A DNA stretch of 64,000 nt from positions 1,536,001-1,600,000 of the forward strand of contig CAWCKW010000012.1 of the NCBI GenBank assembly GCA_963796285.1, in the 5' to 3' direction. This DNA is from Nitrospirota bacterium (lineage in GTDB: Bacteria > Nitrospirota > UBA9217). This document shows, one piece after another, positions 1 to 64,000 of the stretch (within the stretch, counting starts at the first letter, position 1; each line of letters starts with the position of its first letter). The notes under the pieces are model-generated. The model made no database searches, was not told the origin of the DNA, and saw only the letters and a list, made by a program, of their open reading frames with translations. A program made the position numbers and the translations under genes.

Positions 1-175
1 TTATACTTACGACGTCAAGGAAGAAAAGACCCATTGGCGCATTTGGTTTCTCGTAGACAAAACACGGGCCATTATGGCCGCCTTTGTCAGCGATCTTGAG
101 CACGTCAATCCGGCATTGGCTGAAGCCACTCGGATTATCGCTGATATCGAGTTCGTCCTGAGCACGAACGATTGA
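1..175 (+). CDS. 3' end of hypothetical protein (truncated by window edge)
   Basis: Open frame from position 2: YTYDVKEEKTHWRIWFLVDKTRAIMAAF...LSTND, TGA at 173-175; converges on the 257-286 hairpin. Confidence 0.6.
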   Translation, partial: YTYDVKEEKTHWRIWFLVDKTRAIMAAFVSDLEHVNPALAEATRIIADIEFVLSTND

Positions 176-256
176 GCATTCCCATTTTGTAGTAAGCGGA
201 AAACATCCGCGCTCTTTATATATCAAGACCAAAAAATAGATCAGGCAGAAAAAGAC

Positions 257-286
257 AAAGGGCGCAGATAATTATCTGCGCCCTTT
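257..286. terminator. Bidirectional intrinsic terminator
   Basis: Perfect 30-bp palindrome AAAGGGCGCAGATAATTATCTGCGCCCTTT between convergent genes. Confidence 0.8.
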
Positions 287-312
287 ATCGCATTCCTTAT
301 GAATAAGTAACA

Positions 313-1677
313 TCAAACATACTCCCTCAGCATTTTGCTCCGCGCGGGATGGCGCAACTTTTTGAGCGCCTTGATCTCGATCTGCCTTATCCTCTCACGC
401 GTGAGATTGAAGAACTTGCCTACCTCTTCGAGCGTGTGCTCGCTATTCACTCCGATACCAAACCGCATCCTGATTATTTTCTCTTCCCGCTCGGTGAGCG
501 ATGAAAGTACTTGTTCGATGCGGCTTGAAGCTTCGCTGTTCTCAAGTGTCTTGAAGGGAGAAATGGCTTTCTCATCGATGATTACGTCCTTGAGTTCCTT
601 CTCTTCCGAGAGGATCGGTGTTTCCAGGGATACCGGCTCCTGGATCGCCCTTAGGATCTCGTTCACCCGAATCACCGAAAGCCCCATGATCTTCGACACT
701 TCTTCGGGCGCAGGTTCCCTTCCCTTTTCACGCATGAACTTGGCAAAGATACGGCTGATGCGGGTGCTCTCCTCGATAAGGTGCACCGGCAGCCGAATGG
801 TACGCGCCTGGTCCAGAATGGCACGGGTAATCCTCTGCCTGATCCACCACGTGGAATAGGTACTGAACTTGGTCCCCTTCCCTGACTCATACCGGTCTGA
901 GGCCTTCATCAGGCCAATGTTGCCTTCCTGGATAAGGTCGAGGAGCGTCAAACCCCGATTAACGTATTTTTTTGCGATCGAAACCACAAGCCGCATATTT
1001 GCCTGGACCAGTACGTCCTTGGCCTCCTTTACCTTGGCCTCCACTTTATCGATGCGGCTGACCATGTCCATGAGGGTAAACTCATCGAGCCCGAGTTTCT
1101 CCATCTCAACGGTGATGCCTCGCTCTGCCTGCTTGCCTAATCCCGCGAGCTTCTTGAGCATCTTCTCGATCTCGCGGAATGAGAGGCTCATTTCGTTCAC
1201 CGTAGCCGTTGCCCGTTCCATATCACGTCTGGCCACCTGCCTCTTAAGCCTGTTGTAGAGGCGCATGAACTCCGCCTCGTACGAGTCTTTCCACTCGCCG
1301 GGGAAACGAAGAACATCCTGCGCTTTCACGAGCCCCTGCTTGACGTTCGCGCCCAGTGCCAAGACCCTCGGGATCGCGAGCGGAGAACTCAGCGCGATCT
1401 CCTTAAGCACAGCCTTTCCTTCCTCAAGCGTACGCACATATTCCTGCTCCTCTTCGATCTTGAGCATGGGGAATCTGCCCACGGATTTGAGATAAGTATC
1501 GACCAAGTCAGCGCCTGTAACGGCCACCTCTTCGGCAACCTCAGCAACCTCGGCTGGAGAAGGTTCCTCGTCTTCCTCTTCTTCGTCAGCGAACTCGTCC
1601 GCAAGGTCCTCCAACACTTCCTCGGGCACCCCATCGGGATATCCGCTCTTTTCTTCTGATAATGCTATCTTGCTCAT
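313..1677 (-). CDS. RNA polymerase sigma-70 factor, RpoD-like
   Basis: Regions 1.2 (YLKSVG..L..EEE), 2 (NMRLVVSIAKKY, DLIQEGNIGLM, KFSTYSTWWIRQ), 3 (TIRLPVH) and 4 (TLEEVG...TRERIRQIE); acidic N-terminus; not preceded by dnaG. Confidence 0.93.
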   Translation of the reverse strand: MSKIALSEEKSGYPDGVPEEVLEDLADEFADEEEEDEEPSPAEVAEVAEEVAVTGADLVDTYLKSVGRFPMLKIEEEQEYVRTLEEGKAVLKEIALSSPLAIPRVLALGANVKQGLVKAQDVLRFPGEWKDSYEAEFMRLYNRLKRQVARRDMERATATVNEMSLSFREIEKMLKKLAGLGKQAERGITVEMEKLGLDEFTLMDMVSRIDKVEAKVKEAKDVLVQANMRLVVSIAKKYVNRGLTLLDLIQEGNIGLMKASDRYESGKGTKFSTYSTWWIRQRITRAILDQARTIRLPVHLIEESTRISRIFAKFMREKGREPAPEEVSKIMGLSVIRVNEILRAIQEPVSLETPILSEEKELKDVIIDEKAISPFKTLENSEASSRIEQVLSSLTEREEKIIRMRFGIGVNSEHTLEEVGKFFNLTRERIRQIEIKALKKLRHPARSKMLREYV

Positions 1678-1814
1678 ACAACCCACCTTTCATCTCTTTC
1701 TAGTTCAATTATAGCAAATACAGCTATCAGGTCAAACTTTTATTTTATCAAGCAGAGAAAGTGCATATAACCTCGTTCGCGTGAGCAGAACAAGCTTTGT
1801 GTACATTTCAGTTA

Positions 1815-1993
1815 TTTTTTGGCCTGAGATGTCGCGACTTCCCCGGACTGGGCACTGGACTTCCTCTTCGGCATTGGCGGGAGTGCGGGCATGTATATCG
1901 GCGCGCGGTTCCAGAAATAGGTGCCTCGGGCATATCAGCAAGCTCATGCTGGGTATCATGCAGCCTTTTTCTTTCACCATAAACTTCTGCTGA
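1815..1993 (+). pseudogene. Degraded C-terminal fragment of a TauE/SafE (TSUP) sulfite-exporter family gene
   Basis: Across frames: FWPEMS / PDWALDFLFGIGGSAGMYIGARFQK*VP (1843-1926, TAG at 1918-1920) / KLMLGI; resembles the TSUP C-terminal helices from memory; no 5' part. Confidence 0.55.
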
Positions 1994-2003
1994 CAGCCAA
2001 GAG

Positions 2004-2579
2004 CTACTTGAGTCTCCTGCTGCCCGGCTTTACCGGCTTACTGCCCCCCTTGCACTGCGGACAGGTCTCCGCCGTATACGTGGGAACATTCAGCGTTACG
2101 AGGGATTTGTACGGTACCCCGATATCCGCTTTGCCGCCGGAACGGTCAACAAGCGAAGCTGCGGCAATGACGACCCCGCCCGCCTGCTGCACGACCTTGA
2201 TGGTCTCCTTCGTCGACTTGCCTGTCGTGATCACATCTTCCACCACAAGGACCCTCTCACCCGGTTTGATCGTGAATCCGCGCCGAAGTGTTAGTTCACC
2301 GTCCGCTCGTTCGGCGAACAGTGCGCGCACTCCCAATGCTCGCGCCGTTTCGTGAGACACGAACACACCGCCCAGTGCCGGCGCGATGACGACGTCGATC
2401 ATTAAATCCTTAAAGTTGTCCGCAAGGGCTGCGCAGAGCTTCGTCGCGATCTCCGGTTGCTGAAGTACGAGCGCGCTCTGCAGATACTGTTCGCTGTGGA
2501 GGCCTGATGAGAGCAGAAAGTGTCCGTTAAGCAGCGCCCCGGTCTTTTTGTAAATGTCCAATACCTGTTCTGATGTCAT
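2004..2579 (-). CDS. pyrE: Orotate phosphoribosyltransferase
   Basis: GHFLLSSGLHS and PRPP-binding motif VLVVEDVITTGKS; follows pyrF. Confidence 0.95.
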   Translation of the reverse strand: MTSEQVLDIYKKTGALLNGHFLLSSGLHSEQYLQSALVLQQPEIATKLCAALADNFKDLMIDVVIAPALGGVFVSHETARALGVRALFAERADGELTLRRGFTIKPGERVLVVEDVITTGKSTKETIKVVQQAGGVVIAAASLVDRSGGKADIGVPYKSLVTLNVPTYTAETCPQCKGGSKPVKPGSRRLK

Positions 2580-2739
2580 GTCCTTACCCCTTAGATTCAT
2601 TTGCTGCAGCGTTTACAGAGATCACAGAGCAAGTTATGGTTCCTATTTGATGGTTCATGGAGAATAGACTCTCACAAGAACTATGAGCCATGAACTCAGA
2701 ACGACATCCTGTGACTTCCGCGTGCATCCCCGTGAGCAT

Positions 2740-3465
2740 TTATTTTATTTCTTCAAGAATTTTCTCCACCGCGGCCTTCCGGTCCCTTGCTTTGAGCACC
2801 GGCCTCCCGACAACGATATAGTCAGCGCCGGCCTTGAGCGCCTCTCCCGGCGTCATGACCCGCTTCTGGTCGTCCTTATCCGCCCATGCAGGTCTTACGC
2901 CCGGCGTGAGAATGACGAATTCTCCACGAACGACCCGGCGCAGCATCTTGATCTCCTGCGGTGAGGCGACCACTCCGTGCATTCCCGCACGCTGTGCCAG
3001 CCGCGCCAGGTGGGCTACCTCGCGCTGGAGCGAACGCGTTATTTTGAGCTCTTTTCGCATACTTTTTTCGTCCATGCTCGTGAGGATGGTGACCGCGAGT
3101 AACGTCGGCACCGGCACGTTGTATTTTCCCGCTGTTTCCTTCGCCGATTCGACCGCCGCCCTCATCATGTCGATCCCGCCCAGGGAATGCACATTGAAAA
3201 TGCTCACGCCGAGTTTCACTGCCTCGGCAGATGCTTTGGCCACGGTGTTCGGAATATCGTGGTATTTGAGGTCAAGAAATACGCGACCGCCCATGCCGAT
3301 GATTCGGCGCACGATGTCCGGACCGTATGCGGTAAAGAGCTGATGACCGACCTTGAACACACCAACGGAATCCTTGAGTTCGGCAACGATAGCAAGGGCG
3401 TCACGATCGTTGTCAACATCCAGCGCGAGTGCAATGCGGTCTCTAGCGGTAATTGTATTGACCAT
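2740..3465 (-). CDS. pyrF: Orotidine-5'-phosphate decarboxylase
   Basis: ALALD, FLDLKYHDIPNT, LTPGVRP, YIVVGRP. Confidence 0.97.
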   Translation of the reverse strand: MVNTITARDRIALALDVDNDRDALAIVAELKDSVGVFKVGHQLFTAYGPDIVRRIIGMGGRVFLDLKYHDIPNTVAKASAEAVKLGVSIFNVHSLGGIDMMRAAVESAKETAGKYNVPVPTLLAVTILTSMDEKSMRKELKITRSLQREVAHLARLAQRAGMHGVVASPQEIKMLRRVVRGEFVILTPGVRPAWADKDDQKRVMTPGEALKAGADYIVVGRPVLKARDRKAAVEKILEEIK

Positions 3466-3512
3466 AAGATGAAAAAGCTTTTACGCCGGCTCCTGACTTT
3501 TGACCCGGCCCG

Positions 3513-4083
3513 TTAATAGATCCTGAGCAAGCTCAACAATCGGTCCTTGAACACTTCTGCCAATACCTGCAGGCGCGGCGGAAGCAGAAACTTGTTCGCG
3601 TTGTTGGAAAACAGGACCCATGCCTCGTGGGGGAAATCCTGGGTCTCCTGAGACAGTTCCAGGTGCAGATGAACCATCGGCAATGCCTGGATCGAAATTG
3701 CCATGTCGCTGCCGATGAGACTCGGCACTGTTTTGGCGTTCACCATGGGCAGGAGGGTGTTTGCACGGGTAATGATCTCCGCCGCATAGTTGACGATCGG
3801 CAGTTCTACTCTTTTCCTGAAATCCGGCGACGGTTGACCGGAGAAACCGCCGATCGTGCGCCAGGGTAGCAGGTCCAGCGACGTCCCGGATGAAGAATAG
3901 ATAGTCGAGGATCACGGCTGCATGGACTTCGGGCGCCTGCTGGCCATGAAGAAAAATACCGTCGTGATGGATAACATACTCCTGTCCAAGCATGTCGAGG
4001 AGAAGTGTATCCTCTTCGTCATTATAGAGAGCACAGATACGGTCCGCTTGTTCCGGAAATGAGGTATGCGCCAGGGATTTCAC
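3513..4083 (-). CDS. DUF3786-like hypothetical protein (frameshifted, probable sequencing error)
   Basis: ORFs 3481..4083 (N-part) and 3513..3746 (C-part: IQALPMVHL...DFPHEAWVLF) join into one protein. Confidence 0.6.
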
Positions 4084-4216
4084 AGCAGTCTCCGGCGTTG
4101 AATCTTTTCAAGGGGAATTACACCGGCACCCGGGGAAAAGGTCATCAGAAAATTCGGGAATACCCAAGGCGTGAGGAGCGATCCTGATAGGATAGGGAAA
4201 AGGCAAGGCCATGGTG

Positions 4217-4703
4217 TCAGACTTCCTGTTTTATTCGCTGGATGATTTCGGCGATCAAGTCCTGAAAATTGATTTGAAGCTGGATAATATCGGAAGGGAA
4301 GCGCTCCTCGAACTGATAATCGGCCTGCATCCAGCAGAAAGAGGCTGAAAATAATCTCCTTTACCTGGGCCTTTAAGCCGCCGAACAGGTCCTTGGACGA
4401 TATAAGTCGGTTTTCGACAAGGATCGCCCCCAGTTGTTTCAATCCCAGATTTTTCTTGTGAAGTTGGGTCGCATACTCCAGGTTCTCACGCGTAAGCATG
4501 CCGGTTTTAACGAGGACATCACCAAGCCGGTCATGGCTGATGTTGGACGTTGCAAAAACGATCTGGCCGATCTTAAAATAAATGCACTTTTTCAAACCGC
4601 CGCTGCTCACGATCAAGGTGCCAGTGGCTTTTTTCTGGCGCAGTTGTTCCAAAACATCCACGAGCGGTGTAAACGATATTTTTCCTGAAAGCGCAATAGA
4701 CAT
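4217..4703 (-). CDS. DUF4388/PatA_N-like protein with MshEN-like RLGxxL motifs (frameshifted near 4325)
   Basis: LSGKISFTPLVDVLEQL..KKATGTL; RLGDVLVKTG, QLGAILVE; shifted frame ends IIQRIKQEV*. Confidence 0.7.
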
Positions 4704-4804
4704 TAGATGATTTTACATGGGAGAGAAGAACCCATTTGCCTGCTCATCACCGCATCGTTGTCGACAGCCACACGTCCAAAAAACCGCCAGCAGTGCAGTT
4801 AAGC

Positions 4805-5431
4805 TTAATACTCAAACCTGATCCCGGCTCCACCCATCAGTTTGGAACCGGATTTCAGTTCCAGGAGGACCATGAATTTCTGGCTCAGCTTCCATTCCAA
4901 GCCGCCGAAAACATTCAGCGATGTATTGTTGTCATCAGGCAGCGATCCGCGTAACACTGCCATCTCGAGGCCGCCATAGGGAGTGAATTTATATCCGCGA
5001 TCGGCCAGCGAGAACCCCTTGCTCACAATTGTAGAAAACGACGTAACGGTTGCATTTTTGCTGTGGATGATCGTATTGTCCAACCCTAAGTCCACCGCAA
5101 GGTCGATGGGCACCCCTTCGGTTTCCTTGATGATCTGATACTTAAAATCAGCGCCGACCAACGCGCCAACACTTTCGCCCGAATCGATCGAAGCGGACGT
5201 GAGCCCGAACTTTACGCCCACTTCCATCATCGCCCCTAATCCATAGCGGACTTCGGGATAGTAGTTTTTATAGTGGTCTCCAAGCGTAAACTGAATGCCG
5301 GCCTGGGTCATGCCCGAGTCGAGGCTCTCCGCAGTGGTAAATTCAGCCTGGGTAAAACGGGGGGTCGCACCCACCTGGCCGGCTAATAGGACGAGCATGA
5401 TTCCTGCGCACAGCGTAACTATTTTTTTCAT
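4805..5431 (-). CDS. Secreted/outer-membrane beta-barrel-like protein
   Basis: Signal peptide MKKIVTLCAGIMLVLLAGQVGA, alternating beta-strand pattern, C-terminal IRFEY. Confidence 0.7.
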   Translation of the reverse strand: MKKIVTLCAGIMLVLLAGQVGATPRFTQAEFTTAESLDSGMTQAGIQFTLGDHYKNYYPEVRYGLGAMMEVGVKFGLTSASIDSGESVGALVGADFKYQIIKETEGVPIDLAVDLGLDNTIIHSKNATVTSFSTIVSKGFSLADRGYKFTPYGGLEMAVLRGSLPDDNNTSLNVFGGLEWKLSQKFMVLLELKSGSKLMGGAGIRFEY

Positions 5432-5638
5432 TCTCTTGCCCCCTCTTTTGTGTAATGGTTTTTCAACACACCGCCTCAAAATATAACATCAAACATCTGG
5501 ATTGACAAGAAAAAAATCAGTGGGTGGAAAAAGCCGGGGAAGAGTGCACAGGTTCTACGGTTTGGGAAATAAGCGGAATTTCAGGAGCGGAGCGCGGGTA
5601 CGATCTGATAGGGGCGGGCAGCGGAACCGCGCACCGTG

Positions 5639-6175
5639 TCAGCCGTCCCTGTCCAGTTCAACATTCCAGTAGAGGTAATCGCGCCAGCTCAAAGGCGCAT
5701 TCTTGATCCCAAGCGTAAGCGTGACCACCGGCATCCACTTGGGTTTCACCGGCGGTCTGATCAGCCTCATTTTCGCCTCTCGCGGGGTCCTGCCTCCTTT
5801 TCTATTGTTGCAGGCGAGGCAGGCGGTCACGATGTTCTCCCAGGTGGCGTCACCGCCCTGCACTTGCGGGATGACGTGGTCGAAGGTAAGGTCCTCGGCA
5901 TGATATTTCACACCGCAATATTGACAGACGTATTTGTCGCGCTGGTAAATGTTGGCCCGGGAAAACCGCACTTCGCGGCTCGCTCGCCTGATCTTGACAA
6001 GCTTGAGCAAACGGAGGATCGAGGGAAGCCTGAAGGTGAGGGACACTCCCCGGATGTCCCGGTCGTAAGAGTCGATCACCTCGACCTTGCCCTGAGTGAG
6101 CAGGGTGATCGCCCTCTGCCAGGAAATGATCTTTAGCGGTTCAAATGTTGCGTTCAGAAGCAGCGTCCGTTCCAT
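5639..6175 (-). CDS. HNH endonuclease (stand-alone family)
   Basis: LLLNATFEPL N-terminus; RD.YVCQYCG, TFDHVIP, WENIVTACLACNNRK. Confidence 0.92.
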   Translation of the reverse strand: MERTLLLNATFEPLKIISWQRAITLLTQGKVEVIDSYDRDIRGVSLTFRLPSILRLLKLVKIRRASREVRFSRANIYQRDKYVCQYCGVKYHAEDLTFDHVIPQVQGGDATWENIVTACLACNNRKGGRTPREAKMRLIRPPVKPKWMPVVTLTLGIKNAPLSWRDYLYWNVELDRDG

Positions 6176-6315
6176 TCAGACCCTCGGTGAATACCAGACT
6201 TCTTGAAATCGATATCCCCAGTGAACCGGAAACACAATAACACGCTCATTGAGGTATAAAAATACAGAATATAGTACCATTTGTCAATAGGTTTGAAACT
6301 TTGTATAATGGGACC

Positions 6316-7211
6316 ATGTCCGAATCAGAGGAGCTACGAAGTGCGCAGGCAGCGGCTGCAAGCGAGGAGGAGATCGCCAGGTTTCTCCATGATCCCTCTC
6401 CCCGGGTCATGCGCGCGCTGCTCGAAAACAGGCGCCTGGCAGAAGAAGACGTCCTGATCATCGTGAAGAGAAAGAACCTGCCTTCGGACATCCTGGTAAT
6501 GGTCTTTAAGGACAAGCGCTGGGCCGAGAGTTACCCGGTCCGACTGGCGCTCGCCAGGAATCCACGGTCACCGCTCTCGGTCTCGCTGACCATCGCCCGC
6601 TACCTCCGCTTCTTCGACCTCGAAGAGATAACCCGCAGCCATTTCATCCCCCTTGTCTTCAGGCACAAGGTTGAAATGATCATCAACGAGCGGATCCCCA
6701 CCATGCCGCTCGGGAACAAGAAAACGCTCGCCAAGAAAGCTGCCGGCGGTGTCCTGCTCAAATTGCTTCTGGACGCCGATGCCGAGGTCGTGAAGCTCTG
6801 TCTCAATAACCCCCATATCACCGAGGGTCACCTCTTCAAGGTCATCAGCCGCAGAGACACGCGAGCAGAGACGATCCGGATGATCGCGGAACACCCGAAC
6901 TGGTCAAGCCGCTCGCTGATACGGTTCTCCCTGGTCCGCAATGCGACTACACCCCTCTCTCTTTCTCAGTACGCTTTCTTTCGGAGATGAAGATCATGGA
7001 CCTGCGGGAGCTCTATGCCGATCCGTCAGTGCCCGTGACCATCAGGCCGTTCATACACCGCGAACTATGGGTGCGCGGAGAAGAACCGTCGCTGGAGGTG
7101 AAAGAACACATTTTTGAAATAGACGAGGAAGAAATGGCGGAGATAGAGGCTGAAGGAACGATGCCCGAGATCGTCGATGAGGAGGAACAGCAGAGAAGCG
7201 ATGCTGAATGA
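6316..7211 (+). CDS. Helical-repeat hypothetical protein (LRV/DUF2336-like), frameshift near 6965
   Basis: Repeated ALARNPRSP / CLNNP / LVRNATTP motifs; ORF 6987..7211 supplies an acidic C-terminus. Confidence 0.65.
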
Positions 7212-7283
7212 AGTACCTTCTCTGCGTCTCCGCGTCTCGGCGGTCAAAGTCGATGTGCTCCGATGTTATCTAATATCACCCTG

Positions 7284-8417
7284 CTACTTCAGAATTTTGA
7301 GCGCCCATCCCCTGCCTACCGTGATCGCGCCCTGGGGACAGAATTCCTGACAGCAGAAACAGCGAATGCAGTCTCGATAGCGTATCTCCAGTACCCCGTC
7401 CCTGTTCTCGATCGCTCCCTGCGGGCAGTGGCCCTGGCAGATCCCGCACTGGATGCATGAGCGGTTGTTGATCACCGGTTTCGTGGTCAATGCGTCCTTG
7501 AGCACCAGCCTCGCCCATTCAGGGAGACGCCATTCGAGGTGTTCCTGCGGCGGCAATCGAAACTGTTTGACCGCCACGCTCGCGATGGATTCGCCAAAGA
7601 CCCTGATGCGGTCTAGCTGCGTTTCTCCATATCCTGCTGTCGCGGCCGCTCGAATGAGGGGAAGTTTTTCCAACGATACACCCAGCACACTGCTTGAGAC
7701 CACATCCACTGCCACCGGGTCCTGACCTGCGATCACCACACCGATCTGCCGCGGTTCGCCGCTGCCGGGACCGTTTCCTTCCATCCCGATGACCGCATCC
7801 ATGATCGTGAGCCGCGGCTTGAGCAGCGCGCAGAGCTCGTTCAGCATGGTCGCAAAAAGCTCGTGATTCACACCGGTATTGAAATGCCACTGGACCTTTC
7901 GCTTGCCGGGCACACACCCGAAGAGGTTCTTGACCGCCCCCGTGAGCGTCGTCATGCCGTGGGTCTTGAGCTTCGGAAGATTGATGATCGCATCCGCTTC
8001 GTATGCCGCACGGGCGATCTCGAAGCGCTGGAACCTGCCCTGGTTCCTGACCTGCACGACCTCGTCCAGTTCCACCAGCGTTGCGCCTTCCTCATTCACT
8101 ACGTCCAGGATACCGGCCTTCTCGCACACTTTCCGGAGATCTCCCATGCCGGGGCTGTCGCCCACCATCGGCTCGCCGCCCGCCTCGCGCACGAGCCTGA
8201 TCACGGCCCGCACGACCTCGGGGTGCGTGGTCACCGCCGCTTCCGGCGCCTTGCCCTTGAGCAGGTTCGGTTTGATGAGCACCCGCTCGCCGGGTTTCAC
8301 GAAGGCGTGCATCCCTCCCAGCAGGTCAACGGCCTGCTTGACCGCAGCAAAAATCCGCTCACGGTCATAATCGGCACAGCGCACAATGGAGACAGCTGAT
8401 GAAGTATGTTTAGTCAT
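7284..8417 (-). CDS. DUF362 iron-sulfur protein with C-terminal 2x[4Fe-4S] ferredoxin domain
   Basis: VLIKPNLL, TTHP, INLPKLKTH, KNLFG, MEGNGP; CIQCGICQGHCP and CIRCFCCQEFCP. Confidence 0.9.
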   Translation of the reverse strand: MTKHTSSAVSIVRCADYDRERIFAAVKQAVDLLGGMHAFVKPGERVLIKPNLLKGKAPEAAVTTHPEVVRAVIRLVREAGGEPMVGDSPGMGDLRKVCEKAGILDVVNEEGATLVELDEVVQVRNQGRFQRFEIARAAYEADAIINLPKLKTHGMTTLTGAVKNLFGCVPGKRKVQWHFNTGVNHELFATMLNELCALLKPRLTIMDAVIGMEGNGPGSGEPRQIGVVIAGQDPVAVDVVSSSVLGVSLEKLPLIRAAATAGYGETQLDRIRVFGESIASVAVKQFRLPPQEHLEWRLPEWARLVLKDALTTKPVINNRSCIQCGICQGHCPQGAIENRDGVLEIRYRDCIRCFCCQEFCPQGAITVGRGWALKILK

Positions 8418-8419
8418 AC

Positions 8420-8680
8420 ATTATTATAAAGCATCTCAAGAGAATAGCGACGGAGCATTTGCAGATTATTTCTGTTGATCCGAAGTCTGCTTCTTATCTC
8501 GCGACTTTTGTAAAAACAATGGCATTTGATCAGATCGGGAATCAGCCAGCGTATATTTGCGCTGGCAATCGAGAAAATCCCCGATCCATTTCCTGCAATC
8601 AGCATGGCGGGAAATGGGGATTATCGCTTTTTCATTACATCTTCGTATGCTGAAGAAATCTCGTTTGGAATTGGAAGTAT
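8420..8680 (-). pseudogene. N-terminal remnant of a long-form integron integrase
   Basis: Minus strand reads ILPIPNEISSAYEDVMKKR/IPISRHADCRKWIGDFLDCQRKYTLADSRSDQMPLFLQKSRDKKQTSDQQK*SANAPSLF (ATA at the start position, frameshift, stop). Resembles, from memory, the N-terminal extension of long IntI proteins; divergent from a cassette with attC. Confidence 0.6.
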
Positions 8681-8735
8681 AAATGGTTGACCTCGTCCGG
8701 ACTAATATCCGAAAATGCATGTTCGTCAGTTTTAA

Positions 8736-8806
8736 ACTGTAATGAAATTAGACATATACGTCAAGTAATATTTTTCCTTGACGGTAAAAAAGCAACCTGC
8801 TAAAGT
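8736..8806. promoter_or_regulatory. Back-to-back divergent sigma70 promoters (Pint-like and Pc-like)
   Basis: Minus: TTGACG(8764-8759)-17-TACAGT(8741-8736); plus: TTGACG(8778-8783)-17-TAAAGT(8801-8806) with an extended TG. Confidence 0.65.
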
Positions 8807-8844
8807 CGATTCCTGTAACTGCTCAATAACTATTTAGCCATTGA

Positions 8845-9063
8845 ATGAATATGAATAAACTACTCCGTTATATTATGGGTGGTATGGTCTTTCTTCTTGG
8901 ATGCTATCTAACCGTCCTTGAAATCGGGATCACATATTCTGAATGGCGAGTATTGCAATCACCAGGCAATGTGACCAGACAATTAGCAATGGTTGCCTTA
9001 TTCACTTTGATAGGGCTTTCAATAGCTTATGGAGGGATTCGAATAATAAGGAAGAAAGAGTAA
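8845..9063 (+). CDS. Small two-helix membrane protein, integron gene cassette
   Basis: AT-rich ORF with 2 hydrophobic segments; preceded by TTAGCC (8834-8839) and followed by attC. Confidence 0.7.
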   Translation: MNMNKLLRYIMGGMVFLLGCYLTVLEIGITYSEWRVLQSPGNVTRQLAMVALFTLIGLSIAYGGIRIIRKKE

Positions 9064-9113
9064 GACTCACAGATTAATTCAGTTGTCCGGAACAATAAGC
9101 AACAGAAGGACAA

Positions 9114-9173
9114 GGCTAACAGCCGGGTCGAGAACGACGCGCTAGAAACGCGCGTCTCACCCGTGCGTTAAAA
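9114..9173 (+). mobile_element. Integron attC recombination site (60 bp)
   Basis: R'' GGCTAAC, 5-bp spacer, L'' GGTCGAGA, inner CGCG stem, L' TCTCACC (one extrahelical base), 5-bp spacer, R' GTTAAAA; R'' is complementary to the cassette start TTAGCC. Confidence 0.8.
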
Positions 9174-9227
9174 AAGCACGATCGATATACGGAATATTTG
9201 CCCGCACAGCACCCGCACAGCATGTCC

Positions 9228-9256
9228 TTGACAAATGTCCTTCATTGTCTTACTCT
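9228..9256 (+). promoter_or_regulatory. Sigma70 promoter of the REC-LpxC gene
   Basis: TTGACA-17 bp-TACTCT; tandem CCCGCACAGCA x2 at 9201-9222 just upstream. Confidence 0.65.
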
Positions 9257-9298
9257 GTTAACTATTCAAATCGCAATGAACACCAGGCATAACCTTAT

Positions 9299-10627
9299 AT
9301 GAACCCTATTTGTATAGTAGACGACGTTTCTTCCATCACTTCCACGGTAGAGAGCATTCTGAAGGACGAGGGGTATCCCGCCATCTCATTTCCGGATGCG
9401 GAGAGCTTCTGGCAGAGGCTCGAGACAATGGAGCCCTCGCTCGTTCTGCTGGATATCTGGCTCCCCGGAATTGACGGCATGCAACTCCTGAAACGTCTGC
9501 ATTCCCGATTCCCCGAACTCCCCGTCATCATGATGAGCGGACATGCCGGTATCGATGCGGCGGTTGCTGCCATAAAGGCCGGCGCCTATGATTTTCTCGA
9601 AAAACCGCTGCAGTTGGAGGTCCTGCTCGACAAGGTGGCGTCTGCCCTTAAGCACCGGCCAGCCGTGAGCAGCGAGACCCTGCCCTCGGATACAAGGCTT
9701 GAGATCGTCAGTGCCGGCCATTCGGTGCCTCCCGGCGTAGTGGACGTGGTGGATTCCCCTGAACCTCAGCGTACCCTCAAAAGGAATGTGGTCCTGAACG
9801 GCATCGGGCTTCTGAGCGGCCGGAACACCGGTGTCATCCTGAGCCCTCTCGGGACCAACGAGGGGATCGTCTTTCAAACGCTTGACGGTCAGACCATCCG
9901 TGGACATATCACGTCCCTTGAGGATTTCTCCCAGACTGGCCCATCGAAGACCTTTTCCGCCAACTCCACCACCCTGGACAACGGCAGGCGGCGGGTGCGC
10001 ACCATTGAGCACCTGATGGCGGTGCTTTCCATGTACGGCATCACCAACGTGCTCGTAAAGGCCGACGAGGAGATACCGAACATAGACGGCTCTGCCAAGG
10101 ATTTTTGCGACCTCATAGAAGCGGCAGGGATAGAGGAACAGCCTGCTAAGACCAAGGTTGCCGTCATCCGCCAGAAGATCGGAGTGGGTAACGAGACAAA
10201 ACATGAAAAGCATCTTATTGCGGAGCCCTTTGAAGGGTTCGAAATATCGATGAGGGTTGACTACCCTTTACCTATCGGCGAACAGGTCCTCACGTTCAAT
10301 CCTGAACGAGGGTCTTTTGCAAAGGAAATAGCCCCGGCCCGCTCCTTCAACACCTTTGAAAATATCGAAATAGCCCAGAAGCTTGGAAAAGTTGGAGGCG
10401 GATATCTCCATTCACACATCATCATGTACGACGGCAAGGTCATCAACACGGAACTCCGTTATCCCGACGAATTCGTTCGCCACAAGATATTGGACCTGAT
10501 CGGAGACCTCTGCCTTCTCGGCCTTCACATCAGAGGACGCATTATTGCCAACATGACCTCTCACGGCTACAATCAGGTTTTGGTGCAACGCTTGTACCAG
10601 GCTGTTCAGAACAGCTCCAGTCGGTAG
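9299..10627 (+). CDS. lpxC: Receiver (REC) domain fused to UDP-3-O-acyl-N-acetylglucosamine deacetylase
   Basis: REC: IVDD, LLDIWLPGIDG, MMSGH, FLEKP; LpxC: QRTL..GIGL, TIEHL, EIP.IDGSA, IAPARSF, EFVRHKILDLIGDL, SHGYN; one open frame. Confidence 0.9.
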   Translation: MNPICIVDDVSSITSTVESILKDEGYPAISFPDAESFWQRLETMEPSLVLLDIWLPGIDGMQLLKRLHSRFPELPVIMMSGHAGIDAAVAAIKAGAYDFLEKPLQLEVLLDKVASALKHRPAVSSETLPSDTRLEIVSAGHSVPPGVVDVVDSPEPQRTLKRNVVLNGIGLLSGRNTGVILSPLGTNEGIVFQTLDGQTIRGHITSLEDFSQTGPSKTFSANSTTLDNGRRRVRTIEHLMAVLSMYGITNVLVKADEEIPNIDGSAKDFCDLIEAAGIEEQPAKTKVAVIRQKIGVGNETKHEKHLIAEPFEGFEISMRVDYPLPIGEQVLTFNPERGSFAKEIAPARSFNTFENIEIAQKLGKVGGGYLHSHIIMYDGKVINTELRYPDEFVRHKILDLIGDLCLLGLHIRGRIIANMTSHGYNQVLVQRLYQAVQNSSSR

Positions 10628-10712
10628 GTCGGGTAGATCATGGCGAAACCCGGCTGAATGCGATCAAATCGTTCTCTGGAACATGTAGGGTTTCACTTCG
10701 CTCTACCAGCCC
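10624..10712. repeat. Degenerate GTAG-type REP doublet
   Basis: GTAGGTCGGGTAGA..GCGAAACCC ... GGGTTTCACTTCGCTCTACC inverted arms between convergent genes. Confidence 0.5.
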
Positions 10713-10790
10713 GTAGGCTTAAAAGCTGCCTTATAACAAGTCATGCAAGGACCTGTGGCCGCTCAATTCTTCAAATAGGCGTACAAGCGC

Positions 10791-11582
10791 TTATCGCACC
10801 TTCCGACGTTCCACCTCTCGCAGTATCTCGGCCATCCGCTCATGCACTTTTCCATTGCTCGCGAGGATCTCGTCGTCGCGGATGCTGAATCTCGAACCGG
10901 AAAGATCCGATACCCTGCCTCCCGCCTCGGTCACGATGAGGCTCCCTGCCGCCACGTCCCAGGGTTTGAGCTTGAGTTCCCAAAAACCATCGAACCTTCC
11001 GGACGCAACATAGCAGAGGTCGAGAGCCGCGGAGCCGTCGCGACGCACTTCCTGCGAGGCCATAAGAAGATCGTGGAAGTAATCCAGGTTGTTCTTGTCA
11101 CTCACCTTGCGATCGTAGGGAAATCCCGTGGCAAGAAGACTTTTTATGAGCGTATCGATACCGGAGACCCTGATCTGCTTTCCGTTCAAGAACGCGCCTT
11201 TCCCCTTCTGTGCCGAGAACAGTTCATCCCTCATGGGGTCATACACGACGCCAAGAACGATCTCATCGTCTTGTTCAAGGGCGATGGAAACGGAAAAGCA
11301 GGGATATCCGTGCGCGTAGTTTGTGGTGCCGTCCAGGGGGTCGATGATCCAGGTAAATCCGGAACCGTTGCGGATCGTGGTCTCTTCTTCGGCAATGATC
11401 CCATGATCGGGAAAAGATGCGAGCAGCGTCTCGACCACCGCCCGTTCGGACCTCGTGTCCATCTCGGTGACCAGGTTGATGTCGCCTTTAAACGTGATCT
11501 CGCGAATGCCGTGAATATTGTCTCTTAAAATCCCGCCGGCCTTGAGTGCCGCTTCACGGGCAACGGATAAAAGGTCTTTCAT
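10791..11582 (-). CDS. suhB: Inositol monophosphatase family protein
   Basis: WIIDPLDGTTNY, GSAALDLCYVA.G, LKPWDVAAG. Confidence 0.93.
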   Translation of the reverse strand: MKDLLSVAREAALKAGGILRDNIHGIREITFKGDINLVTEMDTRSERAVVETLLASFPDHGIIAEEETTIRNGSGFTWIIDPLDGTTNYAHGYPCFSVSIALEQDDEIVLGVVYDPMRDELFSAQKGKGAFLNGKQIRVSGIDTLIKSLLATGFPYDRKVSDKNNLDYFHDLLMASQEVRRDGSAALDLCYVASGRFDGFWELKLKPWDVAAGSLIVTEAGGRVSDLSGSRFSIRDDEILASNGKVHERMAEILREVERRKVR

Positions 11583-11650
11583 TTGTCCTCCGGGACCATT
11601 ACTAAGGTATGCGTGACGGAAGGATACTACCATATTTCAGTACGTTATCA

Positions 11651-11685
11651 AAAAATAAAAAGGGTAAGGCTTGTGCGCCTTACCC
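11651..11685 (-). terminator. Intrinsic terminator after the HTH gene
   Basis: GGGTAAGGC-6 nt-GCCTTACCC followed by a U-rich tract on the minus strand. Confidence 0.75.
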
Positions 11686-11737
11686 ATCAAACGACATTAT
11701 CAGCGATGACGAACGGTGAAAAAATTAACTGGATCGG

Positions 11738-11926
11738 CTACTGAACGATCCGCTCCATCCCAACGCCAAGATAGTCCGCCAGGAGTTTTACCGTACGAGG
11801 TTTCATGGTGACTCCCCTCAAGGTTCTCGATACGGTCACCTTATGCATACCCAGCGTGTCAGCGATCTCTGTGTAGCTCAGCCCCTTCTCCAGCCGCTTT
11901 TTTTCAAGCATTTCAATTCGATACAT
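11738..11926 (-). CDS. Small XRE/Cro-type HTH regulator (62 aa)
   Basis: RLEKGLSYTEIADTLGMHKVTVSRTL; AAGGAG RBS upstream of MYRIE. Confidence 0.85.
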   Translation of the reverse strand: MYRIEMLEKKRLEKGLSYTEIADTLGMHKVTVSRTLRGVTMKPRTVKLLADYLGVGMERIVQ

Positions 11927-12264
11927 GGCCTGGCTCCTTTGTAAAGAGTTATTCTTGCCCGAAAACATATACCTTGATTATATAAAAAACAAATTATTAA
12001 TGGTTATAACTATAGCACAAACATTTGCATTTTATACACTGAAGGATAATTATTTTTGCAACTTTTTGTTTATATTAGATGGGAAGCGGGGTATATATCG
12101 TCCGAAATGACACTTGCGGAATATTCAAAAAAGCCGGGGATTAAACTCTTTGAAAGATCATGGGGCTATATTAGCCTATCATGATAAATGGGATACAGAT
12201 AATTTGTTTCGGCTTCTTTTCTGGTCCGCCTTGTCCGATTTAGACAATCCGCTCACGGCAAACG

Positions 12265-13101
12265 CTAACGTATGCTCCATCGATGGGGCTTGTGGCAGGT
12301 CTTGCAGCTCTTGCCTGAAGCGTGGACCGGTTTAAGCGCCAGAACCTCTCGGGTATGGCAACGCAGGCAGTCGTCGTCGCTCGGCTTAATGCGGGCATGA
12401 GGCTTGTGGCACTCATAGCAGTTCAGCCGCGCCATCGGCACCCTGTCCGGGAAGGACGTCTTTGACGACTTCCGGTGGCAGGTCAGGCACCGGTCCCGGT
12501 CCGGGATAAAGGCTTCCCGTTGCTTTGGCGAGAAGGCATGGCATCTGAGACAGGAGATATTCTCCATTCCCACTCCGTGAATTTCCCAATTCTTGTGACA
12601 GCGAAGACAGGCGTCCTTGTCGGGCCTGAAGGAATGCACCGTCCGGCTGTGACAATCCTTGCAAGCGAGCTTTTCCATAAAGACGTGCCGCGCATGACCC
12701 GTTGACTTATTCACGGTCAGTGACCCCTGGGCAGCCTCATCCCAGTGGCACTTCGTGCAGGTCTTCCACGGGGTCTCGTTCCCGTGCGGTTCGGGCGTTT
12801 TCCGGCCCGGTGAAAAAATGAATTTGACCAGCAACCCGTTCTGCTCCATCATGCCGAGCTGGTGGCATCCCTGGCATACGATATTCCTGTGGCCGGAGAG
12901 CTTCCATGCCGTGTACGCCTCTTCCATGAGATGGCAGCTGTTGCAGAACTCGGGATCTTTTTGGATATAGTTGTAGTAGCGGACCGCCAGCACGATACCC
13001 AGGACCGAAATGATGAACATGAGGGAAACAATGATGACCTTGTCCCGCGGGCTGAGACCCTGTTCGAGCTTGTCGATTATTTTGGAGATTAGTTTATACA
13101 T
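12265..13101 (-). CDS. Membrane-anchored decaheme cytochrome c (NapC/NirT-like N-terminus)
   Basis: One N-terminal TM helix and 10 CxxCH motifs (CNSCH, CQGCH, CTKCH, CKDCH, CLRCH x3, CLTCH, CYECH, CKTCH); PEFCNSCH.M..AY..W..S.H pattern. Confidence 0.88.
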   Translation of the reverse strand: MYKLISKIIDKLEQGLSPRDKVIIVSLMFIISVLGIVLAVRYYNYIQKDPEFCNSCHLMEEAYTAWKLSGHRNIVCQGCHQLGMMEQNGLLVKFIFSPGRKTPEPHGNETPWKTCTKCHWDEAAQGSLTVNKSTGHARHVFMEKLACKDCHSRTVHSFRPDKDACLRCHKNWEIHGVGMENISCLRCHAFSPKQREAFIPDRDRCLTCHRKSSKTSFPDRVPMARLNCYECHKPHARIKPSDDDCLRCHTREVLALKPVHASGKSCKTCHKPHRWSIR

Positions 13102-13180
13102 GGTAAGATCAGGTTTTAGGATCCGGAGGCCCGACTTCACATCGGTTACACGTGATATGTTCCTAGTTCCCGGCTCCTGA

Positions 13181-14197
13181 CTACTGTATTAAGCGCTCTG
13201 CGATCTGCACGGCGTTCAGCGCCGCGCCCTTGCGCAGGTTGTCGGACACGATCCACATATTGATGCCATTCGGGATCGACTCGTCTTCCCTGATCCTGCC
13301 CACGTAGACCTCGTCCTTGCCCGCCACATCGATCGCAAGCGGATAGAGGTTTCTCTTCGGATCATCGTACACGATAATGCCCGGTGCAGCCGAAAGGATG
13401 GCCCGTGCTTCGTTGGCCGATATGTTCTTCTCCGTCTCGATGTTCACGGACTCGGAGTGGCAGCGGAACACCGGTACGCGGACCGTTGTGGCGGTCACGC
13501 GGATGGAATCGTCTCCCATGATCTTCCTCGTCTCGTTCACCATCTTCATCTCTTCCTTGGTGTAGCCGTTGTCGAGGAAGGCATCGATATGCGGGAGACA
13601 ATTGAACGCGATCTGGTGCGGATAGACCTTCGTTTCAATATCCCTGAAGTTCAGGAGCGCGACGGTCTGTCCCGCCAGCTCATCTATGGCATCCTTGCCC
13701 GTTCCGGAAACAGACTGAAAGGTCGTGACCACGATGCGCTTGATCTTCACAGCGTCATGGATCGGTTTCAGCACCATGACCATGCCCGATGGTGGAGCAG
13801 TTCGGGTTGGCAATGATGCCCGCTGTGCTTCGCGATCGCATGGGCGTTCACCTCCGGCACCACAAGCGGCACCATCGGTTCCATGCGGAAGGCGCTCGAG
13901 TTGTCAATGACCACGGCGCCGGACTTCACCGCTGCCGGGGCGAACTCTATGCTGCGTTCGGCACCTGCCGAAAAGAGCGCGATGTCCACGTCCTTGAACG
14001 CGTCCTTGGTCAACTTCCGGACAACCAGCTTCTTGCCGTTAAACTCGACCCTCTCGCCCTCGGAACGCTCCGACGCAAGCGGGATCAGCTCGGACACCGG
14101 GAAATTCGCGCTCCTCGAGGATTTCGATCATTTCCCTGCCCACAGCGCCGGTGGCGCCGACAACGGCAACTACATATTTAGTTTTTTTCTTGAGCAT
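13181..14197 (-). CDS. asd: Aspartate-semialdehyde dehydrogenase, Asd-B type (frameshifted)
   Basis: VAVVGATGAVG, VIDNSSAFRM, ATTVRVPVF, DNLRKGAALNAVQIAE spread over three frames. Confidence 0.9.
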
Positions 14198-14236
14198 GAG
14201 TTTAAAGAAAATTTAAAACCTTTCACGTAAGGAGTC

Positions 14237-14332
14237 CGTCATTCCCGAATGATTCTATCGGGAATCCAGCTGCTTCATAAATAAATGAGGAGACACAACG
14301 CCTCTGGATTCCGGGTCAAGCCCGGAATGACG
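14237..14332. repeat. Palindromic intergenic repeat (GTCATTCCCG...GGAATGAC type)
   Basis: CGTCATTCCCGA..TCGGGAATCCAG ... CTGGATTCCGGGTCAAGCCCGGAATGACG. Confidence 0.75.
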
Positions 14333-14351
14333 ATTTACAGGGGAATTTCTT

Positions 14352-15464
14352 CTATTTCTCCACCACGATCCGCAGCATGCGCCGAAGCGGTTCCGCCGCG
14401 CCCCACAGGAGCTGGTCGCCGCAGGTGAAGGCGTTCAGGAACGTCGGCCCCATGTTCATCTTGCGCAATCGTCCGATCGGCACGGTGAGCGTGCCGGTGA
14501 TCGCCGCCGGGGTCAGCTCGCGTATGGTTATCTCACGATTATTCGGGACGACCTTGACCCACTTGTTGTGCTTGGCGATCATGTCGGTGATCTCGGCAAG
14601 AGGCACGTCCCTGGTCATTTTTATCGTCAAGGCCTGGCTGTGGCAGCGCATGGCGCCGACGCGCACGCAGGTCCCGTCGATCGGGATCGGATTGCCTTCG
14701 CGGCCCAGGATCTTGTTCGTCTCGGCCTGGCCCTTCCACTCTTCCTTGCTCTGTCCGTTGTCGAGCTGCTTGTCGATCCAGGGGATGACAGAACCGGCAA
14801 GCGGCACACCGAAGAACTCTTTGGGATACGCATCGGAGCGGATGTGGTCGGACACCTTGCGGTCGATCTCGAGGATCGCGCCTGACGGGTCGTCCAGCAG
14901 GTCTTTACCGTGCCATGGATAGAACCCATCTGCTTCAGCAGCTCGCGCATGTTGTTCGCGCCCGCGCCCGAGGCCGCCTGGTAGGTCATGGCGCTCATCC
15001 ATTCCACCAGCCCGCGCTCGTACAGCCCGCCCAGGGCCATGAGCATGAGCGACACCGTGCAGTTTCCGCCGATGTAGTTCTTGATGCCCTTGGCCATGCC
15101 GTTCTTGATCACGTTCAGGTTGACCGGATCGAGGATGATGATGGCGTCTTTGTCCATGCGAAGGGCGGACGCAGCATCGATCCAGTAGCCCTTCCAGCCG
15201 GCAGCGCGCAGCTTGGGATAAACCTCGTTCGTGTAATCGCCACCCTGGCAGGAGACAATGGTCATCCATCGCCTTCAGCTCATCGATGTTCTTGGCATCC
15301 TTGAGCGCCGGGACGTCCTTGCCGATATTCGGCCCCTTGCCGCCAACGTTCGAGGTGGTGAAGAACACCGGGTCGATAAGATTGAAATCCTTTTCCTCGT
15401 TCATGCGGCCCATGAGCACCGAGCCCACCATGCCGCGCCAACCGATAAAGCCTACTCGCATCAT
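14352..15464 (-). CDS. asd: Aspartate-semialdehyde dehydrogenase, gamma/beta-proteobacterial type (frameshifted)
   Basis: [46 protein letters not shown]. Confidence 0.92.
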
Positions 15465-15546
15465 TGTTCTATTCCCCTCAGTTTTCATATTCGCAATCTT
15501 TAGCTCTAGACCACGCGTACTCCGCAATCCGAATCGTAGTCCGCAA

Positions 15547-16624
15547 TTACACCATCCCCGCCACCATGTCCCCCACTTCCGTCGTGGACATGCCCATCTT
15601 GCCCGCTGCCTGGCTCTTCATCTTCTTCATCACCGCGATCATTGCCGCCTCGATGGCCTGCGATGACTTCGTTTCACCGAGCGAATCGAGCATCATCATG
15701 GCCGCGCCGATGGCCGCCATGGGGTTGATCACCTTCTGGCCCGCGTACTTCGGTGCGCTGCCGCCCATGGGTTCGAACATGGAAACACCCTCGGGGTTGA
15801 TGTTCCCGCCCGAAGCCACGCCGAGCCCGCCCTGGATCATGGCGCCGAGGTCGGTGATGATGTCGCCGAACAGGTTCTCCGTGACAGCTACGTCGAACCA
15901 TTCGGGGTTCTTCACGAACCACATATTCGCGGCGTCGATGTGGTTGTAGTCCCGTTTAAGGTCAGGGTACTGTTTCGCGCCCATCTCCTCGAAGGCACGG
16001 TACCAGAGGTCTCCGCAATGGGTCAGCACATTCCGCTTGTGGATGAGCGTGATCGGCTTTGCGGCATACTTGGGATTCAGGGCATTGCGTTTTCTCTTCA
16101 GTTCAAAGGCATACTTCAGGCAGCGGTCCACCGAGCGCCGGTCGTACACCATGACCTGCGTGGCGATCTCCTCGGACGTACCCACGCGCGTTGCTCCGCC
16201 ATGTCCTGTATAGATGCCGCCCGTGTTCTCACGGATCACCACAAAATCGATATCCTCGGGACCCTTGTCCTTGAGCGGCGTGTCCACGTTCGGATAAAGC
16301 TTCACCGGCCTGAGATTGATGTACTGGTCAAGGGCAAAGCGTATCTTGAGCAGGATCCCCGCTTCCAGGATGCCGGGTTTTACATCCGGATGCCCTATAG
16401 CGCCCAGGAACATGGAATCGAACTTCTTGAATTCGGGGATCGCGCTGTCCGGAAGCGTCTCACCGGTCTTCAAGTACCGGGCAGCGCCGAAATCGAACTC
16501 GGTGAACTCGAGTCTTGAACCCGCCCTTTGCTGCAGCGGCATTGACGACTTTTACCGCTTCTTTAACGACCTCGGGTCCGGTCCCGTCACCGGGGATCAA
16601 TGCGATCTTGTAGGTCTTTGCCAT
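15547..16624 (-). CDS. leuB: 3-isopropylmalate dehydrogenase (frameshift near 5' end)
   Basis: [45 protein letters not shown]. Confidence 0.92.
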
Positions 16625-16637
16625 ATTTGAAGACTCC

Positions 16638-16776
16638 TAACCCGGACAAGCCGGAACTAAAGGTCAAAATCGAAAAGCATCTCTCGCAAAGACGCAAAGA
16701 ACGCTAAGAAAATCTTTTAATTTTTATTTAAAAATAATTGAGCCGTTCTTTGCGACCTTTGCGTCTTGGCGAGAAA
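16638..16776. repeat. Intergenic inverted-repeat element, TCTCGCAAAGACGCAAAG family (copy 1)
   Basis: TAACCCGGACAAGCCGGAAC lead-in, then TCTCGCAAAGACGCAAAGAACGC..AT-rich..CTTTGCGACCTTTGCGTCTTGGCGAGA; homologous to 38450 and 49637 copies. Confidence 0.8.
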
Positions 16777-16993
16777 TCAGCACTTGACTTTCCTCGCGCT
16801 GCAGTTATTCGTCCGCATCTCGTTGCACTTTTCGTCGCCGGGAATGAAATCCAGTCCGCAGGAATGCTGTGAAGGTTCGCTTGATGAGGAATAGAGACGG
16901 ATCAAGGTTCCCGCTGAAATATACACATTGCTCACAGAGGAGGTCGATCTCGGCTGTTGATCCGGCTGAAGCGCTTTCATCAGCTTGAAACAC
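16777..16993 (-). CDS. Small Cys-containing hypothetical protein (probable frameshift)
   Basis: Two overlapping ORFs join: ...LLCEQCVYFSGNL... / ...SCGLDFIPGDEKCNEMRTNNCSARK; sits between leuD and leuB. Confidence 0.45.
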
Positions 16994-17001
16994 GCGGTCA
17001 C

Positions 17002-17499
17002 TTACAGCCCTGCCTTCTTCCTCGTGTATGCCATCAGCCCGCCGGCCGCAATGAGCTCCTGCATAAAGGGCGGCACCGGCGCGACCTTGAAGGTCTTCTT
17101 CGAGGTGAGGTTGCGGATCACGCCCGCATCGGCGTCCACCTCGATCTGATCGCCCTCCTTGATCCCATCGACCGCCTCAACGCTCTCGAAGATCGGCAGC
17201 CCCATATTGAAGCAATTCCGGTAAAAGATCCGCGCAAAGCTCTTCGCCACGACGCAGGACACACCGGCGGCCTTGATGGCGATCGGCGCATGCTCGCGGG
17301 ACGATCCGCACCCGAAGTTCTTCTCCGCAACGATGATGTCGCCGGGCTTCATCTTCTTCATGAAGTCGGGGTTCATCGAGTCTTCCATGCAGTGCTTCGC
17401 CAGTTCCTCGGGATCGGACGTGTTCAGATACCGCGCAGGGACGATCGCATCAGTATCGACATCCGCCCCGAATTTCCATGCATTGCCTTTGAATTTCAT
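17002..17499 (-). CDS. leuD: 3-isopropylmalate dehydratase small subunit
   Basis: DVDTDAIVPARYL, NFGCGSSREHA, SFARIFYRN. Confidence 0.96.
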   Translation of the reverse strand: MKFKGNAWKFGADVDTDAIVPARYLNTSDPEELAKHCMEDSMNPDFMKKMKPGDIIVAEKNFGCGSSREHAPIAIKAAGVSCVVAKSFARIFYRNCFNMGLPIFESVEAVDGIKEGDQIEVDADAGVIRNLTSKKTFKVAPVPPFMQELIAAGGLMAYTRKKAGL

Positions 17500-17622
17500 T
17501 TAAACCCTCCTAAGACTTATCACTGATGTACACGGATATAGATCGAAGCTTACGATTCATCGTGTCTATCTCGTCCATTCGTGTCATTCGTGTCTCTGTT
17601 TGTGTCTCCGTGGTGAAAATTA

Positions 17623-18886
17623 TTACTTCAGTTCTTCCGGCCTTCCGATCCTGCCGAGCACAGCCGATGCGGCCGCGATCGCCGGGATTGGAGAGATAGA
17701 CCTCGCTCTTGGGGTGCCCCATCCTGCCGACAAAGTTCCGGTTCGTCGTGGCAATGGCGCGCTCACCGGCGGCAAGGATGCCCATATGGCCGCCCAGACA
17801 GGGGCCGCAGGTCGGCGTGCTGAAGGCCGCGCCGGCATCGATGAAGATGTCCACGAGGCCTTCTTTAATGCACTGTTTATAGATCGCCTGCGTGGCCGGG
17901 ATCACGATCATGCGGACATAGGGATGCACTTTGTGGCCCTTGATGACCCTGGCCGCCTCACGCATGTCCTCGATCCTGTCCGTTCGTACAGGAACCGACA
18001 ACGGACTGGTCGATATTGATGGCCGCAAGCTGGCTTACCGGCTTCACGTTCTCGGGAAGATGCGGGCAGGCGATCTGCGGCTCCATGCCGGTCAGATCGT
18101 ACTCGCGCACATCCACATAGTTCGCCTTCTTGTCGCTCTTGATAGAACTTATATTTCCGCTGGGCGCGCTTCGCAACATACTTCTCGGTGATCTCATCGG
18201 GCTCGATGATGCCGTTCTTGCCGCCGGCCTCGATGGCCATATTGCAGATCGTCAAACGACCGTACATCGGGAGTTTTTTGATCACCTCGCCGGTAAACTC
18301 CATGGCACGGTACAGGGCTCCGTCCACACCGATATCGCCGATGGTGCGGAGAATGATGTCCTTGCCGCCGACCCACTTGCCGAGCTTGCCCTTGTAGATG
18401 AACTTCATGCTCTCCGGCACCTTGAACCAGGCCTCACCCGTGATCATGGCAGCGGCGACATCGGTGCTGCCCACGCCGGTCGAGAACGCGCCCAGCCCGC
18501 CGTAGGTGCAGGTGTGGCTGTCAGCGCCGATCACCACGTCGCCGGGCACCACGATCCCCTGCTCCGGAAGGAGCGCATGCTCGATGCCCATCCTGCCGAC
18601 CTCGAAATACAGGGAGAGGTCATGCTCCCGCGAGAATTGGCGGAGCAGGTTGCACTGTTCAGCCGAGGCGATGTCCTTGTTCGGCGCAAAGTGGTCGGGA
18701 ATGAGCGCGATCCGCTCGGGATCGAACACCTTTTTCGCCCCCGTCGCGCGAAACTCCTTGATCGAGATCGGGCGCCGTGATATCGTTCGCGAGCACGAGA
18801 TCGAGCTTCGCGTTGATCAGTTCGCCGGGCTTCACTTCTTTTTTGCCGCAGTGCGCGGCCAGTATCTTTTCAGTAATGGTCATCAT
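17623..18886 (-). CDS. leuC: 3-isopropylmalate dehydratase large subunit (several frameshifts)
   Basis: [43 protein letters not shown]. Confidence 0.93.
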
Positions 18887-18920
18887 AGGTTTTTGACTAT
18901 ACAATATCCCTTATTCAGAT

Positions 18921-20451
<1,531 letters not shown>

Positions 20452-20508
20452 ACTGGTTTCCTCAATACTTTGTGGTCACAGGTCCCTCTGGAGCCGACCA
20501 AATAATGT

Positions 20509-20601
20509 AAAAAAAGAGATTAAGACCGCCTTCTTAATCTCTTGCTCCCTCACTGTCGTAATCGCTATTCCGATCAGAACGGATTAAGGAGAGGCGGTCT
20601 T
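20509..20601 (-). promoter_or_regulatory. Terminator plus mutually exclusive antiterminator upstream of leuA
   Basis: mRNA hairpin GAGAUUAAGA-AGGCGG-UCUUAAUCUC followed by U7; segment 20582-20601 can form 10+7 bp with 20522-20539. Confidence 0.7.
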
Positions 20602-21333
20602 CTGTCTCCTGAGCAGTCCATACAGTGCCTCTGCCAGGCCGATCGCAACATAGGTTATTGAAACAAAAAACAGGACGAGCGCCGGATGATAGGCAACAAA
20701 CGCCAGAAATGCCGCGATAATGACCAGGATCCCGAAAGGACGGCGCTCCTTCAGATTGGCTTCCTTGATGCTATGATACGTGATGTTGCTCACCATGAGG
20801 CCGGCAAGCAGGAACGTCATCCCCAACACCCAGTAATCCTTGACCATCACATCGGCCAACCTCTCCAGTTTCCAGTTCTCAAGGTTCTCGATGACCTCTC
20901 CGTAGGCAAGTACCGTGGTGGCGATCACCAGAGCTGCTGCAGGCGTCGGCAGCCCGGTAAAATGTTTTTTCTCAGCGCCGCTCATCTGGACGTTGAACCT
21001 CGCGAGCCTGAGCGCCGCGCAGGCGACCAGGAAGAACGCACCAAGCCAGCCGACCTTGCCAAAGGCCGACAGCGTCCAGGTATAGACCAGGACACCCGGC
21101 GCGACACCAAAGGAGATCACGTCCGAGAGCGAATCTATCTCAATGCCGAAGCGCGTTGCCGTATGCGTTATCCGCGCGACCCAACCGTCCAAGACATCAA
21201 ACACCGACGCGATCATGATGGCCCACGCGGCCCGCTCGTAATCGCCGTTCAATGAGGCAATGATCGAATAGAACCCCGAGAACATGCTCGACAGCGTGAT
21301 CAGGTTCGGGAGTATGTATATCCCTTTTCTCAT
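20584..21333 (-). CDS. pssA: CDP-diacylglycerol--serine O-phosphatidyltransferase
   Basis: ILPNLIT, DVLDGWVAR...FG.EIDSLSDVISFGVAP, LRLARFN. Confidence 0.95.
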   Translation of the reverse strand: MRKGIYILPNLITLSSMFSGFYSIIASLNGDYERAAWAIMIASVFDVLDGWVARITHTATRFGIEIDSLSDVISFGVAPGVLVYTWTLSAFGKVGWLGAFFLVACAALRLARFNVQMSGAEKKHFTGLPTPAAALVIATTVLAYGEVIENLENWKLERLADVMVKDYWVLGMTFLLAGLMVSNITYHSIKEANLKERRPFGILVIIAAFLAFVAYHPALVLFFVSITYVAIGLAEALYGLLRRQKTASP

Positions 21334-21974
21334 TTCAACACCCCGATGACGTCCCGCGCTCCCTTGACGCGGTCGCCGACCTTTACCTTGAGGTCCGCGT
21401 CCTTGGGGAGGAAGATGTCCACCCGGGAACCGAACCGGATCAGGCCGTAACGTTCTCCGGTGCGTATGGCATCGCCCGGTTCGGCATAGCATACGATGCG
21501 CCGCGCGATCAGACCGGCGATCTGCTTCACCAGCACCTTGTGCTTCCCGTCCGAAATGACCATGGCGGTCTGCTCGTTGTCAAGCGAGGCCTTGTCCACG
21601 GACGCGACATGGAATTTGCCGGGATTGTATTTCACGGTCTCGACCGTGCCGCTGATCGGGGACCGGTTCACATGCACGTTGAACACGGACAGGAAGATAC
21701 TGATCTGCTTCACCTCCTGCTTCAGGTAAGTCGGTTCGAAGATGTCCTTCACCACGATCACCCTGCCGTCCGCCGGCGACACGACCGCGCCCGCGCCCTG
21801 GGGCACGGTGCGCTCCGGGTCACGGAAGAAGTACAGGACGAAGAGCGTAAGTGCGAGCGACACAACAGCGGTGTTCTTCCATCCGAGCGCGAACAAGAGA
21901 GCGGTGACGATCGCGAGCGGGATGATGAACGGCCAGCCCTCCGAAGCAACCGGTATTCCGTAGTTTTTCATCAT
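21330..21974 (-). CDS. psd: Phosphatidylserine decarboxylase
   Basis: FFRDPER, SPADG, HVNRSP, IRFGSRVD cleavage motif. Confidence 0.95.
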   Translation of the reverse strand: MMKNYGIPVASEGWPFIIPLAIVTALLFALGWKNTAVVSLALTLFVLYFFRDPERTVPQGAGAVVSPADGRVIVVKDIFEPTYLKQEVKQISIFLSVFNVHVNRSPISGTVETVKYNPGKFHVASVDKASLDNEQTAMVISDGKHKVLVKQIAGLIARRIVCYAEPGDAIRTGERYGLIRFGSRVDIFLPKDADLKVKVGDRVKGARDVIGVLK

Positions 21975-22028
21975 GCTGTTAAGGGTTTTCTCCTTACATC
22001 TGACTTCTTACTTCTGACCTCTGTCCCT

Positions 22029-23815
<1,787 letters not shown>

Positions 23816-23823
<8 letters not shown>

Positions 23824-24289
23824 GGGTAATTGCCACCTTTCCTGTGCGTACGATCTCTTTGATCCCGATGGGCCTCAAGAGCTCGATGATCGCCGCGATC
23901 TTTTTTTCATCTCCCGTAATCTGGAAGGTATAGCTCTTCTGCGAAGAATCAACAACGCGCGCTCGGAAGATATCGGCGATCCGGAGCGCCTCTGCCCGGT
24001 GCTCGGCAGGAGCATTGACCTTGATGAGGCACATCTCCCTCTCTACGAACTCCTTTTCCGCAAGATCCGTGACCTTGATGACATCGATCAGCTTATTGAG
24101 CTGTTTGATGATCTGCTCGAGGATGCGTTCGTCTCCCGCGGTCACGATCGTCATCTGCGAGATCGTGGGATCGAGCGTGGGGCCGATCGAGATGGTCTCA
24201 ATATTGAACCCCCTGCCGCTGAAGAGTCCCGACACCCGCGACAGCACGCCGAATTTGTTTTCCACTAATACGGATATAATATGTTTCAT
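23816..24289 (-). CDS. ilvN: Acetolactate synthase small subunit
   Basis: [28 protein letters not shown] domain. Confidence 0.96.
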
Positions 24290-24313
24290 AGGCTATTTTC
24301 ACTCCGCATTCCG

Positions 24314-24344
24314 CTTGTACCCGCGCTCTCGCCAGAGCAGGGTG
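24314..24344 (+). repeat. 31-bp hairpin unit inside a heptamer repeat tract
   Basis: CTTGTACCCGCGCTCTCGCCAGAGCAGGGTG, 25/31 identical to 49799-49829; flanked by (A[CT]TCCGC)n. Confidence 0.75.
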
Positions 24345-24365
24345 AATTCCGCACTCCGCATTGGC

Positions 24366-26105
24366 CTACTTCACCGCTTTCAGCTTCTTCTCTTCCTTTT
24401 TGCCCTCTTCTCCGAATATCATCTCATTGATGGACGCACCTGCGGGAACCATGGGGAAGACCTTTTCGTACCGCGCCGTCACAAAGTCCATGAACACCGT
24501 CCGCTTGGATTTGAGCGCTTCCTTGAGCACCGGCACTACGTCCACGGGCTTCATGGCGCGCAGGCCGACAGCTCCATAGGCCTCAGCCACCTTTACGAAA
24601 TCGGGCGTGCTGCCGAGGTCCACCGAGGAGTACCGTTCCTGGTAGAACAATTCCTGCCACTGTCTCACCATGCCGAGGAACCGGTTGTTCAGGATCACCA
24701 CCTTGACAGGGATGCGGTTCTCCACTGACGTGGCAAGTTCCTGGATGTTCATCTGGATGCCGCCGTCGCCGGAGATACAGAACACATCCCGGTTGGGATT
24801 GGCCACCTTGGCGCCAAGGGCCGCCGGGAACCCGTACCCCATGGTGCCGAGTCCGCCGGAGGAGAGCCAGTTCCGGGGTCTGTCGAATTTGTAGTACTGC
24901 GCGGCCCACATCTGGTGCTGGCCCACATCGGTCACGATGATCGCATCTCCCTTCGTGACCTCGTAAAGCTTCTCGACCACGAATTGCGGCTTGATGACGT
25001 CATCGGCATATTCGTACGAGAGCGGCCTTTCTTCGCGCCAGGCGTCGATCTGCCTGAGCCAGCTCTTGCGGATCGCGTCCCATGGCTCTTTGATCTGGTG
25101 GAGTTCCTTGTTGAGGTCCACCATCACATGTTTCACATCGCCCACGATCGGGATATCCACACGCACGTTCTTCCTGATCGAGGTCGGATCAACGTCGATA
25201 TGGATGATCTTGGCATCAGGCGCAAATCCCTCAACTTTGCCCGTCACCCGGTCGTCAAAGCGCGCGCCGATGGCGACAATGAGGTCGGAATTATGGATCG
25301 CCATGTTGGCATAGTACGTGCCGTGCATGCCGAGCATGCCGAGTGAGAGCGGATGCGTGCCGGGGAACCCGCCGATACCCATGAGGGTATGGGTCACCGG
25401 GATCCTCGTGATCTCGGCGAATTCGAGCATTTCCGCTGCGGCATTCGAAAGAATAACACCTCCGCCGATATAGGCGACAGGTTTTTTCGCTTTTGCTATG
25501 GCTTCCGCTGCCTGCTTGATCTGCCATTTATTCCCGGCAACGGTCGGATTGTAGCTCCTGATCTCCACCTTGTCCGGATAATGGAACTCAGCCTTGTTCG
25601 TCACGACATCACGTGGAAGATCGATGAGCACCGGTCCGGGTCGGCCCGTGGAGGCGATATAGAACGCCTCTTTGATCGTCTGGGCGATGTCCTTTACGTC
25701 CTTGACCAGAAAGTTGTACTTGGTACAGGGTCGCGTGATGCCGACGATGTCCGCTTCCTGGAACGCATCATTGCCGATCAGCGCCGTGGGCACCTGTCCG
25801 GTGAAGACCACGATCGGGATGGAATCCATGTATGCCGTGGCGAGGCCCGTGACCACGTTCGTGGCCCCTGGGCCGGACGTCACCAGGGCGACGCCGACCT
25901 TACCTGTAGAGCGGGCATAACCGTCGGCCATGTGGACCCCGCCCTGCTCATGCCGCGGCAGAATAATGCGGACATCCTTCTGATCGTAGAGGACGTCGAA
26001 TATCTTGAGTACGACGCCGCCTGGATAGCAGAAAAGCGTGTCGACCTTCTCTTTCTTCAAGCATTCAAGAAATATTTCTGCGCCCGTAATCTCTTTGTTG
26101 GACAT
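24366..26105 (-). CDS. ilvB: Acetolactate synthase large subunit
   Basis: RHEQGG, TSGPGATN, DVGQHQMWAAQ, TPP motif GDGG...NN. Confidence 0.97.
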   Translation of the reverse strand: MSNKEITGAEIFLECLKKEKVDTLFCYPGGVVLKIFDVLYDQKDVRIILPRHEQGGVHMADGYARSTGKVGVALVTSGPGATNVVTGLATAYMDSIPIVVFTGQVPTALIGNDAFQEADIVGITRPCTKYNFLVKDVKDIAQTIKEAFYIASTGRPGPVLIDLPRDVVTNKAEFHYPDKVEIRSYNPTVAGNKWQIKQAAEAIAKAKKPVAYIGGGVILSNAAAEMLEFAEITRIPVTHTLMGIGGFPGTHPLSLGMLGMHGTYYANMAIHNSDLIVAIGARFDDRVTGKVEGFAPDAKIIHIDVDPTSIRKNVRVDIPIVGDVKHVMVDLNKELHQIKEPWDAIRKSWLRQIDAWREERPLSYEYADDVIKPQFVVEKLYEVTKGDAIIVTDVGQHQMWAAQYYKFDRPRNWLSSGGLGTMGYGFPAALGAKVANPNRDVFCISGDGGIQMNIQELATSVENRIPVKVVILNNRFLGMVRQWQELFYQERYSSVDLGSTPDFVKVAEAYGAVGLRAMKPVDVVPVLKEALKSKRTVFMDFVTARYEKVFPMVPAGASINEMIFGEEGKKEEKKLKAVK

Positions 26106-26128
26106 AATAGCACCTATCGATAAACAGG

Positions 26129-26182
26129 GTAGCCGCAGGCCTTAGCCTGCGACAACGAACGCACCCGAAAGGATGCGGCTAC
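26129..26182. repeat. GTAG-type REP doublet
   Basis: GTAGCCGCAGGCCTTAGCCTGCG ... CGCACCCGAAAGGATGCGGCTAC. Confidence 0.75.
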
Positions 26183-26191
26183 AAATCATTT

Positions 26192-27844
26192 TTACGCTTT
26201 CACGATCGCTCCGGTATTCGCCGAGGTGACCACCTTGGCATATCGCGCGAGCCATCCGGTCTTGATCTTCGGTTCCCGCGGCTTCCATTTTGCCAGCCGT
26301 TTCTTGATCTCCGCGTTGGATAGTTTTACTTCCAGCTTGCGGCCCGGGATATCGAGAACGATCTTGTCTCCGTTCCGAACGATGGCGATCGGCCCGCCCT
26401 CCGCTGCCTCGGGCGAGATGTGGCCGATGCACGGTCCGCGCGTGCCGCCCGAGAACCTGCCATCGGTCAACAGAACGACCGATTCGCCGAGCCCCATGCC
26501 GGAGATGGCCGAGGTGGGAGAGAGCATCTCACGCATGCCCGGCCCACCCTTGGGCCCTTCATACCGGATCACGATCACATGACCGGGCTTGATCTTGTTC
26601 GCGAGAATGGCCTTCATCGATTCTTCTTCCGAGTCGAACACAATGGCCGTGCCTTCGAACGTTTTCATGTTGTCGCTTACCGCGGTCTGCTTCACCACGC
26701 TGCCGTCCGGCGCAAGGTTGCCCTTGAGCACCGCGATCCCGCCCTCTTTGTGATAGGCGTTTTGCAAGGTCCGGATCACGTCATCGTTCCCGACGCGGCC
26801 TGACTTTGCATGCTCGATGATCGATCTGCCGCTCACCGTGGGTGAAGGTTTGAGCACCTTTGCGAAGCGGGACAGGACTCCCGGGATGCCGCCCGCGGCA
26901 TCCAGGTCCTCCATATAGGTAGGACCGCCGGGCAGCATGTTGCACAAATGCGGCGTCGTGCGGCTGATCTTGTCGAACGTGTCGATCGATAATGCAATGC
27001 CCGCCTCATGCGCGATGGCCGGGATATGGAGCGTCGTATTCGTGGACCCGCCGAGCGCCATGTCGATGCGGATGGCGTTCTCGAAGGCGTTCCTGGTCAT
27101 GATCTTGCGCGGAGTGAGACCTTCGTTCACCAGACCCACGATCCTCTTGCCGCTCTCGAAGGCGATCCTGCGCTTCTCGCCGGACACGGCGAGGGCGGTG
27201 GCGCATCCCGGCAGGCTCATGCCGAGCGATTCCGTGACGCAGGCCATGGTGTTTGCCGTATACATCCCCTGGCACGAACCGGGGCCGGGGCAGGCGCAGG
27301 TCTCGAGTTCCGCGAGGTCGATCTCGGACATCTCGCCTTTCCGCACCTTGCCCACTGCCTCGAATGCGCTGATCAGGTTCACGCGGTTGCCGCGATACTT
27401 CCCGGAGTACATGGCACCGGCGGTCACCACGATCGTCGGGATGTTGAGCCGCGCCGAGGCCATGAGCATGCCCGGCGTGATCTTGTCGCAGTTCGTGAGC
27501 AGCACGAGCCCGTCAAAGGCGTGTGCCATGGCAACGGATTCTACCATGTCCGCGATCAATTCGCGCGAGGCCAGGGAATAGTGCATTCCCATATGGCCCA
27601 TGGCAATGCCGTCGCAGATGCCCGGCACTCCGAAGAAGAGGGGCCATCCGCCGCCGGCGTGCACGCCCTTCTCTATGAACCGCTCCAGATCGCGCATGCC
27701 GATATGGCCCGGGATGAGGTCGTTCCAGCTCGTAGCCACGCCGATCATGGGCTTGGCAAGTTCGTCCCGGGTTATGCCTGTGGCGAATAAAAGAGACCTG
27801 TGCGGCGCGCGCTCCAGGCCTTTTTTGATACGGTCGCTTCTCAA
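26192..27844 (-). CDS. ilvD: Dihydroxy-acid dehydratase
   Basis: [30 protein letters not shown]. Confidence 0.97.
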
Positions 27845-27906
27845 TGATGTTCTCCGTTAACGGAAATGATTGTAATTTTTAACATATATGGAGGGAAAGA
27901 GTCAAT

Positions 27907-27944
27907 AAAAAAATCCCCCTTTACGCTCTCTTGTAAAGAGGGAT
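27907..27944 (-). terminator. Intrinsic terminator
   Basis: ATCCCCCTTTAC...GTAAAGAGGGAT stem followed by a U tract on the minus strand. Confidence 0.65.
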
Positions 27945-27985
27945 CCTCACATCCTCCAGGGATGAATGAACACAAAAGGCAAGGT

Positions 27986-28246
27986 TTATTTACCTTGCCT
28001 TTGCTTTGTCAGGCCAGCTCCTACGCTGGTGCGCCTGATGATATCCATCATTCTGTCTTTTGCCGCCAGCTTCAGTTTCTGTATCCGCTTCCTCTCCACT
28101 TCTTGCTCAGGAGTAAGATACCGGTAGATCTCGAATGACATCAGCGTATCTTCAAGCTTCCTGTGCTCCTGCTCCCACTTCTGATAGTCCGGATTCTCGG
28201 TCCTGAGCCTTGCCATGAGTGCATCTTCTTTTACCTCCACATTCAT
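27986..28246 (-). CDS. DUF465/YdcH family protein
   Basis: EH..LE...YLTPEQEVERKRIQKLKLAAKD; GGAGG RBS; between rimI and ilvD. Confidence 0.85.
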   Translation of the reverse strand: MNVEVKEDALMARLRTENPDYQKWEQEHRKLEDTLMSFEIYRYLTPEQEVERKRIQKLKLAAKDRMMDIIRRTSVGAGLTKQRQGK

Positions 28247-28392
28247 AATGCGTCCCTCCTTTAGGGTTAAATGTTTGTGAGAAGGTTTTGGAAAAGAGCA
28301 GTGTATGGTATGTACAAAAAAGTTATCATATTTCATGTGAAAAGGCAATAGCGAAATAGTACTTAAAAAACAATATATTAACAAACCTCATA

Positions 28393-28884
28393 CTACGTTA
28401 CCAGGCTCTTGAACACCCCCTGCTCCAGAACCATCACCACGGCATCTTCGATCGGCGTATCGTAATACTCCCGCCGCACGGACGTACCCGTGAACCCGAG
28501 GTCTGAATAAAGCTTCTGGGCCGCTGTGTTCGAAGCCCGGACCTCAAGAAAGGCCCTTGCGGCACCCTTCTGATGAGCATGCTTCAGCCCTGCCAGTACC
28601 AGCTTTCTAGCTACCCCCTGCCTTCTCTGCTCAGGTGTTGTCGCCAGGTTCAGGATGTGCATCTCGTCGGCTACAATCCAATACACGATATAACCAACCA
28701 CGTTCCTCAACAACGGATCATCGGCAAGCGCGACCAGGAGAGTGGAAACAAGAGGACTGCGGAATTCGGAAAGGAACAGGTTTCTCGACCAGGGCATGCT
28801 GAATGAGGCTTGCTCGATCGCGAGGACCTGGTCGATGTCCTCTTTATGCATGAGATCTATCGTGATTGCGCCCTCTTTTCCCAT
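28393..28884 (-). CDS. rimI: Ribosomal protein alanine N-acetyltransferase
   Basis: IEQASFSMPWS, LEVRASN..A..LY..LGF, YY...EDAVVM. Confidence 0.93.
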   Translation of the reverse strand: MGKEGAITIDLMHKEDIDQVLAIEQASFSMPWSRNLFLSEFRSPLVSTLLVALADDPLLRNVVGYIVYWIVADEMHILNLATTPEQRRQGVARKLVLAGLKHAHQKGAARAFLEVRASNTAAQKLYSDLGFTGTSVRREYYDTPIEDAVVMVLEQGVFKSLVT

Positions 28885-29555
28885 GCCACCTCTGCCTCGG
28901 GCCTTCGGATATACATTGGCGTCAAGGTGTCCGGGTCAGCCTGGTTTCCGCTCTTGATCATATCGAGTCCGATCTCAGCTACAGCAGCCGCCGAGGGGAG
29001 AATAGCCGAGATCGGCGCGAACAGGGCCCGGTCGCCGAATAGTTCCATGATGTCCGTGCGGAAGAGACGGGACGCCTCGCCGGTAAAAATGGTCTTTTCG
29101 GATATCCGCTCGGAGAGCCGCGATAGAGAGACCACTGCCTCGGCCATGCCATAGACAAGAGCGGGCCCCTCGAACCGGTAGGTCGCCGCATACACCTCGT
29201 TCTTTCGCGCGTCGAGCATCGGGCAGACCGGGTACGCCGCATAAGGCAGGTTCCACGCCAGCGCCTTGAGCGTCGGTACGGCGGCAACCGGCTTCCCCGT
29301 GACGAGCGCCAGCCCCTTGACCGCGGCCAGCCCGATCCTGAGGCCGGTGAACGAACCCGGCCCGATCGCGACAGCATAGCCATCCATATCGGCTATCTGG
29401 AAGCCCGTGTCCGTCAGCACGCGGTCCACCGTGGACATCAGGCGCTCGGAGTGCGTCACTTCGATGTTCAGGCTGTACTGTGCAATGATGCCGTCTTCGG
29501 AGACGATCGCAACGCTGCCGGTCTTGGTGGATGTCTCGATGCCGAGGATGAACAT
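28857..29555 (-). CDS. tsaB: tRNA threonylcarbamoyladenosine biosynthesis protein
   Basis: ILGIETST, GPGSFTGLRIG, LDARKNEVY. Confidence 0.95.
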   Translation of the reverse strand: MFILGIETSTKTGSVAIVSEDGIIAQYSLNIEVTHSERLMSTVDRVLTDTGFQIADMDGYAVAIGPGSFTGLRIGLAAVKGLALVTGKPVAAVPTLKALAWNLPYAAYPVCPMLDARKNEVYAATYRFEGPALVYGMAEAVVSLSRLSERISEKTIFTGEASRLFRTDIMELFGDRALFAPISAILPSAAAVAEIGLDMIKSGNQADPDTLTPMYIRRPEAEVAWEKRAQSR

Positions 29556-29642
29556 GAAGGTAACTTACAGAAAAAACCAGGACATGTCAAAGCAAAATAA
29601 CAGAAAACGAGATCATGAGCAGAGGCGCGCGACATGTTCTCA

Positions 29643-30518
29643 TCACTGAAACCGGCCGACCATGAAACCTGCGCCTATCCTGCTGGTGTACCGGTTATAA
29701 TCGATCAGGCTTTCGCCGTACCCGTCAAATGCCTGGATATAGAAAGAAACGTCGTTCCTGATCGGGATAGCAAGTTCGATCTGCAGGGAACCCCGGTTAT
29801 CGTGAGGGCGTAGATTGTCCCGTCCGGTCATCAGCACGGAGAACGCCTTGTCCCGGTATTCAGCGGTCAGTTCTCCATAACCCAGGAACCGCGAAATGTC
29901 GGGGTTATCGTCGCCCCGCGCGTCCGTAGACAACTTCTTTGCCGACTCGGGAATGCGGTACCACGGCTTCAGGCCGATGGTGATCCGCTCCCAGTCGAGC
30001 TTGGCCTCAGCGTACAGCCTGTTCCAGCTCCTCGATTCAAGACCGCCCCTGCCGTTCGATTGGTGTATGAAGCTGACCACGGTCCTGATCCGCTCCAGCC
30101 CCAGCAGTGTTGAACCGGTCTCAAAGGCGGCCATTGCCTCGGGCGCGTAGTTCGTCTCCCGGAACGACGATGAGTAGTCGGTGTTGAACATCTGCCAGTA
30201 CGAGACCTGAGTGTAGCCGATCGCGGCCTTGCCGTTCCAGAACGGGATCGTGCTGACCGGGATCTTGAAGCTGAGCTGGAACTGCACTTCGACTTCCTGG
30301 AGAGTCGGGTCCTGAGTGTCCAATGTCCGGTCGAAGGCTCCGATAAAGTACAGGGGTTTGTACGGCTCAAGCCTGAAGATATCGCCTCCGGTCCCCGTCG
30401 CCTGGCTGAACACTTGCCCGTATGCGGCGTCCGCGTTCAAGTGCATCAAGCAGAGCACGCAGCACGTGAACATGAAGAGTCGTCGATGGATATGCCTGAG
30501 CATTGTTATGAGCAACAT
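29643..30518 (-). CDS. pldA: Outer membrane phospholipase A
   Basis: FQLSFK, YTQ.S.WQ, FRETNY.PE, catalytic HQSNG, SRSWNR, GYGESLIDYN. Confidence 0.92.
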   Translation of the reverse strand: MLLITMLRHIHRRLFMFTCCVLCLMHLNADAAYGQVFSQATGTGGDIFRLEPYKPLYFIGAFDRTLDTQDPTLQEVEVQFQLSFKIPVSTIPFWNGKAAIGYTQVSYWQMFNTDYSSSFRETNYAPEAMAAFETGSTLLGLERIRTVVSFIHQSNGRGGLESRSWNRLYAEAKLDWERITIGLKPWYRIPESAKKLSTDARGDDNPDISRFLGYGELTAEYRDKAFSVLMTGRDNLRPHDNRGSLQIELAIPIRNDVSFYIQAFDGYGESLIDYNRYTSRIGAGFMVGRFQ

Positions 30519-30750
30519 GGCCCCTCCCCTGAAAGTGTGATGTCGATGAAAAATTCGCCGCGCGGGGCGGCAAACTGGTCTTCCGCCAAATCCCTTGCAT
30601 ACCTGGAGATGAGTGCTGTTCGTTAATGAATGCGGCCACTTTATATGATACGGCGAATTCCTGTCAAGAATATCACTGAAGATGTCGGTGAGTTATCCGA
30701 TAGCGAGGGAACGTGCGTCACAACAGGTGCAACATCGTCCTGCGTGCATG

Positions 30751-31353
30751 TTAGAGCGCTGCCAGCCTACGTCCAGCCTCGCGCGCCTTGCGCAGCATGT
30801 TGTCCGGAACAACCGTCTTCTGCTTTTGGGCGCTCAGCCCCGCAAAAAGCGAGGCGACCGGCTTTGCGCCCATCGTCTCCGCTATAATGCGGAGCGCGCG
30901 CGGAGCTCCGGTAAAGAACCTGCCCATGATCGCCGGCATCGCGCTCGAGGTGATAAGAACGGCTTTCTTGTCCCGAGCTTTTTTTCTCAGCACATATCCC
31001 CCCTTGCCCCACGGCCAGTACGTGAGGCACACGAGCCGTTCCATGAATCTCCGGGTAATGGCATTCAGGTTGAAGCAGTTCACCGGCGCGCCGATCACGA
31101 TCCCGTCCGAGGCATCGTATCTGTCGAGGATGCCGGCCATGTCGTCCCGATGAACGCACTCACCGCGCCCAGTCCCCGGTTGTTGCGTGCAGGTCCTGCA
31201 ATTCGTGCAGAACTCGACATGCTTGTCGATAAGATAGATTTTCTCCGTCTCAGCACCCTGCTCTTCAGCAGCGGACAGGACCGCCTGGACCAGGGCATCG
31301 ATCGTTCCGTTTCTGCGATAGCTGCCGACAATGCCCAGTATTTTTTTCCCCAT
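30751..31353 (-). CDS. Flavodoxin/iron-sulfur flavoprotein family (NAD(P)H-dependent FMN reductase fold)
   Basis: GSYRRNG, CTNCRTC...C..RDDM. Confidence 0.85.
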   Translation of the reverse strand: MGKKILGIVGSYRRNGTIDALVQAVLSAAEEQGAETEKIYLIDKHVEFCTNCRTCTQQPGTGRGECVHRDDMAGILDRYDASDGIVIGAPVNCFNLNAITRRFMERLVCLTYWPWGKGGYVLRKKARDKKAVLITSSAMPAIMGRFFTGAPRALRIIAETMGAKPVASLFAGLSAQKQKTVVPDNMLRKAREAGRRLAAL

Positions 31354-31699
31354 GTGCCGCACCTCCTTGTGAATTATAGCATCGTTTTCGGAATGCAGCG
31401 AAGGTAATGGCCGGCGACAGGTTGAGCAGCAAAACCTTCCAATAGCCACGATGATCAAATAGCGCGTTGTGTCTATTTATTATTTTTTGCGGCTGAACGT
31501 CACTGATTCCTTGACGCCGGACCCCTGCCCTTAATTCTTTGAGAAACAGAGGTGAATGGAGAATGTCCCTAAAAAGTTAAAGGAATCCTTTTGTTTGATT
31601 CCGGTAATTCGGAGGGGTGCTATACTTACGTCATATAAAATGTTCATGACAACATGACAATACAACGGATTATGAAAAAATATATTAAGGAGGCTCGCA

Positions 31700-32128
31700 A
31701 TGCCGATACGAAAGGCTGAAGCCGTATGGGAGGGAAATCTTAAAAAAGGAAAGGGGCGCATGAAATTCGGGAGCGGGGCCTTTGAGGGCAGCTATTCCTT
31801 TGCGTCCCGTTTCGAGGAGGGGCCGGGAACGAATCCCGAAGAGCTGATCGGAGCTGCCCATGCCGGATGCTTCTCCATGGCCCTGTCCATGATACTTGAT
31901 ATGTCAGGATATGCCCCGGAGCGCATCCACACAGTCGCCCGGGTGCACATCGAGAAGGTCGGAGAGGGGTTCAAGATCACGACCATCGAGCTCGAGACCG
32001 AGGGCAAGGTGCCGGGCATCGACGAAAAGACGTTCAAGGAGAAGGCCGAGGCTGCCAAAAAAGGTTGCCCTGTGTCCATGGCCCTGACCGGCGTCGAGAT
32101 CAGGCTCAAGGCCAGCCTGGTAAAATAG
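31700..32128 (+). CDS. osmC: OsmC peroxiredoxin
   Basis: AVWEGNLK.GKG, GTNPEELIGAAHAGCF, AKKGCPVS. Confidence 0.94.
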   Translation: MPIRKAEAVWEGNLKKGKGRMKFGSGAFEGSYSFASRFEEGPGTNPEELIGAAHAGCFSMALSMILDMSGYAPERIHTVARVHIEKVGEGFKITTIELETEGKVPGIDEKTFKEKAEAAKKGCPVSMALTGVEIRLKASLVK

Positions 32129-32278
32129 CCGGCGGCAAAACCACAGGCGAATGAATGGATCTCCGTCACGCCCAGCCATTCACGATCGTAATACGGAGAT
32201 GGCATCATAGTGGCCAATATCGTCCGGCAGTAGAATGAAACTATATAAATTCCCAGCATCTATAGAAGGAGGCATGTT

Positions 32279-33346
32279 ATGATCAAAGCAAGAGACCACT
32301 TCACAAAGTTGATTCTGAGGTTCTTTGCAACGCTTTTCGCTTTCAGTCTCGTCGTTTTATATGCCGGCTTGGTCAACGCGGCGAGCTCTGACGAAGAGCT
32401 CATGAGCAAGGCCAAAAAGATCTTCGGACCACTCCCTGCATCAATGCCTTCAGCTGAAAACCCCATTACCCCTGCAAAAGTGAAGTTGGGGCATATCCTG
32501 TTCTGGGAGCCCCGGATATCCAGCGATGGGACCGTGAGCTGCGTTAAATGCCATCCCATGAGCCTGTATGCCGCGGACGGGCTCAGGAAGGCCCTGGGGA
32601 ACCATTGCAAAGAGAACCCGAGAAATGCTCCATGCATATTCAACGCAGCCTCCGAGATCGCCGCACACTGGATCGGTAATCGGATAAATGTGGAAGACCA
32701 GGCAAAGCAGGCACTGATCGGTCCACCTGCCTACGGCATGCCGTCGTACGAGTCCGTGGAAAAGATACTCAAAGGGATCAAGGGTTATGTGGTCTTGTTT
32801 CAAGAGGCATTCCCCAAGGAAAAGGACCCCGTGACCGCGGATAATTTTGCTAAGGCAGTCGGTGCCTTCGAGCGGACGCTCGTGACCCCGGCCCCCTTCG
32901 ATGATTTCATGAACGGGAATGCCAAGGCGCTGACCGAACAGCAAAAACGGGGTTTAAAAACGTTCATGGACACCGCCTGCAGTTCGTGCCATCAGAGCCC
33001 CTATCTGGGTGGACAATTGTATCAGAAGTTCGGCGTGTTCCATCCCTACGAGCAATACACAAAAAGTGCGCAGGTCGATGAAGGACATGCCGCAGTCACA
33101 AAAAACCCGGCTGATAAGTTTTTCTTCAAAGTTCCCGTACTCAGGAACGTGGCGGAGACTCCGCCCTATTTTCACGACGGATCCGTTGACAAGCTTGAAG
33201 ATGCCGTCGTGATAATGGCCAAAGTGCAGCTTGCGAAAGACCTGACAAAAGACCAGGTCGCGGACATCACGGCGTTTCTCAAGTCATTGACCGGAAAGAT
33301 CCCGGAAATGGCCCTCACCGTGCCGGTCCTGCCGTCAGCACAATAA
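32279..33346 (+). CDS. Di-heme cytochrome c peroxidase
   Basis: Signal peptide, CVKCH and CSSCH, RNAP, FKVP.LRNVAETPPYFHDG. Confidence 0.92.
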   Translation: MIKARDHFTKLILRFFATLFAFSLVVLYAGLVNAASSDEELMSKAKKIFGPLPASMPSAENPITPAKVKLGHILFWEPRISSDGTVSCVKCHPMSLYAADGLRKALGNHCKENPRNAPCIFNAASEIAAHWIGNRINVEDQAKQALIGPPAYGMPSYESVEKILKGIKGYVVLFQEAFPKEKDPVTADNFAKAVGAFERTLVTPAPFDDFMNGNAKALTEQQKRGLKTFMDTACSSCHQSPYLGGQLYQKFGVFHPYEQYTKSAQVDEGHAAVTKNPADKFFFKVPVLRNVAETPPYFHDGSVDKLEDAVVIMAKVQLAKDLTKDQVADITAFLKSLTGKIPEMALTVPVLPSAQ

Positions 33347-33359
33347 GCCGATTTTTGCA

Positions 33360-33390
33360 CCCCGTTAGAGTTCATACAGCTCTAACGGGG
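33360..33390 (+). terminator. Hairpin terminator after peroxidase
   Basis: CCCCGTTAGAG-9 nt-CTCTAACGGGG. Confidence 0.6.
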
Positions 33391-33535
33391 CCATTCTCTT
33401 TTCGTCCTGCGCTTACGATTCTCCGTACCTGTATTTGCGAGATTCAGGATCTCAATATATAAAGGGTCTTAGGGTCACCAATGTGGCCGAGGAAGCATTC
33501 TCTGGACCGATGCTCCTGGATGTCCTTGTAACTAA

Positions 33536-33565
33536 AAAGCCTGCCAGTGAATACTGGCAGGCTTT
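33536..33565. terminator. Bidirectional terminator
   Basis: AAAGCCTGCCAGT-GAAT-ACTGGCAGGCTTT. Confidence 0.75.
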
Positions 33566-33610
33566 AATTTATTCCTCATTTGTCATGACGTATGTTATCG
33601 GGTCAGCTTA

Positions 33611-34198
33611 TTACTGTTGAGGAGGCGGGGCAGGAACGGAAGCAGGAACCAGATTCTTGACAGGTTTGAGACTTTTCAGATAAACGAAGATCGCCTTCAG
33701 GTCCGCGTCCGTAAGTTTGGCAATCTCATACCAGGGCATGGGAGGCAAAATGTCACGTCCTGCTCCCATGAACTTGCCGGTGCGCAGTGTCGTGATGAAC
33801 AACTCTTCGTTCCATGCCCCTGTCCCTGTTTCCGGATCAGGTGAAAGATTGGGAGCATAGCTCGTGCCCCAGGGACCGACCCATGCTGTTAAATTGTTGT
33901 TGGTAATGGCGCCCCATTTGTCCGGGCCGAATATATTTGGCGGTATCGCGGGCAGTTTTTCATTGGCTGGATGTCCAGAAAGAAGCCTCACCTCGTCCAG
34001 CGCGGGACCGTTCGGGGTCATTTTCTTAGGGGTGTGACAGTCGTTGCATCCCCCAAAAGTCACAAGATAGAGACCTCTCTCGATCAGGGCCTCTTTGCCG
34101 CCGGTTGCTTTATGTTGTGCGGCGAACGATACTGCTGGTGCCAGGAAAAGGCTGAATAACCCGATAAGTACACATCCTGCAACGGTTGTCTTTCTCAT
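33611..34198 (-). CDS. Periplasmic monoheme cytochrome c
   Basis: Signal peptide, RG.YLV...GCNDCHTP, NLSPD.ETG.G.W, PPMPW. Confidence 0.88.
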   Translation of the reverse strand: MRKTTVAGCVLIGLFSLFLAPAVSFAAQHKATGGKEALIERGLYLVTFGGCNDCHTPKKMTPNGPALDEVRLLSGHPANEKLPAIPPNIFGPDKWGAITNNNLTAWVGPWGTSYAPNLSPDPETGTGAWNEELFITTLRTGKFMGAGRDILPPMPWYEIAKLTDADLKAIFVYLKSLKPVKNLVPASVPAPPPQQ

Positions 34199-34605
34199 GG
34201 TATGCGTCCTCCTTGATATGAATGAGAGACTGTTTGCCTGCCGATCAACATTTGCTAGAAGATAACACAAGGTCAAGCGACAATCAATGGGACAAAGGTA
34301 TGACATTCATTTGATGACTGGAAGGGTAACGTGCCCCGGGACCCTACATAAGACGCTTACTGGCCGGTCCTGCGACCAATTCGACGCGTCGCACCTTAAC
34401 GCCTGCATCAAGAATCGTGCATCCCGGTGATGCTCGGGAGAATATAATGAGAGGTTTTCCCGTCTCGCCGAAAAATCTCCAGGCATATTCTCCATATCGT
34501 ATGCTATAATTGAACTATTCGATCGAGTATTTCTGGAAGAACCTCGACATCTATCATCAGGAAACCAAGACAACGCGAAAAAAATAAACGGAGGATGACA
34601 ATACG

Positions 34606-34764
34606 ATGATGAATACAATTAGACTTATGATAATCGGGCTCCTGTTGGTCGTGCTCAGCGGTTGTTTTCCCGTTTTCGTACCTGAAGGCGGCCACCGTGA
34701 AGGACATGAAGAACACGGCGGCGGTGGTCATAGAGACGGCGGAGAGCATGAAGATCGCCGTTAG
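34606..34764 (+). CDS. 52-aa His/Gly-rich lipoprotein (absent from ORF track)
   Basis: MMNTIRLMIIGLLLVVLSGC-FPVFVPEGGHREGHEEHGGGGHRDGGEHEDRR; GGAGG upstream; lipobox LSGC. Confidence 0.75.
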   Translation: MMNTIRLMIIGLLLVVLSGCFPVFVPEGGHREGHEEHGGGGHRDGGEHEDRR

Positions 34765-34901
34765 CATACTGCCGGGTTCGATCAAGTTCTATTCAAGTCC
34801 CATTGGCCCATTATCCAGATGAGGGTCAGAAGTGAAGCAATAGAGACATCACACCACCGCCTTCCCAACATATCTTCAGGCGGATGTAACGCGATTCCGG
34901 A

Positions 34902-35093
34902 TCAGCCTTTTTTCGCCTTTTTCCAGAACGCCAGGTCGCTCACCATGAGTTTGAAAAGCTGGCCAGGCGACATTTTCGAGGCTTCTTTGCACCTGCAGGC
35001 GTCGTCCTTGTCTGCCCCTGCCTGTGACTCTGCGGCATTTTCCTCTTTCGCTGGCCTGCTTGGATCAACGGTTTTAGGGTAACGGGCGATCAT
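34902..35093 (-). CDS. Small hypothetical protein
   Basis: 63 aa, CRC motif, amphipathic C-terminus; G-rich RBS. Confidence 0.55.
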   Translation of the reverse strand: MIARYPKTVDPSRPAKEENAAESQAGADKDDACRCKEASKMSPGQLFKLMVSDLAFWKKAKKG

Positions 35094-35141
35094 GCTTTTT
35101 CCCCCTGCTCCGATTTTAACTCAATGTGCCGGCCTGCGATG

Positions 35142-35282
35142 CTACGATGGTTTTTTCAGACTGCAAACCGACCCCTTGCAGCCGCACACGGGATACCAGT
35201 TCTTGAACCCATAGTGAAATGCAACAGCCGCATAGATATAGACCACTGCGGCGATGGCTACGATGATGAGAATGGTCGTCAT
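35142..35282 (-). CDS. 46-aa membrane peptide with Cys-rich tail (absent from ORF track)
   Basis: MTTILIIVAIAAVVYIYAAVAFHYGFKNWYPVCGCKGSVCSLKKPS; GGGAGG RBS. Confidence 0.65.
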   Translation of the reverse strand: MTTILIIVAIAAVVYIYAAVAFHYGFKNWYPVCGCKGSVCSLKKPS

Positions 35283-35382
35283 ATCCGTACCTCCCAGGAG
35301 CACCGCAGATCGGTCCTGCTGTAACGTGCTTGGCCCCTTCTACTACTATTATACCGCATGGTGCTAAAGATTCCCGGATACC

Positions 35383-37005
35383 TCAGAGTTTCTGGCTTTT
35401 GCTGAACAGCCCGGATGCCCCGCTGGGCGCAGGCGGCATGACTTCAACGATCTGCGGGGTATTGCTCCCGTCATAACAGCGCACCGTGAAGGTGTGCTTG
35501 CCCGGCTGGAACGGCCAGTCATAGCGCCAGATCACCCACGTCGTTTGCGAAAGTGGAGTTCTGATCGCCGCCTCCTGCCAGGGGCCGTCATCAACCCGCA
35601 CCTCGACCCTGGAGATCCCGCGGCTGCCCGCGTGGGCGATCCCGCCGATGGGCACCAGTTTTTGCTTGTCCGCGCTGATGATGGTCATATCAACGGCGAT
35701 GGTGTCGATCACCGACGTTGCCTTCATCTTTGCGACCTTGTCCCAGCCCCGGACCACCCAGTAGCCCGGCTCCCAATGGTCCATGACCTCGATGGACTCG
35801 ATCCATTTGGGCTGCTTCATCCCGTGGAGGTCCGGGATGTAGATGCGCAGCGGAAAGCCGTGGTCGTCATGCAGCTGCACTCCGTCCCAGGCATAGGCCA
35901 GCATCACCCGTTCGTCGGCCATGACCATGTCCAGGGCCAAGGTTTCCCAGAAACCGTCAGCAGAGGTGATCTTCAAATGCGTCGCGCCCGGCTTCAGGCC
36001 GAGGTCGCGCAGAAAGCCCTTCAGGCTGACGCCGGTCCAGCGGGTCGTGCCGATAAGATCGCCGCCCACGGGGTTTGAGATGCAGGACAACGTGACGAAC
36101 TGGTGCATGGGTTCATAGCGCCGGATATCGTCCAGCGTGAAGGACAGCGGCTTTTCGACCATTCCCGAGATCTTGAGCCGCCACATCATAGCGTCGACCT
36201 TCGGCGGGGTCGTGTTGATGTCTATGCGGTAGTGCCGCTCCAGGGGAGTGTATTCGGGCCGCGTGCCGGGCGCGGGCTTGACAGCCGCGCCAACGTTCGG
36301 CAGGCCGTGCGAAGCGGACCAGGGCATCAGGCCCTCCATTTTCATCCGGCTGTGGCGCTCCGACAAGAGACCCACCATCGCCCCGGAAACCGTGATGGTC
36401 GCCGTGTACCCCGCTAGCCGGACCAGGAATTGACGCCGGTTGACCCGCTGGGCAAAAGGTTCGAGGTCCGAACCCGGTCCCGCGGAAGCGCTGACAGCAG
36501 CCAGCCGCAGATAGGCCCAGCCGAACGCCATCCCCCATAAGGTAAAGACGAACAGGATCCAGAGTGCGCTGATCATCGGCGGCGCAACGGCCGTCTTGTT
36601 CAGAAAGGAACTGATGAGCACTGCGGGAAAGGCCGCGATCACTCCCAGGAAAAAACCGGACACATAGGCGTATCGGCCGCGCAGAGCGCGCAAAACGCCG
36701 AAAAGAACCCCGCCGGCGACAATTCCGGTGATGAACAGATTGACGATGCCGATCGCCTGTTCCATGAGTTTGGCCACGACCGAGGTGGGGCCCAGGTGCA
36801 GTCCGCGGATGGCCGCCACCATTGCGCTGATGACGAATTCGATGACTGCTCCGGGCAGCACGCGGGTCATCCAGTCGAACACATCAAAAGGGACGAAGGG
36901 CAGGTCCGCCAGCCGCCATCCCGCGTAAAAGACGGCGATCATTGCTGCGGTCAGCAACGCCCCGACTGCCGATCCGATAAGAACTCCCGTATTCTGGGCC
37001 TTCAT
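35383..37005 (-). CDS. Sulfite-oxidase-family molybdopterin oxidoreductase with N-terminal membrane domain
   Basis: TLSCISN (Mo-ligand Cys), WTGV.L, HGFPLR, KQPKW, Ig-like dimerisation domain; RRQFL after several TM helices. Confidence 0.88.
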   Translation of the reverse strand: MKAQNTGVLIGSAVGALLTAAMIAVFYAGWRLADLPFVPFDVFDWMTRVLPGAVIEFVISAMVAAIRGLHLGPTSVVAKLMEQAIGIVNLFITGIVAGGVLFGVLRALRGRYAYVSGFFLGVIAAFPAVLISSFLNKTAVAPPMISALWILFVFTLWGMAFGWAYLRLAAVSASAGPGSDLEPFAQRVNRRQFLVRLAGYTATITVSGAMVGLLSERHSRMKMEGLMPWSASHGLPNVGAAVKPAPGTRPEYTPLERHYRIDINTTPPKVDAMMWRLKISGMVEKPLSFTLDDIRRYEPMHQFVTLSCISNPVGGDLIGTTRWTGVSLKGFLRDLGLKPGATHLKITSADGFWETLALDMVMADERVMLAYAWDGVQLHDDHGFPLRIYIPDLHGMKQPKWIESIEVMDHWEPGYWVVRGWDKVAKMKATSVIDTIAVDMTIISADKQKLVPIGGIAHAGSRGISRVEVRVDDGPWQEAAIRTPLSQTTWVIWRYDWPFQPGKHTFTVRCYDGSNTPQIVEVMPPAPSGASGLFSKSQKL

Positions 37006-37364
37006 GTTCTGCTCCTCTCTTGCCCGCTGCATAACGTAGTTGTGGTCCGCGTTCTGTCCGGGCCTCTCACTATTTCAGCACTGCTGGTCGTAAACTCTAG
37101 AGAACAGGTGAGGTCATATATTTAAGCTCGAAAGGGCGCTGGATGAACTTGAGAAATAGTCGTCGTAAAAGAATGGGATTGAAGCAACGGTAACAAAAGG
37201 GACGGGAAATGTCAAGCCGCAAGACTTACACTAAAGATTCCGGCAGTTGATTTAAGGAGAAAGATTTGACCTGATCGTTATGCGGAGGGGGCGAGCCGTG
37301 AAGGAACAATAGCAGAATAAAAATAATGGCAGCAACGTAGTCCTGGCCATAACAGATCCGTTTC

Positions 37365-37727
37365 CTAATGTTCAATAAGCCACTTCTTCGCTTGTTCTAC
37401 ATTGTCGAATGCCGAAAGCTTTCTTCCTGAGAAGGCGACAACCGCCTGAAAAATGATCCGCTTGAGACCTGTCACGCCGACCACTGCCCCTGCCCGGACG
37501 TAGGGACGGTTGTGAGCGGTGAAGGCCTTCATCTCCTGGGTAACAGCGTCATTGAACCGGGCGTCGGTCACATCGGTCAGGGTAAGCAGGGATTTCTCAG
37601 GATAAGAGGCGATCACCTTTTTCGCCTCGGTGATGGTGCTCAGGATCTCCTCTGCTTTGCAGTTGGAGAAGTCCAGGTGCAGGATATTCTTACCTTCATA
37701 CTGAATAAGCCTGATCTTTTCTTCCAT
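37365..37727 (-). CDS. Hypothetical protein (STAS/SEC14-like)
   Basis: GGGAGG RBS; ..AVVGVTGLK...F...EQAKKWL pattern. Confidence 0.7.
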   Translation of the reverse strand: MEEKIRLIQYEGKNILHLDFSNCKAEEILSTITEAKKVIASYPEKSLLTLTDVTDARFNDAVTQEMKAFTAHNRPYVRAGAVVGVTGLKRIIFQAVVAFSGRKLSAFDNVEQAKKWLIEH

Positions 37728-37929
37728 GGTGTCCCTCCCTGTGCATGCCATCTCATTACTGCCCCGTCAGTATAGATGTTATGTCGGACCGTATCAATCC
37801 CCAGCCCGGGGTATTTTAAGGGTATGAAAGCAGAATGGATGTGATTCGCCCCGGGGTAAGCTCAACGTCCTTAAATGTAATGATCCTAAAGGTTCCCCCG
37901 CGCCTCGGTTGTTTTCATGAAAGCGTTCA

Positions 37930-38400
37930 TCAGATGATGTCCGTTCGCTCGCTCAATTCTTCGGGGGTTATTTTAAAATCAAGGATCTGCCACTGGCCCC
38001 CGTGTTTGATAAGAGACATCTGCATCGTCGCTGCGCCCGTTTCAAAATCCGCGTTCGCGGTGTAATCAGCGGTAATTTCATAGCCGTATTGGAGGGAAAG
38101 CGTTATGTGCGCATCACCGGTCGAACCTTTATACATAACCAGATTTCCCAGTTGCCGAAGCACGCCGAAATCCTGTTCCAGGCCGTCATAATCCACATCT
38201 TCATTAAACTCCGGGCTCGCGCGTTTCTCAATTTCATGGACGTCCCACGTCGAAATAATTGCGGGGATAGCGGCGTCAACAAACGCCTTGCTCTCCTTGT
38301 CCAGCCGGTTTCCTATAACGGTCAACGATCCAAAACCCGCGAGAAGGCCGACAATGAGCGCCAGAAAGATATACCCCAAAATCATGACTACTTTTTTCAC
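37930..38400 (-). CDS. Membrane-anchored hypothetical protein
   Basis: GGGAGG RBS before GTG, N-terminal TM, C-terminal WQILDF. Confidence 0.65.
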   Translation of the reverse strand: MKKVVMILGYIFLALIVGLLAGFGSLTVIGNRLDKESKAFVDAAIPAIISTWDVHEIEKRASPEFNEDVDYDGLEQDFGVLRQLGNLVMYKGSTGDAHITLSLQYGYEITADYTANADFETGAATMQMSLIKHGGQWQILDFKITPEELSERTDII

Positions 38401-38449
38401 CGCTGTTAAGCCTCCCGCGCGTTGAATCACCGGCATCACTTCCGAGCAC

Positions 38450-38660
38450 TAACCCGGATAAGCCGGAACCAAAAGGCAAAATCTAAAAGGCATCTCTCGC
38501 AAAGCCGCAAAGGACGCCAAGAAATTCTTTAAGTCCTGGTCTTTTAAAATAAATATTTGGCCTTTCTTTGCGAGCTTAGTTTATGCCCGCGTCATGGCTT
38601 GTCCCCGCGCTATCGCAAGAGCAGGGGGCAACAGCAGGGTACGACTTTGCGCGAAATATT
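38450..38660. repeat. TCTCGCAAAG-family element (copy 2) with nested 62-bp insert at 38580-38641
   Basis: TAACCCGGATAAGCCGGAAC lead-in as at 16638; right arm split by the insert. Confidence 0.8.
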
Positions 38661-38717
38661 CTTGCCGTTTTTAGTAGAATTTTATTCCTTGGTTACTAAT
38701 TACCATCATATCATACA

Positions 38718-39095
38718 TTATCCGGACTGCGCTGTGCTCCGTTTGTCCAGCCAATAGCTTGTTCCTGTCAGCATGACGCCGACACCGACAACCACCAATA
38801 AGGTTATGAACAGAGGATCGCCGGAATAAAGATAGAGCCCCAGCAAGATCGGCAGCATCCCGCTCCGCACGATGAGCGCCGTGATATAGAGCGCTTCAAC
38901 CCGGTGGCGCACGATCTGCAAGACGATGACCCCAAGCGCCAGCATCAGCATGCCCACGAAGCGGGGCAGTACGTCGCCGTAATCGGTGTTGGAAAAGAAG
39001 AGCTTCAGCGTCAATCGCGGGAAGGTGAGGAGCGCGATCCCGCCGGACATCAAGTAGCCGATCAGGTAGTACAAACTCAGATGAGTTCGCTTCAT
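38718..39095 (-). CDS. Four-TM membrane protein
   Basis: Hydrophobic 125-aa ORF, AAGGAG RBS. Confidence 0.75.
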   Translation of the reverse strand: MKRTHLSLYYLIGYLMSGGIALLTFPRLTLKLFFSNTDYGDVLPRFVGMLMLALGVIVLQIVRHRVEALYITALIVRSGMLPILLGLYLYSGDPLFITLLVVVGVGVMLTGTSYWLDKRSTAQSG

Positions 39096-39326
39096 ATCAG
39101 GCTCCTTTGAGTTGAGACGACTCTTCAGCTTTAAATCTAAAAGCTCCCTGATAACGAATGCCCATTCACCCTCCCGGAAAGGCCTTTCCCCAATCTACGC
39201 TTTCCAGAAGATTACAATAGCACACAAAAGGGTCATATACAATAGGGTCCAGACAATAGGATCACGTCGCGTACCAAGATCAAGACGCCTAAAATCGGCG
39301 CATGCCGGTCAGGAGGACGTCAAAAC

Positions 39327-40698
39327 TCAGAAGATCTTTCGCAGCCATTTGAGATGGTTCTTGTAAGGCGGATACCGCAAAGGGATGTCGAACATAAATC
39401 CGCTTCTGATGATATTTCTCTCATGCGAGAAGGCGTCGAAGCTTGCTTTGCCGTGGTACTTTCCGATCCCGCTCGTCCCTGCGCCGCCGAAAGGAAGGCA
39501 GGTGGTCTCATGGATGACCGTATCGTTGATGCACCCGCCCCCTGCCGCTGTTTCCCTCAGCACCCGCTCCTGAAGGCCTTTGTTCCGGGAGAAGAAATAC
39601 AGTGCCAGCGGCTTCGGCAGGTTGTTCACGAAAGCGATGGCCTGAGACAGGTCGTCATACTCGATCACCGGCAGGAGAGGTCCGAAAATTTCCTCTTGCA
39701 TGATCGGCTCGTGCCCCAGGATCCCGTCGATGATCGTGGGTGCGATGTATCGCGAGGCGCGGTCGGTCCCGCCGCCGGTGACGATCCTCCCCTTCCCGAG
39801 CAGTCCCGCAAGCCGTGTGAAATGCCCATCATCGATGATCCGGCCGAGGTCCGGGCTCTGCGAGGGATCGCTGCCGTAGAATTGATGAATAGTGTTCACC
39901 ATCCGGTCGAGCAGCGCCTGTCTGACGCGTTTCTGCACCAGAAGATAATCCACCGCCACGCAGCTCTGGCCCGCGTTGAAGTACTTTCCCCACACGATCC
40001 GCCGCGCGGTGTAGTCCAGGTGCGTGTCCGCGTCAACGATACAGGGGTTCTTTCCGCCAAGCTCGAGCGTTACCGGCGTAAGGTGTTTTGCGGCAGCGGC
40101 CATCACCAGGCGTCCGGCAGCCGGGCCGCCGGTGAAAAAAATATGGTCAAACCGTTCTGCGATCAGCGTCTGGGAGGTTTCCGCGCCCCCTTCCACGATG
40201 GCTATATACGCCGGGTTGAAAATTTTTCCGATGATGTCCGTCAGAAGATGAGAGGTCCGGGGAGCCGCGATCGAGGGCTTGAGCAAGGCGCAGTCGCCGG
40301 CAGCGATGGCGCCGACAAGCGGCGCGAGCAACAACTGGACGGGAAAGTTCCACGGCCCGATGATGAGCGTCACTCCGTATGGTTCGGCGAACGAGTAGCT
40401 CTTGCTCGGAAAATACGCGAACGGCGTCCGGACTTTTTTCGGTTTTACCCAGCGCGCGAGATGCTTCAACGTGTAATCGATCTCGTTGATGACGATTGCC
40501 GTATCGCCGCCGTAAGCTTCGAAGGCCGGCCTGTTCAGGTCGGCCTTGAGTGCGTCGAAGATCGCCTGTTCGTTTTCAACGATCGCTTTTCGCAAGGATC
40601 CGCAGCTTGTCGATGCGAAAAGACAGGTCCCTCGTCTTTCCCTCAGCGAAGTACGTTTGAAGGTTGCTTATCAGTCTGATGAGTTGTGGTCTGTCCAT
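39327..40698 (-). CDS. Aldehyde dehydrogenase (class 3-like; frameshift near 40595)
   Basis: PWNFP, LELGGKNP, NAGQSCVA, EEIFGP; 5' extension MDRPQL...GKTRDLSFRIDKL in another frame. Confidence 0.9.
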
Positions 40699-40724
40699 GA
40701 TCAGGCACCTTTAATTCATCTCAT

Positions 40725-42341
40725 TCAACTCAACTTCTTCTCCGGGATCTTGCTCATGGCCCGCTCGGACAACGCCGTGATCGTCAGCGAGGGGTTCACG
40801 CCCGGATTGGCCGATATCATCGACCCGTCGCACACATACATGTTCTCATACCCGAATACTTTGTTGTCTTTGTCGATCACGCCCTCGTCCCCCGCCCTGC
40901 CCATGACCGCACCGCCAAGGATATGCGCGGTCGTGGGAATGCCGAAGAGCGTTTCCGTCAAGAGTACCACGGGTTTCCCGTTCACCAGCGCCGCGTATCT
41001 CCGGGCCAGATCGCCTGCTTCAGGGATACATGCCGTGGGCCGGTTCCCCTGTTCTGCCGCGGTCTTCATGCCGAATACGCCTTGCTCCAAACGCAGCGTG
41101 CTGTCGAGGGTCCGCATGAACATCAGGATCTGCGTCCTCTTTGCCCAATCGCGGACAAAATAGACCTTCAGGTTCCTGATCGGGTGAAGCACGAGGTCGA
41201 TCACGACGTTCAGCAGCCTGGCCAAAACACTGCGGCCATTGACAAGAGGCCCTCCCAGCAGCCTCCAGAATCCCGACCCCGAAGGATACCGGACCGGTTC
41301 AAGGTGGCTGTGTTCATCGGTATGGAGGATCGAACTGATGGCAATGCCGTCGGAAAAGGCCCTGTCCTTGTCGAACGTAGTCACGCCTATGAGGCTTTCG
41401 GAGTTGGTGCGTACATGCGACCCGACCCTGTCCGACAGGTTCGGGAGCGACTGTTTTTTCAGCTTGAGCAGGAGTTTCACGGTGCCGAGCACGCCGCCGC
41501 TGAAGACGATGCCGGAAGAGGTAATAGAGCCTCGCTTCCCGAACAACGACGTCGCAGAACGCCAGAAAACCCGGTATCCCCGGGAACCATCCTGTTGATC
41601 GAGCGGCTGTATGTCATAGACCAGTGCTTCCGGCCGGATCAACGCGCCCCCCTGTTCAGCAAGATAAAGATAGTTCTTGTCCAGGGTATTTTTCGCGTTA
41701 TAGCGGCATCCGACCATGCACCCGCCGCAGAAGTTGCAGCCGCTGCGGTCGGGCCCTTTCCCGTTAAAGTACGGGTCCGGTACCGTCTTCTCCGGTTCAC
41801 CGAAGAACACTGCCACCCTCGTCGGTTCAAAGGCGGATTCCTTGCCTAGCTGCTTCGCCAGCGTCTGGAGCGCAATGTCGCCGTTCTCGAGACGGGGACA
41901 GGTTACCGTGCCGAGCATCTTCGACGCCAGGGGATAAAATTCCCGGAGCTCCTGCTGCCAGTCCGCGAGATGGGCCCAGCTTGACGCCTGAAAGAATTCC
42001 CCTTTCGGCACCGGCAGCGTGTTGGCATAGACAAGCGACCCGCCTCCCACGCCGACGCCGGACAGGATCGCGACATGACGGAACCAGGTAATTTTAAAAA
42101 ACCCGAAGAACCTGAACACAGGCAGCCAGAGCCATTTTTTCAGGTTCCAGTTCGTACGGGGAAAATCGTCGGCCCCCAGCCGCTTCCCCTTTTCGAGCAC
42201 CAGGACCCTGTAGCCCTTCTCCGTCAACCGGAGAGCAGACACGGACCCGCCGAATCCCGATCCGATAATAATGTAATCGTAATTGAAGTTGCCGGCTTTT
42301 TGTTCGTGTCCTTTCACGATCCATCCCTGCCTGAATGACAA
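40725..42341 (-). CDS. GMC oxidoreductase, cholesterol-oxidase (ChoD)-like
   Basis: IIGSGFGGSVSALRLTEKGY, GVGGGSLVYAN, CGGCMVGC, TAHILGG, NPGVNPSLTI; start uncertain. Confidence 0.9.
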   Translation of the reverse strand: MSFRQGWIVKGHEQKAGNFNYDYIIIGSGFGGSVSALRLTEKGYRVLVLEKGKRLGADDFPRTNWNLKKWLWLPVFRFFGFFKITWFRHVAILSGVGVGGGSLVYANTLPVPKGEFFQASSWAHLADWQQELREFYPLASKMLGTVTCPRLENGDIALQTLAKQLGKESAFEPTRVAVFFGEPEKTVPDPYFNGKGPDRSGCNFCGGCMVGCRYNAKNTLDKNYLYLAEQGGALIRPEALVYDIQPLDQQDGSRGYRVFWRSATSLFGKRGSITSSGIVFSGGVLGTVKLLLKLKKQSLPNLSDRVGSHVRTNSESLIGVTTFDKDRAFSDGIAISSILHTDEHSHLEPVRYPSGSGFWRLLGGPLVNGRSVLARLLNVVIDLVLHPIRNLKVYFVRDWAKRTQILMFMRTLDSTLRLEQGVFGMKTAAEQGNRPTACIPEAGDLARRYAALVNGKPVVLLTETLFGIPTTAHILGGAVMGRAGDEGVIDKDNKVFGYENMYVCDGSMISANPGVNPSLTITALSERAMSKIPEKKLS

Positions 42342-42472
42342 GAAACATTCGTACTTTTGTCGAGATGTTTCACACGTCCACCATCTCCCACCGGTTTTTC
42401 TCGATGCTCACGGATCGGATCATGCATCGAAATCCATCAGCATACGATCCGGCGTCACCGCTGTCGCTCACC

Positions 42473-43030
42473 TTACAGAACAAAGGGAATGAACATCTTC
42501 GTTCGCTTCATATAGTCGGTGTAAGCGCCGCAGAAATACAGCAAGTTCTCTTTTTCTTCCATCCTGGCTGCCGTGATGATGTTCACCGTCACCACCATTG
42601 CCAGCAAACCGGCTTGCCACGAGGGAATGAATAAATAAGAACCCCAGGTCAGCAGAAGGAAAGCACAATACAGCGGGTGGCGAACATATTTATATGCCCC
42701 TGCCGTGACCAGAACGGTCGTTTTTTCGATATGGAGCAACGTCGGGTCGTCCCGACGGTCGTCGAGCTTGCCCTCCGTGCGCAGCAGCTGAAAGCCATGG
42801 ACCCCCATGAGCCCGGAAAGGAGCAGGCATACGACCGCAATGATGTGGTGCACACTGGACGGTTGATAGGCCCGGATGTTCAGGTTCAGCAACATGAGCA
42901 CTAAAAAAGTTTCCCATGCGAAAAATCGGTAAAAACCGTGGGAGTGATAATTGCGCAATGATGCGCTTGAAAAATGATAGATCGCAATCGATACAATGAT
43001 AAAAACAACAAGTCTGAACATCAACAACAT
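42473..43030 (-). CDS. Isoprenylcysteine carboxyl methyltransferase/PEMT family membrane protein
   Basis: LVTAGAYKYVRHPLY, EE..L...Y..Y. Confidence 0.85.
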   Translation of the reverse strand: MLLMFRLVVFIIVSIAIYHFSSASLRNYHSHGFYRFFAWETFLVLMLLNLNIRAYQPSSVHHIIAVVCLLLSGLMGVHGFQLLRTEGKLDDRRDDPTLLHIEKTTVLVTAGAYKYVRHPLYCAFLLLTWGSYLFIPSWQAGLLAMVVTVNIITAARMEEKENLLYFCGAYTDYMKRTKMFIPFVL

Positions 43031-43106
43031 AGTATCATAACCCCCCTGTTAAGAATAAGCCTTAGTGGACCGCTGTTGCCTGACATGCCGGGAATAGTCG
43101 GTCCAA

Positions 43107-43292
43107 CTAAGGAGACCGCGTCGGCGCTTGCTCCGGTTCCGGGAAACAGATGGGACAGAATGATTCCCCCTCGTCCAGGGGGCACACGTGACCTCATTCC
43201 GGACAGCAGATGCAGTCCGTGATCGGGAGCTTGCATGCAGAGCAACAGTTTTCAATCTTGTGTCCTGATATGTTATCAGCATCAAGCAACAT
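43107..43292 (-). CDS. Small Cys-rich protein with in-frame TGA (candidate selenoprotein, otherwise pseudogene)
   Basis: MLLDADNISGHKIENCCSACKLPITDCICCPE-TGA(43196-43194)-GHVCPLDEGESFCPICFPEPEQAPTRSP-TAG; SECIS-like hairpin after TGA. Confidence 0.55.
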
Positions 43293-43320
43293 AGGAAACA
43301 ACTGCCCCCGAGTGACTTTA

Positions 43321-44025
43321 TTAAAACGTACGGCCAAACTCCTCGAGCTCCTCGGGGCTGAGCTCTCCCGAGGCCTTGAGCTTCCTGTATGCTTCCGCGG
43401 GGTCCTTATGGACCGCGATAGAGATAATTTCGGCCGCACGGACGAAGCGCTCGATCCGTTCGTCCACTTTTTTGGGGAACAGATAATCCGCCAGTCGCGC
43501 GAACGCGCCTGCAAAGCCGCTCTTGATCTTGAAATAGGCGATCGCGGTTGCATCTACTGATACCGCGGCGTTCTCACTTTGTTCGGAATACATTGTCACC
43601 AGGACCACATCCCCGTTGAACCGCATGTTGAAAACGTCGTAATATCCGGAAATAAGGTAGACCCGCCTGCCCGGACGGATATCGATAAGTTCCGCGTCTC
43701 CCGCCAAGGTACCCGGTTCGTCAATATGGACCACATGATCGGATCGGATCTTTACACTATAGTTGTCCAGGAACGGGGCGTACAGGTGTGCAAGCGCCAG
43801 CATGACGTGGGGGTTGTCTATCAGATACTCGATCTGCTTAGGATTGATCGGCAGGTTCGGAAGCTTCGACTCGCGGACGATGGATGGTTCTGTAATTATT
43901 CCCTTTGCCGCAGGTCCCTTCGATTCGAGAAGGCCCGCGATGTCCTCTGCGCCGAATACGCCAATGGGTAGGGACACTATTGCAAGGCTCAGGAATATGA
44001 TGATGAAAAATCGATTGGTTTTCAT
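43321..44025 (-). CDS. Exported hypothetical protein
   Basis: Signal peptide, 234-aa open frame. Confidence 0.7.
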   Translation of the reverse strand: MKTNRFFIIIFLSLAIVSLPIGVFGAEDIAGLLESKGPAAKGIITEPSIVRESKLPNLPINPKQIEYLIDNPHVMLALAHLYAPFLDNYSVKIRSDHVVHIDEPGTLAGDAELIDIRPGRRVYLISGYYDVFNMRFNGDVVLVTMYSEQSENAAVSVDATAIAYFKIKSGFAGAFARLADYLFPKKVDERIERFVRAAEIISIAVHKDPAEAYRKLKASGELSPEELEEFGRTF

Positions 44026-44325
44026 GGGTCGATCACGTGAAGAAAAAGCAGCATATCAATTTGACGCTCGTTATTATACAATAGAAGCATGTGGTGGAAA
44101 AGCGGAATCACGTATGAGGTAGAAGTAGCATATTTTTCTTATTATTCGATGTAGGAACTGACGCCGCGCAATGGATCGATGCTAACAGTAAAGACCAGAC
44201 ATCGAGATGCGTCTTGAGGCCCTGGTATGTAAAATAACATCATGCAATGAGAAAAACTCGACACTATAAACGCGCAATTAGCATTAGAATGACGCAGGTA
44301 ACAACGTCCCCATAGTTCCTATCGT

Positions 44326-44526
44326 TCACTTCCGGTCGATTTCGATATTTTCTTTGCTGCCGCTATGGGAGACTGCGATCATGATGCCGATGCCGATCGC
44401 GATCACGATTCCGATCAAGGTCCATGTCGTACCGATTCTCGCCAGAATTCCCAATTTCCAGAGCGCGGCGAGAATGCCGCCAATCAGGAGAACATAACCA
44501 AGAAGATAAATACCTGCCCATTTCAT
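44326..44526 (-). CDS. Small two-TM membrane protein
   Basis: AGGAGG RBS, two hydrophobic helices. Confidence 0.75.
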   Translation of the reverse strand: MKWAGIYLLGYVLLIGGILAALWKLGILARIGTTWTLIGIVIAIGIGIMIAVSHSGSKENIEIDRK

Positions 44527-45042
44527 GATAAACCTCCTGCTGATTGGAATTGCTTTATAACGGGGAAAGTATAAGCAGAACTGACGTGTGAGTCAAGGTA
44601 ATAAACAATTTTGGTTGCGTTGATACCGAAAATGTATATGATGTGCTCGTCTGCGCGCTATAGGCTAAATTCCTAAAACCACTCTTTTGGTATTTCGGCT
44701 CCCAGGTTATTGATCAATGGTGAAATGGGGAAAACGCGTTATTCATATTGAAAGGGTCAGTTAGAATCACTTCTCGTTCTTTGACTTTATTCTTCGTATG
44801 TACTCAGGCTGTCAAAAAAAGAGAAGTGACCCCTTTTGGCCAGATACAAAAGGAGGTATGCTCATTGGACGGAATGTTTTCGATTCGAGTGAGTTCAGAT
44901 GAAAATCGAACGTCAAACATTAAAGACCTGATCCCAAGATGTTACCAGCGATGTTCTGACCCCAAGATTTTCCTGAATCCATATACTCTGCATTTATGCA
45001 ACGTAGGAACCAGCGATCCCAAGGATCCCTTAAGCGGACGCA

Positions 45043-45555
45043 TCATCCTGCGATCTCTTCTTCCATGGAATAATAGAATGCGAACAGCACCGAAGCCAGC
45101 ATGCTCACCAGGCCAAGACTGAGAGCGATATTCCCGATAAACTGGTCGTGCCTCAAAACGTTGAACCGAAGCAATAGGTAGTTCCAGTCATGGATCGAAT
45201 CCCCGCCTCCCAGAGAAACAAGTGGCATTGCCATCGCCTGCGCATCCTTTACGTAACGCGATATGTTCACGAAATTCTGGCCGAGCCAGAAAAGCACGAC
45301 TGACGTTGAATAATTCTCTCTGCGCAGGTAAAAGTACACCCCAAAGGCAACAGGCACGAACAACTGCCCCAGGGTGCCTCCCATGACCATAATGAATTGG
45401 CCGAACCAACTGAAGAGCAAATGCCCCGCCTCATGAGGAATAAGATCAACATTGTCGAGAAATCGAAACTCGTCGATATCTCGCGCGATGACGATCCCGT
45501 ATACGGTGAGCAGCGCGGCAAAACCGGCCTTCAGGTAATTGATCTTCCCTGCCAT
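45043..45555 (-). CDS. Membrane protein with HExxH motif (M50B-like)
   Basis: PHEAGH, GGTLGQ, HDWNYLL. Confidence 0.75.
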   Translation of the reverse strand: MAGKINYLKAGFAALLTVYGIVIARDIDEFRFLDNVDLIPHEAGHLLFSWFGQFIMVMGGTLGQLFVPVAFGVYFYLRRENYSTSVVLFWLGQNFVNISRYVKDAQAMAMPLVSLGGGDSIHDWNYLLLRFNVLRHDQFIGNIALSLGLVSMLASVLFAFYYSMEEEIAG

Positions 45556-45815
45556 TATTTTTCGCCCCTGCGAGCTCTTTGTTAAGGTCCGCCAGTCGTT
45601 TCTTGTTTTTCCGCCCGAATTCGTCCTGACAATATTTCGGCGGGCGGAAGTCTAGGGTCCAAATTTCATTTGTTGACTTTGTTGATGATGTGTATGTTTT
45701 GACCCCATCATCGTCTTTTAATTATTGTTTTATCATTGCAGGATTTACGAGCGCGTCGCAAACTTTTGCGAGGGCAGCGTTGATATCGATGTACTGTCTT
45801 GCTATAAGCGTTTGT

Positions 45816-46220
45816 TCACGATTTCCTTACGATCAATCCCGTTATCCAGCCGGCAACGACGGCCTCCACCACGCTTCCGACGAACCAGCCAAAGGCAATG
45901 GTATACGGCAGCGGCATCACGGCGTAGGACCCGTAGCCCATCGAAATCCCCGTGCCCACGCCGAACAGCAGGCCGTACTGCACGCCTCTATTCACGCTCT
46001 TGTCCGAGATCAGCCACGCATAGATGCTCACAAATGCGGCCGCCGCTATCAGGACGACTCCGTGCATGAGTCCTGTTTTCATTTCTACCATGGGCCTCCA
46101 CAGTTGAGGCGTTGCAGCGTAGGCGGACGCCAGGATCATTCCATGGAGCACAAAGTCCAACGCTGACCAGGCCGCAAACACCGCAAGCACTGCAATCACC
46201 GCAAGTAGTGTCCTCTTCAT
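45816..46220 (-). CDS. Four-TM membrane protein
   Basis: GAGGA RBS, D..LHG..L...Y..T..LWRP. Confidence 0.75.
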   Translation of the reverse strand: MKRTLLAVIAVLAVFAAWSALDFVLHGMILASAYAATPQLWRPMVEMKTGLMHGVVLIAAAAFVSIYAWLISDKSVNRGVQYGLLFGVGTGISMGYGSYAVMPLPYTIAFGWFVGSVVEAVVAGWITGLIVRKS

Positions 46221-46440
46221 GATTAATCTGTCCTCCTATAAAGAATAATTTTCATCCCGGATCAAGAACGTCGTTTCCCGGATTGTATTTTCTTCCTTAG
46301 TCCCTTCTTCCCCGCATCCTGCTTCGCTCCACCACGACCTCACCCTCTTCATTTTCGCGGGCTTTACCGCAGTCTCCGCCCGATAAGGTTTCCGAACCTG
46401 TTGCAAGCAGGCGCGATACGATCACCTGGCCGGTCACTTA

Positions 46441-47247
46441 TTAATTTTTACTTTTTGTCAGATCAATAAACGGTACCGCGGAACCGGGGATCATCTGCGT
46501 AGGAAGATGCCCATCCCATTTCTCAATTGCTTTGAGCTGTACGTAATCCTTCCCCCCTTGCGAAGTAACGGCCTTTGCCTGTATGGCGATAGCCGTGGCA
46601 TCAGCTGTGGCTGTGGCGACCTTTTGTTCCGCTAAAAACTTTATTTTGGCCAGATTGTTCTTTTCCATAAGGGCTTCCTGCTCTGCCGTTACTTTTTGTT
46701 CGATCGCGTGGTTGAATTCCTTGGAAAATTCAAAGTTGGTTATGAAAACATTATCGACGATCACATTGTTCACGGACAGAGCGATGGTCAGCGACTTCTT
46801 GAACTCCTCCTTGACTATTTCCCGCTTGGAAATAAGCTCCTCTGCCGTAAACATCGCCGTCGATTTTTTCAGATATTCCTGTATGGCTGGGGCAATGATA
46901 CGTCCGCCTACATCGTCGCCGAGCGTTTGGTATATTTTATTCACTTTCATGGCGTCAAGATGGTAGTTCAAGGCAACTCTTGCAGCGACCATTTGCAGAT
47001 CTTTTGACGACGCCTCCGACGATACTTCGACCTTCTGTATTTGAACATCCATTTTCTTGACTGACTGCGTAATGGGCATCACAAAGTGAATGCCCTCACC
47101 GAGGATCGTGTCTTGCACAGCGCCGAGTTGAATAACAACGCCGCGCTGTCCAGGGTGTACGATCACGAGCGGGTTAATGGACATAAACAATATAAGCGCC
47201 AAGACCGCAAGTGCCACCATCACAATTTTCTTGACATTACTCTCCAT
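46441..47247 (-). CDS. Prohibitin/SPFH (band 7) family protein
   Basis: V.PGQRGVV..LG, GEGIHF, SKDLQ, AIEQKV.AEQ, AIEKWDG. Confidence 0.92.
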   Translation of the reverse strand: MESNVKKIVMVALAVLALILFMSINPLVIVHPGQRGVVIQLGAVQDTILGEGIHFVMPITQSVKKMDVQIQKVEVSSEASSKDLQMVAARVALNYHLDAMKVNKIYQTLGDDVGGRIIAPAIQEYLKKSTAMFTAEELISKREIVKEEFKKSLTIALSVNNVIVDNVFITNFEFSKEFNHAIEQKVTAEQEALMEKNNLAKIKFLAEQKVATATADATAIAIQAKAVTSQGGKDYVQLKAIEKWDGHLPTQMIPGSAVPFIDLTKSKN

Positions 47248-47505
47248 CGCTCTTCTCCTTCTTTTTTGGGAATAGATAGTTTATGACAATTTTATAAAAC
47301 ACCACCACGGCCCCGATCACAATTGATAAGAGTAACACTTCAAAGAGAATTCTCATTGTTTTACGACCCCCTTGGCAATAGTCGATGTTGTGTTCTTACT
47401 GTCGTAGAGTTTTGACCGCCATACGAATCTTGATGCTAGGCAACTGTGATGTGCCTTTGCAGCCTTTGCATAGCGTTATTATTTCACGAAATGTCTTTTT
47501 CTACA

Positions 47506-47560
47506 GGTTCAACGTTGAGGTAACCGGCGCCCGCGCAAGGCGGCTTTTTCACCGAGAAAC
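47506..47560 (-). mobile_element. Possible right half of a degenerate attC site
   Basis: Minus strand ...GCGCGGGCGCCGGTTACCTCAAC-GTTGAAC resembles attC L'/R'; left arm missing. Confidence 0.35.
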
Positions 47561-47577
47561 AGAGGATGGATGTGTTG

Positions 47578-47605
47578 ATTATACGGAAGTGCGACTTTTT
47601 GTCAA
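47578..47605 (-). promoter_or_regulatory. Consensus sigma70 promoter
   Basis: TTGACA-16 bp-TATAAT on the minus strand. Confidence 0.7.
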
Positions 47606-47685
47606 GGATTCCGAAGGGCAGGGTTCGGGGGTTCTGGGTACAGGGGTCAGGGAACGGGGTTCAGGGTAAAGAGCAGCACCAATAT

Positions 47686-48570
47686 TTATTTCAGATGCTT
47701 ATCAAAAAACTCCCCCACTCTCTTCTCATATTCGCTCCCCGCTGCGGCAAGCGTTCCGCCGTGGTCCGCGCCGGGAATTATCCAGAGCTCCTTCGGTTCA
47801 CCCGCAGCGGCATATAGTTTCCTTCCATTGTCCGCGGGAATCAGCTTGTCCCCTTCTCCCGCGATGATAAGGACCGGCGTCGGGGCTATGGCCGAGATCA
47901 CCTTGACGGGAGCAATGGCGTCGACGCGCGTCTGAAATGAGAGTTCATAACCAAGGACGGTGAGATGAAGAAACGGGAAGGCGGGCAGATGATAAAAACC
48001 AATGATCGCCTCACGCGCCTGATCGCGCAGGCTCGTGAAAGCGCTGTCAGCGACTACGGCGGAAAACGCGCCTGTTTTCGCGGCTGCGAGGATCGCCGTT
48101 GACCCGCCCATTGAAAAACCATAGATCCCGATGCGCTTTGGATCGATCGTATCGCGCCTCGTTTTTAAGAATGCGAGTGTGGCTTCAATATCCTTTTGCT
48201 CATGTAAACCCAGCGACGTTCTCCTTCCGCTGCTTTCCCCATGGGCCCGGAAATCGAACAGCAGAACAAAGTATCCCCGATGTGAAAGCGATGCCGCAAG
48301 CTCGGTGAAATCAGACTTATTTGCGCCAACGCCATGGCAGATCACTATTGCCGGTGATGTTTGGTCGTAACGCGCGGGTTTAACCAGCCAGCCCTTTAAA
48401 TCAATACCGTCCGCAGTGGTGAACGAGACCTCTTCGTAATCAGCTTTGTATGCGGACGGCGGTATATGGAGAGGATACTTCGGAGGATGGGTATTGGCGT
48501 ACACCAGGACGAACGAAAGAGCCGCAATAAGGAGGACAATGCCGATAAGAATGTTCATGGCAATTTTCAT
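47686..48570 (-). CDS. Alpha/beta hydrolase with N-terminal anchor
   Basis: HG, DFRAHGES, GFSMGG nucleophile elbow, D and H (GADH). Confidence 0.9.
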   Translation of the reverse strand: MKIAMNILIGIVLLIAALSFVLVYANTHPPKYPLHIPPSAYKADYEEVSFTTADGIDLKGWLVKPARYDQTSPAIVICHGVGANKSDFTELAASLSHRGYFVLLFDFRAHGESSGRRTSLGLHEQKDIEATLAFLKTRRDTIDPKRIGIYGFSMGGSTAILAAAKTGAFSAVVADSAFTSLRDQAREAIIGFYHLPAFPFLHLTVLGYELSFQTRVDAIAPVKVISAIAPTPVLIIAGEGDKLIPADNGRKLYAAAGEPKELWIIPGADHGGTLAAAGSEYEKRVGEFFDKHLK

Positions 48571-48610
48571 GATCTCAGTTTATTGTTCTCTTGACCCTTG
48601 CGCCTATCAT

Positions 48611-49330
48611 TCAGTCCCAAACAAGGAAAAACCCGTTCATCTGGTTCATCCTTTCTACCACCTTTTCTACTGTCTGCTGATCGTGCTCCAGCACATCGGG
48701 TGCAAAATCGATTATCTTTTTCGCAAAAACAGCGCTGTTCTCCGGCGGTCTTATGAACTGCGTCTCGAGCCAATCCGGTCCCGCGCCGGTTACCACGAAG
48801 GAGGCGTCTTTCTGTCGCTCTTTCAACCAGCCAACGATGTCCTTGGTGTCAAGATGGTAGTTCGGCGCTTCGGTCCTTTGAAGCTTTAAAATGTCGTACG
48901 TCGCGTTTCCCTTGACGACCGTAACAATGTCGTTCAACTTGCCATAGCTCCTCTGGCTCCTGAAGAGCAGATACCCCTTTGCGCGCAACGAGGCACGGTA
49001 GGAGGAGATGATCTCATCGGGTTGTTTCGTATGCACGCTGAAGCCTGCCAGCCGCGCCCTCTCAAAGCCCTCTTCGCCTTTCATGTTCGCAGAGTGCACT
49101 ACCTCCGTGACAAAGAACGGCTCTGCTTCCGCTCCCGCGGCGAGCTCCACCTGGCTGATCACGTCCGCAGGAAAACCAAGTTCCTTTCTCTGCTCCCCGG
49201 TAAGCACCGCGCGCTTTGGCTTGATGATTACCATCGGCACTGGTTTTTTGGGCTTAACCGGCTTTTCAGCCTTGCACGCTAAAAGAATACTGACGAGAAG
49301 GAACACCAGAAGTGAATATCTACCTGCCAT
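48611..49330 (-). CDS. DUF4253 lipoprotein
   Basis: Lipobox LLAC; GAGPDW, FAPD, C-terminal FFLVWD. Confidence 0.75.
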   Translation of the reverse strand: MAGRYSLLVFLLVSILLACKAEKPVKPKKPVPMVIIKPKRAVLTGEQRKELGFPADVISQVELAAGAEAEPFFVTEVVHSANMKGEEGFERARLAGFSVHTKQPDEIISSYRASLRAKGYLLFRSQRSYGKLNDIVTVVKGNATYDILKLQRTEAPNYHLDTKDIVGWLKERQKDASFVVTGAGPDWLETQFIRPPENSAVFAKKIIDFAPDVLEHDQQTVEKVVERMNQMNGFFLVWD

Positions 49331-49604
49331 AGCGGATGTCGAAATGCGTGTATTCACCTTTGTAGGGCTCCCAAAAGATGTCCACCTTGCTCACCTGCGC
49401 TCCGGACGGACCGCGGTGGCACCAGCCGACGATCTCCTCGACCTTCTTCTTCTCCCCTTCGAACAAGGCTTCCACCGAACCGTCAGGAAGGTTCATGACC
49501 CATCCCCCCACGCCGATGCGGGTCGCCTCATCCTTCGTGCTTCCACGAAACCAGACTCCCTGTACGAAACCGTGAACGATCACTCGTGCGCGAAGATGCT
49601 CCAT
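49320..49604 (-). CDS. acyP: Acylphosphatase
   Basis: VHGFVQGVWFR, GWV.NLPDGSVE, GPSGA.V. Confidence 0.93.
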   Translation of the reverse strand: MEHLRARVIVHGFVQGVWFRGSTKDEATRIGVGGWVMNLPDGSVEALFEGEKKKVEEIVGWCHRGPSGAQVSKVDIFWEPYKGEYTHFDIRYGR

Positions 49605-49636
49605 ACAGTCAAGCTCCAAGTGGGACCAAAAGGATG

Positions 49637-49835
49637 TCTCTCGCGGAGGCGCGGAGTTCGCAGAGGAAATCTTTCTCCTGGTTTAAACCTGATCTAAAGG
49701 CTTCTCTCGCAAAGACGCAAAGAACGCCAAGAAAATCTTTAAGCCTTGTTTTAAACCAAAATATTATTTAAGCTCTCTCTGCGAACTCCGCGCCTCTGTT
49801 TATGCCCGCGTTATCGCAAGAGCAGGGTGCGAGAA
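49637..49835. repeat. Nested TCTCGC-family repeats (copy 3) with 31-bp insert at 49799-49829
   Basis: TCTCGCGGAGGCGCGGAGTTCGCAGAG ... CTCTGCGAACTCCGCGCCTCTG[31 bp]CGAGA, enclosing a TCTCGCAAAGACGCAAAGAACGCCAAG arm. Confidence 0.8.
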
Positions 49836-49892
49836 AAAATTTCTTTCCGTTTTTGAGGAGAACTTGATTCTATAGCAACGGACCGCTCCTGC

Positions 49893-51716
49893 CTAGCGTC
49901 TCGGCCCTCTGTTGCTCGCTCCCTGGCCCGGACCCCGGGATCCCATTGGCCTGTTCACGCGTCTTGGTCCCTTGCCCCCGGTATGTGTACTCTTGTTTGG
50001 CCGGGGACCGGAACTCGGCCATTTCCCCTCACTTCGCCCTTCATACCCTGAACCTTTCCCTCTCGAGTCACCGCCTTTGCTGCCGGGCCAGGATCGCGGG
50101 GCAGGTTTTCTTCTGGTTTCCGGCCTCCCCGATACTGCCCTTGGTGCAGGGCTGTCAAAGCTTGGCCTTGTCGTCGGGCGGCTCGTGCCAGATCTTGTTG
50201 CAGGGCGGGCACTGCTGTCTTTTCGCGGCCCGTAACCCGGGACTGCACCCGGCCCCTTGCTTCCTGGACCAGTTTTTCTCGTACTGGGCCACGGTCGCTG
50301 GTCCGGCTTTCTTCTGACTTCCGGCCTCCCCATGGCTGCCCCCGGTGCGGGCCTGCCGGCGCCTGTTGTTGATGCAGGGCGGCTCGAGACCGGACGTGAT
50401 GTCTGTCTGTACGTACTGTTGTCTCCTCGAGGTCCAAACCCTGCGGCGCCGCCGGGTCCTCTGCTTCCCGTAAAGACGCTCCTGTTCGGCCGCGACCCGG
50501 AAGCCGGTCTTCGTCCCTCTTCATGCGTCTCGTACCTTGAGCCCTTGCTTCTCGCTTCGCTGCTTTTGGTGCTGGCCCAGGAGCGCTGGGCCGGTACCCG
50601 TCTGGTCTCCCGGTTTCCCATAGCTGCTGGAGCTGTTTTGCGAACTGACGCTCCCGAAGCCGTGCCGCGCTCGCTGTCTTCGCGCGTACGAACAACAGCG
50701 GGCCGCATTGTTCGATCGCCGTCCCTTGCTGGTTCGTTAGCAGGGCGAGGTCTGATCATCTGGTTCTTCCTTCGCCCGTCGGTCGTATCCTGCATGACAA
50801 CGGCTCCCGCGGGCCGTGTTCGTGCTGCATACTTCTTCGGCTGTCTCTCGTCTCGGCCCCTGCTCGCTGTCCCCTGTCCCCGGTACTCAGGCCTTGGACT
50901 TCTCGAACCAATGCCCGGGACACCAACGGCCGGATATTCTTTTCTCAAGACAGAGGGCTTCCTCATGCTCGCGGGCTGCAACGGTTTGACCTCTGTTTTT
51001 TGCGACAGGTCCATCAGCCCCTTGACCTCGATCGGCGTCAAATAGCGGAATGTCCCCTCAGGGAGATCGCCCAGCACCAGATTGCCGGTTTTGGTCCTCT
51101 TCAGCTTGATCACCGACCGTCCGACCCGATCGAACATGCGGCGCACCTGGCGTTTCCTGCCTTCAGTGATGGTAAGCTCTACCCAGGAATTCGCTTCTTC
51201 CTTGCGGATCTTCCTGAGTTTCGCGGGCGCGGTCTTCCCGTCGTCGAGAAAGAGTCCCGTCTCGATCATTTCTATCTGCTTTTCGTCAAGCACGCCCTTG
51301 AGCTTCGCCAGATAGGTTTTGGGCAGTTCATGCTTGGGATGGGTGACCTGGAAGGCGAAATCTCCGTCATTCGTCAGGATCAACATGCCTTCGGTGTTGT
51401 AATCCAGCCTGCCCACGGGATAGACGCGGACCTTGACCCCTTTCAGCAAATCCTGCACCGTGGGCCGCCCTTCGGGGTCGGACATGGTCGTGACAAAGCC
51501 CACGGGTTTATTCAGCATGATATAGGTTTTCGGCTGATGCGGATTGATGAGTTTGCCGTCGACCTTGATGTGGTCCTTGGATGCGTCGGCCTTGGTACCG
51601 AGTTCGGTCACCACCTTGCCGTTCACTCGCACCCTGCCTTCGGCGATAAGCTCTTCTGCGGCGCGGCGCGACGTTACTCCCGCGGCGGATATGATTTTTT
51701 GTATACGTTCTTCCAT
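49893..51716 (-). CDS. rluB: 23S rRNA pseudouridine synthase (RluB/RsuA family) with long low-complexity C-terminal tail
   Basis: S4 domain (ERIQK..SRRAAE), VGRLDYNTEG, EGRKRQVRRM; R/G/P/S-rich tail of ~360 aa. Confidence 0.9.
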   Translation of the reverse strand: MEERIQKIISAAGVTSRRAAEELIAEGRVRVNGKVVTELGTKADASKDHIKVDGKLINPHQPKTYIMLNKPVGFVTTMSDPEGRPTVQDLLKGVKVRVYPVGRLDYNTEGMLILTNDGDFAFQVTHPKHELPKTYLAKLKGVLDEKQIEMIETGLFLDDGKTAPAKLRKIRKEEANSWVELTITEGRKRQVRRMFDRVGRSVIKLKRTKTGNLVLGDLPEGTFRYLTPIEVKGLMDLSQKTEVKPLQPASMRKPSVLRKEYPAVGVPGIGSRSPRPEYRGQGTASRGRDERQPKKYAARTRPAGAVVMQDTTDGRRKNQMIRPRPANEPARDGDRTMRPAVVRTREDSERGTASGASVRKTAPAAMGNRETRRVPAQRSWASTKSSEARSKGSRYETHEEGRRPASGSRPNRSVFTGSRGPGGAAGFGPRGDNSTYRQTSRPVSSRPASTTGAGRPAPGAAMGRPEVRRKPDQRPWPSTRKTGPGSKGPGAVPGYGPRKDSSARPATRSGTSRPTTRPSFDSPAPRAVSGRPETRRKPAPRSWPGSKGGDSRGKGSGYEGRSEGKWPSSGPRPNKSTHTGGKGPRRVNRPMGSRGPGQGASNRGPRR

Positions 51717-51862
51717 GTGTTCCTTTCGTGGATCAGCGCCTATTTTAGGTATAGTAGTATACAGGCAAACCACGGGAAAAGCAATTAAGTGAGATAACTG
51801 AGGGAATTTCGCGAGATGATAGCCTTGATGATCTCATAAAAAAACAATCTACCGCAGAGGCG

Positions 51863-51924
51863 TAGCCTGCTGTTGCCCCCTGCTCTTGCGATAGCGCGGG
51901 GACAAGCCAAAACGCGGCCATAAA
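51863..51924 (-). repeat. 62-bp nested unit (31-bp unit inside 31-bp unit), inverted copy
   Basis: 58/62 identical to 38580-38641; splits ACCGCAGAGGCG|CGGAG. Confidence 0.85.
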
Positions 51925-52163
51925 CGGAGATGCGGAACGCTGCATTTTGAAAATAATAAGGATGTTCTCTGCGTATTTCAGCGGTTAAATTCGACTTATT
52001 GAGAGTACATCAACCTCGAGTGATGAAGATATCGCACTTAAAATCAGGTAGCAGCGCCGTTTCAGCGCCCCTTAGACAGGGTTCCTGAGCATGAGATCCA
52101 AGTGAATTGCAGATTTCGGATCAAGGCATGACCCGTGAACAAAGCGACGCACACGAAGCCGGA

Positions 52164-54059
52164 CTACATCGTCCCCCCTCCGTATGTCTTCATGATGGCT
52201 TCCTGGGCCGAGTTGATCAGCTTGAACGACTCCTTCAGCATCGTCCTGTCCAGCGCGCCGAGGCCCTGAGGATCGACCATGTTGTCCGGTTCGACCCCTG
52301 CCTGGATCTGTTGGTACTGGTGCCTGAGCCTCAGCGACATCAGGAATTCGAAGGCCTTTTCCAGTTCATCGGAAAACGGTCCCAGGACGCCGCAGCGGTC
52401 CTTCACCTCTGTGAGACGCTCGATCGTGGCGGTATGGTATACCTGCAATCCCAGCGCGGAAAGCCGCGCAGCGTCAATGATCGGGCTCAGACCATTGATC
52501 TTGATGTTGAACTTCCCCTTCTGTGCACCGGTCCGCGCGCAGCTGATATTCCCGAAGAAATCAAGCGGCGGCCTGTTCTTGAGCACGGCACCTGCCATAT
52601 TGGCGAGGAAAAGGGCACGTCCCTTGATCTCGTGCCCCAGGAACGCCCGGAGCCTTTCCGCGAGCAGCAGATCGCCATGGATGGGCCGGAAATCGAAGAA
52701 GATCAGTGACCGAAGGACTGATTCCGGCGTGGGGTTCCGGATCCATTCCGCAAAATATTTTTTCCATACTCTGAGCGGTTGTCGCCATGCCGGATTGCTC
52801 GCCATGTAGTCGGCGCTGCACGGCGGAAACCCGCACCGAGCCAGGGCGTCCTTCATCCGCACGCTGAACTCGGAGAAATACCGGATGGCCTCATCCCCGC
52901 TGTCCGGCAGGTCCTCATAGATGATGGCGTTGTCCTGGTCCGTTTTGAACGTCTGCTCCTTCCTGCCCTCGCTGCCGAACGTGATCCAGCAGTAGGCAAC
53001 AGGAGGCCGCCCCATCCTCTCCTCCGTGATCTCCAGGACCTTTTTGAGCAGCCGGTCATTGATCTCGGTGATGATCCTGATGATACTGCTCGCCTTGGCG
53101 CCTTCCTTGATGAGAATGGAGATGACCCTGTCAATTTTGGTCGCAGCGGGCACGAGCCCGTCGATCGTGTCCCGGGTCTCTATCTCACGGGCAAGAGAGA
53201 GCGGAGACGTCCCCTGCAGCATCATGAGATCGTGGCTGGTCAGGATCCCTTTCAGTTCACCCTTGCCCACCACGAGCAGGTGGTGGATATTGTAGCGCAT
53301 CATTTTAATGAGCGCCTCGAAACAGTGGTCGCGCGCATCCGCCTTGATGAGCGTTACGCTCATGATGTCTCCCACGCGCCCCTCGATGTCCCTGCCCCGG
53401 GAGACTACCTTGTTCCTCAGGTCCTTGTCCGTGATCATGCCGGACGGCAGCCCCTGGCCGTCGAGCAGGACCAGGGAACTGATATTGCGGTCCGCCATGG
53501 TCTTTGCCGCCTCGCGGATGGAGATATCCTCCGATGCCGTGATCACCTCCCTCGTGGCAAGATCGGCCAGAATGTTCGTGAACAGGAGCTTGTCTCCGCC
53601 TCCGTACAAGAGCGTCCGGTCGTGGATCTCCTTATAGGCCATATCGAGAAGTCGTTTCAGCAGGGTGCGGAGGCAGAATTCGGAGAACGCGGCGTTCGTA
53701 CTCAGCAATTCGAGGGCCGTCTCCTTCCTGAGCTGGTAGCACGATGTGTCTTCCGAGGCGATGATCGTGTCCTGCGACACCTCGCTGAACAGAAAGGAGC
53801 GCAGGCCGAAGAATTCGCCGCTCGACCGGAAATCGACCAGCACCTCTTCCAGCTCGTTCGTCCTGATAAAGACCTTGACGGATCCGGTCCGGATGATGTT
53901 GAGGTGCTCTGCCGCAGGTCCGTTCTGGCGGAGGATCTTCTCTCCCCGGGGATAAAACACCAGGGACATGTCCTTCACAATGCCGGCGAGGACCGCGTTG
54001 TCGAGGGAGGCGAAGGGCGGAGTTTGTTTCAGAAAGGTGATGGTGTCTTTCGTGATCAT
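52164..54059 (-). CDS. cNMP-binding + CBS pair + DUF294 putative nucleotidyltransferase
   Basis: cNMP domain (PPFASL, GEFFG), CBS (GMITDKDLRNKVV), GSEGRKEQTFKTDQDNA, FFDFR. Confidence 0.9.
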   Translation of the reverse strand: MITKDTITFLKQTPPFASLDNAVLAGIVKDMSLVFYPRGEKILRQNGPAAEHLNIIRTGSVKVFIRTNELEEVLVDFRSSGEFFGLRSFLFSEVSQDTIIASEDTSCYQLRKETALELLSTNAAFSEFCLRTLLKRLLDMAYKEIHDRTLLYGGGDKLLFTNILADLATREVITASEDISIREAAKTMADRNISSLVLLDGQGLPSGMITDKDLRNKVVSRGRDIEGRVGDIMSVTLIKADARDHCFEALIKMMRYNIHHLLVVGKGELKGILTSHDLMMLQGTSPLSLAREIETRDTIDGLVPAATKIDRVISILIKEGAKASSIIRIITEINDRLLKKVLEITEERMGRPPVAYCWITFGSEGRKEQTFKTDQDNAIIYEDLPDSGDEAIRYFSEFSVRMKDALARCGFPPCSADYMASNPAWRQPLRVWKKYFAEWIRNPTPESVLRSLIFFDFRPIHGDLLLAERLRAFLGHEIKGRALFLANMAGAVLKNRPPLDFFGNISCARTGAQKGKFNIKINGLSPIIDAARLSALGLQVYHTATIERLTEVKDRCGVLGPFSDELEKAFEFLMSLRLRHQYQQIQAGVEPDNMVDPQGLGALDRTMLKESFKLINSAQEAIMKTYGGGTM

Positions 54060-54079
54060 GGGTACCGGTCCAGGGCGGG

Positions 54080-54451
54080 TCAGGCGGACGGTGTGTCGAG
54101 GGCCTTTCTGACCGCCTTCTTCATCTCGTCGTGCATCAGGGGCTTGATGATGAAATCGCAGGCCCCGGCCTTAATGGAATCCACGGCCGTGGTCAGGGAA
54201 GCATAGGCCGTGATGACCATCACTTTTTGCGCGGGGTTCTTCTTGCGGTATTTCGTCAGGAGTTCGATGCCGCTGATGCCGGGAAGGATGATGTCGGTGA
54301 TAATGAGGTCGTAGGACCTGTCTTCGAGGAATATGAACGCCGCTTCGGCGCTGTCAGCGCTGTCCACCTCGTAGCCGTCGCGCAGGAACACCCTCTTCAG
54401 GGATTCGCAGAGCGTGTCTTCGTCCTCAATGATGAGCAGTCGTTCAGCCAT
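54080..54451 (-). CDS. Single-domain response regulator
   Basis: IIEDE, IITDIILPGISG, ITAY, IIKP. Confidence 0.9.
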   Translation of the reverse strand: MAERLLIIEDEDTLCESLKRVFLRDGYEVDSADSAEAAFIFLEDRSYDLIITDIILPGISGIELLTKYRKKNPAQKVMVITAYASLTTAVDSIKAGACDFIIKPLMHDEMKKAVRKALDTPSA

Positions 54452-54825
54452 AGCTCCTCACCGGATGTCAGAAGTGTATCGCGTTACTGCCGGGGCGTAT
54501 GCTACTTGTACCTGTTGTTCTTAACCGTATAATATCATTTCTTCGGGCGGATGAAAAGCAAATAAACCGATGTGCAAAGAACGGAAGGGTTACGAAAGAT
54601 AAGGATAGAGAGAGGGCTGATAGGATTTTCCATGAACCACCTGAATATTTCCTGCTCAAATAGATCCCTGCTCTGGTCGACCCGCTCCGGGGTCTTCAGC
54701 AACTGAGCCGGACGGAACCGGCAGGCATGATCACAGCCTGCAATCCCCGGTTTCTGGATGTCTCCTTGCAGTGCTTCCTGATCATATACAGAGTAACACG
54801 CAACCCTTATTCGTCAATAACCGAT

Positions 54826-54861
54826 AAAAAAACCCCGAGTCATTACAAAACTCAGGGGGTT
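54826..54861 (-). terminator. Intrinsic terminator
   Basis: AACCCCGAGT...ACTCAGGGGGTT stem followed by a U tract on the minus strand. Confidence 0.6.
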
Positions 54862-54900
54862 CAATTCAGCCATGGGTGAGGTTATCTCATGCGACAGCCT

Positions 54901-55086
54901 TCACCGTTCTCTCTTCGCCAGCCACTCCTTAAGACGCGGACATTTGTTCTTCGCCCTGTTCCCGTCGCAGTCACCGCAGATGGTCATGTCCTGACTGCAC
55001 GGGGTAAAACCTTCAGAGCGCCGGGTATCCTCTGCTTTTTTATTCTTCGCGCTGCGCGCTTTTTCAATGCTGGTGACGTTCGACAT
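54901..55086 (-). CDS. Small 4-Cys hypothetical protein
   Basis: C..D...CGDC........CP; AGGA RBS; followed by a terminator. Confidence 0.6.
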   Translation of the reverse strand: MSNVTSIEKARSAKNKKAEDTRRSEGFTPCSQDMTICGDCDGNRAKNKCPRLKEWLAKRER

Positions 55087-55154
55087 GGTTCCTAATGTTT
55101 TTTACGGGATCAAAGGATCGGACTTCTCATTCCGCACTCCGCATTCCGAAATCG

Positions 55155-56651
<1,497 letters not shown>

Positions 56652-56895
56652 TTACCGCAGAGCACACGGAGAAAAAATCGAATATAATAATGGAGAAAGC
56701 GACTCTGTGGCTCCGTCTCCCTCCGCATCTTTATGACAAGCTCCGTTGTTTTTCTTACCATTAGACCACAGACACGGGCATTTCCCTGGCATTCCTCAGC
56801 GTTCTGTTGTTTTCCCTATTATTTCATCCTGCATCGTGTATCAGGTATCGTACTTTACCACACCAGCTGACAAACCTCAAGAAAAACCGGATTAT

Positions 56896-57533
56896 TCAAA
56901 CCCCGATTCCTTGTTCAGGAACGGGTTCTCCTTCCGCTCTTCGCCGATCGTGGTCGCGGGGCCGTGGCCGCAGAAGACCTTGGTATCGTCCGGCAGGGTC
57001 ATGAGGTTCGTTTTGATCGAGCGGATGCAGGGTCATGAGGTCGCCTCCCGGCAGGTCGGTCCTGCCGATGGAGCCGGCAAAGAGCGCAGTCGCCCGTAAA
57101 GACCATCCCCTGATCAAGCAGACTGATGCCGCCCGGAGAATGGCCGGGTGTGTGCAGGACCTTGAGAGAAACTTCGCCCGCAGTGATGATATCACCGTGC
57201 TTCACATACCGGTCCGCCCGGGGAGACGATGTGTGTATTCATGCCAAAGGCCTGCGAATGCAGAGTTGCTGAGGCCATCACCGGCGCATCGCCCTCATGG
57301 ATGAGCAGCTCGGCACCCGTGGCATCCTTAAGGGCCTTGTTCGCTCCCACATGGTCGAAGTGACCGTGGGTGATCACGATGTATTTGACGTTGAGGCCCT
57401 TGTCCTTGATGATCTTCAGGATCTCCTGCGCATCGTCTCCCGGATCGATGACCACCGCTTCTTTGGTCTTTTCGTCCGCAAGGATAAAGCAGTTCACCTG
57501 GAGCGGGCCTACTACAAGCCGTATTAAGATCAT
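56896..57533 (-). CDS. Metallo-beta-lactamase fold hydrolase (glyoxalase II-like; frameshifted)
   Basis: THGHFDH, HTPGHSPG, FTGD, GRTDLPGG over three frames. Confidence 0.88.
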
Positions 57534-57622
57534 GAATATCTGCTTTCACCACAGAGGTCACAGAGAAAATCTCAATTCAGGGTGTTATGAAGAGTCGAAA
57601 ACCATGCCCGCTTCAGAATAGA

Positions 57623-58241
57623 CTATCGTGTTGTTTGAGCTTTTCCTCTGTGTGCTCTGTGGTCAATGTTCTTATTCTTTTCCAGCTCCAGCAGTTTTTT
57701 CTTCATCCCGATCCCTGCCGAAAACCCGCCCAGCTTGCCCGCTGAGCTGATGACCCGGTGGCACGGGATGATGATCGGTACGGGATTGGCCCCCAGCGCC
57801 TGGCCCACGGCCCGGGCAGCCTTCGGATTCTTGATCCTCTTCGCGATCCAGCGCATAGGACCGCGTCTCGCCGTGAGGGATCTCCGCTGCCGCTTTCCAG
57901 ACCGCCTGCTGGAAGGGCGTATAATAACGCATATCAAGAGGCAGGTCAAATGAAACACGCGCGCCGGAGAAGTACTTCTTGAGAAGTTTTACCGCCTTTT
58001 CCAATATCCTATCAACTCCTCCAGCATCCAAACCCTCTCCTGCGAATAAGGGGGATCGAGGGTGATGCGAGCTTCTGCATGCAGCACCTGCGCTTGAGGA
58101 CTTTGCAAGCTCCTGCTCAACTTCCCCCTTGTCCTTTTTCGGTAAAACAACCCTGCAGATCCCGCGTTCGGAGGCAGCCACCCCGACCCATCCAAGTGGG
58201 GTAACAAAAATGACCTGTTGTATTCTGCAATCCGTGCTCAA
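57623..58241 (-). CDS. ogt: Methylated-DNA--protein-cysteine methyltransferase (frameshift near 57855)
   Basis: TPLGW, TPFQQAVW, IPHGETRSY, RAVGQA...NP.PIIIPCHRV. Confidence 0.9.
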
Positions 58242-58243
58242 TC

Positions 58244-59846
58244 TTACCTTCCCGCCTTTCCAGCTTCCGTCCTTCGTTTCCTTCTCACGATCCCCCACAT
58301 GAATTTCAATTCCTCGCTTCTCAACAGCCACATGACGATGACGTAGAACAGCACGCTCACTGCCATGCCGCCGACAAGCAGTTCGGCTTTATACAGGCGT
58401 ATGTCCCGCCGAGATCCCAGACCGGTTGTATGCTGACCCACCATCCGATCGCGCCCATGGCAATGGACGCGGGAATGATCTTGAGAAGCGACCTCAGTAT
58501 CCTCTTCCCGTCCATACGGCCGATCTTTTTCCTGAGCAGCACGGTCAGCAATCCGATATTCAATATGGCTGCAAGCGATGTGGCAAGCGCCAGTCCGCCA
58601 TGTGCAAGCTTTGTCCACGTGAGAAGACAGCCGACTCAGCAGGATGTTCGTCAACAGCGCGACGATCGCGATTTTGACCGGGGTTTTGGTGTCCTGGAGC
58701 GCATAGAATGCCTGGGAAACGATCCTCACACCGGCAAAGGCCCAGAGCCCCACGGCATAGAACAGCATCGCCGCGGCCACGCCTTGCGTGGAGAGTCGGT
58801 CGAACTGGCCGTGTTCCAGCAGAAGGCTCACGATCGGCACCCGGAGCGTGATGAGCCCGGCCATGGCCGGGAACATGATGAAGAACACAAGCCTGAGCCC
58901 GAGTGAGAGTGTTTCCCGAAATTCCGCGGTCTCGCGACGCGCTGCCTGTGCGGACATGGTCGGGAGCACGGCCGTGGCAATGGCGACGCCGAAGATGCCG
59001 AGGGGGAAGTGGATGAATCTCATGCCGTAGAATAAATAGGTTATGCTTCCCGTTGCGAGGAAGGACGCGAAGATGGTTCCGATGAAGATATTGATCTGGC
59101 TCACCGATGAACTGACGAAGACCGGAAGCGCAAGCATGCCGATCTTCTTGACGCCCGGATGCGTGGGCTCGAACTGCGGCCGTATCATCATCCCCTGCTT
59201 CTTGAGCGCCGGCACCTGGATCAGGAACTGGCACATTCCACCGAGGACGACTCCGACAGCCACGCCAAAGATCGGTTGCGACAGGAACCGTGATGCTCAG
59301 CAGCACGGCCGAGATGGTCATAACGTTCAACATCACCGGAGACAGGGCCGGAGTAAGGAACTGGCGGAGGGAGTTCAGCATGCCCATGGCGAGCGCCGCA
59401 AGCCCGATGAACAGAAGATAGGGGAACATGATGCGCGTGAGCATCACGCCGAGGACATACTTGTCGTGCTCTGCCCGGTACGCCCAGCCCCAGGCAACCA
59501 CCTTGACCACGTAAGGAGCGAAGATGATGCCCAGCCCGGTCAGGACGATCAGGATCACCAGCAGGCGGGCAAACACCGCGTTCGCCAGGTGACGGGCGCT
59601 TTCTCTGGATTCCTTGGTGAGCGTCTCGGTAAAAACCGGGATGAACGCCGCGGACATCGAACCTTCGGCCAAAAGTTCGCGCAGAAGGTTCGGGATGCGG
59701 TACGCAACGTAGAAGGCATCCGCGGCCAGTCCCGTGCCGAAGGCCCAGGACATGACCATGTCGCGGATATACCCCATGACGCGGCTGGCAAGCGTGGCAG
59801 CGCCGACAATGCCTGCTGCTTTTGCGACCTTTACCTGTTCAGACAT
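58244..59846 (-). CDS. murJ: Lipid II flippase (frameshifted)
   Basis: SRVMGYIRD, ADAFYVAYRIPNLLRELLAEG, FYALQDTKTP. Confidence 0.93.
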
Positions 59847-59990
59847 GCGGATCCACCTCGAACGGAAATGCGAAAATAAGGGGTCACTTTATCAGAAAAC
59901 AGCTGGTAAGAAAAGGATTTTTTTCTTGACACCCTACGGCCCTTTGTGTTAAAAGATGGTTCTGGTTTTAACCCCTTAAGGAGGCAAGAA

Positions 59991-60275
59991 GTGGCAATTC
60001 ATAAATCCGTGATCAAAAGGCAGAAACAAGCCGACAAGCAGCAACTCATCAACAAGTCCGCGAAATCCATGCTCAAGACCCTGGCAAAGAAGGTGGAGCA
60101 GGCCGTTGAGGCCAAGAACGCCGATGTCGCCAAGGTAGCCATGGTCAATGCCATGAAAGCCTATGACAAGGCCGCGTCAAAGGGGATCCTGCACAAGAGC
60201 ACCGCTTCCCGGAAGATCTCACGCCTGTCTACGAAAGTGGGCAGAATTACCAGAATTACACCGCATAGCCAATAA
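59991..60275 (+). CDS. rpsT: 30S ribosomal protein S20
   Basis: GTG start after AGGAGG; HKSVIKR, DKAASKGILHK.TASRKISRL; divergent from murJ. Confidence 0.95.
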   Translation: MAIHKSVIKRQKQADKQQLINKSAKSMLKTLAKKVEQAVEAKNADVAKVAMVNAMKAYDKAASKGILHKSTASRKISRLSTKVGRITRITPHSQ

Positions 60276-60381
60276 GTAAGAAGTTGAGAAGGTAAACATG
60301 GCGAGAAGTTGATAAAAGGGTTGTCGTTCTGTCAGTTGTCCTCTCTCCGTTCCTGCCTTCTCACCTTCCTCTGTTATCCCA

Positions 60382-61377
60382 TCACCCGCACAACCTCAGG
60401 ATCATCCGCTCCAGGACCAATCTGCCGTTCAAACCGCTCGACTTGAGCGCTTTATCCGTTGCCAGCATCACAGCAAAAACCTCGCGCAGTTCATCCAGGG
60501 AATAGCTTCGCATCTGTTCCTTGAACAGGCCGGCCTGATGAAAAATGACTCTGAGCTTTTTCGTAATATCATCTGGTCCCGTGCCTGATGCCTCCATGGC
60601 CTTTGCCTGCATGAGCCTGCGGAAGTTCCAGGCGATCGAGCCGAGCAGGCCCACGGGCGCCTCGCCTTCCTGGATCAGCCGCGACAGGATAAGGAAGGAC
60701 TTTTCCCGGTCCTTCTGACCGAGCGCTGCCGCAAGGTCGAAGGAGGTGTACTCCCGGAAGTCACCCACCACGGTCTTGACGTCATCAAAGGTAATTGCCT
60801 TTTTCTCTTTTACGGAGATGAGGACCTTCTCGAGCTCGTTGCCTATCTTCTGGAGGTCGTTCCCGAGTGTCTGCCACAGGAATTGGGCCGCGTCACGCTG
60901 TATCGACAGGCCCCGTGTCCTTGCCCATGCCTCGATCCAGGAAATGATCTCACGGTCCAGGAGCGCGTAGAACCGCGTCACCGCGCCATGGGCCTCCACG
61001 GCCGAGGTGACGGACTTTTTATCATATCGCTCCTGGCTCGAGAGAAGGAGCAGGCAGGTGCTGGGTGAAGGATCGTTGAGATACGGGATCAATTCTTCAA
61101 GGTCCCCTGCCTTGAACGCATTGATCTCTTTTGCGATCACGAGCCGCTTTTCGGACATGAATGGGAGCGTCTGGCAAAGGTTCACCAGCTCGGACGCGGA
61201 AGTATCCTTGCAGTATAATGTATTGAAGTTGAAATCCCTGGCAGCCGGATCAACGACCTTGTTGATGATGAGGTCAACCGCCTCCTGGATCAGGAATTCT
61301 TCTTCGCCGAAGAACAGGTAGAGGGGAAGGATCTTCCCTTGCTTGAGGCTGGATATGAGGTCCTGATATTTAAGCAT
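60382..61377 (-). CDS. holA: DNA polymerase III delta subunit
   Basis: PLYLFFGEE.FL, DFN, LPFMSEKRLV, NELEK; follows lptE. Confidence 0.93.
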   Translation of the reverse strand: MLKYQDLISSLKQGKILPLYLFFGEEEFLIQEAVDLIINKVVDPAARDFNFNTLYCKDTSASELVNLCQTLPFMSEKRLVIAKEINAFKAGDLEELIPYLNDPSPSTCLLLLSSQERYDKKSVTSAVEAHGAVTRFYALLDREIISWIEAWARTRGLSIQRDAAQFLWQTLGNDLQKIGNELEKVLISVKEKKAITFDDVKTVVGDFREYTSFDLAAALGQKDREKSFLILSRLIQEGEAPVGLLGSIAWNFRRLMQAKAMEASGTGPDDITKKLRVIFHQAGLFKEQMRSYSLDELREVFAVMLATDKALKSSGLNGRLVLERMILRLCG

Positions 61378-61511
61378 CTGCTTTTATACGAATCCGACGT
61401 TAATGATCAACATCCGAATGCCAAAGCCAAGTTCACTCGAGCGCATGCCAAATGGTCTTTTTGATATGTTGAGTTTGATTGAACTTTGAACTTTGTATTT
61501 TGCCCTTGACC

Positions 61512-62121
61512 TCAAAACCCCTCCAGCAGCCTGCTCCGGAGCGTCGAGGCAATGTCACGACTTGCGCTCTTGAGGGCCGTTTCCTTCGCAATCTTCGTAG
61601 CTGGTGATATCTCCCAGCGTTACCGAATAGCTGGACAACAAAAACGGAGCCGAGCCCCTTTTCCTGCCAGATGATCTTATGGGTCTTTTCGTCCTCAACG
61701 GTCACATTCATGCCGATGCTGACCGTATAGGACTGCACATAGTTGTCAGTTGTATAGCCGGACGGAGTCATGTCGAATTTTGTCACCGTTCCCTTGAGCA
61801 CTAGGTCGGCTGCCTCTGAACTGACGACCTGTAACCTGCCGTCCGCAAGGAATTCATCCACAACAGCTTTGGTCACCTCGACATCAACATACGGTTCATT
61901 GGTGCCATTGCGAAGGCCAAAATAGCAATGGTCCTTGTGCTTTCGGGTACGATCCCGCCCACCGGGGTGAACCGATAGCCGCAGGAGGAGAGCAGCAGAA
62001 GCAGGAAGAGCAGAACTGTAATGAGAGTCGATGGACGATCGCCCGCTTCGCGCGCCAGGACGATGGACGCCTTCTTCCTAATTCCTTCTTCCCTCGTTTT
62101 TCTCACCTCATTCTCCTTCAC
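61512..62121 (-). CDS. lptE: LPS assembly lipoprotein LptE (frameshifted)
   Basis: Lipobox LSSCGYRF; ADLVLKG.V; leuS-lptE-holA synteny; start uncertain. Confidence 0.8.
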
Positions 62122-62158
62122 TCATTCCTTTTCCCTCGTCTCTCTTACACATCGCCCT

Positions 62159-64000
62159 TCACACCACCACATTCACCAGTTTGCCTTGGACCACGATCAC
62201 CTTTTTCGGCGGATTGCCGGCGGTAAATTCCCTGACCTTCGGGTCCGCGAGCGCTGCTGTTTCAGCATCCTTATCGGAGCTCCCCGCAGGCAGCGTGAGT
62301 TTGCTTCTGACCTTACCGTTCACCTGCACCACGATGACGACCTCCGTTGCCACGATCGCGCCGGGATCATACTGCGGCCAGGCTGCGTTCGCGATCGTGC
62401 CCTTCCCTCCGAGCGACACCCAGAGCTCCTCGGCAAAATGCGGCGCAAAGGGGGCGATGAGCAGCATGAGCGCGTCGATGGCGGCTCGAACTACCGGAAG
62501 CCTGTCATCGGTCATGCCGCTCGACGTATAATCGTACATCTCGTTCACCATTTCCATGAGTGCCGCGATCGCCGTATTGAAATGGAACTCCCGCTCGATA
62601 TCCTCGGTCACCTTTTTGATGGTCAGGTGGGTCTTGCGGTACAGTCTATCGCCACGCGCCTCTGAGCCGGCAGGCTTGAGATTCCGAACAGCATCGCAGT
62701 GTTTGAAGACGATCGCCCAGACACGGTGCAGGAACCGGTACGCGCCGTCCACACCCTGGTCGCTCCATTCGAGGTCACGCTCCGGCGGAGCGGCAAAGAG
62801 CGAGAACAGCCGGGCAGTATCTGCGCCGTACTTCGTAAGGATGAAATCCGGGTCCACCACATTGCCCTTGGACTTGCTCATCTTGGCGCCGTCCTTGATC
62901 ACCATGCCCTGGGTCAGGAGATTTATGAACGGCTCGTCCCCGTCAAAGAGGCCAAGGTCGCGGATCACCTTGGTAAAGAACCGCGCGTAGAGCAGGTGGA
63001 GCACGGCGTGCTCGATGCCCCCGATGTACTGGTCCACGCTCATCCAGTACCCGGCCGCCTTTTTGTCAAAGGGCGCCTTGTCCTCTTTCGGAGAGCAATA
63101 GCGCAGAAAATACCAGGACGAGTCCACGAACGTGTCCATGGTGTCCGTCTCGCGCCAGGCCGCGCCCCGGCACTTCGGACAGGTGGTTTCACGGAAGGAC
63201 TTCGACTCCACAAGGGGTGAACGCCCCTTGCCCGTGAATTCCACATCCATCGGCAATTTGACCGGCAGCTGTTCAACGGGTACCGGGACGGTCCCGCACG
63301 TGTCGCAGTAAATGATCGGGATCGGCGTGCCCCAGTAGCGCTGGCGCGAGATGCCCCAGTCGCGAAGCCTCCAATTGACCGTTCGCTTGCCGAGCCTGTC
63401 CGATTCCACATGATCGGCGATCTTTTCTTTTGCAGCACTGTTCGTGAGTCCGTCGAAGGTACCTGAGTTCGCCATGGTCCCGTCCTCGGTGTAGGCCTGT
63501 TTCATCGTTTCAGCGACGAGATCGTTTTCGGGGCTCTGGATCACGATCCTGATCGACATGCCGTACTTCTTCGCGAACTCGAAGTCCCGCTGGTCGTGCG
63601 CAGGCACGGACATGATCGCGCCGGTGCCGTATTCCATGAGCACGAAGTTGCCGACCCAGATCGGGACCTTTTCGTTGTTCAGGGGGTTGATCGCATAGGC
63701 GCCGGTCAAGATGCCCTCTTTTTCCTGCTTCTCGTCGGTGCGGCTGGCCTTGTCCTCGCTCATCACGCGCTGGCAAAAATCGCGGACGTCATCAGCCTGC
63801 GCCTTCCCTTTGATAAGCGATTCGAGCATGGGATGTTCGGGCGCGATGCTCATGAAGGTCACGCCAAAAAGCGTGTCCGGGCGGGTGGTGAAGATCGTCA
63901 GTTTTTCTCCCGTTCCTTCAATGAGGAAGTCCACTTCCACGCCCGTGGACTTGCCGATCCAGTTCCGCTGCATCGTGAGCACACGCTCGGGCCAGCCCGG
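62159..64000 (-). CDS. leuS: Leucine--tRNA ligase (5' end outside window)
   Basis: [38 protein letters not shown]. Confidence 0.98.

Follow-up and report, generated by a model that had tools for sequence, protein, structure and literature searches.

A receiver domain fused to LpxC in Nitrospirota: putative phosphorylation control of the lipid A commitment step

LpxC commits the cell to lipid A; it is the control point of LPS synthesis and a major antibiotic target. Can the output of this enzyme be placed directly under the command of a response-regulator domain? The question is raised by a gene in the stretch of Nitrospirota DNA analysed here (64,000 nucleotides, henceforth called the window) that encodes a receiver (REC) domain and LpxC in a single polypeptide.

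In the consulted part of a 2025 review the control of LpxC is ascribed to proteolysis (FtsH/LapB/YejM), to partner proteins and to transcription (PMC12444477). Repression of lpxC transcription by NtrYX is described for Rhodobacter sphaeroides and Caulobacter crescentus in the consulted parts of PMC12444477 and PMC7240162. For Desulfovibrio vulgaris the consulted part of PMC3333781 presents the locus DVU2931-DVU2934, where lpxC is the single mapped target of the NtrC-type regulator DVU2934. Judged from this description it is also a two-component link to lpxC, but a transcriptional one that involves separate proteins. A receiver-fused LpxC would represent a fourth, post-translational mode of control, coupling growth of the outer membrane to a sensor kinase. 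The words “receiver”, “response regulator” and “fusion” are absent from the main text of PMC12444477 and a literature search (subscription-only papers and supplements were outside its scope) found no description of a REC-LpxC fusion.

Integrity and domains of the fused gene

The gene and its parts are located as follows (positions refer to the window).

9299..10627, + strand: REC-LpxC fusion gene, 442 aa plus stop codon
9308..9637, + strand: receiver domain of the NtrX/NtrC type, aa 4-113 (PF00072, E 6.8e-28)
9452-9454, + strand: codon of the phospho-acceptor D52 within the REC domain
9653..9766, + strand: interdomain linker, aa 119-156
9767..10597, + strand: LpxC domain, aa 157-433 (PF03331, E 2e-71, profile positions 1-267 of 268)
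10007-10012, + strand: codons of E237 and H238 in the LpxC domain
10481-10495, + strand: codons of H395 to D399 in the LpxC domain
10562-10564, + strand: codon of H422 in the LpxC domain

A first-pass annotation made from the letters alone had described one continuous frame of 442 aa with receiver motifs, a linker of about 35 aa and the signature residues of LpxC. The open reading frame lies exactly at these coordinates, and the receiver part contains the two aspartates at 8-9, LLDIW with D52, S80 in MMSGH and the pair K102-P103. The LpxC part contains TIEH (E237/H238), RHKILD (H395/K396/D399) and SH (H422) as had been claimed, and in addition D403. The linker measures 38 aa.

Single-base indels in this assembly break the genes asd, leuC and leuA as well as that of an NtrY-like kinase, so an artefact of assembly or gene calling that fuses a response-regulator gene with lpxC deserved attention. 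Against it stands the occurrence of the identical single-ORF form in 34 independent genomes. The combination of Response_reg and LpxC is widespread in databases, with at least 120 clusters that contain REC-LpxC; both PF03331 and PF00072 are present in 120 of the 120 listed, at 84-96% identity. Public contigs aligned to the ORF show no indels and cross the domain junction free of gaps, one of them (875 nt) covering positions 9620-10494. The DNA comparison with the orthologue of the closest genome (G212) likewise revealed zero indels within the ORF. Homologues, junction-spanning contigs and the comparison with G212 thus refute the artefact, whose remaining probability is negligible. Contigs from the RNA run X20 are only 90-95% alike to parts of the LpxC region; they derive from relatives and were rejected as proof of REC-LpxC transcription.

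Competence as LpxC and distribution beside the canonical gene

The output domain scores 241.1 bits with PF03331 (cut-off 27) and 204.4 bits with TIGR00325 (lpxC, cut-off 187.25). All zinc, catalytic and associated residues are present (H238, H395, D399, E237, H422, K396 and D403); their roles (zinc-binding His/His/Asp, catalytic Glu/His, oxyanion Thr) we take to be those assigned via the Pseudomonas aeruginosa numbering. In all 39 alignment columns that are at least 90% conserved in canonical LpxC, the fused clade has the canonical residue as its majority state. An AlphaFold model of the whole protein (pLDDT 84.1, pTM 0.70) was compared by Foldseek with LpxC from P. aeruginosa, Escherichia coli and Aquifex aeolicus (target TM 0.81-0.93, rmsd about 2 Å), and the output domain is predicted to have the two-subdomain LpxC fold. 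With these canonical enzymes REC-LpxC shares the full-length domain, the fold and the zinc and catalytic residues, but it adds the N-terminal receiver with its linker and ends without a C-terminal tail; its sequence identity to canonical LpxC from the same phylum is 37-41%.

There are also departures from the canonical enzyme. S349 replaces the usual threonine at the oxyanion position, a state shared by 5 of the 48 fused-clade sequences, and S421 replaces the usual glycine. Near the substrate passage ARSFNTF is found versus the consensus ARTFGF, i.e., N351 and T352 occupy positions where others have glycine and phenylalanine, and a 10-aa insert is located at about 218-227 in the first LpxC subdomain. 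Its Pfam LpxC score stands at the bottom of the range of 241-284 bits obtained for the scanned fused forms.

Whether these departures matter has to be judged together with the distribution of the gene. Another copy of lpxC, a canonical one, was found on a different contig of the same genome. The first-pass annotation had read the fusion as the lipid A commitment step, possibly under direct phosphorelay control. Architecture, junction, residues and the relatives that have it as sole LpxC speak for this reading; it does not hold as the sole route in this genome, where the fusion is one of two because canonical lpxC is also present. Among 64 genomes of this Nitrospirota family the fusion occurs in 42 (34 full-length, 8 fragmentary). 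Both genes are found in 23, only the fusion in 19, only the canonical gene in 18 and neither of them in 4 genomes. Eight of the 19 fusion-only genomes are at least 97% complete, and among the 11 high-quality genomes without a canonical gene 10 possess the fusion. A canonical LpxC protein used as query matches just the fused gene in five of five genomes with 98-100% completeness, four of which contain LpxB. In two genomes of the same genus (G131 and G033) the canonical lpxC is missing at its syntenic locus in contiguous DNA. Of five genomes examined in other lineages, four have the fusion as their sole LpxC match.

Since many genomes retain just one of the two genes, gene content is taken to show that the fusion can stand in for canonical LpxC. 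The fusion-only genomes and the disappearance of the canonical gene from its syntenic locus mean that it very probably works as LpxC, and being the sole LpxC in many genomes it probably catalyses the same reaction as the canonical enzyme. The departures listed above, i.e., S349, N351/T352 at the passage entrance, the 10-aa insert and the lowest Pfam score, would suit an enzyme for another substrate (a variant acyl chain or a GlcNAc3N-based precursor) that complements canonical LpxC. We regard this as very unlikely, for every zinc, catalytic and canonically conserved position is retained, in 19 of the family's 64 genomes the subtype is the sole LpxC, with LpxB otherwise retained, and the reciprocal loss fits interchangeability with the canonical gene.

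Descent, promoter and genomic context

A quick tree sets 48 fused or truncated sequences apart from 55 canonical or FabZ-fused ones; the dividing branch has an SH-aLRT support of 97%. REC-LpxC has both features that define the NtrX-LpxC clade: its LpxC domain falls in the fused clade, and its receiver is of the NtrX type. The clade-specific residues G178, Y246, K254 and C270 are all present. As reconstructed here the fused clade spans multiple phyla. Its architectures form a series from REC-AAA+-HTH_8-LpxC via REC-HTH_8-LpxC to REC-LpxC; the long forms retain Walker A and are without GAFTGA and without the DE pair of Walker B. The layout of these longer relatives (REC, AAA+ without GAFTGA, HTH_8) is that of NtrX, and the best matches of the receiver are NtrX proteins of the NtrY/NtrX systems known from Brucella, R. 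sphaeroides and C. crescentus. REC-LpxC differs from NtrX in that the AAA+ and DNA-binding domains are lacking, the output is the enzyme itself and the kinase is not adjacent. A profile search of REC-LpxC found neither AAA+ nor HTH_8. With the NtrX equivalog NF051870 it scores 104.8 bits versus a cut-off of 600. Because the receiver alone matches this model, REC-LpxC is considered to be derived from NtrX-like ancestors and not to be a member of NtrX.

The proposed course of evolution is that an NtrX-like regulator (REC, degenerate AAA+, HTH_8) would have gained LpxC at its C-terminus and that the AAA+ and HTH parts would later have been lost in this lineage, leaving REC, linker and LpxC. In the alignment with the long forms the AAA+/HTH_8 columns are empty in REC-LpxC, and the linker is read as the remnant of that region. 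LpxC-FabZ (NF009667, five among the representatives) is a natural parallel, as LpxC is joined to another domain there as well. In that protein the added domain is a dehydratase at the C-terminus instead of a signalling domain, and in the tree its LpxC groups with the canonical sequences.

Upstream of the gene the following elements were recognized.

9213..9227, + strand: conserved block CCGCACAGCATGTCC, directly 5' of the -35 element
9228..9256, + strand: sigma-70-type promoter candidate with TTGACA (9228-9233), a 17-nt spacer and TACTCT (9251-9256)

That the gene has its own promoter had been claimed before, and the comparison of family loci lends support, as the candidate is kept in about 11 of 16 loci despite unrelated flanks. 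A sigma-70 consensus scan missed it because the -10 element matches in just 3 of 6 positions. The block CCGCACAGCATGTCC is alignable in most family loci that retain the promoter and may serve as an UP element or as a site for a regulator. DNA homology to the closest genome begins at position 9211. An Rfam scan of 8400-10900 (E up to 1) gave zero matches.

No lpx or cell-division genes occur among the 26 neighbouring ORFs scanned, in agreement with the first-pass annotation. Of 15 family loci only that of the closest genome is syntenic with the window; the other 14 have unrelated surroundings. Among 108 flanking ORFs of 14 loci no recurring Pfam family was found. Singletons among these ORFs are a HATPase_c protein, a PAS protein, a HAMP-GGDEF protein and a HAMP-HD protein. 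The picture that emerges for REC-LpxC would be that of an orphan gene with its own conserved promoter, set in unrelated neighbourhoods across the Nitrospirota family.

Orthologues from Desulfopila and Desulfocapsaceae are 75-79% identical to REC-LpxC. In Desulfopila sp. IMCC35006 the fusion is 79% identical versus 43% for canonical LpxC. This high identity across phyla, set against the 43% of the canonical enzyme, implies inter-phylum transfer of REC-LpxC as far as such comparisons can be read. In the tree a group labelled Desulfopila, Desulfocapsaceae and Myxococcota adjoins two family members, with support values (91/94 and 89/69) that earn no star, and the family backbone in that tree is a polytomy. 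Fusion and canonical copy are both present in the cultured isolate Desulfopila sp. IMCC35006.

Similarity near the within-family level in Desulfopila and Desulfocapsaceae leads to the idea of a self-contained, horizontally exchanged lpxC module. Such a module with its own promoter would be interchangeable with canonical lpxC, would repeatedly have replaced the canonical gene and would have crossed between Nitrospirota and Thermodesulfobacteriota of the Desulfobulbales type. We put this forward tentatively, with chances slightly short of even. If true, an essential envelope enzyme would exist here in a mobile, signal-gated form. Reciprocal loss together with inter-phylum transfer would then mean that an essential envelope gene is displaced by a regulated homologue from the same enzyme family. 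New for this subtype are its nature as a kinase-less orphan, its own conserved promoter, its variable contexts and its identity across phyla.

The receiver domain, its proposed action and candidate kinases

The receiver scores 97.5 bits with PF00072 (cut-off 30.2) and bears the signature D8, D9, D52, S80 and K102, plus F99 and P103. Its best NCBIfam matches are NtrX, FixJ and NtrC, and its best solved relatives are entries of the Brucella NtrX receiver (4d6x, 5m7n). Mean identity within the family amounts to 85% for REC, 88% for LpxC and 69% for the linker, in which aa 120-134 have an AlphaFold pLDDT below 50. Both REC and LpxC are intact and under purifying selection (dN/dS 0.08-0.30 and 0.05-0.18, respectively, with 0.2-0.67 for the linker).

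CheB, PleD/WspR (REC-GGDEF) and RpfG (REC-HD-GYP) are receiver-enzyme regulators and provide the working model for phospho-gating. As in REC-LpxC, a receiver is followed by a flexible linker and a catalytic domain. The output differs, being a lipid A biosynthetic enzyme and not one of signalling or chemotaxis. We infer that LpxC output changes when a histidine kinase phosphorylates D52. Many relatives have no lpxC besides the fused one, which suggests a direct action of the kinase signal on the enzyme. Most likely the receiver would pack against or free the catalytic domain in a CheB-like manner, and lipid A flux would track an envelope or redox signal with transcription and proteolysis unchanged. 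An essential sole LpxC cannot be shut down completely, which leaves room for graded control or for control of a non-catalytic property. Altogether we consider it reasonably probable that the protein is a genuine response regulator of NtrX-like descent with a working LpxC output that is altered by D52 phosphorylation.

The receiver could instead be an NtrX leftover that serves folding, dimerisation or solubility of a constitutive LpxC, with phosphorylation being irrelevant. The claim that no kinase gene is adjacent proved correct: none of the 45 histidine-kinase-like matches of the genome lies within the contig range of the window, and there is no kinase among the 26 neighbouring ORFs scanned. 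Nor was a conserved kinase found beside the fusion in any of the 15 family loci examined. This orphan state is what a constitutive enzyme would predict, as are its ability to be the sole, presumably essential, LpxC and the repeated loss of the ancestral AAA+ and HTH parts, by which ancestral portions are seen to decay. A vestigial receiver, however, should shed its phospho-site. D8, D9, D52, S80, F99, K102 and P103 are kept, together with the catalytic residues, in 22 of 22 family orthologues, 10 of which come from fusion-only genomes. Across phyla, too, the site is retained in 28 (F99), 32 (S80) or 33-34 (other residues) of 34 clade representatives. The lower dN/dS of REC compared with the linker argues in the same direction, as does the position of an NtrY-type kinase directly upstream of the fusion in other lineages (6 of 7 ORFs scanned there). 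A constitutive LpxC is judged unlikely.

Equally improbable in our estimation is that phosphorylation governs turnover, association with the membrane or with partners, or oligomerisation, thereby replacing the FtsH/LapB degron logic of E. coli. A change of oligomeric state is the usual signalling mode of NtrC/NtrX-type receivers, and the protein stops a few residues past the LpxC domain without a C-terminal tail. Elsewhere LpxC is controlled via its stability or by partner proteins, according to the consulted part of PMC12444477. The sequence, on the other hand, bears no sign of a protease adaptor or membrane anchor, and the family loci offer no conserved neighbour gene as possible partner.

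For the preferred reading, in which D52 phosphorylation alters LpxC output, REC-LpxC has a candidate partner in an orphan NtrY-like kinase that is encoded about 120 kb from it. The N-terminal part of this kinase was detected in 60 of the 64 genomes of the family, and since it is present regardless of the fusion this distribution is non-discriminating. The kinase also has the same orphan context in fusion-bearing and fusion-less genomes. Pairing of kinase and receiver by orthology was attempted with a kinase-adjacent fusion from another lineage (L051) and was rejected. The receiver of that fusion is closer to another regulator of this genome, namely an NtrC-type protein of 461 aa (49% versus 43% to the REC-LpxC receiver). 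This 461-aa regulator is itself an orphan.

Receiver and LpxC domains on one chain

The gene at 9299..10627 (+) consists of 442 open codons in one frame, and Pfam assigns its translation to two domains:
aa 4-113, + strand: receiver domain
aa 157-433, + strand: complete LpxC domain (profile positions 1-267 of 268)

This bears out the continuous frame of receiver and full LpxC proposed in the first-pass annotation. All residues claimed there were found as well, namely D8, D9, D52 (in LLDIW), S80 and K102-P103 in the receiver and E237/H238 (TIEH), H395/K396/D399/D403 (RHKILDLIGD) and H422 in LpxC. With 204.4 bits the protein passes the 187.25-bit cut-off of the NCBI equivalog model for lpxC (TIGR00325), and the best matching receiver-only NCBI models are NtrX, FixJ and NtrC. 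Among solved structures the LpxC part aligns to Pseudomonas aeruginosa LpxC (E 5e-40) and the receiver to Brucella NtrX. An AlphaFold model from 43 aligned sequences (mean pLDDT 84.1, pTM 0.70) shows a disordered linker at aa 120-134, and its LpxC part, superimposed on solved structures of LpxC, reaches target TM-scores of 0.81-0.93 at an rmsd of about 2 A. Thus, an intact receiver and an intact LpxC are found on one chain with a flexible linker between them.

An artefact of assembly had to be considered as source of the fusion because single-base indels split other genes in the same assembly:
window 13181-14230, 17510-18729 and 18921-20451: apparently indel-split housekeeping genes (single-base indels)

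Here asd has 210 aa versus a 337-aa ORF in the closest sampled genome, G212 (1-nt differences at 13783, 13821 and 14098), leuC is present as two overlapping ORFs (17510-18028 and 17908-18729) and leuA as two ORFs (18921-19757 and 19411-20451). The splits probably reflect errors of the assembly rather than true pseudogenes. For the fusion an artefact is rejected by four lines of evidence. Both Pfam domains occur in all 120 closest database clusters among the matches listed (84-96% identity, 439-468 aa). In 301 sampled genomes of the phylum the full-length fusion is found in one frame in 34 and as contig-cut or split copies in 8 more, and all 42 carriers belong to the family of the window's genome (64 genomes). 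The DNA alignment with G212 is indel-free from 9211 to 10643, the first indel lying beyond the stop codon. Finally, the junction itself is covered by public metagenome contigs from peat, sediment and soil that match 9100-10800 without inserted or deleted letters; one of 875 nt spans 9620-10494 gap-free, from the last part of the receiver across the linker into LpxC, most of which it covers. The best-matching metagenome run may be the source sample, which makes this contig support weaker than the comparative evidence. In three family genomes the fusion is in two pieces, broken in the linker (about aa 124-130) in G239 (contig C6) and G227 (C1) and at about aa 276-280, with a TAG, in G173 (C14); sequencing indels may explain these breaks, or REC and LpxC may truly be separate genes there.

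The claim that the gene has its own promoter is upheld by a block that is kept in about 11 of 16 loci despite unrelated context:
stretch of about 85 nt before the start codon, + strand: conserved upstream block with CCGCACAGCATGTCC, TTGACA, a 17-nt spacer and TACTCT

Homology with G212 starts exactly at this block (position 9211) and therefore the fusion travels with its own promoter. Its neighbours in the window are common only to the closest genome and absent from 14 of 15 other family loci, and no recurring gene family was found beside it in the family loci examined. The window neighbours include the following genes, and in other genomes the fusion is linked to none of them:
window 5639-6175, - strand: HNH endonuclease
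window 7284-8417, - strand: DUF362 protein with 4Fe-4S dicluster domain
window 12265-13140, - strand: multihaem c-type cytochrome with NapC/NirT-like N-terminus

Exactly at the promoter's upstream edge, synteny with the G212 locus (L015) is lost. About 5.9 kb of other DNA separates the fusion from the DUF362/4Fe-4S gene there, versus only a 72-aa membrane ORF in the window.

Fused and canonical genes in the family

The search for a second lpxC was positive: a canonical gene (318-aa frame) is present on contig C3 of the window's genome, and therefore the fusion is a paralogue there. In the LpxC profile search the canonical protein scores 358 bits versus 243 for the fusion. The same profile search was combined with searches using the fusion protein and the canonical protein in a census of the family.

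Occurrence of fused and canonical lpxC in 64 family genomes. The genomes are MAGs, and a gene missing from a MAG may still be present in the organism.
Both genes: 23/64
Fusion only: 19/64
Canonical only: 18/64
Neither detected: 4/64

Eight fusion-only genomes are 97-100% complete (G042, G131, G075, G033, G057, G091, G115 and G119). The canonical gene is missing from 11 of the 32 high-quality genomes and 10 of these 11 possess the fusion. In five near-complete fusion-only genomes the canonical query matches the fused gene only (37-38% identity), and LpxB was detected in four of the five. The canonical locus could be followed in two fusion-only genomes of the same genus, G131 (1.62-Mb contig) and G033: homology extends through a TPR gene (84%) and then ends, a different gene stands at the place of lpxC, and tblastn found no LpxC-like sequence within 8 kb in these two genomes. 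Synteny of TPR gene and lpxC is preserved in G005, a genome with both genes. Of five genomes tested from outside the family, four have the fused gene as their sole LpxC match (a Thermodesulfovibrionia MAG, a Binatia chromosome, a Nitrospinales chromosome and an unclassified MAG); the isolate Desulfopila sp. IMCC35006 has both. That one or the other copy was lost in different genera ("family" and "genus" being database codes) is as redundancy predicts. Judged from gene content, many genomes apparently make do with the fusion as their sole LpxC, and this reciprocal loss is the strongest available evidence that the fusion would perform the LpxC reaction in vivo.

Across genera, fusion orthologues share 78-96% of residues with the window's protein, and canonical LpxC of the same genomes is 63-81% identical (85% versus 75% in G005, 85% versus 66% in G200 and 86% versus 65% in G103). 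REC, linker and LpxC have mean identities of 85%, 69% and 88% in the family and pairwise dN/dS values of 0.08-0.30, 0.2-0.67 and 0.05-0.18, respectively. Both domains are under purifying selection. A vestigial receiver, as alternative to a regulatory one, is disfavoured by these values and by the retention of every phospho-site and catalytic residue in all 22 family orthologues inspected, 10 of them from fusion-only genomes.

The wider clade and its spread between phyla

The first-pass annotation allowed that such fusions might already exist in databases, and a search of 1.84 billion cluster representatives indeed yielded many more distant proteins with a receiver followed by LpxC, annotated there as plain LpxC. 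Pfam scans of 51 of them reveal a graded series of architectures:
long form, 650-736 aa: REC, sigma-54-type AAA+, AAA lid, sometimes HTH_8, then LpxC
intermediate form, 491 aa: REC, HTH_8, LpxC
short form, 412-461 aa: REC, LpxC

A branch with 97% SH-aLRT divides a tree of 103 LpxC domains into all fused forms plus four short and probably truncated proteins on one side and 55 canonical and LpxC-FabZ proteins on the other, a support to be taken with some caution as the tree is a quick search. Long and short forms do not form separate groups, and a long form has one REC-HTH_8-LpxC protein as its sister (branch lengths 0.14 and 0.13), which argues for repeated loss of the AAA+ module. Walker A is kept in 16 of 19 long forms; the pattern search found a GAFTGA loop or the Walker B DE pair in none of the 19, and the alignment agrees. 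The long forms resemble NtrX rather than sigma-54 activators. Canonical LpxC is at least 90% conserved in 39 columns of the alignment; in each of them the fused clade has the same majority residue (frequency at least 0.79), and only four positions are clade-specific (G178, Y246, K254 and C270). Among 34 fused representatives F99 is kept in 28, S80 in 32 and the other phospho-site residues in 33-34. Named records come from Nitrospinota, Binatia, Entotheonellia and Nitrospirota, from Thermodesulfobacteriota (Syntrophobacter, Syntrophorhabdus, Desulfomonile, Desulfocapsaceae and Desulfopila) and from Acidobacteriota (Thermoanaerobaculia, Holophagae and Terriglobia); single MAGs under other labels may be mis-binned.

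The window's fusion is 79% identical over 436 aa to that of the cultured Desulfopila, 78% to that of a MAG labelled Myxococcota and 75% to that of a Desulfocapsaceae MAG, with at most 50% in the remaining genome-contig loci. Canonical LpxC of the window's genome and of Desulfopila share 43%. Synonymous divergence of the two fusions is 0.66-0.89 versus 0.6-1.6 for ordinary within-genus genes (NG86 on short stretches and thus noisy). In a careful tree the three foreign sequences form a group (93/100) that falls within the family radiation or beside it, their attachment point having no strong support, and a 98/97 branch of length 0.95 splits family and foreign sequences from other short forms. 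From these comparisons we conclude that this REC-LpxC subtype has crossed phylum boundaries. The three foreign copies (L090/L130 for Desulfopila, L091 for the Myxococcota-labelled MAG and L083 for Desulfocapsaceae) share a block of about 25 nt just 5' of the start codon that differs from the Nitrospirota promoter. The gene directly upstream in Desulfopila encodes a PilZ-domain protein.

Receiver output and candidate kinases

With moderate confidence we infer that phosphorylation of D52 alters LpxC output. In the simplest model, by analogy with CheB, the receiver would dock on or release the catalytic domain, the four clade-specific surface positions being candidate contacts. Since the fusion can be the sole LpxC, it must retain some activity in the unphosphorylated state unless its kinase is permanently active. 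Phosphorylation might alternatively control stability or localisation. An altered substrate preference of the fused enzyme is a further alternative that is suggested by ARSFNTF in place of ARTFGF and by a 10-aa insert at about residues 218-227, which overlaps a low-pLDDT block of the AlphaFold model (residues 211-220).

Regulation of lpxC by response regulators has precedents. According to a 2025 review of lipid A regulation (PMC12444477) NtrYX represses its transcription in R. sphaeroides and C. crescentus; the main text of that review has no "receiver", "response regulator" or "fusion". A strain without NtrYX is reported with an 8.8-fold higher lpxC transcript and no NtrX site upstream (Lemmer et al. 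2020, PMC7240162), and Rajeev et al. 2011 (PMC3333781) mapped a single target for the regulator DVU2934, namely lpxC. Subscription papers and supplements aside, we found no description of a receiver-LpxC protein in the literature. New here are the orphan, self-promoted arrangement, the census of both, either or neither gene including loss of the canonical one at its syntenic position, the finding that the fusion evolves more slowly than canonical LpxC does, and its transfer between phyla, a cultured isolate included.

In 14 of 35 other-lineage loci examined a same-strand ORF of at least 730 aa ends just upstream of the fusion. Seven of these were scanned: HAMP-PAS-HisKA-HATPase_c kinases account for six, five of which match NtrY_N, and a glycoside hydrolase for the seventh. 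The window's genome has one NtrY-like kinase, about 120 kb from the fusion, and an orphan regulator on the same contig, C12:
C12:1422898-1425051 (locus L114, 6898-9051), - strand: orphan NtrY-like sensor kinase (NtrY_N, HAMP, PAS, HisKA, HATPase_c)
C12:1647563-1648948 (locus L125, 4564-5949), - strand: orphan 461-aa NtrC-type sigma-54 activator with GSFTGA and Walker B intact

The kinase is in three ORFs here, is intact (725-841 aa) in most relatives and has no regulator beside it in the window's genome. It occurs in 60 of 64 family genomes with or without the fusion, and therefore co-occurrence is uninformative on partnership. LysM protein, rhodanese and Ogg genes flank it, in the same order in at least four of seven family genomes looked at. 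The activator has no kinase beside it, and its receiver is more similar to that of the fusion than any other paralogue is (39%). As partner of the NtrY-like kinase it is at least as good a candidate as the fusion. A branched pathway from the kinase to both could be hypothesised. The class-V aminotransferase adjoining the activator is also split in two ORFs. The window additionally contains a stand-alone receiver ORF at 54095-54439 (-), a 125-aa frame 32% identical to the fusion's receiver.
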